Shown here one piece after another: positions 1-32,000 of a stretch of 32,000 nt of DNA. The stretch is from positions 30,517 through 62,516 of the forward strand of contig DXJG01000002.1 of the NCBI GenBank assembly GCA_019056805.1, given 5' to 3'. Numbering within the stretch: the first letter of the stretch is position 1; the number at the start of each line of letters is the position of its first letter. This DNA comes from Candidatus Baldrarchaeota archaeon. GTDB taxonomy: Archaea > Asgardarchaeota > Baldrarchaeia > Baldrarchaeales > DXJG01. The notes below the pieces were generated by a model. It had not been told where the DNA came from. It made no database searches and was given only the letters and a program-made list of their open reading frames with translations. Both the position numbers and the translations under genes were made by a program.

Positions 1-2
1 AT

Positions 3-857
3 GTGGTTATTGTAGAAAATAATCCTAATAGTCCATTCTACGGACATGAGTTAGTTAAACCTGTAACGGTAATTGATGCTCCCCCATTAGTGGCATGTGC
101 AGTTAGAGCTTATGAACAAACTCCCTATGGTCTTAGATCAATAGGAGAAGCTTGGGTGAGTGATTTAAATAAGGATTTGAGCCGAGTGTTTCCAATTCCA
201 AAAAACTATGATACTGATAAGGCATTTAAAAAATTAGAAGAGGAAATGAATAGAATAGTTGAGTTGAGGCTTATAGTTCACACCCAGCCAAGAATGGCAT
301 CAGGTGTACCGAAAAAGAAGCCTGAAGTTATGGAATACAAAATATCTGGAGGAACTATAGAAGAACAGTTTGAATATGCAAAAAACCTTCTAGGAAATGA
401 AATAAAAGTCAAGGATGTTCTTAAAGAAGGAAGTTTCGTAGACGTCATAGCTATAACTAAAGGCAAGGGATTTCAAGGTGTTATAGCAAGATGGGGAGTT
501 AGAAGAAAACAGCATAAATCAAGAAAAACCGTTAGAGAGGTTGCAGCAATAGGTGCTTGGCATCCTGCAAGAGTCCGGTACACCGTACCTCGAGCTGGAC
601 AAATGGGCTATCATCAAAGAACGGAATATAATAAATTAGTGTTAAAAATAGGAGAAAACGGTCAGGAAGTAACTCCACTAGGAGGATTTCCACGATACGG
701 TATAGTACGAGGCGATTATGTAATGCTCTTAGGATCTTGCCCTGGAACAGTAAAACGTTTAGTTAGACTTCGACACGCAATTCGCCCGCCTAAAGAAGTT
801 ACTGCGGAGGCTCCGAAAGTGCTGTATATTAGCACTTCATCTAAACAAGGTAAATAG
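3..857 (+). CDS. rpl3: 50S ribosomal protein uL3, 5'-truncated by the window edge
   Basis: DVIAITKGKGFQGVIARWG, GAWHP and AGQMGYHQRTEYNK motifs; first gene of the L3-L4-L23-L2 order. The true start lies upstream of the window. Confidence 0.97.
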   Translation: MVIVENNPNSPFYGHELVKPVTVIDAPPLVACAVRAYEQTPYGLRSIGEAWVSDLNKDLSRVFPIPKNYDTDKAFKKLEEEMNRIVELRLIVHTQPRMASGVPKKKPEVMEYKISGGTIEEQFEYAKNLLGNEIKVKDVLKEGSFVDVIAITKGKGFQGVIARWGVRRKQHKSRKTVREVAAIGAWHPARVRYTVPRAGQMGYHQRTEYNKLVLKIGENGQEVTPLGGFPRYGIVRGDYVMLLGSCPGTVKRLVRLRHAIRPPKEVTAEAPKVLYISTSSKQGK

Positions 858-867
858 TGGGGGGTAG

Positions 868-1650
868 TTGATGAAGGTTCACGTTTACGACTTGGAAGCT
901 AAACCAGTAGAAGAAATAGCATTACCGCGTGTATTTACAACTCCGTTCAGACCAGATCTTATAAGACGAGCAGTAATATCCTCTATTTCGATGCGTATAC
1001 AGCCCTACGGAGTTGATAAAATGGCTGGCAAACGTACAACAGCGGAATCATGGGGACCCGGATACGGTGTAGCCAGAGTTCCGAGAATTAAGGGAAGACA
1101 TTACCCTGCGGCAGCACGCGCAGCTCTTGCTCCCATGACAGTTGGAGGTAGGAGGACTCATCCTCCAGTCCCAGAAAAGAAAATTAAAGAAAAAATAAAC
1201 AAAAAAGAAAAAAGACTAGCATTATTTTCAGCTATAGCTGCAACCGCGATTCCAGAAATAGTTAAAGCACGCGGCCACATTATTGATCAAATACCCGAAC
1301 TTCCACTAATCGTATCGGATGAACTTCAAAAACTCCAAGAAACAAAAGAAACAAGAGAAGTATTTATTAAATTAGGGATTTGGCCAGACATTATTAGAGC
1401 TAAGAACAGAAAAAGAATAAGAGCAGGAAAAGGAAAAATGCGTGGAAGAAAATATAAAAAAGCCAAGGGCCCATTAATTGTTATAAGTGAAGATGAAGGT
1501 ATTTTAAAAGCCGCCAGAAATCATCCAGGTGTTGATATTATTCGTGTAGACTTACTTAACGTAGAACTCTTAGCACCAGGAGCTCATCCCGGCCGATTAA
1601 CCATATGGACAAAATCTGCAATTGAACAACTAAACAACCTTCGACTATAG
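868..1650 (+). CDS. rpl4: 50S ribosomal protein uL4
   Basis: [23 protein letters not shown] and [14 protein letters not shown] motifs; GGGGG RBS upstream; start is TTG 868 or ATG 871. Confidence 0.97.
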
Positions 1651-1661
1651 GAGGTTTATTT

Positions 1662-1928
1662 ATGGAATTTGATCCACACAAAGTAATTATAGCTCCAGTA
1701 GTTACCGAAGCAGCATTGGAACTCGTAGAAAATGAAAACAAACTTACATTCATAGTTGACCGAAGGGCCAACAAAATAACTATCAAGAGAGCAGTTGAAG
1801 AACTCTTTAAGGTTAAAGTAGAGAAAGTAAATACATTAATAACACCTGATGGTCGTAAGAAAGCATATGTTAAATTAAGTCCTGAGTACAGTGCAGCTGA
1901 TATTGCAACCAAACTTGGTATTTTCTAA
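1662..1928 (+). CDS. rpl23: 50S ribosomal protein uL23
   Basis: NKLTFIVD...KVNTLIT...KKAYVKL pattern; GGAGG RBS; operon position. Confidence 0.96.
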
Positions 1929-1944
1929 TTGGAGGTAATTAAAC

Positions 1945-2673
1945 ATGGGTAAAAGAATTCTTGTTCAAAGAAGAGGACGTGGAAGCCCTACATTTAGGGC
2001 AAATACTCACAAGCGAAGAGGAAAAGTTAAATATCGTCCACTTTCAGATGTAGAAAGTAAAGGTAAAATTGCGGGTAGAATAATCGAACTTCTTCATGAT
2101 CCTGGACGAGGAGCTCCTGTCGCACGCGTAATGTTTGAAGATGGAGACGAAAGACTTGTTCTTGTACCAGAAGGATCTTATGTAGGTCAACTTATAGAAT
2201 GTGGAATCGAAGCACCGATAAAACCTGGAAATGTACTCCCTCTTGCTCAAATTCCTGAGGGAACTATCGTGTGCAATATTGAAGGAGTTCCTGGAGATGG
2301 CGGAAAATTCGCCAGAGCATCAGGAACTTACGGCATAGTCGTCACACATACCGTTGATAAAACATATGTCCAGCTTCCTTCTGGTAAAGTAAAAGCTTTC
2401 AACCCAGCGTGCAGAGCGACAATAGGGCTTGTCGCTGGAGGAGGAAGAACAGAAAAACCTTTCGTCAAGGCAGGTAAAAAATATCATCTGGTGAAAGCCA
2501 AAGGATGGAAGTGGCCAATAGTGAGAGGCGTAGCTATGAACGCATGTTCACATCCGCATGGTGGTGGCAGCCATCAATCACCAGGCAAACCAACAACAGT
2601 ACCCAGAACAGCCCCTCCAGGCAGAAAAGTCGGTCACATAGCTGCTCGTAGAACTGGAAGGAAGAAGAGGTAA
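1945..2673 (+). CDS. rpl2: 50S ribosomal protein uL2
   Basis: [14 protein letters not shown]-terminus, [33 protein letters not shown]; GGAGGT RBS. Confidence 0.98.
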
Positions 2674-2705
2674 TTTTTACTTTTGAAATTCTTTCTACTT
2701 TTAAA
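2674..2705 (+). terminator. Putative oligo-T archaeal terminator ending the ribosomal protein cluster
   Basis: Several T runs (TTTTT, TTTT, CTTT, CTTTT) directly after the rpl2 stop. Confidence 0.4.
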
Positions 2706-2740
2706 GTTTAAGTATTATTGAGATATTTCAGATATATTCC

Positions 2741-2795
2741 CAAGCTATTTATAATACCACTCTCTCTTCTTTTTCAGCTAAAATTGAATGGAGGT
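2741..2795 (+). promoter_or_regulatory. Putative TATA box (TTTATAA, 2748-2754) and RBS (GGAGGT, 2790-2795) of the cdrS-ftsZ operon
   Basis: Consensus-like TATA about 46 nt and SD 5 nt upstream of ATG 2801. Confidence 0.5.
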
Positions 2796-2800
2796 CTTCA

Positions 2801-2968
2801 ATGAAACTAATTACTGTACACTTGCCTGAAGCTTACCTTAAGGGATTAGACAAACTAGTTAAACGTAGAATGTACCCAAATCGCAGCGAAGCAATCAGAA
2901 TAGCCATCAGAGATCTTTTAAAAAGAGAACTTTGGGAACAGGTCAAACTATGGGGGGATAGACTTTGA
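2801..2968 (+). CDS. cdrS: Ribbon-helix-helix (CopG/MetJ) regulator, CdrS-like, 55 aa; absent from the ORF track
   Basis: Hand translation MKLITVHLPEAYLKGLDKLVKRRMYPNRSEAIRIAIRDLLKRELWEQVKLWGDRL: beta strand plus YPNRSEAIR helix pattern; strong RBS; TGA overlaps the ftsZ TTG start (TTGA, 2965-2968). Confidence 0.85.
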   Translation: MKLITVHLPEAYLKGLDKLVKRRMYPNRSEAIRIAIRDLLKRELWEQVKLWGDRL

Positions 2969-4167
2969 AAACGTTAATAAAAGATGCCCTAAATCATTCT
3001 AAAGTAGAAAAAACCAGAACATATGTAAGAGAGCCTGGAAGAGCCAGAATAGTCGTCGTAGGAGCTGGTGGTGCAGGAAATAACACAGTAAACAGATTGA
3101 TGACAATCGGCATACAAGGTGCCGAGTGTATAGCAGTAAATACCGATAAACAACATTTAGATAGTGTAAAGGCCCACAGAAAAATTTTGATAGGCGAAAA
3201 CCTCACAAGAGGTCTTGGAGCTGGAGGATTCCCCGAAATCGGTGCAGCGGCTGCAGAAGAAAGTCGAGACATGCTTACTGAAGCTTTAAGCGACTCTGAT
3301 TTGGTCTTTATAACCTACGGGCTCGGAGGCGGAACTGGAACTGGAAGTGGTCCAATAATAGCTGAAATAGCAAAGGAAATAGGAGCTATAGTTGTAGGAG
3401 TCGTCACAATGCCATTTAAGGTTGAACGCGCACGGATAAAAAGAGCAAAAGAGGGACTAAGAAAATTAATTAGAAAAGCAGATACTGTTGTAGTTATTGA
3501 TAATAATCGTTTATTAGAAATAGCGCCAGATTTACCTATTGATGAAGCGTTTAGTGTTGCCGATGAAATACTGGCAAATATGGTAAAAGGAATCACAGAG
3601 ACTATTGCCTTGCCTTCTCTAATAAACCTTGATTATGCTGACGTAAGAACCATTATGAGTAACGGTGAAGTTGCAATGGTAGGCTTAGGTGAAAGTAGTG
3701 GTCATGATCGGGCAAAGGAAGCTGTTATTGATGCGTTACAAAATCCTCTTTTAGATATAGATATAACTGGCGCCAAAGGAGCACTTATTCATGTAAGTGG
3801 CGGGCCTGATATGAGTTTACGAGAAGCTGAGAGATGTGCTGAGATAGTAGTTGAAAAAATGGATCCAAATGCACAAATCATTTGGGGAGCCAGGGTAGAC
3901 CCACATCTAGAAGATTTATTACGTGTCATTCTCATAGTTACAGGTGTTAAAAGCCCTCACTTACTCGGTCCTAATGATGGTGGTAATTTAGAGCTTTTTG
4001 AGGAAGAGTTCGGAGGATTAGAAGAGGACTTATACTTTGGTATGCCTGGAAAAGCTGAAATTAAAAGCTTTAGTGATGTTAGAGCTCTATTAGATGGGAA
4101 AAAACCATCGCTTGCATTAAAAGAAGGAAAGCTAGACTTGAAGAAACTAGTGGACCCTTTGGATTAA
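2965..4167 (+). CDS. ftsZ: Cell division GTPase FtsZ (FtsZ2-like)
   Basis: GAGGAGNN, GLGAGG, tubulin signature GLGGGTGTG, T7 loop PSLINLDYADV, IIWGAR; upstream RHH gene. Confidence 0.96.
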   Translation: MKTLIKDALNHSKVEKTRTYVREPGRARIVVVGAGGAGNNTVNRLMTIGIQGAECIAVNTDKQHLDSVKAHRKILIGENLTRGLGAGGFPEIGAAAAEESRDMLTEALSDSDLVFITYGLGGGTGTGSGPIIAEIAKEIGAIVVGVVTMPFKVERARIKRAKEGLRKLIRKADTVVVIDNNRLLEIAPDLPIDEAFSVADEILANMVKGITETIALPSLINLDYADVRTIMSNGEVAMVGLGESSGHDRAKEAVIDALQNPLLDIDITGAKGALIHVSGGPDMSLREAERCAEIVVEKMDPNAQIIWGARVDPHLEDLLRVILIVTGVKSPHLLGPNDGGNLELFEEEFGGLEEDLYFGMPGKAEIKSFSDVRALLDGKKPSLALKEGKLDLKKLVDPLD

Positions 4168-4307
4168 CCACTCAGATTTCCGATACTAAACAAGCATAAC
4201 AACTATATAATGACAATTATTTGTATAAATAAATCTTCATGGCTTTTAGAATATACATTCATTATATGTAACTAGTAACTTCTTAACATTTAGGAGCATA
4301 TGTATTC

Positions 4308-4739
4308 TTATTTTTTCATCTCTTCTATGAATTCATCGTATATTCGTTTTACTCTTTCAGCCAGCGGGCCTTCTCCTTCTACTCCATTTTCTGTAACTTT
4401 TATTTTATTAAATACAAGGATTATTCCAGCCTCCTCAAGGATTTTTACTGCTCCTTTCTGTGGAAATACTTTTTCTAGCTTTTGTGCAAGAGCCTTGAGA
4501 TTAAATGGTTCCTCAGCCTCTATTATTTCTGCAACGTTATGACCATATATGAATACTTTATGGTAGGTGTTTCCCTCGCTATCTTTTACATCCGATAAAC
4601 ATAAACTCAAACTCTTGTCATCATATCCCTCAAATTTTCCAGTGTACCTTTTTCCTGAAACAGTAATTACGTTTACATGTGTTCCAAGCATTGTTGCAAG
4701 TTCTTTAAAGAATCTTCTAGTTATAGCACTATCTATCAT
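4308..4739 (-). CDS. Sm-like archaeal protein with C-terminal extension (SmAP3-type Lsm)
   Basis: N-terminal Sm1/Sm2 pattern (VNVITVSGKRYTGKFEGYD...VFIYGHNVAEI) plus an ~65 aa C-terminal domain; GGAGG RBS upstream. Confidence 0.8.
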   Translation of the reverse strand: MIDSAITRRFFKELATMLGTHVNVITVSGKRYTGKFEGYDDKSLSLCLSDVKDSEGNTYHKVFIYGHNVAEIIEAEEPFNLKALAQKLEKVFPQKGAVKILEEAGIILVFNKIKVTENGVEGEGPLAERVKRIYDEFIEEMKK

Positions 4740-5284
4740 GTGAAATACCTCCTTTTGTTTTAATTGAGTAATTCAACAGTGTTAATTATTTTTACATTAA
4801 TAACACTTACTCACTGCAGGGTAAGAAACTGTTAATTATGAAGCTTTTTCTTTAAACTAATAAATTTGATTGAAAGATGTCTTTGTGAATATTGATAAAA
4901 GTAAGAAAGAAATACTGAAACATATTTTGACACAGTTCTTTTACATGTATCAAATAACAAAAAGGAAAATGAGTACCCTTTTCATTAGGTTATTCATTAA
5001 TACAGAAGTTTTGAAAAATTTCTATTAACCTTTCTCTTTTAATTGTTAGAAAATATTGACGATTATTTCTTTCATAAGTAATGTGAAGTCGTGGAGATTT
5101 TCAGTAATTGTTGAAATTTATTCTTATAATTTTCTTTACTTTCAAGAAACTCTCTTTCTCCTCTTTCATATGTTTTTCTAATTTATGGCCATGAAGGTTA
5201 AACAGAAACTAGTTTCGTTTAATACTTATAGTTGGTATCAAAAAGACAGAAAAATCGGTTTTTTAATCTTATTTTGGGCTAAAA

Positions 5285-6325
5285 ATGAAGAAAGATAGAA
5301 TATCTTGCTTCGAGTGTAAAGGTGAAGTTGTTATTCACAATGGTCAGTATGTCTGCTCAAATTGTGGACTAGTTATTGGACCGGAGTACCTTCCCCCTAT
5401 TGTAGAGTTTAGTTCCACGGAGGATAGTTTAGGTATTTCTTCTAAACAATATGTATCACTCGGATCCCGAGTTCACATAGTAGATGGATTAGGAAGCTAC
5501 ATAGATTATCATATGACTCCATTTTTTAAAGACAGTCATGGCGAGTCTCTTGTTCCATTCAAACAACGTCTATTTAGAAGGCTAAAATATATGTACGACT
5601 TAAGAACAAGGATTAGCGGGAATGAAACTAATTACAGAGCATTAAGGACTTTAAACAGGGCGTGTCGTGTCCTTCAATTGCCAGATTCTGTAAGAGACAG
5701 AGCAGCATATTATTATCAAAAAATTTCCAAAAAATATGATAAATTAAAAGAAGATTCAACGAATCATATAGTTCTTGCAGCTGCATGTCTTCTTTTTGCT
5801 ATAAGAGAATATAAGCACATAGCTCCCGTGACAATCCAAGAGTTAGTTGAAGTTTTTAAAAACATGGGACATCGCGTAAGCGTACGTCGTGTAGTCAGAG
5901 AAATCACCGTTGTGAAAAAGATAGTAAACGCAAAGAATTACGTAAGAAAAAGCGAAGATTATATTTACAGAATTATCTCAGCGATTATAAATTCGAAAGA
6001 TGTGATCATGCAACTACAATCCCTAAACATTCCTTATGACCATTTTAAACGATTACTATTAAAAGAAACACTAAAACTGCTTCGAAGTCTAAATTTCTCT
6101 ATCCGAAAAGGACGGAATCCTTACATACTAGCCGTTGCTTCAGTCTATGCAGCATCTAAGAAAATATCATCCCAATTAGGCACTAAACGGATTCTAACTC
6201 AAAAACTTGTAGCAAAACTCTCCGGAGTTGCTGAATATAGTGTCAGAGATCATTATTGCTCTCTTTTAAAGAAAATTATAGAAAAGCAAGGAGACAATAA
6301 ACTTGAAGCCAGACCAATTCAATAA
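5285..6325 (+). CDS. tfb: Transcription initiation factor B (TFB/TFIIB) paralog, divergent
   Basis: Zn ribbon CFEC-x12-CSNC; two cyclin-like repeats (LQLPDSVRDRAAYYY; GRNPYILAVASVYAA; LTQKLVAKLSGVAEYSVRDHY). Confidence 0.85.
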   Translation: MKKDRISCFECKGEVVIHNGQYVCSNCGLVIGPEYLPPIVEFSSTEDSLGISSKQYVSLGSRVHIVDGLGSYIDYHMTPFFKDSHGESLVPFKQRLFRRLKYMYDLRTRISGNETNYRALRTLNRACRVLQLPDSVRDRAAYYYQKISKKYDKLKEDSTNHIVLAAACLLFAIREYKHIAPVTIQELVEVFKNMGHRVSVRRVVREITVVKKIVNAKNYVRKSEDYIYRIISAIINSKDVIMQLQSLNIPYDHFKRLLLKETLKLLRSLNFSIRKGRNPYILAVASVYAASKKISSQLGTKRILTQKLVAKLSGVAEYSVRDHYCSLLKKIIEKQGDNKLEARPIQ

Positions 6326-7871
6326 TTTATCCAAAGATCAGATTTTAGATCAATATACGGTGGGACCCTACATTGTAACCATACTATCAACTAGCGATCG
6401 GAGTTTCCACAATATGTATACTTATTCTTCAATTCTTGAATTATCTCCCTCCCTAAAAGGTATATTTTACCTAACAGTCCAACACCTTGTGTCTAGTGGA
6501 GAGTCAATATCTTCCTTGCTATTTGACCAAATTTTAGCTGACAAGATAGAAACAGCAAAACTTTTTATAAAAAACACCAAAATTCAACTCTCAAATGACA
6601 TTATTCAGAAATTAGCCGAACTTTCAACATTTAAATCTATGAATTTAGAGAAATTATTTCCTTTTTTACTTGACGAAAATATAGAAGAAATTTTTCTTGA
6701 TTCCCTTAGTTCCCCAATTTATTTAGATCACAGAAAATGGGGAAGGTGTCTAACAGATACCTACCTTTCCGAACGAGAGCTTGAAAGTTTTATTACTCTA
6801 ATAAGAGCTAACAGTGGGTACAGACTTGATACAACAAACCCTTCATTAAAAACAGAATTAATTACAAAACGCTTTCATGTTAGAGTATCACTTGATATAC
6901 ATCCATTAGTTGTTGACAAAGTTCATTTAGATATTAGAAAAGTTAGAAGAAAAGTCTTTACCCTACCAGAATTGATTGCCAATGGAACAATTTCTCCTGA
7001 CATCTGTGCGTACGTTTATTTTTGTTTGCTACGTAGAAGAAATATCACTGTAACAGGAGAACCAGGAGCTGGGAAGACTACTCTAATAAATGCTTTTGAC
7101 ATTCTGACTCCACCTGATTGGAGAAAAATAACAATAGAAGATGTTATCGAAAGTATTCCACAACTTAAATACGGGAAACACCAAGTAAGATTTAAGGTGG
7201 AACCATACGAAGAAGGCGAGAAAAAATATAGCAAATCAAGTGAAATAATTAAATTGTTACACAGATCTCCAGACTACATCTACTTGGGAGAAATCCAAAC
7301 AAAAGAACATAGTAAAGCTATGTTTCACGCTTTAAGTGCAGGTTTAACAGGTCTGCAAACCTGTCATTCAGCAGGTCCTGAGGACCTGCTATTACGTTGG
7401 CTTTTTCATCATAAAATTCCGATAATAGCGTTTCAATCACTTGATATAATTATTCATACCAAAAGGATTAAAATCAACGGAAAATATGTTAGGCGAATTA
7501 TCCGAGTTTGCGAGTTGGATATGCCTAAAAAGGTAAAATTCAACCTCAATCTTCACGAAATACGTATAATTGATATATTTAAGTGGAATCCTGCCACGGA
7601 TATCCATGAACAATACTTCGATGATCTATATAACACACCAACGATTCAAAAAATTAGGAAATACGAAAAATTGGATAAAAAGCAATTTTACAACGAAATA
7701 GAAATGCTTTACAACATTTTTAAGATATTAGCTGAAAGAAAAATCTTTGATGTAACAAAAATAGTTAAGTTTTTTGATTATATTAATAGAGTACATGCAA
7801 AATGGAGAAGAAGAGAAGCAGACTTAGAACAAATATTATCCAAGTTTTTCAAAGCGAATATTGTGGTTTAA
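6303..7871 (+). CDS. Type II/IV secretion (VirB11/TadA/PilB-like) ATPase
   Basis: Walker A GEPGAGKTT, Asp box TIEDVIE, Walker B RSPDYIYLGE, partial His box QTCHS; overlaps the tfb 3' end by 23 nt; start uncertain. Confidence 0.85.
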   Translation: MKPDQFNNLSKDQILDQYTVGPYIVTILSTSDRSFHNMYTYSSILELSPSLKGIFYLTVQHLVSSGESISSLLFDQILADKIETAKLFIKNTKIQLSNDIIQKLAELSTFKSMNLEKLFPFLLDENIEEIFLDSLSSPIYLDHRKWGRCLTDTYLSERELESFITLIRANSGYRLDTTNPSLKTELITKRFHVRVSLDIHPLVVDKVHLDIRKVRRKVFTLPELIANGTISPDICAYVYFCLLRRRNITVTGEPGAGKTTLINAFDILTPPDWRKITIEDVIESIPQLKYGKHQVRFKVEPYEEGEKKYSKSSEIIKLLHRSPDYIYLGEIQTKEHSKAMFHALSAGLTGLQTCHSAGPEDLLLRWLFHHKIPIIAFQSLDIIIHTKRIKINGKYVRRIIRVCELDMPKKVKFNLNLHEIRIIDIFKWNPATDIHEQYFDDLYNTPTIQKIRKYEKLDKKQFYNEIEMLYNIFKILAERKIFDVTKIVKFFDYINRVHAKWRRREADLEQILSKFFKANIVV

Positions 7872-7905
7872 ATATTGAAATAATCACTAATTAAGGGATA
7901 TTGAA

Positions 7906-8121
7906 ATGAAAAAAGAACTATTGAACATAACTCGATTGCTAAAGGATGAAAAAGCTTCACCTTTAATCGAAGAAGGATTACTTATAGGTTTATCCCTAAT
8001 AATAATAGCTATAATTGTAGGAATCGTACTACGTACTATGGGGTGGACCCAAGATATTTTTAACTCTATTTTAGAACAACTTGAAGAAATCAAAAAATCT
8101 ATATCCCAAATGTTCAGTTAA
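7906..8121 (+). CDS. Small type IV pilin-like protein with class III signal peptide
   Basis: Charged leader ending DEKA, then SPLIEEGLLIGLSLIIIAIIVGIVL (Glu at +5 and a hydrophobic helix); directly after the secretion ATPase. Confidence 0.7.
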   Translation: MKKELLNITRLLKDEKASPLIEEGLLIGLSLIIIAIIVGIVLRTMGWTQDIFNSILEQLEEIKKSISQMFS

Positions 8122-8166
8122 ACCAAAAATTAGAGTTTTCTGGGTAATTGGTGCCGCGGCCGGGAT

Positions 8167-8196
8167 TTATCCACACTCGAGGTAAGCTCGAGTGTT
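8167..8196 (-). other. 30-nt tRNA intron in the T loop (position 58/59)
   Basis: 9-bp stem ACACTCGAG/CTCGAGTGT; BHB-like helix GTTC/GGAT flanked by two AAA bulges; excision restores TTCAAAT. Confidence 0.85.
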
Positions 8197-8219
8197 TTGA
8201 ACCCGGGTCCAGGGCTCGA

Positions 8220-8250
8220 ATGACCTGAGGGTTGCTATTCAACTCCTCAT
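8220..8250 (-). other. 31-nt tRNA intron within the anticodon (position 34/35)
   Basis: Intron stem TGAGG/CCTCA plus GTTG/CAAC; central helix GGCC/GGTC; bulges TCA and ATT; cleavage after the second bulge nucleotide gives anticodon CTC. Confidence 0.8.
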
Positions 8251-8346
8251 GAGGCCCCGATGCTTGGCCGGGCTACACCACCGCGGCACAAACTAAATTT
8301 TAAACAGTGATCAAATAAACCTTTTGTTAGATAAGGTAATTTTATA

Positions 8347-8913
8347 TTAAAAGGGGAGATTTGCTTGTCTTAAACGACTTTTTAAAAATTTAATTCCCTC
8401 GTCGACAGCTTTTAGGTTTATATTTCTCATAGATTCGGGAACAATATCAGTTATCGCTCTTTTTAATGAGTTTTCGGATACAATCTTTGTGAATCTAGCC
8501 GCCGCTGCAATAATAACAATATTAGCGACCATGCGATTTCCTATTACTTTCTCCGCGATCTCTATTGCCGGAACACCCAAAGTCTTAAGTTTTTTTCTTT
8601 TCGGAATATCTTTAACTAAGCTTTGCTCAAAAATGAGGTTTCCATCATCCTTTAGGTAAGGTAAATATCTTTTTAATCCATCTTGGCTCATTGCAATTAA
8701 TATGTCACATTTTCTAACCTTTGGATAATTTATTTTTTTGTCATTCATTATAATTTCGCTCTTCGCAGCAGTGCCACGAGCCTCTGCACCATAACTTTGA
8801 GTTTGGACGACTTCCTTATTTTCGTAAATAGCTGCAGCTCTAGCTAAAATTCTACCAGCTAGTACGACTCCCATTCCGCCAATTCCAACAATTATAATCT
8901 CAATTCTTGTCAT
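8347..8913 (-). CDS. korC: 2-oxoacid:ferredoxin oxidoreductase gamma subunit
   Basis: GIGGMGVVLAG, TQSYGAEARG motifs; last gene of the alpha-beta-gamma operon. Confidence 0.9.
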   Translation of the reverse strand: MTRIEIIIVGIGGMGVVLAGRILARAAAIYENKEVVQTQSYGAEARGTAAKSEIIMNDKKINYPKVRKCDILIAMSQDGLKRYLPYLKDDGNLIFEQSLVKDIPKRKKLKTLGVPAIEIAEKVIGNRMVANIVIIAAAARFTKIVSENSLKRAITDIVPESMRNINLKAVDEGIKFLKSRLRQANLPF

Positions 8914-9733
8914 TGTTTTCCCTCACTAAACGAATTATCTTATAGATATTGCTAATAAACCCAGGTCTATCTCTATCTGCAAACTCTCCAACTATAATCT
9001 TATCTTCTGTTTCTTTTACATTCTGAGCTTGGTTAATATGAATACTTTGTTTTTGAAACCATTTCATAAGATCTATACCTGTAGGTTTACCTATTCTTCT
9101 TCCAAAAGCTGTAGGACACTGCGAAACAACTTCTATAAAGCGAAACCCCTCCTTTTTTAATGCCTTCTTTATCGATCTAATAAGTTGCCTTACGTGCACA
9201 GTTGTCCACCGTGCCACAAAATTCGCTCCAGCACTTTCAACTAATCTTACAAGATCAAAGGGATATTCAGGATTGCCATAAGGTGTAGTAGTAGTTGTAA
9301 CGCCGTGAAGCGTAGTGGGACCTACTTGACCACCAGTCATTCCATAATTGAGATTATTTATACAAATAACAAAAAGATCTATGTTTCTTCTCGCGGCGTG
9401 AATAAGATGATTACCCCCAATACCTACCAAATCTCCGTCTCCACTAATTACGACAACATTCAATTCTGGACGAGCTAACTTTAAGCCAGAAGCAAATGCA
9501 ATAGGTCTTCCATGAGTAGTATGAAGCGAATCAGACCTAAAGTATGGAGATACGCACCAAGCAGCACATCCTATTCCAGATACAAAAGCAAAATTAGATA
9601 AATCACGAGAACCAGTTTCTTCTAGTGCTTTTAGAAAGCAGTTTATTACAATTCCGTTACCACATCCAGGACAAAATGCCGTAGGTAATACTTCTTCCCG
9701 TAAAAACTTTAAAGCAAAATGTTTATTAGTCAT
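8900..9733 (-). CDS. korB: 2-oxoacid:ferredoxin oxidoreductase beta subunit
   Basis: FCPGCG, SGIGC, TPP-binding GDGD...NN, YGMTGGQ motifs. Confidence 0.93.
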   Translation of the reverse strand: MTNKHFALKFLREEVLPTAFCPGCGNGIVINCFLKALEETGSRDLSNFAFVSGIGCAAWCVSPYFRSDSLHTTHGRPIAFASGLKLARPELNVVVISGDGDLVGIGGNHLIHAARRNIDLFVICINNLNYGMTGGQVGPTTLHGVTTTTTPYGNPEYPFDLVRLVESAGANFVARWTTVHVRQLIRSIKKALKKEGFRFIEVVSQCPTAFGRRIGKPTGIDLMKWFQKQSIHINQAQNVKETEDKIIVGEFADRDRPGFISNIYKIIRLVRENNDKN

Positions 9734-10908
9734 TACACCGCCCTCCTTCTCAGAAACCTCTTTATCTCAGAAAGTATTTCTTCTGGTGTTATCATTTCTC
9801 CTCCACCAATTTTTGATATAGCTTTAACATGTGCTTCACAGCCCGCAACTCTTTCTACTTCATATACTAATTGCCCAAGGTTCATTTCAGGAACTAAAAT
9901 AAAATTCACTTTTTCCGCTAATTTTCTTACAATTTTTTCGGGAAAGGGCCAAATAGTTCGTAGCCTTACATGACCGACCGTTATACCTTCTCGCCCCGCT
10001 AATTCAATAGCATCATAAACTGATCGTGAAGTGCAACCAAATGAAACAATACCTATATCTGCGTTCTCAATGTTTTGTATTTCAACATCAATTATTTTTT
10101 CCGCATTTTTTCTGATTTTATTTACAATTCGTGTCACAAGTTTTCTATGTACTTCAGGATCAACAGTTTTCCTATATCCATATTTGTCATGTGTAGACCC
10201 AGTAATTAAAAGATTATAACCATCTCCTATTCGAGGCATAGGAGGAATTTCAGTTTCACCTACACCGCCAAAAACGGGTTCGCTAAAGGAACTAGGTTTT
10301 TTTCTATTATATATTTCTATTTTTTCAGGAGGAGGAACGTGTACTTTTTCCCACATGTGCCCTATGATCTCATCTGCTAAAATAATGACAGGAACTCTGT
10401 AGAGTTCAGATAAATTAAACGCTCTTATAGTTAAATCAAACATTTCCTGAGGAGAATTTGGAGATAAAACGATAACTTCATGATCACCATGCGTCCCCCA
10501 TCTAGCCTGCATGACATCCCCTTGGGCTGCCTTTGTAGCTTGACCAGTACTCGGCCCAACACGTTGAATATCGACAATAACGCAAGGAGTTTCAGTCATG
10601 CAAGCATAACCAATATTTTCCTGCATTAGACTGAATCCCGGACCAGATGTCGCAGTCATAGCTTTTAATCCGCCCCAAGAGGCCCCAATCACAGCGGATA
10701 TGGACGCAATTTCATCTTCCATTTGAACGTATATACCTCCAACTTCTGGCAGCCTTTTAGCCATGTGTTCAGTAATTTCAGAAGCTGGAGTTATAGGATA
10801 ACCAGCAAAAAATCTGCAACCAGCAGCTATTGCACCTTCCGCACATGCTATATCTCCTTGCCAAAAGTGTGTACCGCTCAAAACCTGTTTATCTTGTTTG
10901 TTAATCAT
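9733..10908 (-). CDS. korA: 2-oxoacid:ferredoxin oxidoreductase alpha subunit
   Basis: AGYPITP, QMEDE, TSGPG, QRVGPSTG motifs. Substrate specificity cannot be determined from the sequence by eye. Confidence 0.93.
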   Translation of the reverse strand: MINKQDKQVLSGTHFWQGDIACAEGAIAAGCRFFAGYPITPASEITEHMAKRLPEVGGIYVQMEDEIASISAVIGASWGGLKAMTATSGPGFSLMQENIGYACMTETPCVIVDIQRVGPSTGQATKAAQGDVMQARWGTHGDHEVIVLSPNSPQEMFDLTIRAFNLSELYRVPVIILADEIIGHMWEKVHVPPPEKIEIYNRKKPSSFSEPVFGGVGETEIPPMPRIGDGYNLLITGSTHDKYGYRKTVDPEVHRKLVTRIVNKIRKNAEKIIDVEIQNIENADIGIVSFGCTSRSVYDAIELAGREGITVGHVRLRTIWPFPEKIVRKLAEKVNFILVPEMNLGQLVYEVERVAGCEAHVKAISKIGGGEMITPEEILSEIKRFLRRRAV

Positions 10909-11071
10909 TTTAACACCTCTAGCACTAATGCATAAATTGCCTTCTTTGTCAACAAAATAAATTTACCTACATTTTTAATTTATAATTAAGGATTAAATTT
11001 ATGGTTATAATTTTGACTACCATACCAAACAAATCTAACGTTCCAGTAGCTCAATTCTCCAGAACATTGAG

Positions 11072-13249
11072 GTGAAAGGGTTGGCAAAACGTAGAGTTGT
11101 TGAAGAAGTGTTAAAAATCATGAACAAGAAAGAACAAATCAGAAATATAGGGATAATTGCTCACATAGACCATGGAAAAACTACTCTTACAGATTCTCTC
11201 CTAGCCGGAGCCGGTTTACTTTCTCCAACTCTTGCTGGCCAAGTTAGAGCACTAGACTACATGGAAGAAGAACAAAGACGTGGTATAACAATAAAAACCG
11301 CAAACATATCCCTTCTTCACAAGCTAGAAAATAAAAGGTACGTTATAAATCTTGTTGACACACCTGGACATGTAGATTTTTCAGGTAAAGTTACTAGAGC
11401 ACTTAGAGCAATTGACGGAGTAGTAGTTGTTGTCGATGCAGTTGAAGAAATAATGGTACAAACTGAAACAGTAACAAGACAAGCATTAGAAGAAAGAGTG
11501 AAACCCGTTCTTTTCATAAACAAGATCGATAGACTTATAAAAGAACTAAAACTTTCACCAGAAAAAATCAAAGAAAAATTGGAAAGGATAATCCAGAATT
11601 TTAATACACTCATTGAAAATTTTGGAGAAACCCTCTTCAAAAAGAAGTGGAAAGTTAAGCCGGAGGATGGATCAGTTATCTTCGGAAGTGCACTTCATAA
11701 ATGGGGATTCACAATCCCTATAATCAACGAATTGGGGTTAAAATTTAAAGATATAATTAAATATTACCAAGAAGAGAATATAAACGAGTTACAAGAAATT
11801 TTACCACTTCATAAGGCTATACTAAGTGCGGTAGTGAAACATTTACCTAATCCTATTATGGCACAGCAATACAGAATACCAAAAATATGGCATGGAAGTC
11901 TCGAATCAGAAATTGGACAAGCGATGTTACGTTGTGACGATAACGGACCGATGATGTTCTGTGTTACTAAAGTGGTTATAGATCCTCACGCAAAACTAGT
12001 GGCAACAGGAAGGATATTTTCAGGAACAATAAAGGAAGGGCAGGAAGTTTACTTATTAAATGCAAAAGAATCGTGCAGAATACAACAAGTAGGCATGTAC
12101 ATGGGAGCTATTAGAGAAATTGTTAAAGAAATTCCAGCAGGAAATATAGCAGCAATAACTGGTCCAGAAAGAATCAGATCTGGAGAAACTGTAGTTGAAT
12201 TAGGATACGAAACAAAAAGTATGCCTTTTGAAGAAATAAAATATATCACGGAACCAGTGGTAACATTAACGATTGAACCTGAAAAACCACAGTATCTTCC
12301 TAGAATGGTAGAATTTCTAAAAAAATTATCAATACAAGATCCAAACCTACTAATTTCAATAAACGAGGAAACCGGAGAATATCTATTATCAGGAATTGGA
12401 GAACTCCATCTCGAAATAGCAATAAAGGAACTAGAAAAATTAGGAGTAGAAGTAATGACATCACAACCTATTGTTGTATACAGAGAAACAATTAGAACAC
12501 AGGGAGGACCAGTAATCGTAAATAGCATTAATGAATTAAATTCCGTTGTACTTAAAGTTGAACCTTTGGACAAAAAGATACTAAACTTCTTATTAGAAGG
12601 TCGTCTTACTCAAAAAGAAGATAAATCGGTTATTAAGATCTTAACTAAAAAGATGAAACCATATTTTAAAAATACCGAGCAGATATGGGCTATCGAAAAA
12701 CATGGAAACATCCTAATTTATGAAGGAGAAATAAACGAAGAAATTGCAAACGTAAAGAACTCGGTTATTACCGGATTTAAATGGGCATGCGAATCAGGAC
12801 CACTTTGCAGCGAACCTCTACGAGGATTAAAAGTAGTAATTCAAGAATTAAAAGTGCATAAAAACCCAGAACTGAGAGACTCCTCCCAGATAATACCCAT
12901 GATCAAGAATGCTATATTTAAAGCAATACTTGCAGATAATCCCACAATTTTAGAACCCATATATAAAATACAAATTAGAACTCCACCCGAAACGATGAAA
13001 AACGTACTAAGCGTATTATCGCAGCGAAGAAGCGATATACTTAACATAGAACATCGGGGATTTGATGCATTTATAACAGCAACAATCCCAGTCGGCGAAA
13101 GTTTTGGGCTTGCAGCTGAACTTAGATCAAAAACATCTGGAAGAGCGTTCTGGCAAATGCAATTTTCAAGCTGGGAAGAATTACCGGAAAACATAGTAAA
13201 CCAAGTAATTAACGAAGTAAGAAAGAGAAAAGGTATGAGGGTCGAATAA
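11072..13249 (+). CDS. Elongation factor 2 paralog (aEF-2p-like), lacking the diphthamide His
   Basis: G1 AHIDHGKTT, RGITI, G3 DTPGH, G4 NKID, GIGELHLE, C-terminal RKRKG; domain IV loop reads ELRDSSQII instead of the canonical HRGxxQII. Confidence 0.9.
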   Translation: MKGLAKRRVVEEVLKIMNKKEQIRNIGIIAHIDHGKTTLTDSLLAGAGLLSPTLAGQVRALDYMEEEQRRGITIKTANISLLHKLENKRYVINLVDTPGHVDFSGKVTRALRAIDGVVVVVDAVEEIMVQTETVTRQALEERVKPVLFINKIDRLIKELKLSPEKIKEKLERIIQNFNTLIENFGETLFKKKWKVKPEDGSVIFGSALHKWGFTIPIINELGLKFKDIIKYYQEENINELQEILPLHKAILSAVVKHLPNPIMAQQYRIPKIWHGSLESEIGQAMLRCDDNGPMMFCVTKVVIDPHAKLVATGRIFSGTIKEGQEVYLLNAKESCRIQQVGMYMGAIREIVKEIPAGNIAAITGPERIRSGETVVELGYETKSMPFEEIKYITEPVVTLTIEPEKPQYLPRMVEFLKKLSIQDPNLLISINEETGEYLLSGIGELHLEIAIKELEKLGVEVMTSQPIVVYRETIRTQGGPVIVNSINELNSVVLKVEPLDKKILNFLLEGRLTQKEDKSVIKILTKKMKPYFKNTEQIWAIEKHGNILIYEGEINEEIANVKNSVITGFKWACESGPLCSEPLRGLKVVIQELKVHKNPELRDSSQIIPMIKNAIFKAILADNPTILEPIYKIQIRTPPETMKNVLSVLSQRRSDILNIEHRGFDAFITATIPVGESFGLAAELRSKTSGRAFWQMQFSSWEELPENIVNQVINEVRKRKGMRVE

Positions 13250-13467
13250 CCTATAAACTAAACCATATTTCATTTCTATTTCCTAAAGTTGATCATAAAA
13301 ATATTTTTAGTGATCTCATATTTATCTTTGCTATTAAATATGTGTTTTAAATCTACTTAATGATAAAACCTCAAAATAGGGAGTGTATTATTCTCCACAA
13401 TTATAGCATATATTATGTTTATAAAAACATAAAAAATAAAACATAAAGTGCCTTAAGATAGAATTAG

Positions 13468-13545
13468 GCGGGGCTAGTCTAGCCTGGTCTAGGACGCCGG
13501 CCTCCCAAGCCGGTTACCCGGGTTCAAATCCCGGGCCCCGCACCA
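13468..13545 (+). tRNA. tRNA-Gly(CCC), intronless, encoded CCA
   Basis: GCGGGGC/GCCCCGC acceptor stem, CCGGC-CT-CCC-AA-GCCGG anticodon arm, CCGGG-TTCAAAT-CCCGG T arm, ACCA end. Confidence 0.97.
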
Positions 13546-13609
13546 ATTATTTATCAAAGGGATAGGAGAAATAGGATAATTTTACTTGAATAAAATTTTT
13601 ATAACCAGA

Positions 13610-14098
13610 TTATAGGTTTATTTCTGTTGTTTCCTTTTCTGTGCTGAGTACAACACATGTAAGTGTCTTTTCTACCCCTTTAACTAATCTTAACCTGTCT
13701 ACAATGAATTTTCCTAGTTCTTCTACGTCTTTTACTTTGACTTTGAGTAGAAGATCCCAGTTCCCAGTTATGATGTGAACTTCTTGAACTTCTGGGAATT
13801 TCGCTATTTTCTTTGCTACTTCTCTTTGTGATATTTGTTGTTCTGTCTTAGGTGTTTGATAGGTAAATGACACTAAGATAAAGGCAGTTGTGTTTTTCCC
13901 CAATTTTTCCGCATTCAGGACTGCTTTATATCCTTTGATTATTCCTTGTTTTTCTAATCGTTTTATCCTTGCAAAAACTGTTGTTATCGGAGAGTTTATT
14001 CTTTTTGCTATTTCTCTAGCTGTTAATTTACAGTTCTCTTGAATTAAATTTAATATTTTTATATCTTTTTCATCTAGTTTCATTTTTCTCATCTGCAA
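13610..14098 (-). CDS. Lrp/AsnC family transcriptional regulator
   Basis: LDEKDIKILNLIQEN...HTH...RIKRLEKQGIIKGY; C-terminal RAM domain (VHIITGNWDLLLKV). Start could be ATG 14092 or ATG 14083. Confidence 0.93.
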   Translation of the reverse strand: MQMRKMKLDEKDIKILNLIQENCKLTAREIAKRINSPITTVFARIKRLEKQGIIKGYKAVLNAEKLGKNTTAFILVSFTYQTPKTEQQISQREVAKKIAKFPEVQEVHIITGNWDLLLKVKVKDVEELGKFIVDRLRLVKGVEKTLTCVVLSTEKETTEINL

Positions 14099-14239
14099 TA
14101 ATTACATATAAACCTATATATTTTTAGCTATTTTTTCAATTTTCACATATATTTCGTAAAAAATTTAATATAAGTTGATATCGAAGTTGTAGAGATAATT
14201 CGACCATAAAGGAGTATGGAATTTTATTATTTTGTTCTT

Positions 14240-14257
14240 AAGTTCTCTATGGAACTT
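14240..14257. promoter_or_regulatory. Inverted repeat AAGTTC-N6-GAACTT in the lrp/cdc6 divergent intergenic region
   Basis: Perfect 6-bp arms seen directly; function (operator or origin recognition box) unknown. Confidence 0.35.
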
Positions 14258-14514
14258 GAAGATTGGGTATAAATAATAAATATTTGAGAAATGGGGGTTA
14301 TATTTTGTTTTCAGATCTCAAGATCTTCTTCATAGCTCTTGCTCTGTGGGGCTGGATTTCAACATCTTGGGGTAAAGGCATCCAGTACTATTTTTGCGTA
14401 TTAACTAATTAAATATATTACTTTCGGCTAACTCTCCCTTAGTAATACAATTAAAGGCACATGTATCATAATAAAGTAATAGATGGTAGTTAAGAAAAAT
14501 GTGAGGAGACAATT

Positions 14515-15702
14515 TTGTCAAAAGATGTATTCGAAGAAGAACTAGGAAGACCTTCAATCTTTAAAGATGAATCAAAACTTTCAATAGACTACGTACCTCC
14601 CTCGCTTCCACACAGAGAAAAAGAACTTAGAACACTAGTTAGGACTTTTAAAATTTTACTTGAAAAACCTGGAAGCAAAAGTTGTAAGATACTAATTTCT
14701 GGAAGCGTAGGTACAGGAAAAACGGCTTTAGCGAAACTTTTTGGAAAATTGATATCTAACGAAGCACAACAACGCGGTGTTAACCTCCATTATATTCACA
14801 TAAATTGTAGACGAGATAAAACAGAATTTTTAGTCCTAAAAAGAATCGTACATTATTTTAATCCCAGTTTTCCAACAAGGGGTTTTTCTCCAGAGGAACT
14901 TCTTTTCGCCCTACAAAAAACTTTAGATAATCATGAAGCATTTCTCCTAATAACTCTAGATGAACTTGATTTTTATATTAAAAAAAGTGGACCCGAACTA
15001 CTATATGACCTAACAAGACTTTACGAAGAAAAATTGAATGCTACACAAAGAATTTCGTTGATCGGTATAGCGAAAGATATCTCTTGGATGAGTTTAATAG
15101 ATTCTAGTACACTAAGCACGCTACAACAAAATGTTTTATATTTAGCTAGATACACTGCCTCGCAATTAAGAGACATTTTAGAAATGAGAGTAAAAGAAGC
15201 ATTTTATGAAGGATGTGTGTCAGAAGATGCTATTAACTTAATTGCTGATATTGCAGCAGAATGGGGAGACGCTAGATACTCTCTGGAACTTCTTTGGAGA
15301 GCAGGAAAATATGCTGAGGCAGAAGGGGAGTTCAGAGTTTTACCTGAACATGTCAGACAGGCAAATGCTGAAATTCATCCAGTTATAAGAAAAGAAATTT
15401 TACTTGACCTACCCCAACATCATAGACTTCTTCTTCTAGCTTTAGCAAGAAAATTAAAGAAAAACGAAAAAGCGTATGTAACTATGGGTGAAATCGAAGA
15501 TCTCTATCACATCGTATGCGAAGAATATGGGGAAAAACCACGAGGACACACCCAAATATGGAACTATATTCATGATCTAGAAAGCTGTGGAATTATAAAT
15601 ATAAAGCCTTCAGGACCGGGGCTTCGTGGGAAAACAACACTCATAAGTTTACCAGATGTTCCTGCAACACTCTTAGAAAAGGAACTAATGTCCTTACTTT
15701 GA
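14515..15702 (+). CDS. cdc6: Orc1/Cdc6 replication initiator
   Basis: SIDYVPPSLPHRE, Walker A GSVGTGKT, HINCR, Walker B LDELD, GDARYSLELL, C-terminal winged helix. Confidence 0.95.
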   Translation: MSKDVFEEELGRPSIFKDESKLSIDYVPPSLPHREKELRTLVRTFKILLEKPGSKSCKILISGSVGTGKTALAKLFGKLISNEAQQRGVNLHYIHINCRRDKTEFLVLKRIVHYFNPSFPTRGFSPEELLFALQKTLDNHEAFLLITLDELDFYIKKSGPELLYDLTRLYEEKLNATQRISLIGIAKDISWMSLIDSSTLSTLQQNVLYLARYTASQLRDILEMRVKEAFYEGCVSEDAINLIADIAAEWGDARYSLELLWRAGKYAEAEGEFRVLPEHVRQANAEIHPVIRKEILLDLPQHHRLLLLALARKLKKNEKAYVTMGEIEDLYHIVCEEYGEKPRGHTQIWNYIHDLESCGIINIKPSGPGLRGKTTLISLPDVPATLLEKELMSLL

Positions 15703-15995
15703 AGGTGAAAACTATGAGCATGCAAAATGAAAAACTACAAATAGAGAACGTTCTCTCATCTCGTGGAAGGGTAAAAATTATAAAAATACTTGCAAAAGAA
15801 GAGGAACTAAATATTTCAGAAATTGCGAAAAGAGCTGGACTTAATCATAGCACTGTTGTACAACATCTAGAATATCTATGTAAAGTAGGTCTTATTCAAG
15901 AAAAAACATTCGGTCGCATTAGAATTTATAGATTAAGAACCGAAAACACGAAAGTTAGAGCTTTAAAAACACTTTTTTCGCTCTGGGAAAGCTAA
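15699..15995 (+). CDS. Small winged-helix (ArsR-like) DNA-binding protein
   Basis: LNISEIAKRAGLNHSTVVQHLEYL..VGLI..KTFGRIRIY wHTH pattern; GTG 15699 overlaps the cdc6 stop, ATG 15714 is an alternative start. Confidence 0.8.
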   Translation: MKVKTMSMQNEKLQIENVLSSRGRVKIIKILAKEEELNISEIAKRAGLNHSTVVQHLEYLCKVGLIQEKTFGRIRIYRLRTENTKVRALKTLFSLWES

Positions 15996-16029
15996 TAAAC
16001 ACATTCTACTCATTCTGGAGGGGTTCTAA

Positions 16030-16866
16030 ATACCCAGATACGCCTTCAAATTAGCTTATCTCGGTACAAAATACAGTGGATACCAAAGACAACGTCATGC
16101 AAGAACAATCGAGGGAGAAATCATAAAGGCTTTCGAAAAACGTGGACTAATTCAAAAAAACAAACTTAAGCAACTTAAATACGAATACGCAAGCAGAACA
16201 GATGCACTTGTACATGCAACAAGCCAAGTAATAGCACTCACGCTTCCCATTAAAATAAGCATAACAGAAATAGACGAAGTAAACTCTCTTCTTCCCAGAG
16301 ACATAAAAATCATAGGTTACACGCAAGTATCTCCCAGTTTTAGTCCAAGATATGATGCAATTTACAGACATTACAAGTACATAACCCCGCATAAAAAAGA
16401 AAACTTAACTTTAATGAAATATTTTTCGAAACTAATTTTAGGAATTCACGACTTCAAAAAAATCTCAAGTCGAAAAACAACAAAAAATACACTTAGAAGG
16501 CTTATTGTAATAAACATTAAAAAGCATGAGAATTTTTTACACATAGATATCATAGGAAGAAGTTTCTGTCGTGGAATGATAAGAAAAATAATATCGTTAT
16601 TAATAGAGGCCGGAAAAGGAAACATAAAATACAACGATTTGTCTTTGTTGCTAAACCCAATAATTACCAAAACATTAGCCTTAAAACACGCTTCTCCTAG
16701 CAACCTAATACTATACGATATAAAATATTCAGTAACTTTTCACCGAGTCTCAAAAGCAATAGCCGAACTTATCGACCACATTAATTACGAACTTAACAAC
16801 AACGAACTATCAGAACAAATATTTATGTCTTTTAAATCATATCTTGCTAAAAATCAATTACTTTAA
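16030..16866 (+). CDS. truA: tRNA pseudouridine(38-40) synthase TruA, 278 aa; the ORF track shows only the 3' part (16414-16866)
   Basis: Open frame from ATA 16030 gives (M)PRYAFKLAYLGTKYSGYQRQ...SRTDALVHA...RHYKY...FCRGMIRKI; in-frame TAA at 16027-16029; GGAGGGG RBS at 16017-16023. Confidence 0.88.
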   Translation: MPRYAFKLAYLGTKYSGYQRQRHARTIEGEIIKAFEKRGLIQKNKLKQLKYEYASRTDALVHATSQVIALTLPIKISITEIDEVNSLLPRDIKIIGYTQVSPSFSPRYDAIYRHYKYITPHKKENLTLMKYFSKLILGIHDFKKISSRKTTKNTLRRLIVINIKKHENFLHIDIIGRSFCRGMIRKIISLLIEAGKGNIKYNDLSLLLNPIITKTLALKHASPSNLILYDIKYSVTFHRVSKAIAELIDHINYELNNNELSEQIFMSFKSYLAKNQLL

Positions 16867-18111
16867 CAGTTTTATTATTTCTTTTGAAGTCTTATCAGTA
16901 CCCACAATAAAAGCAATTTCTTCTTCATTAAATCTAAACCACTTAGCTAACTTCGCTCCCATCTCCGGATTATTTTTAAATATAACCCTTATAAATGGCA
17001 AAAACTCATTAATAGCCCTTACTACCGAAGTATGACATCTTTTCTTAATTTTTTCTCCAATGCTTTTTTGCAGATCTCTTTTTCCTTTTGTTGCTTTCAT
17101 CTCTTTAAGCCATGTAGGAAAATTATATTTAACAAATCTAAATTTAGATTTATCACGCGCCAAAGCCACACCAGCTGACATAAGCTCAAGCGCATAAGGT
17201 AGAAGTTTCCAATTTTGTTCCCGTTTAATCCTCCCAAGAAATACATCTGCACGCGAAAGAGCATCATAAGCTTTTGCTAATTCTACAACATCTTCCATAT
17301 GATGAGGGATATTTTCATTTATCCAATACATAAGCATCTCATAATCAACATCCGCTGTACTTAAAGCAAATGTAGCCGTTTTAGCCGTTTTAGCTGAAAA
17401 AAGCATCCTTAAAACTTCAAAAACATTCTTTTCTCTATCTCTCCGAGCAAGAATACTTAACATATCCTTTGTCAAACGTTTTCTTCCTTCTGCTAATGCT
17501 TGAAGATCATTTATAGCGGAACGAAGATCACCCTCAGCATTCTTTGCAATTTCTTTCAAAATCTCCGCGTCAGCAATAATTCCTTCTTTCTGACAAATCG
17601 AACGAAGAACCTTAACAATATCCCACATAGTTAGTCTTTTATATTCTATAAGTTCACAATACCGTCTTAGTGAAGCAAATCGAGGATCCCACGGATCATT
17701 TGCAGTAAGAACAACAGGAAATCTCGAACTTTTGATAACATCTATAATAGCTCCAAGTCCACCTCTATCCTCCTTGCCACTAAGACCATCAATTTCATCA
17801 ATTAAAACAATTTTCCCTTTCTTGGCAAAAAGAGAGGATTGCATAGCAGCAGAACCGGCGACACGCATAACACTTCGAACATTCCTCGTATCACTAGCGT
17901 TCATTTCAATAACTTCGTAACCTAACTCATTTGCAACGGCATAAACACTAACGGTTTTCCCAGTACCAGGTGGACCGTAAAGTAAAATTCCTTTACTACC
18001 AGGTTTCCATTCTCTCACAAGTTTCAATAATTTCATAGCAGCATCAGTATTTTTAACTATTTCAGAAATCCTTCTTGGAGCATATTTCTCTGTCCAGGGA
18101 ACAACACTCAA
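16858..18111 (-). CDS. rfcL: Replication factor C large subunit
   Basis: [28 protein letters not shown]; C-terminal RFC1-like domain; TTG start. Confidence 0.95.
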   Translation of the reverse strand: MSVVPWTEKYAPRRISEIVKNTDAAMKLLKLVREWKPGSKGILLYGPPGTGKTVSVYAVANELGYEVIEMNASDTRNVRSVMRVAGSAAMQSSLFAKKGKIVLIDEIDGLSGKEDRGGLGAIIDVIKSSRFPVVLTANDPWDPRFASLRRYCELIEYKRLTMWDIVKVLRSICQKEGIIADAEILKEIAKNAEGDLRSAINDLQALAEGRKRLTKDMLSILARRDREKNVFEVLRMLFSAKTAKTATFALSTADVDYEMLMYWINENIPHHMEDVVELAKAYDALSRADVFLGRIKREQNWKLLPYALELMSAGVALARDKSKFRFVKYNFPTWLKEMKATKGKRDLQKSIGEKIKKRCHTSVVRAINEFLPFIRVIFKNNPEMGAKLAKWFRFNEEEIAFIVGTDKTSKEIIKLLK

Positions 18112-18117
18112 ACTATT

Positions 18118-19086
18118 CTATCCCCCCTGCATTTGAGCACCCGCAAGAGCAAAGTGAGCAAGTAATGCACTTAACTGAATATCTTCGTGAGCTCCCTCAC
18201 TAAGTCTAAAATCGATTTCTCCAGTATACTCTGCCAGTCTAACTTTCCATTCCTCGGAAATATCTAAGTTATAGATTTCTCGATGAATTTGTCGCACAAT
18301 ATCACTACCAGAAAGACCATAAGTAATAAGAAGCTCATATAACTTCTTTCTAGCCTCTATAAATCTACCCGAGAGAGCCAATTTAATCATTTCTCTAACT
18401 TCTTCAGGTCTGGCTCTTCCAGTAACCTTGTAAACAGTGTCCGAATCAACTGTTGTACCTAGAGCGGCTGCCGCCTGCAAAGTATTAATTGCTCTTCTCA
18501 TATCCCCTTCTGAAACGTAAAGAATAGCTTGGACACCATCCTCAGTTAGATTTACATTCTCCTGTTCGGCAATCCATTTTAATCGCTTAGCAACATCCTC
18601 TTCTTTTAAGGGCGCAAAACGGAAAACAGCGCACCTACTTTGAATCGGCTCAATAATTTTTGAAGAATAATTACATATTAAGCAAAATCTCGCGGTACGT
18701 GTATATTTTTCCATAGTTCTTCTTAAAGCTTGCTGTGCATCGGCAGTCATATTATCTGCTTCGTCTAAAGCTATAATTTTTACAGGCACATCTCCTATGG
18801 CTCTAGTACGGGCAAAATCTTTAACTCGAGTTCTAATAATATCTATACCCCTTTCATCACTAGCATTAAGTTCAAGAAAGTTTTCTTCAAAATACTTACC
18901 AAAAAGATCGCGAGCAAATGCTAATATCGCAGTAGTTTTTCCAGTTCCAGGCGGACCTGCAAATAGTAAATGCGGAAAGTCTCTAGTTTTTACAAAATGT
19001 TTTAAACGTGACACGATTTCTTCTTGATTAACTATATCATCCAAGGTTCTAGGTCTATATTTTTCTGTCCACATCATTTCAGACAT
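18118..19086 (-). CDS. rfcS: Replication factor C small subunit, no intein
   Basis: [34 protein letters not shown] motif, GDMRRAIN. Confidence 0.97.
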
Positions 19087-19369
19087 TCAAACACCACCCT
19101 CCGGCCATCATAAAATCCAATCACCCGTCTTCGTATATACTTTCCTAACACAACTTAAATAACTCTCGGTATATACCATTCTAAGATATTACAAATACAC
19201 TAAATTTAAAATCAACTAATTTCACGGGGTATTTCTTAGGGTCTTAGTCAACTGGGCAATTTAATTACTTTCCTCAATAGGGATACAATTTTTTAATTTA
19301 AAGTTGTGAAGAAAATAAGTTTAGATAGGTCTATATAAGCAAAAGAATGATAAACATTTTCTAGTAGTG

Positions 19370-20044
19370 CTATTTGATACCTGTAATTCTTATTCCCGCG
19401 TTCTTAACACCATATATCATATTAATGTTAATTAGAAATGCTGTTAATTCTTCAACTATGTGGGCATTGTCCAGAGACCCTCCGTCTATTGCCCTTATTC
19501 CAGGTATTATTTCTGCCAGTTCCATAACCTTTTTCTTTGCTTCTTCATCATCACCACATACGATAACGTCACAATCAACCTCTTCTTCCAGATTTTGCAT
19601 CGCATCGGCTGGAACATTTTTAAATGCAGCGATAACTTTAACTCCCTTGGGTACTAATTGCTCGGTTAACTTTGCTGCAGAGCCAGACCAAACTCCAAGA
19701 GTTTTGGTAGGCGGACCATCTATTGCCGTCGCAAGCGGCACAATAACATCTATAAGAATAGTTCCAGGTCTCAGGGTTTTCTTAATGCTTTTTAATATAC
19801 CAATTTGCGCGAAAAATGGAACAGATAAGACTACTATATCGGCGACAGCCGCAGCTTCATGATTAACTTTTCCATCTACTTTTGCTTCTTTTCCCAATAT
19901 TTCTCTTATCTTTTCAGCAGCCTTTTTAGCTTTTTCTTCTCTTCTACTACCAATAATAATGTGCTTTCCAGCTTTTGCCCATCGTAATGCTAACCCAAAA
20001 CCTAAATCTCCTGTTCCTCCGATCACAGCTATCGTTTCCGTCAC
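19370..20044 (-). CDS. npdG: F420H2:NADP+ oxidoreductase (Fno/NpdG family)
   Basis: IAVIGGTGDLGFGLALRWA Rossmann motif, IIGSR, VLSVPF, AFKNVPA, IDGGSL pattern typical of the family. Confidence 0.82.
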   Translation of the reverse strand: MTETIAVIGGTGDLGFGLALRWAKAGKHIIIGSRREEKAKKAAEKIREILGKEAKVDGKVNHEAAAVADIVVLSVPFFAQIGILKSIKKTLRPGTILIDVIVPLATAIDGPPTKTLGVWSGSAAKLTEQLVPKGVKVIAAFKNVPADAMQNLEEEVDCDVIVCGDDEEAKKKVMELAEIIPGIRAIDGGSLDNAHIVEELTAFLININMIYGVKNAGIRITGIK

Positions 20045-20318
20045 GTAAAAACCCCCTAAATCAAAATTACGTTGACAGTTTTGAATGAAATTTTAAATTT
20101 TTCTCTAACAAATATCGAAACTTCTAATCTATAAACTTCACGTACAACTAAGAAACGCGATAATAAAAGAAAATTCGAGAAACAAAGTATTTTAAATTAA
20201 ATCATCTAAAAGGAATGAGGCAAAATAGATGTCATATATTAATAGTTTGCAGAAGCAAGAGTGACGGATTCCGATAATTTATCGACAATTAATTGAGATA
20301 AGTAATAAATATATAATC

Positions 20319-21404
20319 TTGCCTAAATTTCTATTCAAATTTCAGGTGCCAAAAATGGACGAGTATGCATTATTGCCGAAAAAAAACTTTGATGAATTAG
20401 TAAAGCGATTCACAAATAGTTTTCAGATATATGGACCCACGGAAAAAGACGGAAAGTTTTCTTTTGATATTATATCGGACCCGTCAGAGCTTAGATTAGA
20501 TATAAGTGGGGTACCAATACTTCCACCTAAAAAAATACTTTTCCCCCCAGAAGAAGTTCTTTTCACGTATGAAATTATCAGTAACGATAATGTTAAAATT
20601 AATGATCCTCTAGATGAGATAAAAAAGAAAAAACAAGTCTTTATTGGAATTAGACCTTGCGATGTCCAAGGTCTAATTTTGCTAGATAAGGTACTTATGG
20701 ATAAAACACCGGATCCTTATTACGTAACTCGCAGAGAAAATACGATAATAATCTGTATAACTTGCGATAATCCAGCTGAGTATTGTTTTTGCAATTTTAC
20801 TCGAAGTGGACCGTTAATCAAAAAAGGATTTGACTTACTACTTACTGATATCGAATATGCTTATTTTGTTGAAATTGGTAGTAAAACAGGAGAAAACATT
20901 GTAAACTCCAATTTAGACTTGTTTCAAAAAGCATCAAAGGAGGATCTTACTAAAAGAAATCGAAAAATACACGAAATCGAGGAAAAAATGTCAAAAATTC
21001 GATCAGCAAACCTTGATGAGTTATATCAGAAAATTACAAGCATTTTTGATAGTAGCTTATGGGACGAATATGGAAAGAGATGCCTTGCTTGTGGAAAATG
21101 TAATTTTACATGCCCTACATGTCGCTGTTTTGACGTGTATGATGAGTTAGATTTAACGCTTAAAAAGGGTAAAAGAACAAGAAAATGGGATTCGTGTCAT
21201 TTTCTTAGTTTCACTCAAGTTGCTGGAGGAGAAATTTTCAGAAAAGAGAGAACATCCAGGGTTAAACAAAGAATATACGATAAATATTGTTATCCCGTAG
21301 ACGAGTTTGGAAGTATTTTCTGCGTAGGTTGTGGTCGTTGCATACAAGTTTGCCCCGCTGAGATTGACGTAAGGGAAATTCTTAAAAAAATCATAGGGAT
21401 GTAA
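20319..21404 (+). CDS. hydB: Group 3b [NiFe]-hydrogenase (sulfhydrogenase) beta, Fe-S subunit
   Basis: GIRPCD, CLACGKCNFTCPTCRC and CVGCGRCIQVCP clusters; start TTG 20319 or ATG 20355. Confidence 0.88.
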   Translation: MPKFLFKFQVPKMDEYALLPKKNFDELVKRFTNSFQIYGPTEKDGKFSFDIISDPSELRLDISGVPILPPKKILFPPEEVLFTYEIISNDNVKINDPLDEIKKKKQVFIGIRPCDVQGLILLDKVLMDKTPDPYYVTRRENTIIICITCDNPAEYCFCNFTRSGPLIKKGFDLLLTDIEYAYFVEIGSKTGENIVNSNLDLFQKASKEDLTKRNRKIHEIEEKMSKIRSANLDELYQKITSIFDSSLWDEYGKRCLACGKCNFTCPTCRCFDVYDELDLTLKKGKRTRKWDSCHFLSFTQVAGGEIFRKERTSRVKQRIYDKYCYPVDEFGSIFCVGCGRCIQVCPAEIDVREILKKIIGM

Positions 21405-21405
21405 A

Positions 21406-22230
21406 ATGGAAAACTTGTATATCCCAAACATAGCGATAATAATAGAAACTAGAAAAGAAACTCCGGACATAAAAACATTTAGACTGAGCTTCAAAGATAG
21501 GGAGTTTCAAAGAAAGTTTATTTTTAAACCAGGTCAGTTCATCGAGCTATCTGTCTTTGGGTATGGTGAAGCGCCTTTCTCGATTTCTTCTTCACCAAAC
21601 CAACATGATTACTTTGAATTAACCATAAAAAGAGTCGGAAACGTTACAAGTGCGCTTTTCAAGTTAAATAATGGAAGCGCAGTTGGAGTACGAGGACCTT
21701 TCGGAAACGGTTTTCCAATACAAGAACTTGAAAACAAAAATATACTATTCATCGGTGGTGGAATAGGTTTAGCACCGTTAAGGTCACTCATAAATTTTGT
21801 TCTTTCAGGCCGTGAGAAATACGGAGACTTAACGTTAATGTATGGAGCGAGAACTCCAAAAGATATAGTATTCAAAGAAGAAATAGAAACATGGAGAAAA
21901 CATATAGACGTTCATCTAACCGTTGATGTGGGCGACGAAACATGGAAAGGAACAGTAGGAGTTGTAACAGTATTATTTAAAGAAGTAGATGTCGATCCAA
22001 AGGATACTATTGCCGTAATGTGCGGTCCGCCTATAATGATGCACTTTGTAACAAAAGAACTCTTAAAATTAGGGTTCCCGGAAAATCAAATAATTCTGTC
22101 TCTTGAACGATTAATGAAATGTGGCATAGGAATATGCGGCCACTGCAACATAGGAAGGAAATACGTGTGTAAACACGGCCCTGTTTTCACCTATAAAGAA
22201 ACTAAAGATTTCTTAGAGTCGGCTATATAG
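21406..22230 (+). CDS. hydG: Group 3b hydrogenase gamma, FAD/NAD(P)-binding subunit
   Basis: PGQF, APFSISS, RGPFGNGF, GGGIGLAPL, MCGPP, MKCGIGICGHC. Confidence 0.92.
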   Translation: MENLYIPNIAIIIETRKETPDIKTFRLSFKDREFQRKFIFKPGQFIELSVFGYGEAPFSISSSPNQHDYFELTIKRVGNVTSALFKLNNGSAVGVRGPFGNGFPIQELENKNILFIGGGIGLAPLRSLINFVLSGREKYGDLTLMYGARTPKDIVFKEEIETWRKHIDVHLTVDVGDETWKGTVGVVTVLFKEVDVDPKDTIAVMCGPPIMMHFVTKELLKLGFPENQIILSLERLMKCGIGICGHCNIGRKYVCKHGPVFTYKETKDFLESAI

Positions 22231-22241
22231 AGGGAGCTAAC

Positions 22242-22970
22242 ATGATTAATAAAAAACCTAAAGTAGGAATATTTAGCTTAGCTTCATGTGAGGGATGCAT
22301 TGTACAAGTACTTAACTTAGAAGATCAAATACTGGACTTGTTAAATAAAGTTGATATTGTAAGCTTCAGAGTGTTGGAAAAGGAGAAGGAAGAAGGACCT
22401 TTCGACATAATATTTGTTGAAGGCTGTGTAACAAGTCAAAAAGACATTGAAAAAATAAGGAAGCTGAGAGAAAAATCAAAAATTTTAGTAGCACTTGGCG
22501 AATGCGCATGCACAGGTGGAAAATTTATAGTAAAGGATTTTCAAGATAACTATAATCCATTACAATTAAAAGAAGTTCTAATTAATGCCCAATCAATTGA
22601 TCATTACGTAACTGTTGATTATTATTTATACGGTTGCCCAATTGATAAAAATGAGTTCCTGGAACTTTTTAAAGCGCTCTTAATCGAGAAAATGATACAA
22701 CCTAAGTCCTATAACGTTTGTGCGGAATGTATATTACATGAGAATGCTTGTCTCATTGAAGCAGGATTACCTTGTGTAGGACCTATTACGAGGGGAGGAT
22801 GTAACGCGATTTGCCCATCCGTTGGCAAAGAATGTATAGGTTGCCGTGGACTTGCTGAAGACGCAAACATAGAATCACTTATCGAAATTTTTCAAAAACA
22901 CCAAATAGAAGTTCCAAGTTTCCTTAAACACCTCCAAAAAGCACAAAAAACGGAGATAAAGAGGAGGTAA
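22242..22970 (+). CDS. hydD: Group 3b hydrogenase delta, small subunit
   Basis: SCEGC, VEG, GECACTGG, YGCP, VCAEC, CVGPITRGGC..ICP...CIGCRG. Confidence 0.9.
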   Translation: MINKKPKVGIFSLASCEGCIVQVLNLEDQILDLLNKVDIVSFRVLEKEKEEGPFDIIFVEGCVTSQKDIEKIRKLREKSKILVALGECACTGGKFIVKDFQDNYNPLQLKEVLINAQSIDHYVTVDYYLYGCPIDKNEFLELFKALLIEKMIQPKSYNVCAECILHENACLIEAGLPCVGPITRGGCNAICPSVGKECIGCRGLAEDANIESLIEIFQKHQIEVPSFLKHLQKAQKTEIKRR

Positions 22971-22975
22971 GCAAT

Positions 22976-24268
22976 TTGAGCAGCAACCTAATAACGATTA
23001 AAGATATTCCAAAAATTGAAGGACATCTAACTGTGAACATAGAACTCGAAAATAATATCATTAGAGAGCTAAGAGTAGAAGCTACGGAAGGTATCCGTAT
23101 ACTTGAAGAAATACTAAAGGGGAAAAATTTCAGAGAAATACCGGACATAACAAGTAGAATGTGTGGGGTATGTCCCGTTATACATAAAGTTACATCAACT
23201 AAAGCCATGGAAAAAGCATTAGAAATAGAATTGCCCGAGAGACTTGAATATTTACGAAAAATATTAGTAATTGGGGGACATTTACAAAGCCATATACTTC
23301 ACCTTTTCTTCTTCGTCCTTCCAGATCTTCTGGGATATGAAAGTGTACTTTCGATGCTTCCAAAACACATGAATGATGTAAAAAGAGCATTAAAAATGAA
23401 AAAATTAGCAAATATTATAAGTGAAAGCATAGGTGGGCGAGCAGTTCACCCAATTACTCCCGTAATAGGCGGTTTCTCAACGCTGCCAACAAAACAAAAA
23501 CTAGAAAGTTTGCTTAAAATAACAAAAGAATTTAAAAAAGAAGCTCTAGAAGGCGTAAATTTATTACTCTCACTTAAAGCACCGACCTTTGAGAGAAAAA
23601 CCAATTATGTAGCAATAAACAGAGAAAGAGAGATACCCTTACTCGAGGGAAACATCTCTCTACTTAACGGTCCGAGTTTTTCGCCCGAAATGTACCAAAA
23701 TTTCATAAGAGGTATAAAAGTACCATACTCAACAGCCAAACACTACGTACTTAAAAGTGATAATAATAGCTACATGGTTGGGGCATTGGCCAGACTCAAT
23801 ATAGGCTACAAATATCTCTCTGACACTGCTAAGGAGTTTTCGAAAACCTATGGGCTAAAATTTCCCAGTTATTCACCTTTTATGAACAACATAGCCCAAG
23901 CATTAGAAATATTACACTTTACCGATGAAGTAATCACTCTCATAGAAGATTTACTTGAAAAGCCTCCTTCAAAAAGTAAAGTTAACTTCAAAATTAAGGA
24001 AGGGGAAGGAGTGGCTGCAACAGAGGCACCTAGAGGATTATTAATTCACCATTACAAAATAAACAATCATGGAAGAGTTGAATCAGCCAATATAATTACT
24101 CCGACAGCCCAAAACCTTAGAAATTTACAAGAGGACTTAAAAATATACGTATCTCAAATATTGAATCTTCCAAAAGACAAAATAACACTGGAAGTTGAAA
24201 AACTTGTTCGTGCTTACGATCCATGCGTCTCATGTGCGGCACGATTTTTAAAGGTAGAATTCGCATGA
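22976..24268 (+). CDS. hydA: Group 3b [NiFe]-hydrogenase alpha, catalytic large subunit
   Basis: KIEGH, L1 RMCGVCPVIH, EAPRG, L2 RAYDPCVSCAAR plus a 7-aa extension. Confidence 0.92.
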   Translation: MSSNLITIKDIPKIEGHLTVNIELENNIIRELRVEATEGIRILEEILKGKNFREIPDITSRMCGVCPVIHKVTSTKAMEKALEIELPERLEYLRKILVIGGHLQSHILHLFFFVLPDLLGYESVLSMLPKHMNDVKRALKMKKLANIISESIGGRAVHPITPVIGGFSTLPTKQKLESLLKITKEFKKEALEGVNLLLSLKAPTFERKTNYVAINREREIPLLEGNISLLNGPSFSPEMYQNFIRGIKVPYSTAKHYVLKSDNNSYMVGALARLNIGYKYLSDTAKEFSKTYGLKFPSYSPFMNNIAQALEILHFTDEVITLIEDLLEKPPSKSKVNFKIKEGEGVAATEAPRGLLIHHYKINNHGRVESANIITPTAQNLRNLQEDLKIYVSQILNLPKDKITLEVEKLVRAYDPCVSCAARFLKVEFA

Positions 24269-24276
24269 TTTAACAT

Positions 24277-25686
24277 CTAAAATAATAAAATCAATGTTTC
24301 AAGCAAATTTAAAACTTGTTTACCTTTTTCTGTTAATTGATAGTATTTTCTTCTTCCTTTCCATACGCTCTTTATAAGATTTTTATCTTCCAATTCATTT
24401 AGGTGCTGATAAACAGCCTGAATAGTTATATCTTTTCCCAAGGCCTTCCATATTTCATATCCATACGATACTCCTATGTCAAGAAGTTTTAAGACTTGAA
24501 GCTTCACACTTACATTTTTTCTGAAACCAATTCTCTTACCTCTACGGATAATTGCCTCTAATACATATGGAGCCTTTAATCCACTAGCTGTTATTAAACA
24601 AACAACCCTTTCATCGTTACCGAGAGTTCCTTCATTTAACAATTTTGAAAGAGCAGCAATGGTAGAGGCACTTGCTGGCTCAGCAAATAATCCTTCAGTT
24701 CTAGCAAGAAGCTTTTCCGCTGACATAATTTCTTCATCGGAAACTGCTACAGCTAAACCATTTGATTCTCTAATAGCTTTCAAAGCAAGGAAGCTATTAG
24801 CAGGATTTCTAACTAATATAGCTAATGCTTGCGTACTAGCTTCTTTCTCATAATATTTGTCGTTTTTTTCATTGAAAAAGGCTTTAACTATTGGAGAACA
24901 TCCTTCCGCCTGAACACCAATCATGCGAGGCAACTCTTTTACGATGCCCAATTTCTTTAATTCAGTAAACCCTTTCCAAATAGAATAAATTGTTCCTCCA
25001 CTCCCCATCGGGACTAAGACCCAGTCAGGGACGTCTATTTCTTCAACTATTTCAAAAGATATAGTTTTTTGTCCCTCAAGAGTTAAAGAGTTATGTTCCG
25101 CAGTTGCATTATAAATTTTCCCTTCTCTAAGAATTTTTTCGATAAAAATTAAAGAATCATCTAATGTTTCACCCTTTTCAATTACTTTCGCATTGTAAAT
25201 GAACATTTGGGCGAGTTTTCCAATATGAGTGGCCTTAGGTACAATAATTGTTGCATAAATATGTGCTTTTGCACAGTAAGCAGCAATTGATGCACCAAGA
25301 TTACCATTAGATGCACAAACTATTTTATTATAACCGTAATCTAGAGCTTGAGAAACCATTAAAGCAGCAGCTCTGTCCCTAAAAGAATTTGTAGGGTTTA
25401 ACGTTTCATCTTTAAGAAACAAAAATTTCATTCCTACTTTCTTTGCTAAGTCCTCTGCAACTTTAAGCGGGGTTTTCCCTTCCCCTAAAGTTACTCTTTT
25501 TTGTATTTTAGGAAAAACCTTTTCATATCTCCAAATTCCACGATCTTTAAGATTTTTAAAATTGAAATCAATTTTTTCATATTCGTAAATGTATTCTAAT
25601 AACATACCACATTCTCTACATAGATAATTAACTCCTATTGGATCAAAGACACGTCCACAACTCGGACATTTCAAAGTATACATCAT
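24277..25686 (-). CDS. Threonine-synthase-like fold-type II PLP protein with N-terminal Zn ribbon, Lys-to-Arg at the PLP site and C-terminal PadR wHTH
   Basis: CPSC..CREC; LGEGKTP; NPTNSFRDR; ASNGN; EGQKT; EPASA; C-terminal YGYEIW...VYQHLNELE..NLI..RRKYYQLTEKG. ATG 25686 (GTGGAG RBS) is preferred over the ORF-track start 25761. Confidence 0.88.
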   Translation of the reverse strand: MMYTLKCPSCGRVFDPIGVNYLCRECGMLLEYIYEYEKIDFNFKNLKDRGIWRYEKVFPKIQKRVTLGEGKTPLKVAEDLAKKVGMKFLFLKDETLNPTNSFRDRAAALMVSQALDYGYNKIVCASNGNLGASIAAYCAKAHIYATIIVPKATHIGKLAQMFIYNAKVIEKGETLDDSLIFIEKILREGKIYNATAEHNSLTLEGQKTISFEIVEEIDVPDWVLVPMGSGGTIYSIWKGFTELKKLGIVKELPRMIGVQAEGCSPIVKAFFNEKNDKYYEKEASTQALAILVRNPANSFLALKAIRESNGLAVAVSDEEIMSAEKLLARTEGLFAEPASASTIAALSKLLNEGTLGNDERVVCLITASGLKAPYVLEAIIRRGKRIGFRKNVSVKLQVLKLLDIGVSYGYEIWKALGKDITIQAVYQHLNELEDKNLIKSVWKGRRKYYQLTEKGKQVLNLLETLILLF

Positions 25687-25776
25687 AAATGCTTCAACTC
25701 CACGAAAACTATTAATTGAAATAATCCCACATTTTTTAAGTCTATTTGTTATAGGATTCATTTAGGTGAACATTTA

Positions 25777-26328
25777 ATGTCGATCTTTCCCGACAATGAA
25801 GACGCCGAGTTAAAAAGACTTTCCTTCAAATTCAAGAATATTAATGTAAAAGTTCGAATACTCGAAGACATACCACAACTATTTTTAGAAGGGAAGAGTA
25901 TAGGGCCCCTGAAAAAAGATGATATCTTAGAACTAAGGCTTTGGCAAGCTATACCGCTAATAGAAGAAGGAAAAGCTAAACTAGAAGAGTTTCCAATTAA
26001 AGTATCATATACTGATATTCATAAATTTGTATGGAAGGAGACGCAGACACCTGAAATTCAAGAATTAAAAAATATTTCATATATAGGGCTTAAACAACGG
26101 GAAAAGTTAATGAAAATGTCAAGTAATGACATCGAGAAGTTTAAAACAGCGTTAAGAGATCTTATCACTGTAAGAACGAGAAAAATCATTAAATTATCTA
26201 TGCAAGATTCAGAATTAATATCGTCTCTTAAACCATTATTACCAGAAGAAAAATTACTTTACGAAAATCTCTCAAAAATATTATCTATTTGGAAACGAAG
26301 GATGTTAGAAGGAGAAGAATATGACTAG
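25777..26328 (+). CDS. gins23: GINS complex subunit Gins23 (B-A domain order)
   Basis: N-terminal beta-rich B domain (VKVRILEDIP...GPLKKDDILELRLWQA), helical C-terminal A domain (R.RKII..S; LLPEE); overlaps the mcm start. Confidence 0.8.
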   Translation: MSIFPDNEDAELKRLSFKFKNINVKVRILEDIPQLFLEGKSIGPLKKDDILELRLWQAIPLIEEGKAKLEEFPIKVSYTDIHKFVWKETQTPEIQELKNISYIGLKQREKLMKMSSNDIEKFKTALRDLITVRTRKIIKLSMQDSELISSLKPLLPEEKLLYENLSKILSIWKRRMLEGEEYD

Positions 26329-29300
26329 CATGAAAGTTGAAGGAATATTTGACCCCATCGGAAGATTTGAAGATTTTATTAAAAGTTATAGAACCGAAGA
26401 GGGTATTTACAAATATCGTAGCATGCTTCAAAAATTATCATTAACGGGAAACAAATCACTTGTAATAGATTTTGATGATTTATTAAGATTCGACCCAGAA
26501 CTTGCAAAAAGAACACTTGACGATCCAGAAGATTACATTGAAGCAGCTTCAAAAGCAATAAAAAATGTCATGGTCATAGAGGATCCTGATTACGCTCAAA
26601 AAATAGAAAAATTCCATCCAAGATTCAAAAACATCCCTAAAAAAATATCACTAAGACAAATAAGATCTCACCATATAGGCCAACTCGTAGCTATAGATGG
26701 TATAATAACAAGAGCAAGCGAGGTTAAACCACAACTAATTGAAGCTGTTTTTGAATGCCAACGATGCCATGAAAAAATGGTTATCCCCCAAGAAGAGGGA
26801 AAATATGTACCACCTGTTCAATGTGTAAATCCAACATGCAGAAGAAAAGGCCCATTTAAACTAATAGTTGAAGAATCAAAGTTCATAGACTGGCAAAAAA
26901 TACGGGTACAAGAAAGACCTGAAGATCTACCACCAGGTCAACTCCCTCGCTTCATCGATGCATATCTTAAAGACGATTTAGTAGATATTGCCAGACCAGG
27001 AGACCGCGTAACAGTAATAGGCATATTAAAAACCTCACCAGAATTTGGACAACGAAGAGGAAAACTAACAACATTCAGAGTATTCATAGAAACAAACTAC
27101 GTAGAACTAACCGAGAAAGAAGCAGAAAGACTAGAAATCACACCAGAAGAAGAACAAAAAATACTAGAACTAGCAAAAGACCAATGGATACACAAAAAAA
27201 TAATACGATCCATCGCACCCTCAATATACGGCTACGACGACATAAAAGAAGCAATAGCACTCCTACTATTCGGAGGAGTACCCAAAACACTCCCAGACGG
27301 AATGAGAATCAGAGGAGAACCAAACATACTCCTAGTAGGAGACCCAGGAACAGCAAAAAGTCAACTACTAAGATACGTCGCAAGAATAGCCCCAAGAGGA
27401 ATCTACACATCCGGAAAAGGATCCACCGCAGCAGGACTCACAGCAGCAGTAATAAGAGACCCAGAAACAGGAGGAATGAGCCTAGAAGCAGGAGCACTAG
27501 TACTCTCCGATCGCGGCGTCGCGTGTTTACATGAGGAGTCAAAGGTTTTAATCGATAATAGAATAGTTAACATAGGAAGTCTTTTCGATGAGCAACGAAA
27601 ATTTAAGGCTCGATCTGGAAACGAAGAAGTTGAAATATGCGAATTAAATACAAATACGGTTTCTATCGACTCTAAGCTTAAAACAATATCTTCAAGATCT
27701 TTATTAATAAGAAGAAAGAAGTATAAAGGCGAGATACTCGAAATAACACTAGCTTCTGGATTTAAAGTGAAAGTTACTCCCGATCATAAACTTCTAGACG
27801 GAAATACATTGGAATGGAGAGATGCTAAAGAATTTAAGAAAGGCGATTTTGTAATTGCTCCTCTAAAGCTTCCTGAGAATAAGGAAAACATATATCTTCT
27901 TGACATTATCCCAGACAATTGGCTCGTCATCCTCGGAAAAGAAGAAAAGATGGAACTCAAAAGAAAAGTACTTGCTATTTATAAAAGTTTGAGCAAATTT
28001 AACAAAAAATACGGTATAACAAAAGATTTTCTTTCTGGTAGAAGTCAAATAAAGGTCGGTAAACTGAGAAAAATATTAAAAGACCTAGGATGCTATGAGG
28101 AATGGAAAAATAAATGCCTTAAATATGGTAGAAAAGCTTCAGGAGAAATGTTAAAAGTTAATAAGATAACTCCGGAGCTAGCATATTTTCTTGGATTTAT
28201 TTACGGCGATGGCGATGTTAAAATTTCGCACAGAAGATCAAGAATATCAATAACACAATCGTTGAAAAACAGAAAACAAATAGAACGTCTTAAGAAGATG
28301 TTTCAAAGTTTTTCACAAAGGAAACTTGGAGAGTATAGAAGAAAAAGTGTAAGTTTAATAAGAGGGCAAAGAGTAGAAAGTGAAAACATCATTTTATACG
28401 CTAACTCTAATTTATTAGCATACATTTACAGCTATGTAGTCGGAGAAGGGCTGAAAAATCTTTTGAAACTGCCTGATGAAGCTTTAAAGGCATTTATCGC
28501 AGGCTGCTTAGATTCAGATGGATGTATTTCAGTCAAGAGAGGGAGAAAATCGGATAAAATCTATGAAACCGTACACATAGAGTTTCAACTATCAAAGAAT
28601 GAAGAGGAAAACAAAGCGTTTATGCTTGCCCTAAGACGATTTGATTGCTTCGCGAAACTTATAAGAGATAAGAGGATAAATAAAATTATAATAACCGGAA
28701 GAGAAGATGTTAGTCGACTTCTAAACGCTATTAAAAAATACAGTGTCAAAATTAAAACTATCCCTACTAGAAAACATTTAGTCTCTTCTCTTAGCGATAA
28801 ACTTCCAAACACTCCAGTTGCAAAAATAAGTACCCACATAATATCCTCCGTAAATAAATCTATCTTGCTTAAAAAAGGTATATGGAGTACTCTCTACGCC
28901 TATAAAAATAAAAGATATCAACCCTCCAGACAACAACTTCTAAAAATCAAAAATGAAATTTTCGACTTCTTGGATGAAAAGCTACGAAATCAAATAGAAC
29001 TACTAACATCCCGAGACTACTTTCTAGACAAGATAGTTGAAATAAAAACAGAGAAATACTCAGGATACGTCTACGATCTTTACGTTCCAAAATACCATAA
29101 CTTTGTATGTGACGGAATTATAGTGCATAATTGCATCGACGAATTTGACAAAATGAACCCGCAAGACAGGGTAGCCATCCATGAAGCGATGGAGCAGCAG
29201 TCTTATCATCCATCCTTTGAAATTACTTTGGCAGATGGAGCCAAGGTTAAAATCGGGGATTTCGTCGATGCCCTTTTCGAACAATTTCCAGATAGAAAAA

Positions 29301-31567
29301 TAGATGGAATAGAATGCGAAATTCTTCAAATATCAGATCTAAATATTGAAATTCTTACCACGGATTTTGATAAAATATTTAAAACAAAAATTAACAGAGT
29401 TAGCAGACATAAAGCACCAAGTCAATTTGTAAGAATACTATATTCAAATGGTAGAGAGATACTTGTAACTCCAGAACATCCCATATTCGTTTTTGAAAAT
29501 GGAGAAATTAAAACTATAAGTGCAGATAAATTAAAAGTTGGGTCCTTTGTTCCGGCAGTTGAAAAAATCGAGTTTAAGGGGAGTTACAAACTAGATACCG
29601 ATGCGGGTAATGGAAGAAAAAAGGTTATACTCCCGGAAGTAATACAAGTTCCAATTGCTAGATTTTTGGGCTACTATGCGGCTGAAGGTTATTCCTATAA
29701 TGGGGCCACTGCAGAAATTGGATTGAGTAATACAAATCAAGATATAATTTTAAACATGAAATCTGTTGTGGAAGAAGCTTTCGGAATAAGTCCAATTGAC
29801 TATGTTGATGTAAATAGAACACTACGTATCGTATCTAAGTCTCTTTACAACTATATGTCTAAAAACTTTCCAGAATTAATGAAAAGAAGTACTGATAAAC
29901 GAATTCCACAAAAAATATTTGTAGCAGGTAAAAGGGAGAGAATAGAGTTTTTAAAGACAGCCTTTGAAGGAGATGGATCCATTGAAAGTGAAGCAATTGC
30001 TTATTCAACCTCTTCAAAAGGTCTTGCCGAAGACTACCAGGACTTGCTTTTAACTCTTGGAATACATTCTCGAATATGCAAAGATGTTTATGATTTACCA
30101 AAAGGGCAATTAAAACGATACCGTTACAAAGTCTACATAACTGGAGATAGCCTGAAAAAATTTGTAGACATTGTCATTCCTGAGCTTAAGTCACACGAAA
30201 AACTCAAAAAACTTGTTGAGAGGAGTGAAAGAATTAACAGAAAGCACGATGTTTTACCACCGTACGTTGGAACGATGATAATAAAATGTCTAAAAAAGCT
30301 TGGCATGCCTTATAACGGTTACTTTAACGAACATATAAACGGAAATTACGGAATAACAAGAGAAGTTGTGAATAGATATTTGAATATCATCGAAAGCAAG
30401 ATCAAAGAACTTGAAAAAGATATCAGAAATATAAATGATCTGCGAAAACTAAGGCAAACAATTGGTTATTCTCAAGCTAAAGTCGCAAAACTGATTAATG
30501 TAGCAAGAAGTACAATTGACTACATGGAAAGAGGCGGTTACGACTCAGAGAAAAGAAATAAACTGATACACGAGTTTAAAACGGCAGTATTAAAGGAAAT
30601 TGAGGAAACAAAAGAAATAGTCAATAAGATCAAAAAGTTAAAGAAATTTAGATGGCTAAGAGTAAAAAACGTAGAAATTGTAGATAACTGTGGAGAATTA
30701 AAAACAGAATGGGTCTATGATGTTACAGTGGAGCCAACAAGGAATTTCATAAGTCATGGACTTATACTTCACAATACAATTAGTATTGCCAAGGCTGGTA
30801 TTATTGCTACTCTTAATGCGCGTACGGCTATTTTGGCTGCTGCTAATCCTAAGCTTGGTAGGTATGATCCTTATAGGCCTCCGGTGGATAATATAAATCT
30901 TCCACCGACAATTTTGTCTCGTTTTGATTTGATTTTTATTTTGACGGATAGGCCTAGGGTGGAGGTAGATAAGCAGGTGGCTGAGCATATTCTTGCTTTG
31001 CACCAGATGAGGACTGTGGAGCCGCCGATACCTCCTGATCTTCTTCGAAAATATATTGCATATGCTAGGAAAAATGTTCATCCAGTGTTAACTCCTGAAG
31101 CTGCACAAAAAATTGAGCAGTTCTATTTGGAGCTCAGAAGTGTAGGTGAGGCTCCAACGTCTCCTGTACCGATAACAGCAAGGCAGTTAGAAGCTTTGAT
31201 TAGATTAGCTGAGGCTCATGCAAGGATGGCTCTCAGAGATAAGGTAACTGTCGAGGATGCTGAGGAAGCAATACGTCTCATGAAGCTGTCCTTGCAACAA
31301 GTAGGAATTGATAGTGAGACAGGTCAACTTGATATAGACCTAATAATGACAGGACACAGTAAATCGCAGAGAGATAAGATGGAAAAAATATTAGATTTAA
31401 TAGACGAATTAGGAGAAGAACCAGACAAAGCTGTTCCAATATCTAAACTCATTGAAAGAGCAAGCATAGAAAACATTGATGAGGATTTCGTTAAAAGAGC
31501 TGTAGAACGAATGAAAAAGGAAGGCATACTCTTCGAACCAAAGCCTGGCTATGTCAAAAAAGCTTAA
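26321..31567 (+). CDS. mcm: MCM replicative helicase precursor (1748 aa) with two inteins; spliced product 687 aa
   Basis: Zn finger CQRC..CVNPTC, Walker A GDPGTAKS, STAAGLTAAV, Walker B CIDEFDKM, AAANP, arginine finger LSRFDL, C-terminal wHTH. Confidence 0.97.
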   Translation: MTSMKVEGIFDPIGRFEDFIKSYRTEEGIYKYRSMLQKLSLTGNKSLVIDFDDLLRFDPELAKRTLDDPEDYIEAASKAIKNVMVIEDPDYAQKIEKFHPRFKNIPKKISLRQIRSHHIGQLVAIDGIITRASEVKPQLIEAVFECQRCHEKMVIPQEEGKYVPPVQCVNPTCRRKGPFKLIVEESKFIDWQKIRVQERPEDLPPGQLPRFIDAYLKDDLVDIARPGDRVTVIGILKTSPEFGQRRGKLTTFRVFIETNYVELTEKEAERLEITPEEEQKILELAKDQWIHKKIIRSIAPSIYGYDDIKEAIALLLFGGVPKTLPDGMRIRGEPNILLVGDPGTAKSQLLRYVARIAPRGIYTSGKGSTAAGLTAAVIRDPETGGMSLEAGALVLSDRGVACLHEESKVLIDNRIVNIGSLFDEQRKFKARSGNEEVEICELNTNTVSIDSKLKTISSRSLLIRRKKYKGEILEITLASGFKVKVTPDHKLLDGNTLEWRDAKEFKKGDFVIAPLKLPENKENIYLLDIIPDNWLVILGKEEKMELKRKVLAIYKSLSKFNKKYGITKDFLSGRSQIKVGKLRKILKDLGCYEEWKNKCLKYGRKASGEMLKVNKITPELAYFLGFIYGDGDVKISHRRSRISITQSLKNRKQIERLKKMFQSFSQRKLGEYRRKSVSLIRGQRVESENIILYANSNLLAYIYSYVVGEGLKNLLKLPDEALKAFIAGCLDSDGCISVKRGRKSDKIYETVHIEFQLSKNEEENKAFMLALRRFDCFAKLIRDKRINKIIITGREDVSRLLNAIKKYSVKIKTIPTRKHLVSSLSDKLPNTPVAKISTHIISSVNKSILLKKGIWSTLYAYKNKRYQPSRQQLLKIKNEIFDFLDEKLRNQIELLTSRDYFLDKIVEIKTEKYSGYVYDLYVPKYHNFVCDGIIVHNCIDEFDKMNPQDRVAIHEAMEQQSYHPSFEITLADGAKVKIGDFVDALFEQFPDRKIDGIECEILQISDLNIEILTTDFDKIFKTKINRVSRHKAPSQFVRILYSNGREILVTPEHPIFVFENGEIKTISADKLKVGSFVPAVEKIEFKGSYKLDTDAGNGRKKVILPEVIQVPIARFLGYYAAEGYSYNGATAEIGLSNTNQDIILNMKSVVEEAFGISPIDYVDVNRTLRIVSKSLYNYMSKNFPELMKRSTDKRIPQKIFVAGKRERIEFLKTAFEGDGSIESEAIAYSTSSKGLAEDYQDLLLTLGIHSRICKDVYDLPKGQLKRYRYKVYITGDSLKKFVDIVIPELKSHEKLKKLVERSERINRKHDVLPPYVGTMIIKCLKKLGMPYNGYFNEHINGNYGITREVVNRYLNIIESKIKELEKDIRNINDLRKLRQTIGYSQAKVAKLINVARSTIDYMERGGYDSEKRNKLIHEFKTAVLKEIEETKEIVNKIKKLKKFRWLRVKNVEIVDNCGELKTEWVYDVTVEPTRNFISHGLILHNTISIAKAGIIATLNARTAILAAANPKLGRYDPYRPPVDNINLPPTILSRFDLIFILTDRPRVEVDKQVAEHILALHQMRTVEPPIPPDLLRKYIAYARKNVHPVLTPEAAQKIEQFYLELRSVGEAPTSPVPITARQLEALIRLAEAHARMALRDKVTVEDAEEAIRLMKLSLQQVGIDSETGQLDIDLIMTGHSKSQRDKMEKILDLIDELGEEPDKAVPISKLIERASIENIDEDFVKRAVERMKKEGILFEPKPGYVKKA
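27524..29131 (+). mobile_element. MCM intein 1 (536 aa) with LAGLIDADG homing endonuclease
   Basis: GVA|CLHEES...VTPDH...IIVHN|CIDEFD; Cys1, His-Asn end, Cys+1; LAGLIDADG blocks YFLGFIYGDG and FIAGCLDSDG. Confidence 0.93.
29201..30775 (+). mobile_element. MCM intein 2 (525 aa) with LAGLIDADG homing endonuclease and internal HTH
   Basis: MEQQ|SYHPSFEI...VTPEHP...LILHN|TISIAKAG; Ser1, His-Asn end, Thr+1; blocks FLGYYAAEG and FLKTAFEGDG. Confidence 0.93.
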
Positions 31568-31586
31568 CATACGGGGGAAATAGAGA

Positions 31587-32000
31587 ATTAAAATAAAAGA
31601 ACTGAATATACCTCAAAAAGTGAAAAAAATATTTCTTTCACAGGGAATAACAAGTTTATATCCCCCACAAGAAGAAGCTATCAAAAGGGGCGCTCTTAAC
31701 CATGAAAACCTAGTTTTAGCTATACCAACAGCATCTGGGAAAACTCTTGTAGCAGAACTAGCAATGCTAAAATCGATAATTGAAGAGGGAGGTAAAGCCC
31801 TATATTTAGTGCCCTTAAGAGCTTTGGCCAACGAAAAGTATGATGAATTTAAAAAATACGAACAAATAGGAGTAAAAGTAGCAGTCTCTACAGGCGATTA
31901 TGATTCATCAGATAAATGGCTCGAAAACTATGATATTATAATTTGCTCCGTTGACTATAACGAACCTATAGTTATCAAGGAAAACGGGGTAGTAAAAAGT
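31587..32000 (+). CDS. hel308: Hel308/Ski2-like SF2 DNA helicase, 3'-truncated by the window edge; absent from the ORF track
   Basis: Frame reads (M)KIKELNIPQKVKKIFLSQGITSLYPPQEEAI...LAIPTASGKTLVAE...YLVPLRALANEK...STGDYD; Q motif, motif I and Ia. Probable ATT start after in-frame TAG 31581-31583. Confidence 0.9.
   Translation, partial: MKIKELNIPQKVKKIFLSQGITSLYPPQEEAIKRGALNHENLVLAIPTASGKTLVAELAMLKSIIEEGGKALYLVPLRALANEKYDEFKKYEQIGVKVAVSTGDYDSSDKWLENYDIIICSVDYNEPIVIKENGVVKS
31947..32000 (+). mobile_element. N-terminal start of a probable intein in Hel308
   Basis: After DIIIC the expected TxEK of motif Ib is replaced by SVDYNEPIVIKENGVVKS, an intein block A pattern; only 18 codons are visible. 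Confidence 0.7.

Follow-up and report, generated by a model that had tools for sequence, protein, structure and literature searches.

The stretch of DNA analysed, here called the window, is 32,000 nucleotides long and carries on its minus strand an open frame spanning 24277-25761. Since database homologs begin at MMYTLKC, the 469-amino-acid form that starts at 25686 is the likely product (Table 1). The gene converges on that of a NiFe hydrogenase large subunit and is divergent from genes for GINS (Sld5) and an intein-bearing MCM, which bears out the positions given in an earlier, sequence-only reading of this DNA (convergent with the hydrogenase operon, divergent from gins23-mcm). The region shared with gins23-mcm contains TGTGGGATTATTTCAATTAATAG, which is conserved within the genus. 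A sigma-70 promoter and terminator scan found promoters at chance level; the sigma-70 model does not apply to an archaeon.

Table 1. Features of the regulator gene, its product and the adjoining promoter region, in window coordinates
Feature	Position	Strand	Basis or remark
Regulator gene (P0001), ThrC-fold/PadR, 469 aa	24277..25686	-	stop codon 24277-24279; predicted one-component regulator
N-terminal 4-Cys Zn ribbon, residues ~5-34 (C7, C10, C23, C26)	25585..25674	-	Cys conservation; weak Zn_Ribbon_TF match
PALP domain (fold-type II PLP), residues 65-366, proposed sensor	24589..25494	-	PF00291, 1.7e-75
Arg103 codon AGG at the Schiff-base Lys position	25378..25380	-	alignment to solved threonine synthases
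Flexible linker, residues 381-391	24514..24546	-	model pLDDT < 50
PadR-type winged helix and one C-terminal helix, 453-468	24283..24507	-	PF03551; PDB PadR chains; model secondary structure
Divergent promoter region, shared with gins23-mcm	25687..25776	.	no family palindrome; 90 bp, up to the GINS gene at 25777

The larger part of the protein resembles threonine synthase (ThrC). It is 36-43% identical to solved threonine synthases (43% to Aquifex ThrC), and the protein matches TIGR00260 with 236 bits. An AF2 model built from a 57-row alignment (pLDDT 92, pTM 0.80) consists of a ThrC-like body, a disordered linker and a winged helix, and its top Foldseek matches are threonine synthases, with a TM score of 0.85 by target. 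The four cysteines of the N-terminal Zn ribbon are conserved in at least 90% of the family alignment. The ribbon that had been described as attached to the enzyme fold is thus real; it is, however, also found in the unfused, Lys-bearing ThrC paralog of the same genome (L002), and was therefore inherited rather than newly added.

The C-terminal part belongs to the PadR family. PF03551 matches residues 398-459 with 41.9 bits, against a Pfam cut-off of 27, and this part also matches the PDB PadR chains 9qbc, 9qbd and 5dym (E 2e-5). The model places helices at 394-404, 409-416 and 422-434, a wing at 438-451 (strands 438-443 and 446-451) and a last helix at 453-468, with a block-mean pLDDT of 84-97 across most of residues 391-460 that falls toward the end. 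Residues Y410, Y426, Q427, H428 and L429 are kept in at least 90% of the family alignment. The Pfam score and the modelled helices and wing thus confirm the complete PadR winged helix-turn-helix (wHTH) that had been proposed from the sequence. A Pfam search of the protein found PALP and PadR domains, and neither a GntR nor an Aminotran_1_2 domain.

Loss of the Schiff-base lysine

Within the motif NPTNSFRDR of the regulator, SFRDR aligns on the SFKDR of solved threonine synthases (2zsj, 2d1f, 1uim), which puts Arg103 in the place of the Schiff-base lysine. Two other studies have contigs with the same AGG codon (X3 record 3, X4 record 7); since these cover the codon without a difference, Arg103 is not an assembly slip, and the sequence-only reading was right to take the codon as AGG and not AAG. 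The pocket motifs that it had listed alongside (ASNGN, PMGSGG, EPASA and TASGLK) are all present in the protein. Among fused homologs N97, P98, D104, R105, G128, G230, E336 and G369 are invariant, T99, S101-F102 and G369-L-K371 are also invariant or nearly so, and N129, G228, T366 and K371 are found in at least 89%. Such conservation is what one would expect of a pocket that still binds a PLP-like ligand.

To see how the lysine behaves across the family we used the best 150 representatives of 50%-identity clusters, counting those with a readable motif. Lysine occupies the Schiff-base column in 67 of 70 unfused representatives, and is absent from 67 of the 69 that are fused to PadR, where the residues are L (18), R (15), I (14), V (5), T (5), M (4), F (2), K (2) and one each of S, A, Y and N. 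Closer to the window protein the picture is uniform, the nearest 120 database homologs all being fused and all carrying Arg. In a tree of the enzyme part only (FastTree, whose topology is to be read with caution), the unfused Lys proteins lie together on one side of a branch and the fused proteins fall into two groups, an Arg-type of 23 rows and a hydrophobic type of 47 rows; the Arg-type group contains the window protein and both Lys-bearing fused representatives. Fused genes with Lys belong to one Asgard family (L041-L054) and to some Bathyarchaeia (L010, L012, L013, L017), and one fused subgroup has Ile at the position (L016). The idea that a Lys-to-Arg change goes with the PadR fusion therefore holds for the loss of Lys (67/69 fused against 3/70 unfused), but the substitute is not specifically Arg and a small fused clade keeps the lysine. 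As this minority shows, the family can function without having lost the Schiff base.

The regulator is encoded in a MAG of 1.92 Mb, 91% complete and split into 18 contigs, which is assigned to the Asgard archaea in part by the nearest named homologs. The same MAG encodes, as had been anticipated, a separate Lys-containing ThrC: the paralog L002 (NPTGSFKDR) scores 365 bits with NF006050, above the cut-off of 303. The regulator scores 301 bits with the same model, just below the cut-off, and 456 bits with NF004170, a model named 'threonine synthase' whose cut-off is 421. Since 442 positions of NF004170 match residues 5-462 of the regulator, and the match so spans the PadR part, this model describes the fused family itself. 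Its naming as threonine synthase would then be a systematic misannotation, and one that, if our reading is true, inflates the predicted threonine-synthesis capacity of archaeal MAGs. No family member above the NF004170 cut-off was found in 14 named control genomes.

Fold-type II PLP enzymes require the Schiff-base lysine. We conclude that the regulator is very probably a pseudoenzyme, in which an enzyme-fold sensor without catalytic activity is joined to a DNA-binding domain. The loss of Lys that is tied to the fusion and the presence of a separate ThrC support what had been suggested from the sequence, namely a one-component factor with a dead enzyme domain and a DNA-binding domain.

Vitamin B6 genes and palindromes

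The family is distributed over Asgard archaea and Bathyarchaeia, and a homolog (P0129) is encoded in a complete genome of 1.96 Mb (CP015193.1). A gene for an ECF S component of the PF07155 family lies within 1.5 kb of the fused gene in 20 of 29 Asgard loci and beside it in 7 of 12 loci from the genome collection. We also examined the flanks of six remote cluster representatives. One has the gene order reg-pdxS-pdxT (L071), another pdxS-pdxT-reg with overlapping stop and start (L074-L077), and at a third a PF07155 gene is divergent from the regulator (L079); no B6-related neighbours were found at three of these six diverse representatives. The loci read showed no recurring amino-acid biosynthesis neighbours, and thiamine genes were seen in none of them. 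PF07155 includes PdxU and PdxU2/HmpT, two of the three characterised prokaryotic B6 transporters (PMC9997740), and HmpT binds pyridoxamine (PMC4860826).

The genome studied here has no S gene next to the regulator. The presumed target is an ortholog of the linked S components on a different contig (G000:C11:249869-250654, minus strand), and the link between palindrome and regulator described below rests on their co-location in other genomes. The protein of this S gene scores 96.6 bits with PF07155, above the cut-off, and reaches that of no specific NCBIfam model; in the PDB it matches 4HZU_S alone (HmpT/PdxU2; E 2.3e-14). We did not find pdxS or pdxT in this genome, which at 91% completeness does not prove their absence; three EcfT genes and a ThiD/PdxK-family kinase are present. 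On this gene inventory, and within that completeness, the organism looks like a B6 auxotroph dependent on a PdxU/HmpT-type importer.

One or two 14-bp palindromes lie 5' of the linked S genes. Their Asgard form is [T/C/A]AAGTT-NN-AACTT[A/G/T], in some cases in tandem; upstream of the S genes of Bathyarchaeia the palindrome is TAGTT-NN-AACTA, and the Ile-type locus has a different one, TGCCTATATATAGGCA. Of the 20 Asgard loci with a linked S gene, 18 have the core AAGT-N4-ACTT in the 160 nt before that gene, a count behind which stand roughly five independent lineages because 13 of the 18 come from one family. Six exact copies of AAGTT-NN-AACTT are present in the genome studied, four intragenic and two intergenic, and one of the latter lies 56-67 nt upstream of the ATG of the S gene, with adjoining AAGTT and AACTT half-sites. 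We estimate the chance of an exact copy in that 180-bp promoter at about 6e-4. By position weight matrix (PWM) this element, a single canonical site with half-sites, ranks fourth genome-wide. The other high-scoring PWM sites are single A/T-rich matches that lack orthologous support, and we left them out of the regulon.

A genome of the same genus (G039) brings the elements together. It carries an Arg-type regulator 76% identical to the one described here (L027), and an S ortholog 85% identical to the presumed target heads an S-pdxS-pdxT operon. Ahead of this operon stand CAAGTTTGAACTTT and AAAGTTTAAAACTT; a TATA-like element, TTTAATATTAAAG, lies between these two palindromes and overlaps their half-sites.

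The canonical palindrome is absent at S homologs in two Asgard genomes that have no regulator match (L088, L089), where a more divergent regulator is possible; with n = 2, this absence fits the regulator-palindrome model. Upstream of pdxS in two further Asgard genomes (G006 and G038; L055, L056) no canonical palindrome was seen by eye, and half-sites are scattered there. Extension of a TAGTT-NN-AACTA regulon to four Bathyarchaeia genomes was discarded: exact matches equalled the reversed control, and the extra ones lay by a cupin gene or within genes.

Proposed mechanism and its alternatives

From the gene context we judge that vitamin B6 is probably the ligand, with the PdxU-type importer as the target. 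We also lean towards a broader reading, in which the fused family would supply the regulator of vitamin B6 that has been missing from Archaea. It would be a pseudoenzyme of PLP fold-type II that senses free PLP non-covalently and switches B6 import and synthesis, of an origin independent of the fold-type I MocR/PdxR proteins and hidden in databases as 'threonine synthase'.

For the identity of the ligand, the binding of the palindromes by the regulator and the sign of regulation we infer the following. The ThrC-fold domain, which with Arg103 can form no Schiff base, would bind a B6 vitamer non-covalently, PLP or some other phosphorylated form being the most likely. Dimers would form through this domain, and their two C-terminal winged helices would recognise the 14-bp AAGTT-NN-AACTT palindromes. 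The likely operator in this organism lies around a TATA-like element in front of the C11 gene for the S component, which is the presumed B6 importer, and relatives would have this operator ahead of the S-pdxS-pdxT operon. With ample B6, the dimer in its liganded form would cover the TATA/BRE region and so turn uptake off.

Dimerisation is consistent with structure prediction. A homodimer was predicted with a score of 0.67, against 0.00 for the best of three controls; the mark is reached by 20 of 30 proteins solved as one-chain pairs and by 1 of 23 solved as single chains, and given that solved ThrC dimers exist, resemblance to them alone may explain the pass. At least 64% of contacts recur between runs, the partner pLDDT is at least 83, and the predicted interface falls within the enzyme-fold domain, where it takes in residues 96-100, adjacent to Arg103. 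Such a modelled dimer, with two winged helices on flexible linkers, would fit a palindrome of 14 bp.

The main alternative concerns the sign of regulation, which might be the opposite. The B6-sensing factor would then be an activator whose apo form recruits TBP/TFB at the S promoter and which B6 releases. Palindromes placed upstream of or around a TATA-like element, as in several loci, would also suit an activator, and in bacteria apo-PdxR activates pdxST while PLP counteracts it (PMC5320631). We nevertheless consider activation less likely and favour repression by occlusion, because the TATA-like element of the G039 operon sits between the palindromes and overlaps their half-sites, which fits occlusion better.

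The ligand might also be different. The sequence-only reading had proposed an amino acid, phospho-amino acid or PLP adduct as the ligand, and the hydrogenase operon and gins23-mcm as candidate targets; the dead pocket would then sense Thr, Ser or O-phosphohomoserine, free or as a PLP adduct. The derivation of the domain from ThrC speaks for this, as does the carboxylate/asparagine loop S126-x-G128-N129, which is kept in the regulator, and so does the divergent arrangement with gins23-mcm, which recurs at 11 of the 29 Asgard loci, spread over four families, and at L008 and L014. We find it improbable, however. In T. thermophilus ThrC the phosphate of O-phosphohomoserine is presumably contacted by T88, N154, S155 and R160, and the aligned positions in the regulator are replaced (L130, A196, E197 and T202), though the alignment of this stretch is gappy across the family, which makes the result moderately secure. 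The genes that recur as neighbours are pdxST and those of PdxU-type S components, not those of amino-acid biosynthesis, so that gene context points to B6 instead.

The targets proposed with that ligand gain no support either. No family palindrome is present in 25687-25776 with up to two mismatches, and upstream of the hydrogenase genes there is only a low-complexity A/T match at two mismatches; across the whole window palindrome matches are at chance level (42 against 48 expected), and the best site is the one upstream of the S gene on C11. As 25687-25776 is also the regulator's own promoter, autoregulation is not indicated. One Asgard family shows the order mcm-gins | reg-S, and the likeliest explanation of the gins23-mcm neighbourhood is old synteny from which the S gene was lost in this genus. 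There may still be a functional tie of the regulator to the replication genes.

A further candidate ligand is another small heterocycle carried by HmpT-type S components, for example hydroxymethylpyrimidine, a thiamine precursor, in place of B6. PF07155 S components were originally annotated as HmpT and substrates have been verified for few members (PMC4860826, PMC9997740); as the HmpT type was first predicted to carry the thiamine precursor, the substrate of the S component is not certain, and the lack of a match to a specific NCBIfam model leaves room for such a ligand. Against it, family members share an operon with pdxS-pdxT in two different arrangements, the S ortholog of the same-genus genome is the first gene of an S-pdxS-pdxT operon, the PLP pocket including its phosphate loop is kept, and no locus read contains thiamine genes, which together make this alternative quite improbable. 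Least probable is that the protein has stayed catalytic, as a threonine synthase or a lyase related to it that works through another residue or free PLP, with the PadR tail in a trigger-enzyme role: this would account for the above-cut-off NF004170 score and the minority of fused proteins with Lys, but the lysine that fold-type II catalysis needs has given way to a column free for L, I, V, T, M and F, NF004170 models the fused family, and a separate Lys-bearing ThrC is present.

Relation to known regulators

B6 transporters and their regulation have been described as knowledge gaps, and the only B6 regulators named, PdxR and PdxR2, both belong to the MocR subfamily (PMC9997740). MocR regulators are reported to be absent from Archaea, and the bacterial PdxR regulon comprises pdxST, pdxK and pdxU (PMC5320631). 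In literature outside subscription journals, our search found neither a ThrC-fold/PadR regulator nor any B6 regulator of archaea described, in agreement with the earlier statement that no functional description of such a protein was known. If our reading is true, a widespread archaeal family fills the gap in B6 regulation, and PF07155-type S components gain added support as archaeal B6 importers.

Like PdxR and other MocR proteins (GabR, TauR), the regulator described here is a one-component protein with a PLP-enzyme-fold sensor and a winged helix. The pdxS-pdxT/PF07155 neighbourhood of the family, here known from gene context alone, mirrors the PdxR regulon, and the palindromic or repeated operators and dimeric sensor of MocR have putative and predicted counterparts in the ThrC-fold/PadR family. 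The parts, however, are different. In MocR proteins the wHTH is N-terminal and of GntR type, and it is joined to an aminotransferase domain of fold-type I in which the PLP lysine is retained, whereas the ThrC-fold/PadR family has a C-terminal PadR wHTH and a fold-type II ThrC domain that has lost it. The regulator is thus an analogue, not a homologue, of MocR/PdxR. An enzyme-fold sensor joined to a wHTH is already known from MocR; what differs is the fold, the wHTH family, the domain order, the lost lysine and the domain of life. If the reading holds, this would be a clear case of convergent evolution, in which a different PLP fold and a different winged helix arrived at the same logic.

With ThrC of the Zn-ribbon class (NF006050, TIGR00260) the regulator shares the fold, the ribbon, most PLP-pocket motifs and the predicted dimer interface; unlike ThrC, it lacks the Schiff-base lysine, differs at the positions aligned to the substrate-phosphate contacts, and continues into a linker and a PadR domain. 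With the PadR family (PF03551) it shares the wHTH with its conserved Y-x-x-L/VYQHL recognition region and, as in short PadR proteins, one C-terminal helix, and its putative operators are palindromic. Classical PadR proteins are about 110-180 amino acids long and bind ligands such as phenolic acids in the dimer of their wHTH and C-terminal domains, whereas here sensing would fall to an enzyme-fold domain of 370 amino acids, probably the dimerising part as well. Transcription control also involves a PLP protein of fold-type II in B. subtilis, where the active enzyme CysK binds a separate repressor, CymR; unlike the protein described here, CysK is neither a fusion nor a pseudoenzyme. What occupies the former Lys position varies, with R or K in one clade and hydrophobic residues in the other, which is a natural experiment in the passage from cofactor pocket to sensor pocket.

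Lysine-bearing fused proteins and the NF004170 annotation

A minority of the PadR-fused proteins retain the Schiff-base lysine (NPTNSFKDR), and these are nested inside the group that, like the regulator, carries arginine at this position. Because arginine (AGR) and lysine (AAR) codons are one base apart, it is possible either that the residue was retained or that it was regained by reversal. In the Lys-bearing members the gene for the S component (PF07155, the presumed B6 importer) is mostly convergent with the regulator gene instead of sharing an operon with it.

The NCBIfam model NF004170 (PRK05638), a 'threonine synthase' equivalog of 442 positions, matches regulator residues 5-462. Since this match includes the PadR domain, what NF004170 describes is the fused family, most of whose members lack the lysine, and it carries the enzyme name over to regulators.

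Features of the regulator, its homologues and the presumed importer
Feature	Location
Regulator	window 24277-25686 (-)
Upstream extension of its open frame	window 25687-25761
TGTGGG...TTCAATTAAT, regulator promoter	window 25700-25735
Loci for promoter comparison	L026-L028, L033-L035
gins23-mcm	window 25777-31567 (+)
Loci with divergent regulator/gins23-mcm pair	L026-L032, L037-L040, L008, L014
Lys-bearing PadR-fused members	L041-L054 (Asgard family f9); L010, L012, L013, L017 (Bathyarchaeia); P0122, P0125
PLP-enzyme genes around S component	same genome (G000), C11:250836-251813; L025 2910-4055
Second PF07155 gene	G000, C14:12730-13236
Gap with palindrome TGCCTATATATAGGCA	L016 7917-7979
Second intergenic AAGTT-NN-AACTT	G000, C15:92391
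436-aa ORF	G000, C15:92401-93711

Surroundings of the presumed importer gene and putative operators

A threonine/serine dehydratase-like PALP gene, itself Lys-bearing, immediately precedes the S-component gene, and a SufS-like class V aminotransferase gene is nearby; genes for PLP enzymes are thus clustered near that of the presumed B6 importer. A second PF07155 gene likewise has another PALP paralog about 2 kb away.

In a Bathyarchaeia member with isoleucine at the former lysine position, the regulator and S genes are divergent, and the 63 bp that separate them contain a perfect palindrome, TGCCTATATATAGGCA, which differs from the palindromes of other subfamilies. The subfamilies seem, from these putative operators, to differ in operator specificity. 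Outside the window, this genome has a second intergenic exact copy of AAGTT-NN-AACTT, the putative Asgard operator, about 10 nt ahead of a 436-aa ORF. The neighbouring ORFs look like candidate PTS enzyme I, HPr and IIB component, as judged from the starts of their sequences only. A PTS would be unusual in an Asgard archaeon.

Pairing with gins23-mcm and the regulator start

The divergent arrangement of the regulator and gins23-mcm is kept in 11 of 29 Asgard loci, spread over four families, as well as in one Jordarchaeum and one 'Thermoproteota' MAG; in one Asgard family the gene order is mcm-gins / reg-S (divergent at the slash). Comparison of the intergenic regions of these loci revealed no motif in common. 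The pairing may reflect old synteny, or a real link of B6 status to replication genes.

The regulator's open frame runs 25 codons further upstream, giving a 494-aa form that is also called in one database entry (93% identical) and would leave only 15 bp before the GINS gene; all other homologues start at the Zn ribbon. The regulator's own promoter contains a stretch, TGTGGG...TTCAATTAAT, shared with promoters of another Asgard family (f3); it may consist of promoter elements or, alternatively, be a further binding site.

Follow-up and report, generated by a model that had tools for sequence, protein, structure and literature searches.

Diversity gradients lie beside the mobile introns of yeast mitochondria. 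Yeast also provides examples of strand-coordinated mutation clusters, which result from mutagenesis during double-strand break repair and break-induced replication (BIR). In vertebrate mitochondrial DNA, strand asymmetry is graded by the time spent single-stranded. The homing of mobile introns and inteins is accompanied by co-conversion of the flanking exons or exteins (e.g. PMC3192709). Transcription-associated mutagenesis makes the flanks of tRNA genes mutation hot spots, with an excess of transitions and a 7–10 fold rate over tens of bases (PMC6130373). N-shaped skew domains are described for mammalian genomes (review PMC3269012). In the papers searched, we found no description of codon skew around inteins and exteins or of tRNA-anchored skew in archaea.

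Here we analyze a stretch of 32,000 nucleotides from a Candidatus Baldrarchaeota archaeon (the window). It carries the mcm gene, whose features are summarized in Table 1. The encoded protein has MCM_N, OB, AAA+ P-loop, lid and winged-helix regions in the order of an MCM helicase, together with the Walker A (GDPGTAKS), Walker B (DEFDKM) and arginine finger (SRFD) motifs. Pfam matches to MCM_N, MCM_OB, MCM P-loop, MCM_lid, MCM_WH_arc and Intein_splicing have E-values of 5e-93 to 2e-6. Extein boundaries were read from the translation (N-extein end at 27523, C-extein start at 30776), and the splice junctions are canonical, with CLHEES...IVHN/C for intein 1 and SYHPSF...LILHN/T for intein 2. The Intein_splicing domain is found in the two elements with E = 3e-23 and 6e-21, and LAGLIDADG_3 with E = 8e-8 in intein 1 and 4e-20 in intein 2, the latter along with HTH_3. 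By these domain matches, both are inteins with a predicted LAGLIDADG homing endonuclease.

Table 1. Features of the mcm locus, with coordinates given as positions in the window.
Feature	Coordinates	Strand	Basis
mcm, 1748 codons, replicative MCM helicase split by two inteins	26321..31567	+	ORF and Pfam
Upstream A/C arm, N-extein end (OB-fold end, Walker A, to DRGVA)	26990..27523	+	Third positions, four-fold sites
Intein 1, 536 aa, CLHEES...IVHN, LAGLIDADG, unskewed, within the A/C arm	27524..29131	+	Translation, Pfam
Mini-extein, 69 nt, CIDEFDKMNPQDRVAIHEAMEQQ, Walker B, polarity turn	29132..29200	+	Third positions, translation
Intein 2, 525 aa, SYHPSF...LILHN, LAGLIDADG_3 and HTH, unskewed	29201..30775	+	Pfam, boundaries, orthologues
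Downstream G/T arm, C-extein start (TISIAKAG...SRFDLIF...)	30776..31027	+	Third and four-fold sites
Out-of-frame ORF, 116 codons, within the T-poor A/C arm	27184..27534	+	ORF list
Antisense ORF, 127 codons, over the G/T arm	30698..31081	-	ORF list

The exteins on either side of the intein pair differ sharply in their silent sites. Between 26990 and 27508, 167 of 173 codons have A or C in the third position (A124 C43 G4 T2), and the A/C run extends to 27520. Between 30779 and 31027, G or T ends 77 of 83 codons (T47 G30 A4 C2), and this skew weakens to a level typical of the genome by about 31090. T content is 44/360 in the upstream arm versus 83/240 in the downstream arm. Four-fold sites comprise 71 A, 20 C and neither G nor T upstream, against 23 T, 11 G, 3 A and 1 C downstream. 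G and T have been purged from the plus strand of the upstream arm wherever synonymous change allows, and the A:C ratio left at its four-fold sites (78:22) is that of the genome itself. Leucine is encoded by CTA/CTC upstream and TTG/CTT downstream, and isoleucine by ATA/ATC and ATT respectively. The amino acid sequence of the arms is fully kept while silent sites change, and the arms are compositionally complementary. Both inteins have mixed, unskewed third positions with sharp edges to the saturated flanks; in intein 2, the A/C fraction is 0.56–0.58 at either end. The polarity switches inside the mini-extein, about 20 nt ahead of the intein 2 insertion site (A/C in 9 of the first 12 codons, G/T in 6 of the last 7), and the flip is centred on that insertion site. 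All hand counts of the earlier note, from the arm and mini-extein codons to the T contents, were reproduced.

To quantify the switch, we defined the flip as the A/C fraction of the 50 codons upstream minus that of the 50 codons downstream. The null, taken from random in-gene positions, has a standard deviation of 0.107, and its 99th and 99.9th percentiles are 0.24 and 0.34. The flip across the mcm intein pair is 0.84. When 173-codon windows were scanned across the whole genome, 10 of 268,015, in two genes, were as A/C-rich as the upstream arm. Chance is excluded as the cause of the skew in the mcm arms.

The earlier note had reported nothing comparable in other genes. This is correct for the window and incorrect for the genome, which contains about 120 comparably skewed blocks with a total length of 52 kb. 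Genome-wide, these blocks are independent of gene direction: opposite-strand neighbors share the same plus-strand skew over tens of kb. Amino acid usage is shifted too, codon positions 1 and 2 track position 3 (rho 0.50 and 0.42), and the blocks extend into non-coding DNA. The skew is therefore a property of the DNA strand, mutational in nature and not a matter of codon choice. These results bear on selection, whether for translation speed, for avoidance of the endonuclease site or for pairing of the arms in mRNA or single-stranded DNA. Selection would suit the perfectly kept protein and the complementary composition of the arms. It does not suit a skew that is set by DNA strand instead of reading direction and that reaches positions 1 and 2 and non-coding DNA. 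The arms (250–530 nt) are also much longer than an endonuclease site, and the idea that they were selected to fold together fails, as codon-order shuffles pair equally well (z = -0.17 for the arm-to-arm duplex energy). We consider selection very improbable.

The switches have a single polarity and a preferred location. All 12 sharp switches in the genome run from A/C to G/T, with none in reverse, and most are located at tRNA genes, 24 of 25 of which flip in this direction; at three of the 12 no RNA gene was recognized. The tRNA genes were taken from matches to the Rfam tRNA model, since ARAGORN gave only 11–18 tRNAs because most tRNA genes in this genome carry introns. Upstream arms at tRNA genes tend to be stronger than downstream arms. 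On one contig the arms span about 40 kb and decay with distance, resembling N-domains. Because equal blocks are common genome-wide and mostly tRNA-anchored, the skewing process is not intein-specific, and inteins form one class among its anchors. The earlier note had proposed that blocks of equal strength throughout the genome, regardless of inteins, would refute a link to inteins; such blocks are indeed common, mostly at tRNA genes, and the objection applies in part. That almost every tRNA gene shares this polarity suggests a general process linked to breaks or restarts, with homing as one trigger.

A jump from A/C-rich to G/T-rich sequence, sharp in the upward direction only and decaying between anchors, is likewise characteristic of the skew jumps at bacterial and archaeal origins and of N-domains. 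The mcm flip is such an upward G/T jump on the reference strand. Its amplitude is far greater, however, with a third-position skew of about 0.9, and its arms span 0.25–0.5 kb inside a coding gene around a neutral, selfish insert of 3.2 kb. Genes for orc1/cdc6 occur at 45–46 kb of contig C9 (about 14.5–15.7 kb of the window) and on contig C6, the nearest being 11 kb away. The flip does not have the setting of an archaeal oriC, as it lies within the mcm coding sequence and not in a non-coding region adjoining orc1/cdc6.

It is nevertheless conceivable, if rather unlikely, that DNA synthesis repeatedly starts or restarts at fixed sites with which inteins merely coincide, whether from cryptic origins, by R-loop priming or by BIR once a fork has collapsed. 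The chemistry of this explanation would be deamination of whichever strand is left single-stranded as forks move outward, either the lagging template or, in BIR, the nascent strand, causing C>T and A>G. The exactly origin-like polarity with sharp upward jumps alone, the anchoring at tRNA genes and the 40 kb arms all favor it. C>T and A>G are also both raised, as in vertebrate mitochondrial DNA, where they similarly accrue on one strand, most strongly at silent sites and in a graded manner. That system differs in having a one-way gradient across the whole genome, which results from a defined mode of replication, whereas the present skew is local, two-sided and anchored at many sites. The excess A>G rate is about 0.2–0.7 of the excess C>T rate in a two-state model without transversions, an estimate that does not separate misincorporation from deamination. 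Fixed start sites would not predict that intein arms fade within about 600 nt, far faster than tRNA arms. They would also be expected to skew the intein itself, yet intein 2 is neutral up to its final codon despite 15% silent divergence between G000 and G001. This neutrality next to saturated flanks argues against a process that acts on any resident DNA.

Transcription-associated mutagenesis is another process that could serve tRNA genes, which are the main anchors in this genome. Divergent transcription with its start close to the inteins would leave the non-template strand exposed to either side, a scheme already put forward for eukaryotic tRNA flanks. The sign of the skew agrees with divergent transcription, tRNA genes are heavily transcribed and the commonest anchors, their upstream arms are usually the stronger, and tRNA flanks are known to mutate at a raised rate (PMC6130373). 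The described effect, however, includes no mirror skew on the kilobase scale and leaves unexplained the opposite-signed arms within one gene and one transcript. The upstream arm in mcm would require strong antisense transcription across the unskewed intein 1, and no RNA gene was found in the mcm region. Elsewhere, one strand skew is common to genes of both directions over tens of kb, so that its sign does not follow gene direction. This explanation is distinctly improbable.

The relationship with inteins extends beyond mcm and beyond this genome. Flips exceed the 99th percentile of the null at six of the nine inteins of the genome. Taken singly, the mcm inteins show flips of 0.42 and 0.48, and the other seven have values of 0.74, 0.54, 0.46, 0.32, 0.24, 0.12 and -0.02. 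G015 represents a second family, and flips of the same sign occur there at five or more of about 14 inteins, that of mcm among them (0.87 to 0.08). Examination of other intein sites, as the earlier note had suggested, thus reveals enrichment in both genomes. The presence of an endonuclease domain was considered as a predictor of flip strength and does not fit cleanly. The Hel308 intein, which is the sole nuclease-free intein, has no flip, and neither do the LAGLIDADG inteins of polB-b (-0.02) and reverse gyrase (0.24).

A survey of mcm alleles supports the same association. We compared 69 other Asgard and TACK alleles, of which 61 are intein-free and eight intein-bearing. Flips range from -0.23 to +0.27 in all but one of the intein-free alleles, whereas three of the eight intein-bearing alleles flip by 0.85–0.98 (Mann-Whitney p = 0.0025, although the relatives compared are not independent). 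Several intein-bearing alleles of other lineages lack a flip. L124, the single intein-free allele outside this range, is closely related to the three strongly flipping intein-bearing alleles, and its flip lies exactly at GDPGTAK/S, an empty homing site in Walker A. This position is the MCM-a homing site, and MCM inteins are often gained and lost in Haloarchaea (PMC10643990). Flip positions in mcm shift between lineages and coincide with intein insertion sites. An association of the skew with inteins and with homing sites is thereby shown, along with its polarity and sharp boundaries. Both the variable position of the flip and its absence from 60 of 61 intein-free alleles count against synthesis from fixed sites that are independent of inteins. 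We also considered G004, a member of the same order, as a control for intein dependence, since its mcm is intein-free and unskewed. It was dropped because its tRNA flips are weak too (mean 0.07, none above 0.3).

Comparison within the genus provides a record of how the arms evolve. The upstream A/C arm is conserved in the same-genus genomes G001 and G003, which lack intein 1 and have an uninterrupted DRGVACIDEFDKM in its place. Intein 2 is present in both, at full length in G001 (525 aa) and as a 177-aa mini-intein in G003. Between these two genomes, silent third positions differ by 11–15% in the inteins, 7.5% in the arms and middle extein and 1.5% in the distal extein, with p-values for the contrasts of 0.003 down to 1e-6. 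Divergence is therefore highest beside the element and falls with distance, which we read as rapid intein turnover at the mcm locus. In this respect the locus resembles homing co-conversion: a homing site lies at the centre of the effect, which fades over hundreds of bases, and the flanks share the history of the element. It differs in that known cases involve imported polymorphism or raised diversity, and not silent sites that are recoded almost completely, by strand and in mirror image, at compositional equilibrium.

The same gradient is what might be expected if the arms were imported ready-made as co-conversion tracts from an extremely skewed donor lineage or mobile element, without local mutagenesis, since the flanks appear to travel with the inteins. 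The co-conversion part of this proposal, which the earlier note had raised, agrees with the data, and the exotic donor is superfluous because the arms of each lineage keep their own base composition (A and T dominant here, C and G in G014 and G015). The inteins are themselves unskewed, and identical skew occurs at tRNA genes throughout the genome. Furthermore, the arms of G000 and G001 differ mostly by exchanges between A and C, while G and T are excluded in both, which implies continuing pressure. Ready-made import is accordingly improbable.

These comparisons also address the quality of the assembly. The genome is a metagenome-assembled draft in 18 contigs with 3.6% estimated contamination, and a sequencing artefact or an assembly chimera, the latter raised in the earlier note, could in principle account for the pattern. 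The same arms, however, recur in two more assemblies from this genus as well as in three other lineages, the reading frame is intact and encodes a canonical MCM protein, and damage artefacts would also affect non-synonymous sites. We consider the probability of an artefact to be close to negligible.

A strand-specific scar with origin-like polarity at the homing sites is the best supported of the explanations first offered. The skew is strand-bound, positions 1 and 2 are dragged along, the sign is exclusively origin-like and the flips are enriched at inteins in two families and among intein-bearing mcm alleles. The chemistry originally proposed for it has the wrong sign. As in the mutation clusters of break repair, the changes surround the putative break and are strand-coordinated, with a switch of strand at the break. 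Damage to resected 3' tails through C>T and A>G, however, would put C>T changes to the left of the break on the top strand and produce a G/T-rich upstream arm, and the plus strand of mcm is A/C-rich on the left and G/T-rich on the right. The mcm arms also represent an evolutionary steady state instead of a single cluster, and the strand enriched in G and T is the one that would be made outward.

We give an even chance to the reading that the arms are the cumulative mutational scar of repeated recombinational repair at the intein homing site in mcm. From the patterns above, we infer the following break, repair geometry and source of error. The homing endonuclease would cut an empty allele, and the 5' ends would be resected. 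Each 3' end would then copy the donor intein and continue outward over the resected flank; the new strand would be the plus strand downstream and the minus strand upstream, with both strands new inside the intein. If G and T accumulated in the new strand, the plus strand would become A/C-rich upstream and G/T-rich downstream, and the intein would be neutral with sharp edges because both of its strands were newly made. Repair would start at the intein 2 site in this genome and, in relatives, also at the Walker A site. Possible sources of the gain in G and T are G.T wobble misincorporation and deamination of the displaced nascent strand. Selection on an essential helicase would clear amino acid changes, leaving saturation at silent sites only, and this saturation could be reached as co-converted flanks accompany the intein through many rounds of homing.

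Several observations weigh against this repair reading. Saturation demands very many events or very error-prone synthesis. The LAGLIDADG inteins and the intein-bearing mcm alleles that lack a flip are a further difficulty. No endonuclease is known for tRNA genes, the majority of anchors in the genome, and a cause independent of homing could serve inteins and tRNA genes alike. Within the genus, the intein has reached fixation in all three genomes, which makes present-day cleavage impossible there and is a point against homing, yet the exchanges between A and C that separate the arms of G000 and G001 imply pressure that continues. In G003, where the intein 2 nuclease is lost, 15 of 83 codons of the G/T arm end in A or C versus 7 of 83; this slight decay is a weak hint of a tie to nuclease loss.

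If the repair reading is true, homing endonucleases over time recode several hundred bases of essential host genes to either side of the insertion, and the strand polarity of this recoding keeps a record of how repair synthesis was laid out. Past or present homing sites, even empty ones such as Walker A in L124, could be detected from sequence only. The lengths of repair tracts would become measurable in uncultured archaea, and the error signature of the archaeal recombination machinery would be open to study. More tentatively, and with less than an even chance of being right, we propose that break-triggered synthesis in Asgard and related archaea is so strand-biased and error-prone that the sequence preserves, strand by strand, a fossil record of the start points and reach of repair or restart synthesis. 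Inteins would then rewrite the silent sites of essential host genes and, in looser proteins, amino acids, and tRNA genes would be natural restart sites. The tRNA-gene signature would in that case mark sites of recombination-dependent replication restart in the prokaryotes most closely related to eukaryotes. The polarity shared with tRNA-anchored skew ties the effect of a selfish element to a broader feature of Asgard and TACK genomes.

Local skew has practical consequences for sequence analysis as well. It distorts analyses of codon usage, gene transfer and phylogeny that use marker genes such as mcm, polB and reverse gyrase, and it generates spurious ORFs. Two such ORFs are present here (Table 1). 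The out-of-frame ORF in the upstream arm was rejected as a gene, being a by-product of T depletion, which leaves few stop codons; the antisense ORF over the downstream arm is similarly a by-product of the skew, the minus strand being T-poor there.

The skew in mcm withstood recounting. Third positions are A or C in 167 of the 173 in-frame codons at 26990-27508 (A124, C43, G4, T2) and G or T in 77 of the 83 at 30779-31027 (T47, G30, A4, C2), totals that an earlier note on this DNA had reached by hand; its T contents (44/360 and 83/240) and its third-position split of the mini-extein (9/12 codons A/C, then 6/7 G/T) were recovered identically. The pattern of inteins and exteins that it described was also borne out, with exact boundaries slightly different from those it gave (see table). 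Of the genome's 268,015 windows of 173 codons, only 10, which fall in two genes, reach the A/C content of the upstream arm. The flip across the intein pair, measured as the third-position A/C fraction of the 50 codons upstream minus that of the 50 downstream, is 0.84; random in-gene positions have a standard deviation of 0.107. Four-fold sites in the upstream arm comprise 71 A, 20 C, 0 G and 0 T, and its A:C ratio (78:22) is the genome's own. Synonymous first positions obey the same rule, with leucine encoded by CTA/CTC upstream vs TTG/CTT downstream and arginine by AGA vs AGG/CGT.

The arms are at compositional equilibrium: G and T are absent wherever the protein permits and the remaining letters are equilibrated, which argues for a long-acting pressure rather than a single event. 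Import of the arms from a donor of extreme skew by co-conversion, as the earlier note had proposed, is quite improbable, given that the inteins themselves are neutral and that the arms match each host's own base composition. Its suggestion that the arms were selected to pair with each other also failed, as arm-to-arm pairing is no better than in shuffles. No RNA genes were found in the mcm region. Assembly error is excluded because the same pattern occurs in five other assemblies.

The earlier note saw nothing comparable in the other genes, which holds for the window but not for the genome: a scan of the assembly (1.92 Mb, 18 contigs, ~35% GC) revealed ~120 blocks as skewed as the mcm arm, totalling 52 kb. 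Metagenome-assembled genomes of Candidatus Baldrarchaeota are the nearest named relatives of this assembly, which places it among the Asgard archaea. The skew is a property of the DNA strand, not of codons. Neighbouring genes on opposite strands have a common plus-strand skew, for example at 45.7-51.4 kb of contig C18, where plus-strand genes (45.7-47.2 kb) have A/C fractions of 0.14-0.23 and the adjoining minus-strand genes (47.4-51.4 kb) fractions of 0.83-0.89. Codon positions 1 and 2 track position 3 (rho 0.50 and 0.42; 1,682 ORFs), and weakly constrained proteins inside G/T blocks are enriched in Phe, Val, Gly, and Cys. Together, the genome-wide blocks, the skew common to opposite-strand genes, and the behavior of positions 1 and 2 rule out translational selection and show that a strand-asymmetric mutation pressure is at work, with selection filtering its effects. 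Transcription is a highly improbable cause, since it cannot produce opposite signs inside one transcript.

The skew also has a fixed polarity. In 300-nt windows across the genome, 12 sharp switches run from A/C to G/T and none the reverse, a polarity unchanged by reverse complementation. Nine of the 12 fall on tRNA genes, two of these recognised only as intron-containing tRNA-like genes, and 24 of 25 testable tRNA genes flip from A/C to G/T regardless of gene orientation. The largest skew domain (C18:12000-88000; L073, C18:41000-46500) has arms of ~30-40 kb that decay with distance. Its A/C-rich side (~30 kb) includes herA-mre11-rad50 at A/C fractions of 0.84-0.91, its center is an unskewed 4-kb island of ORFs without Pfam match, and its G/T-rich side (~40 kb) begins with an AAA_15 ATPase and toxin-antitoxin-like genes. 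Three sharp A/C-to-G/T flips (C9:550976, C8:6155, C18:52294) lack a detectable tRNA or Rfam RNA; one of them adjoins an intergenic CCTTATAAGG palindrome.

Inteins are a second class of skew anchor. The genome's nine inteins were compared with the null, whose 99th percentile is 0.24 (see table). The Lhr-like helicase gene (L076; 2513 codons) contains two LAGLIDADG inteins, each preceded by A/C-rich and followed by G/T-rich codons, resulting in three sign changes of skew in one gene. The Hel308-type helicase gene lies directly downstream of mcm; its intein (310 aa) has a winged-helix domain but no LAGLIDADG domain, and represents the only intein class here that lacks a skew flip.

Features of the mcm region, flip values at the inteins of the genome, and further loci (G000; unprefixed positions are those of the window)
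Feature	Position	Strand	Flip	Basis
mcm ORF, canonical MCM helicase with two inteins	26321-31567	+		ORF and Pfam domains
N-extein	ends 27523	+		translation
mcm intein 1	27524-29131	+	0.42 (singly)	translation
mini-extein, 69 nt	29132-29200	+		translation
mcm intein 2	29201-30775	+	0.48 (singly)	translation
C-extein	from 30776	+		translation
Hel308-type helicase gene	31620-32000 and beyond; G000:C9:62136-65243			
Hel308 intein, without nuclease domain			0.12	
Lhr-like helicase gene (L076)	G000:C9:373189-380730			
Lhr-like helicase intein 1			0.74	
Lhr-like helicase intein 2			0.54	
radical-SAM protein intein			0.46	
PolB (polB-a) intein			0.32	
reverse gyrase intein			0.24	
second PolB (polB-b) intein			-0.02	
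CDC48-type AAA ATPase gene	G000:C9:105203-107567			
tRNA-Gly(CCC)	13468-13545			
orc1/cdc6	~14500-15700			

Two genomes of the same genus, G001 and G003, encode 91% identical MCM with the same two arms and a different intein content. Both carry an intein following GSTAAGL and lack one where G000 has intein 1; G001 has a full-length intein 2, whereas that of G003 is a mini-intein of 177 aa lacking the nuclease. Intein 1 of G000 and the extra intein of the other two are unskewed inserts within the A/C arm, and the flip center is the insertion site of intein 2. A comparison of G001 with G003 at silent third positions gives 3/199 differences (1.5%) in the distal N-extein, 19/254 in the arms and middle extein (p = 0.003 vs distal N-extein), and 61/565 and 21/136 in the two inteins (11-15%; p ~1e-6). 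The intein proteins differ by 12-23% and the exteins are almost identical. By this gradient, turnover of the inteins is much more rapid than that of the host gene, and the flanks share part of the inteins' history. Differences between the A/C arms of G000 and G001 are mainly A<->C with G and T still excluded in both, and hence the pressure continued in both lineages. The G/T arm of G003, which has the mini-intein, is slightly eroded (15/83 A/C vs 7/83).

The association extends to other lineages. The mcm gene of the complete genome G015, which belongs to another family, has inteins at the Walker A and MEQQ|T sites; an upstream A/C fraction of 0.87 gives way to 0.08-0.13 downstream, over >240 codons. 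The flip has this sign in at least four other intein-bearing genes of that genome. We surveyed 69 further Asgard and TACK mcm alleles, in homologous windows placed upstream of Walker A and downstream of SIAKAG. Flips range from -0.23 to +0.27 in the 61 intein-free alleles, with one exception, and reach 0.85-0.98 in three of the eight intein-bearing ones (Mann-Whitney p = 0.0025, relatives not being independent). The exception, L124 (CAYFXC010000001.1), is a close relative of these three and switches abruptly from A/C to G/T exactly at GDPGTAK|S (codons ~330-350), which is the classic MCM-a intein site. Insertion at that site immediately follows the lysine of Walker A (PMC10643990). The L124 switch resembles the trace of a homing site that is empty or has been vacated. 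From lineage to lineage, the flip thus shifts between intein sites that are known or occupied. Generic initiation or restart at fixed sites would give the correct sign and account for the tRNA genes, but appears unlikely, as it leaves unexplained both why flips track intein sites and why an old intein remains neutral when its flanks are saturated. In intein-free Jordarchaeia alleles (L006, L116/L119), an A/C-rich stretch continues to codon ~455-480 and the skew turns near the arginine-finger motif SRFDLIF, a position that could not be matched to a named intein site.

On both sides of an anchor, the G/T-rich strand is the one pointing 5'-to-3' away from it, which under the canonical break-repair model of homing is the newly made strand. 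Our best reading, about as likely as not, is that the arms are products of repeated homing break repair in which this strand gains G and T; the break and the geometry of its repair are part of that inference. After resection, each 3' end would copy the intein from the donor and proceed outward across the resected flank, such that the new strand would be the plus strand downstream, the minus strand upstream, and both inside the intein. G.T wobble misincorporation is generally the commonest polymerase error. G and T could be gained through such errors on the new strand or through deamination of the displaced nascent strand; either source would yield an A/C-rich upstream arm, a neutral sharp-edged intein, and a G/T-rich downstream arm. 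Co-converted flanks would accompany the intein over many rounds of homing, a possible reason for the saturation. Damage on resected 3' tails was rejected as the main source because it predicts the opposite sign. Archaeal polymerases stall at template uracil and hypoxanthine, which would help to suppress it. Against homing, the intein is fixed in the genus (three genomes), some nuclease-bearing inteins lack a flip, and the tRNA anchors have no known nuclease.

Neither extein skew beside inteins nor tRNA-anchored skew in archaea is described in the literature searched. The closest topics in print are homing-site co-conversion, mutagenesis during break repair, skew jumps at origins, and tRNA-gene mutagenesis (PMC6130373).

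Several further loci merit mention. The CDC48-type AAA ATPase gene is broken by a run of N, and its D1 domain is strongly skewed to one side at silent sites (A/C fraction 0.08 over 60 codons) without a visible flip; the masked stretch could conceal an intein or another anchor. tRNA-Gly(CCC) adjoins one of the genome's two orc1/cdc6 genes. Since the flip at this tRNA is weak (left -0.09, right +0.16), the candidate origin region there does not act as a strong anchor of skew. Most tRNA genes of the genome bear introns and are 90-190 nt long. ARAGORN detects only 11-18 of them, and two register solely as weak tmRNA-model matches; standard tRNA counts will be too low for the lineage.

Follow-up and report, generated by a model that had tools for sequence, protein, structure and literature searches.

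Near the right-hand end of the window, the 32,000-nucleotide stretch of a Candidatus Baldrarchaeota contig (contig C9 in the genome coordinates used below), lies an mcm gene placed between a GINS (Sld5-like) gene and the start of a gene for a Hel308-like helicase (Table 1). The mcm reading frame is interrupted twice by inteins, the boundaries of which were set by alignment to the intein-free MCM of genome G004. Both have canonical intein junction residues (C or S first, HN at the C-terminus, and C, S or T at the +1 position), the junctions reading DRGVA/CLHEES...IIVHN/CIDEF in intein 1 and AMEQQ/SYHPSF...LILHN/TISIA in intein 2. Judged from sequence, both elements are in-frame insertions with splicing domains and predicted homing-endonuclease domains. 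MCM genes offer four homing sites and are subject to frequent intein gain, loss and transfer, with co-conversion of the flanks (PMC10643990). Congeners of this archaeon carry intein 1 at site b instead of site c, and intein 2 of genome G003 is a mini-intein; these differences indicate intein turnover. The Hel308-like gene contains a mini-intein as well (C9:62565-63389).

Table 1. Features of the mcm locus, with positions given in the window.
Feature	Position	Strand	Evidence or composition
GINS (Sld5-like) gene, end overlapping the mcm start	25777..26328	+	Pfam Sld5 8.7e-07; unskewed context
mcm, 1748 codons, split by two inteins	26321..31567	+	Open reading frame; Pfam MCM_N, MCM_OB, MCM P-loop, MCM_lid, MCM_WH_arc on extein pieces
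Outer, weaker part of the 5' arm	26621..26989	+	Third positions ~65-85% A/C; 20-codon bins 13-17/20 A/C
5' arm, N-extein	26990..27523	+	Third positions 97% A/C (A 0.70, C 0.26, G 0.02, T 0.02)
Intein 1, 536 aa, site MCM-c (DRGVA/C ... IVHN/C), predicted LAGLIDADG domain	27524..29131	+	Pfam Intein_splicing 2e-27, LAGLIDADG_3
Polarity-switch zone, 23-codon middle extein	29132..29200	+	Walker B, CIDEFDKMNPQDRVAIHEAMEQQ
Intein 2, 525 aa, site MCM-d (MEQQ/S ... ILHN/T), predicted LAGLIDADG domain	29201..30775	+	Pfam Intein_splicing 5e-21, LAGLIDADG_3 4e-20
3' arm, C-extein	30776..31045	+	~91-93% G/T third positions (T 0.56, G 0.35, A 0.07, C 0.02)
Decaying outer 3' arm	31046..31300	+	G/T ~75% falling to 55%; 20-codon bins 5, 7, 9, 7, 9 A/C, then 11-14
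Hel308-like helicase gene, start	31620..32000, continuing past the window to C9:65243	+	Pfam DEAD/ResIII

The exteins flanking this intein pair form two arms, each 250-500 nt or more in length, with opposite and nearly saturated third-position composition. A preliminary description of this DNA had counted by hand 167 of 173 codons ending in A or C at 26990-27508, 77 of 83 ending in G or T at 30779-31027, and a T content of 44/360 at 27121-27480 against 83/240 at 30781-31020; all of these figures were reproduced exactly on recounting. The six codons of the first stretch that do not end in A or C are TTT, GAG, TGG, ATG, AGT and ATG. The polarity switches, as that description had it, within the 69-nt extein between the two inteins, whose third positions read CCCATCAGCGACGACCTAGGGGG (9 A/C in the first 12, 6 G/T in the last 7). 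The intein bodies (third-position A/C 0.58 in intein 1 and 0.56 in intein 2) and the 5' end of mcm were correctly called mixed. Outward the skew weakens on both sides, with 70-85% A/C persisting back to about 26620 and G/T reaching background by about 31300; the same rise of A/C in the outer 5' arm is present in G003 and G001. The 5' arm encodes the end of the OB-fold and the Walker A part of the AAA+ core, and the 3' arm was recovered in a genome-wide scan as segment C9:61309-61561, 85 codons at 0.93.

The bias in mcm is purely synonymous. Codon positions 1 and 2 of the arms show no directional shift relative to G004, the protein of the 5' arm is about 97-100% identical to that of G003 and G001, and the arm protein is collinear with that of an intein-free relative. 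The arms are not an artefact or chimera of assembly, as G001 and G003, two other assemblies of the genus, carry both at the same codons. The present genome (G000) and G003 are near synonymous saturation; both nevertheless retain the arms, within which they differ by A<->C changes while G/T stays excluded, which implies a persistent force and upkeep in place. Four-fold sites inside the arms show no interspecies identity beyond that expected from composition, and thus no sign of recent homogenisation of the arms between species.

The earlier remark that nothing comparable occurs in other genes holds for the window but not for the genome, in which the scan found 145 codon-periodic skewed blocks. 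None was found when each codon phase was shuffled, so that chance can be ruled out. Blocks reach 93-97% at third positions over 0.1-6 kb, independent of the direction of transcription. Read in coding sense, the ORF-based blocks comprise 77 of A/C and 48 of G/T type, and both polarities can occur inside one gene, mcm among them; the skew does not follow the transcribed strand of each gene, and transcription-coupled asymmetry is thereby ruled out. The mirror pattern is its own reverse complement, so that explanations in coding sense and in DNA sense are inseparable at intein sites alone. Neighbouring genes on opposite strands, for example at C9:546-551 kb and C10:49-53 kb (Pfam matches confirm which strand is coding), have a common DNA-strand polarity, which makes the skew a property of the DNA strand and not of codon choice. 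Non-coding DNA is skewed as strongly as third positions, up to 85-91% beside tRNA genes. Together with the opposite-strand neighbours, this rules out codon or translational selection as a general cause.

More than 100 strong blocks lie in places without inteins, among them tRNA flanks, the NurA-HerA-Mre11-Rad50 operon and glycan gene clusters. The preliminary description had held that equally strong blocks throughout the genome, regardless of inteins, would speak against its reading, and that is partly what is found; inteins thus account for one class of centre but not for the phenomenon as a whole. At most skewed blocks in this genome no break site or mobile insert was identified. At a glycosyltransferase/glycan locus on contig C8 the flanks and the cassette alike lack a DNA match in G001-G003, and a reading of that locus as conserved flanks around a variable cassette is therefore unsupported.

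The arrangement seen in mcm recurs at intein junctions across the genome. An A/C-then-G/T switch of the same sign occurs at seven of its nine junctions, with a switch score (D) of 0.75, 0.60, 0.60, 0.55, 0.40, 0.32 and 0.30; for 81,967 random in-gene positions the standard deviation of D is 0.115, P(D>=0.3) is 0.005 and P(D>=0.55) is 6e-5. The centring of the skew on the intein insertion zone, first noted in mcm, is thus recurrent and significant, although the mini-intein of the Hel308-like gene has only a weak switch (D = 0.10). In Lhr-A and Lhr-B the switch lies within a few codons of the intein junction, and recoded intein flanks are found in the essential replication genes for MCM, Lhr, PolB and reverse gyrase.

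Regardless of GC content, the mcm mirror is also found in other Asgard lineages (records labelled Hermod-, Thor-, Atabeyarchaeia-1 and Promethearchaeota). GC3 of the lineages with the pattern ranges from 0.29 to 0.71, and the axis is always keto/amino. Within the arms A or T dominates in G000 and C or G in G014 (5' arm C 0.82, A 0.18; 3' arm G 0.72, T 0.21), arm GC3 being that of the lineage itself. In the mcm genes of G014 and G015 a neutral zone spans codons ~340-440, which hold sites a-d, while in G000 A/C reaches up to site c; the neutral zone of mcm corresponds to the intein sites in use. In a comparison of 55 mcm alleles, those with inteins had the strongest skew and their intein-free sisters little or none. 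Every allele with D >= 0.75 carries inteins, and D differs sharply between sisters (0.78 in Atabeyarchaeia-1 vs 0.17 in Atabeyarchaeia-2; 0.8-0.9 in the Baldr genus vs -0.03 in B. yapensis). Some intein-free alleles show a moderate switch, with D up to 0.60, and the mcm genes of Odin, Hel, Borr, TACK and halobacterial lineages are without skew even when they have inteins; inteins are thus not sufficient. In Atabeyarchaeia-1 a G/T-rich 3' extein directly follows the intein in 6 of 10 further intein genes.

A weaker version of the A/C-then-G/T switch occurs at 28 of the 29 tRNA genes of this genome. Mean D at tRNA flanks is 0.17 here, as against 0.02 in Atabeyarchaeia-1 and 0.05 in Odin, and these values do not support the idea that skewed tRNA flanks accompany the mcm skew across lineages. 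Since Atabeyarchaeia-1 has intein-linked but not tRNA-linked skew, the two may differ in cause. Mirror strand skew flanking intein junctions, tRNA genes and some other loci is an extreme and real pattern. The literature searched on keto skew in archaea, on intein-linked strand asymmetry or synonymous change, on NucS-biased conversion and on Asgard inteins does not describe it.

We lean, with moderate confidence, towards reading the arms as a strand-polar footprint of repair or recombination centred on intein homing sites. Several findings given above count against it: the majority of blocks with no identified break site or mobile insert, the result at the C8 locus, the possibly separate cause of the tRNA-linked skew, the moderate switches of some intein-free alleles, and four-fold sites that show no excess similarity between species. 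Of the causes suggested in the preliminary description, the closest to this is a strand-specific scar of origin-like polarity left by endonuclease-triggered repair. The geometry would be that of the standard synthesis-dependent strand annealing model, from which all steps are inferred. The homing endonuclease would cleave an empty site, and each 3' tail would copy the intein from the donor and run on into the opposite flank. The outward-made strand (the plus strand on the right, the minus strand on the left) would then be new, donor-derived and paired with an old recipient strand. Some process favouring G and T, the keto bases, on this newly made strand would, over many homing cycles, enrich the plus strand in G/T on the right and in A/C on the left, so far as protein coding permits, in mcm at synonymous sites only. 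The inteins themselves, copied from both sides and recent, would stay unskewed. A related known process is the co-conversion that accompanies the homing of inteins and introns, in which a LAGLIDADG double-strand break is repaired from the invaded allele and some hundreds of flanking bases are carried along; haloarchaeal inteins MCM-a to MCM-d co-convert in the same gene and at the same four insertion sites (PMC10643990). Known co-conversion, however, moves donor markers without a reported base or strand preference, of which no mention was found in the literature searched, whereas the flanks described here are nearly saturated mirror images along the keto/amino axis.

In the version that we favour, the bias would arise by gene conversion through the mismatch endonuclease EndoMS/NucS. 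EndoMS cuts mismatches of the types G/T, G/G and T/T, leaves A/C, A/A and C/C intact, and makes double-strand cleavages (PMC4838380). A donor G or T on the new strand would create a cleavable mismatch, upon which the duplex would be rebroken and recopied from the donor, so that the keto base would always be transmitted; a donor A or C would leave an uncut mismatch that segregates 50:50. The preference of the enzyme thus lies on the same keto/amino axis as the skew, and a nucS gene is present in this genome (PF01939 match 1.4e-30, C9:111129-111464) and in G001, G014, G015, G024 and G030. EndoMS/NucS is known for the repair of replication errors (PMC4838380, PMC8228993), and no role in biased gene conversion or local composition was found in the literature searched. 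Among the intein-bearing genomes searched, which are related and in part incomplete, those lacking a NucS match (G021, G029, G018 and G013) all lack the pattern; so do some related, non-independent genomes with both NucS and inteins (Odin G005, G016 and G026, as well as G028, G007 and G017), and NucS plus inteins are therefore not sufficient. Taken by itself, the EndoMS version is a tentative proposal, drawn from the geometry and the published specificity of the enzyme. Were the same bias to act at other recombination entry points, such as tRNA genes and the borders of glycan clusters, it would yield intein-free blocks. Equally speculative is the extension to several Asgard lineages, in which an EndoMS/NucS-type endonuclease might turn conversion into a strand-specific, keto-biased drive that leaves a mirror footprint at every recurrent entry point (homing sites, tRNA genes, island borders).

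GC-biased gene conversion, known from recombination hotspots of eukaryotes and some bacteria, is likewise a fixation bias of heteroduplex repair that can saturate synonymous sites and mimic selection. It enriches G and C on both strands, whereas the excess in the arms is of A+C or of G+T, strand-specific and mirror-symmetric, while GC3 stays at the level of the lineage.

Strand-specific mutation in place of conversion is a rather unlikely alternative. The outward-made strand, transiently single-stranded after displacement, would drift towards G and T, either by deamination, C giving U (copied as T) and A giving hypoxanthine (copied as G), or through an error-prone polymerase leaving G.T mispairs. 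The polarity is that of the favoured model, only the outward-made strand fitting. Had the resected 3' tails been deaminated instead, the polarity of resection would lead one to expect a G/T-rich left flank and an A/C-rich right flank; the observed skew is the opposite, and this variant is rejected. Deamination does run from amino to keto, non-coding DNA is hit as hard as third positions, and most of the differences between species in the NurA-Rad50 operon are transitions in one direction, to which the extra skew of G000 is due (A/G 144 vs 35, C/T 142 vs 72). Yet the equilibrium ratios of A>G and C>T, derived from composition, are both shifted about tenfold, although adenine deaminates far more slowly than cytosine. 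Saturation at 93-97% would in addition demand that the local process prevail over the usual errors of replication at each site, and hence that events be extremely numerous or each of them highly error-prone. Strand-coordinated mutation clusters are known from double-strand breaks and break-induced replication in yeast and cancer genomes, and they too reflect strand-specific damage to single-stranded DNA, the affected strand switching at the break. Resection-based clusters are of opposite polarity (the 3' tail is damaged), somatic, sparse and mostly C>T only, whereas the state described here is evolutionary and saturated, with A>G affected as strongly as C>T. Atabeyarchaeia from wetland soil (PMC11291895) also carry the pattern, so that heat damage is not a general cause, and EndoMS removing G.T mispairs would cause polymerase errors to leave the new strand A/C-rich, opposite to the polarity seen.

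It is improbable that the skew stems from local bidirectional synthesis or divergent transcription unrelated to homing, with inteins and tRNA genes merely sitting at small origins, restart sites or divergent promoters in highly conserved sequences. Known strand skews include the GC and keto skew of bacteria and the G+T excess of mammalian coding strands, and in other organisms skew jumps at origins and divergent promoters pass from A/C on the left to G/T on the right, the polarity and amino/keto axis found here. Measures of strand bias have been published (PMC3269016), and genomes of Atabeyarchaeia and Freyarchaeia have a bacterial-like cumulative GC skew (PMC11291895). The contigs of this genome have a background third-position strand skew of about 0.44-0.60 with which most blocks agree; the switches near 43.2 kb on contig C18, where Rfam revealed no RNA gene, and near 10.3 kb on C9 lie between divergently oriented genes; and the moderate switch of some intein-free mcm alleles fits this account as well. 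Skews at origins or from transcription amount, however, to a few percent over kilobases to megabases, and the present blocks are centred on intein junctions and tRNA genes, in coding regions. The match to intein junctions within a few codons in several unrelated genes, the parallel with intein presence across sister genomes, and the position of the centres inside coding sequences of essential genes all weigh against coincidence, and the coding strand is not generally G/T-rich. At mcm the location does not suit an origin jump, the switch lying inside the coding sequence and the contig background being A/C-biased on both sides. Matches to orc1/cdc6 lie at C9:45919 (about 15.4 kb in the window) and C6:62340, and the chromosome-scale sign change near orc1 on C6 is of polarity opposite to the mirror switches.

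Selection on the exteins is very improbable, whether for codon choice that tunes translation speed for folding or splicing, for mRNA arms that pair and loop out the intein, or for recoding that escapes the endonuclease. Such selection would suit a synonymous bias tied to intein junctions in coding sense, and the opposite compositions of the arms do give a high pairing potential. The complementary, folding arms proposed in the preliminary description are nonetheless not supported, as pairing in RNA or single-stranded DNA is no better than for codon shuffles within each arm (cofold z = -0.9, duplex z = -0.4). The same bias in non-coding DNA and in opposite-strand neighbours, an arm length far exceeding the target of a homing endonuclease, and the many intein-bearing lineages without bias also stand against it. 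Least credible is an origin of the arms by co-conversion or another form of import from a strongly strand-skewed donor replicon, such as a unidirectionally replicating virus or plasmid; the preliminary description had entertained a tract co-converted from a donor with extreme keto skew. For this, extein-flank co-conversion during homing is documented (PMC10643990) and some large blocks lie in accessory regions without a match in sister genomes, but the arm protein is native, each lineage keeps its own GC content on one keto/amino axis, both polarities adjoin within one gene, and the A<->C differences between two sister species near synonymous saturation indicate upkeep in place.

The common view of inteins is that of neutral passengers that leave no trace in the host gene beyond their own insertion. 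In this genome the essential genes that contain them show, next to the inteins, a nearly saturated, strand-polar synonymous recoding, a strong non-adaptive force on codon usage that could mislead analyses of codon bias, dN/dS and horizontal transfer. If the footprint reading is correct, intein invasion also remodels essential genes at their synonymous sites, and skew switches would provide a map, from sequence only, of the start sites and direction of recombination in uncultured Asgard archaea, the closest known relatives of eukaryotes. If biased heteroduplex repair is the cause, the arms would represent the first trace in base composition of EndoMS/NucS acting in archaeal recombination, an idea testable in genetically tractable archaea.

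Two minor observations concern the skewed blocks of the genome at large. They are modestly enriched within 10 kb of contig ends (28.6% vs 16.2%). They also differ in amino-acid make-up, which may partly reflect which proteins hold them.

The preliminary description reported A/C-ending codons before the pair of inteins in mcm and G/T-ending codons after it, and a recount confirmed the observation as a whole, with every hand count reproduced exactly. A or C ends 167 of the 173 codons at 26990-27508, in the 5' arm, and G or T ends 77 of the 83 at 30779-31027, in the 3' arm; T content is 44/360 in the 5' stretch versus 83/240 in the 3' stretch. Third positions are A 0.70 and C 0.26 in the 5' arm, T 0.56 and G 0.35 in the 3' arm, CCCATCAGCGACGACCTAGGGGG in the middle extein, and 0.56-0.58 A/C in the intein bodies. 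The bias fades outward over some hundreds of codons. It is purely synonymous: codon positions 1 and 2 have not shifted directionally relative to the unskewed mcm of the intein-free same-order relative Baldrarchaeum yapensis, and the protein sequence of the arms is 97-100% identical between congeners. Both insertions have matches to the intein splicing domain and to LAGLIDADG endonucleases, their boundaries being set by alignment to an intein-free relative.

Features of the mcm locus and of other loci in the same genome (G000; window positions, or contig positions where prefixed C)
Feature	Position	Strand	Remarks
Orc1/Cdc6 C-terminal domain match	about 15403-15663 (C9:45919-46179)		~11 kb upstream of mcm
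494-aa ORF	24277-25761	-	PALP (pyridoxal-phosphate enzyme) domain apparently fused to C-terminal PadR-type regulator domain
GINS gene	directly before mcm		upstream neighbour
mcm ORF	26321-31567	+	extein pieces match MCM_N, MCM_OB, MCM P-loop, MCM_lid, archaeal winged helix
Intein 1	27524-29131	+	site MCM-c (DRGVA|C...IVHN|C)
Middle extein	29132-29200	+	23 codons, Walker B; between inteins 1 and 2
Intein 2	29201-30775	+	site MCM-d (MEQQ|S...ILHN|T)
Hel308-like helicase gene	31620-32000, on to C9:65243		downstream neighbour of mcm
Small intein in Hel308-like gene	C9:62565-63389		no LAGLIDADG match
NurA-HerA-Mre11-Rad50 operon	C18:26941-33467 (L016:942-7468)		end resection; longest A/C block of the genome, entire operon
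RNase P RNA gene, archaeal	C1:210-601		followed directly by G/T block C1:662-1289; right-hand polarity as at tRNA genes
Intron-bearing tRNA genes (examples)	C9:10334-10435, C17:70458-70559
tRNA calls, anticodon tta	C9:551-662, C17:14832-14926
tRNA call, anticodon tca	C9:448264-448366

The skew is genome-wide and a property of the DNA strand. A search of the 1.92-Mb assembly, one codon phase at a time, for runs of A/C or G/T found 145 skewed segments totalling 43.6 kb and none in phase-shuffled sequence, and the A/C count of 60-codon windows has a standard deviation of 8.1 versus a binomial value that we estimate at ~4. Pfam confirmed the coding strands within blocks, which lie in unrelated genes (the NurA-HerA-Mre11-Rad50 operon, sugar-nucleotide/glycan genes, ribosomal protein S3Ae, PGK, methylmalonyl-CoA mutase, CoA-transferase). 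Adjacent genes of opposite strand share one DNA-strand polarity, first positions of Leu and Arg codons obey the same rule, and non-coding DNA beside two tRNA genes is as strongly skewed as third positions. The contig background outside blocks has a milder third-position strand skew (0.44-0.60), with which most blocks are in line. Strong blocks are thus common where there are no inteins, which is part of what the preliminary description said would refute its reading, although the link to inteins still holds.

That link is real. Seven further inteins were found by Pfam scan, in Hel308, reverse gyrase, an Lhr-like helicase (two), a radical-SAM gene and two PolB genes. D was computed on extein-only tracks as the drop in A/C fraction from the 40 codons preceding a junction to the 40 following it. 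It is 0.75 (Lhr-A), 0.60 (Lhr-B), 0.60 (mcm-2), 0.55 (mcm-1), 0.40 (radical SAM), 0.32 (reverse gyrase), 0.30 (PolB), a weak 0.10 (Hel308) and 0.03 (PolB2), and is never negative (0/9); at 81,967 random in-gene positions its standard deviation is 0.115, with P(D>=0.3) = 0.005 and P(D>=0.55) = 6e-5. The two Lhr inteins have their switch within a few codons of the junction.

The association extends to other Asgard lineages. Among 55 scorable mcm alleles from named genomes, D is at least 0.75 in seven, all intein-bearing: the congener AUK032 (0.80), Promethearchaeota DZ2S.148 (0.82), DZ2M.269 (0.87) and H2S.129 (0.75), Hermodarchaeota YT2_032 (0.93), Atabeyarchaeia-1 (0.78, two inteins) and Thorarchaeota TM2M.154 (0.83); the maximum among intein-free alleles is 0.60. 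D is near zero despite mcm inteins in Odin, Hel, Borr, Thermoprotei, Thermofilum and one halobacterium. Sister lineages differ accordingly, Atabeyarchaeia-1 contrasting with intein-free Atabeyarchaeia-2 (0.17), and the Baldr genus (0.8-0.9) with B. yapensis (-0.03), which has neither arm. Both congeners have both arms, though their intein 1 lies at site b, and in one of them (G003) intein 2 is a mini-intein. The axis is keto/amino in every lineage with the skew, independent of GC content; DZ2M.269, for example, has C 0.82 and A 0.18 (5'), G 0.72 and T 0.21 (3'). In two skewed genomes of other Asgard lineages (G014, G015) the neutral zone of mcm, codons about 340-440, contains the four known homing sites (as defined in PMC10643990). 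Among ten further intein genes of Atabeyarchaeia-1, the 3' extein immediately following the intein is G/T-rich in six, and the 5' extein is clearly A/C-rich in two.

The phenomenon is also broader than inteins. At 28/29 tRNA genes (ARAGORN) of G000 the left 200 nt are richer in A/C than the right 200 nt, with mean D 0.17 (null mean 0, sd 0.066) and D >= 0.2 at ten; the means of 0.02 in Atabeyarchaeia-1 and 0.05 in an Odin genome show no such bias. On C8 an A/C arm, a 15-kb unskewed glycosyltransferase cluster and a G/T arm follow one another, C17 has a similar layout at 272-297 kb, and C18 has a large switch near 43.2 kb, between divergently oriented genes; a variable cassette with conserved flanks was not demonstrable at these large centres. 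No earlier description of such a pattern was found in the searchable literature.

Between G000 and G003, four-fold sites outside the arms are near saturation, yet both genomes keep the arms, within which the differences are A<->C changes; this comparison argues that the skewing force is persistent rather than a one-off event or import. The NurA-Rad50 operon has third-position A/C of about 0.90 in G000 versus about 0.73 in the two congeners, with directional transitions (A/G 144 vs 35, C/T 142 vs 72); on the keto-rich strand, the equilibrium ratios derived for A>G and for C>T both lie ~tenfold above background.

After a homing-site cut and 5'-to-3' resection, the surviving strand would have its 3' end toward the site and would be the A/C-rich strand in both arms, the strand synthesised outward being G/T-rich. 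This polarity fits any process that makes the outward-synthesised strand richer in keto bases. Under synthesis-dependent strand annealing, the outward strand would be a donor copy annealed to the recipient tail. EndoMS/NucS makes double-strand cuts at G/T, G/G and T/T mismatches and none at A/C, A/A or C/C (PMC4838380), so a donor allele that places G or T on the new strand would trigger a second break and renewed copying from the donor and would always be transmitted, and one that places A or C there would segregate 50:50. Such biased conversion would reproduce both the axis and the polarity exactly as observed. NucS is found in G000 and every other reasonably complete genome with the pattern, which is absent from intein-bearing genomes lacking a NucS match and also from several NucS-positive ones; NucS is at best necessary but not sufficient.

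A mutational route, in which the new strand is damaged or acquires errors, might replace conversion with the same polarity, but would face a large quantitative hurdle in reaching 95% saturation and should hit C>T harder than A>G. Local origins or divergent promoters at switch sites share the polarity too, but leave unexplained the codon-level match to intein junctions in unrelated genes and the sister-genome contrasts. Origins must also contend with C6:50000-85000, where third-position GC skew turns from positive to negative around a second orc1/cdc6 gene (C6:62340), a chromosome-scale switch of polarity opposite to the local mirror switches. An imported tract from a skewed donor, as suggested earlier, conflicts with lineage-specific GC content and upkeep in place, and selection for pairing arms finds no support. 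Deamination of resected tails is excluded, since the A/C-rich strand would be the resection survivor in both arms and the reverse polarity is predicted.

Orc1/Cdc6 and GINS-MCM-Hel308 form a cluster of replication genes in the window, with no skew switch seen at the Orc1/Cdc6 match. By its named relatives the organism belongs with the Asgard archaea. The congeners are deposited as 'Baldrarchaeota' Yap30.bin4.67 (L051, JAEOSG010000015.1) and 'Odinarchaeota' AUK032 (L052, JAGGSW010000033.1); their mcm genes agree at 91-98% of third positions, so that one phylum label is probably wrong. Introns are present in 22/31 ARAGORN tRNA calls of G000, two intron-bearing tRNAs were detected by Rfam only, and the tta and tca calls may come from mis-set introns or from suppressor-like tRNAs.
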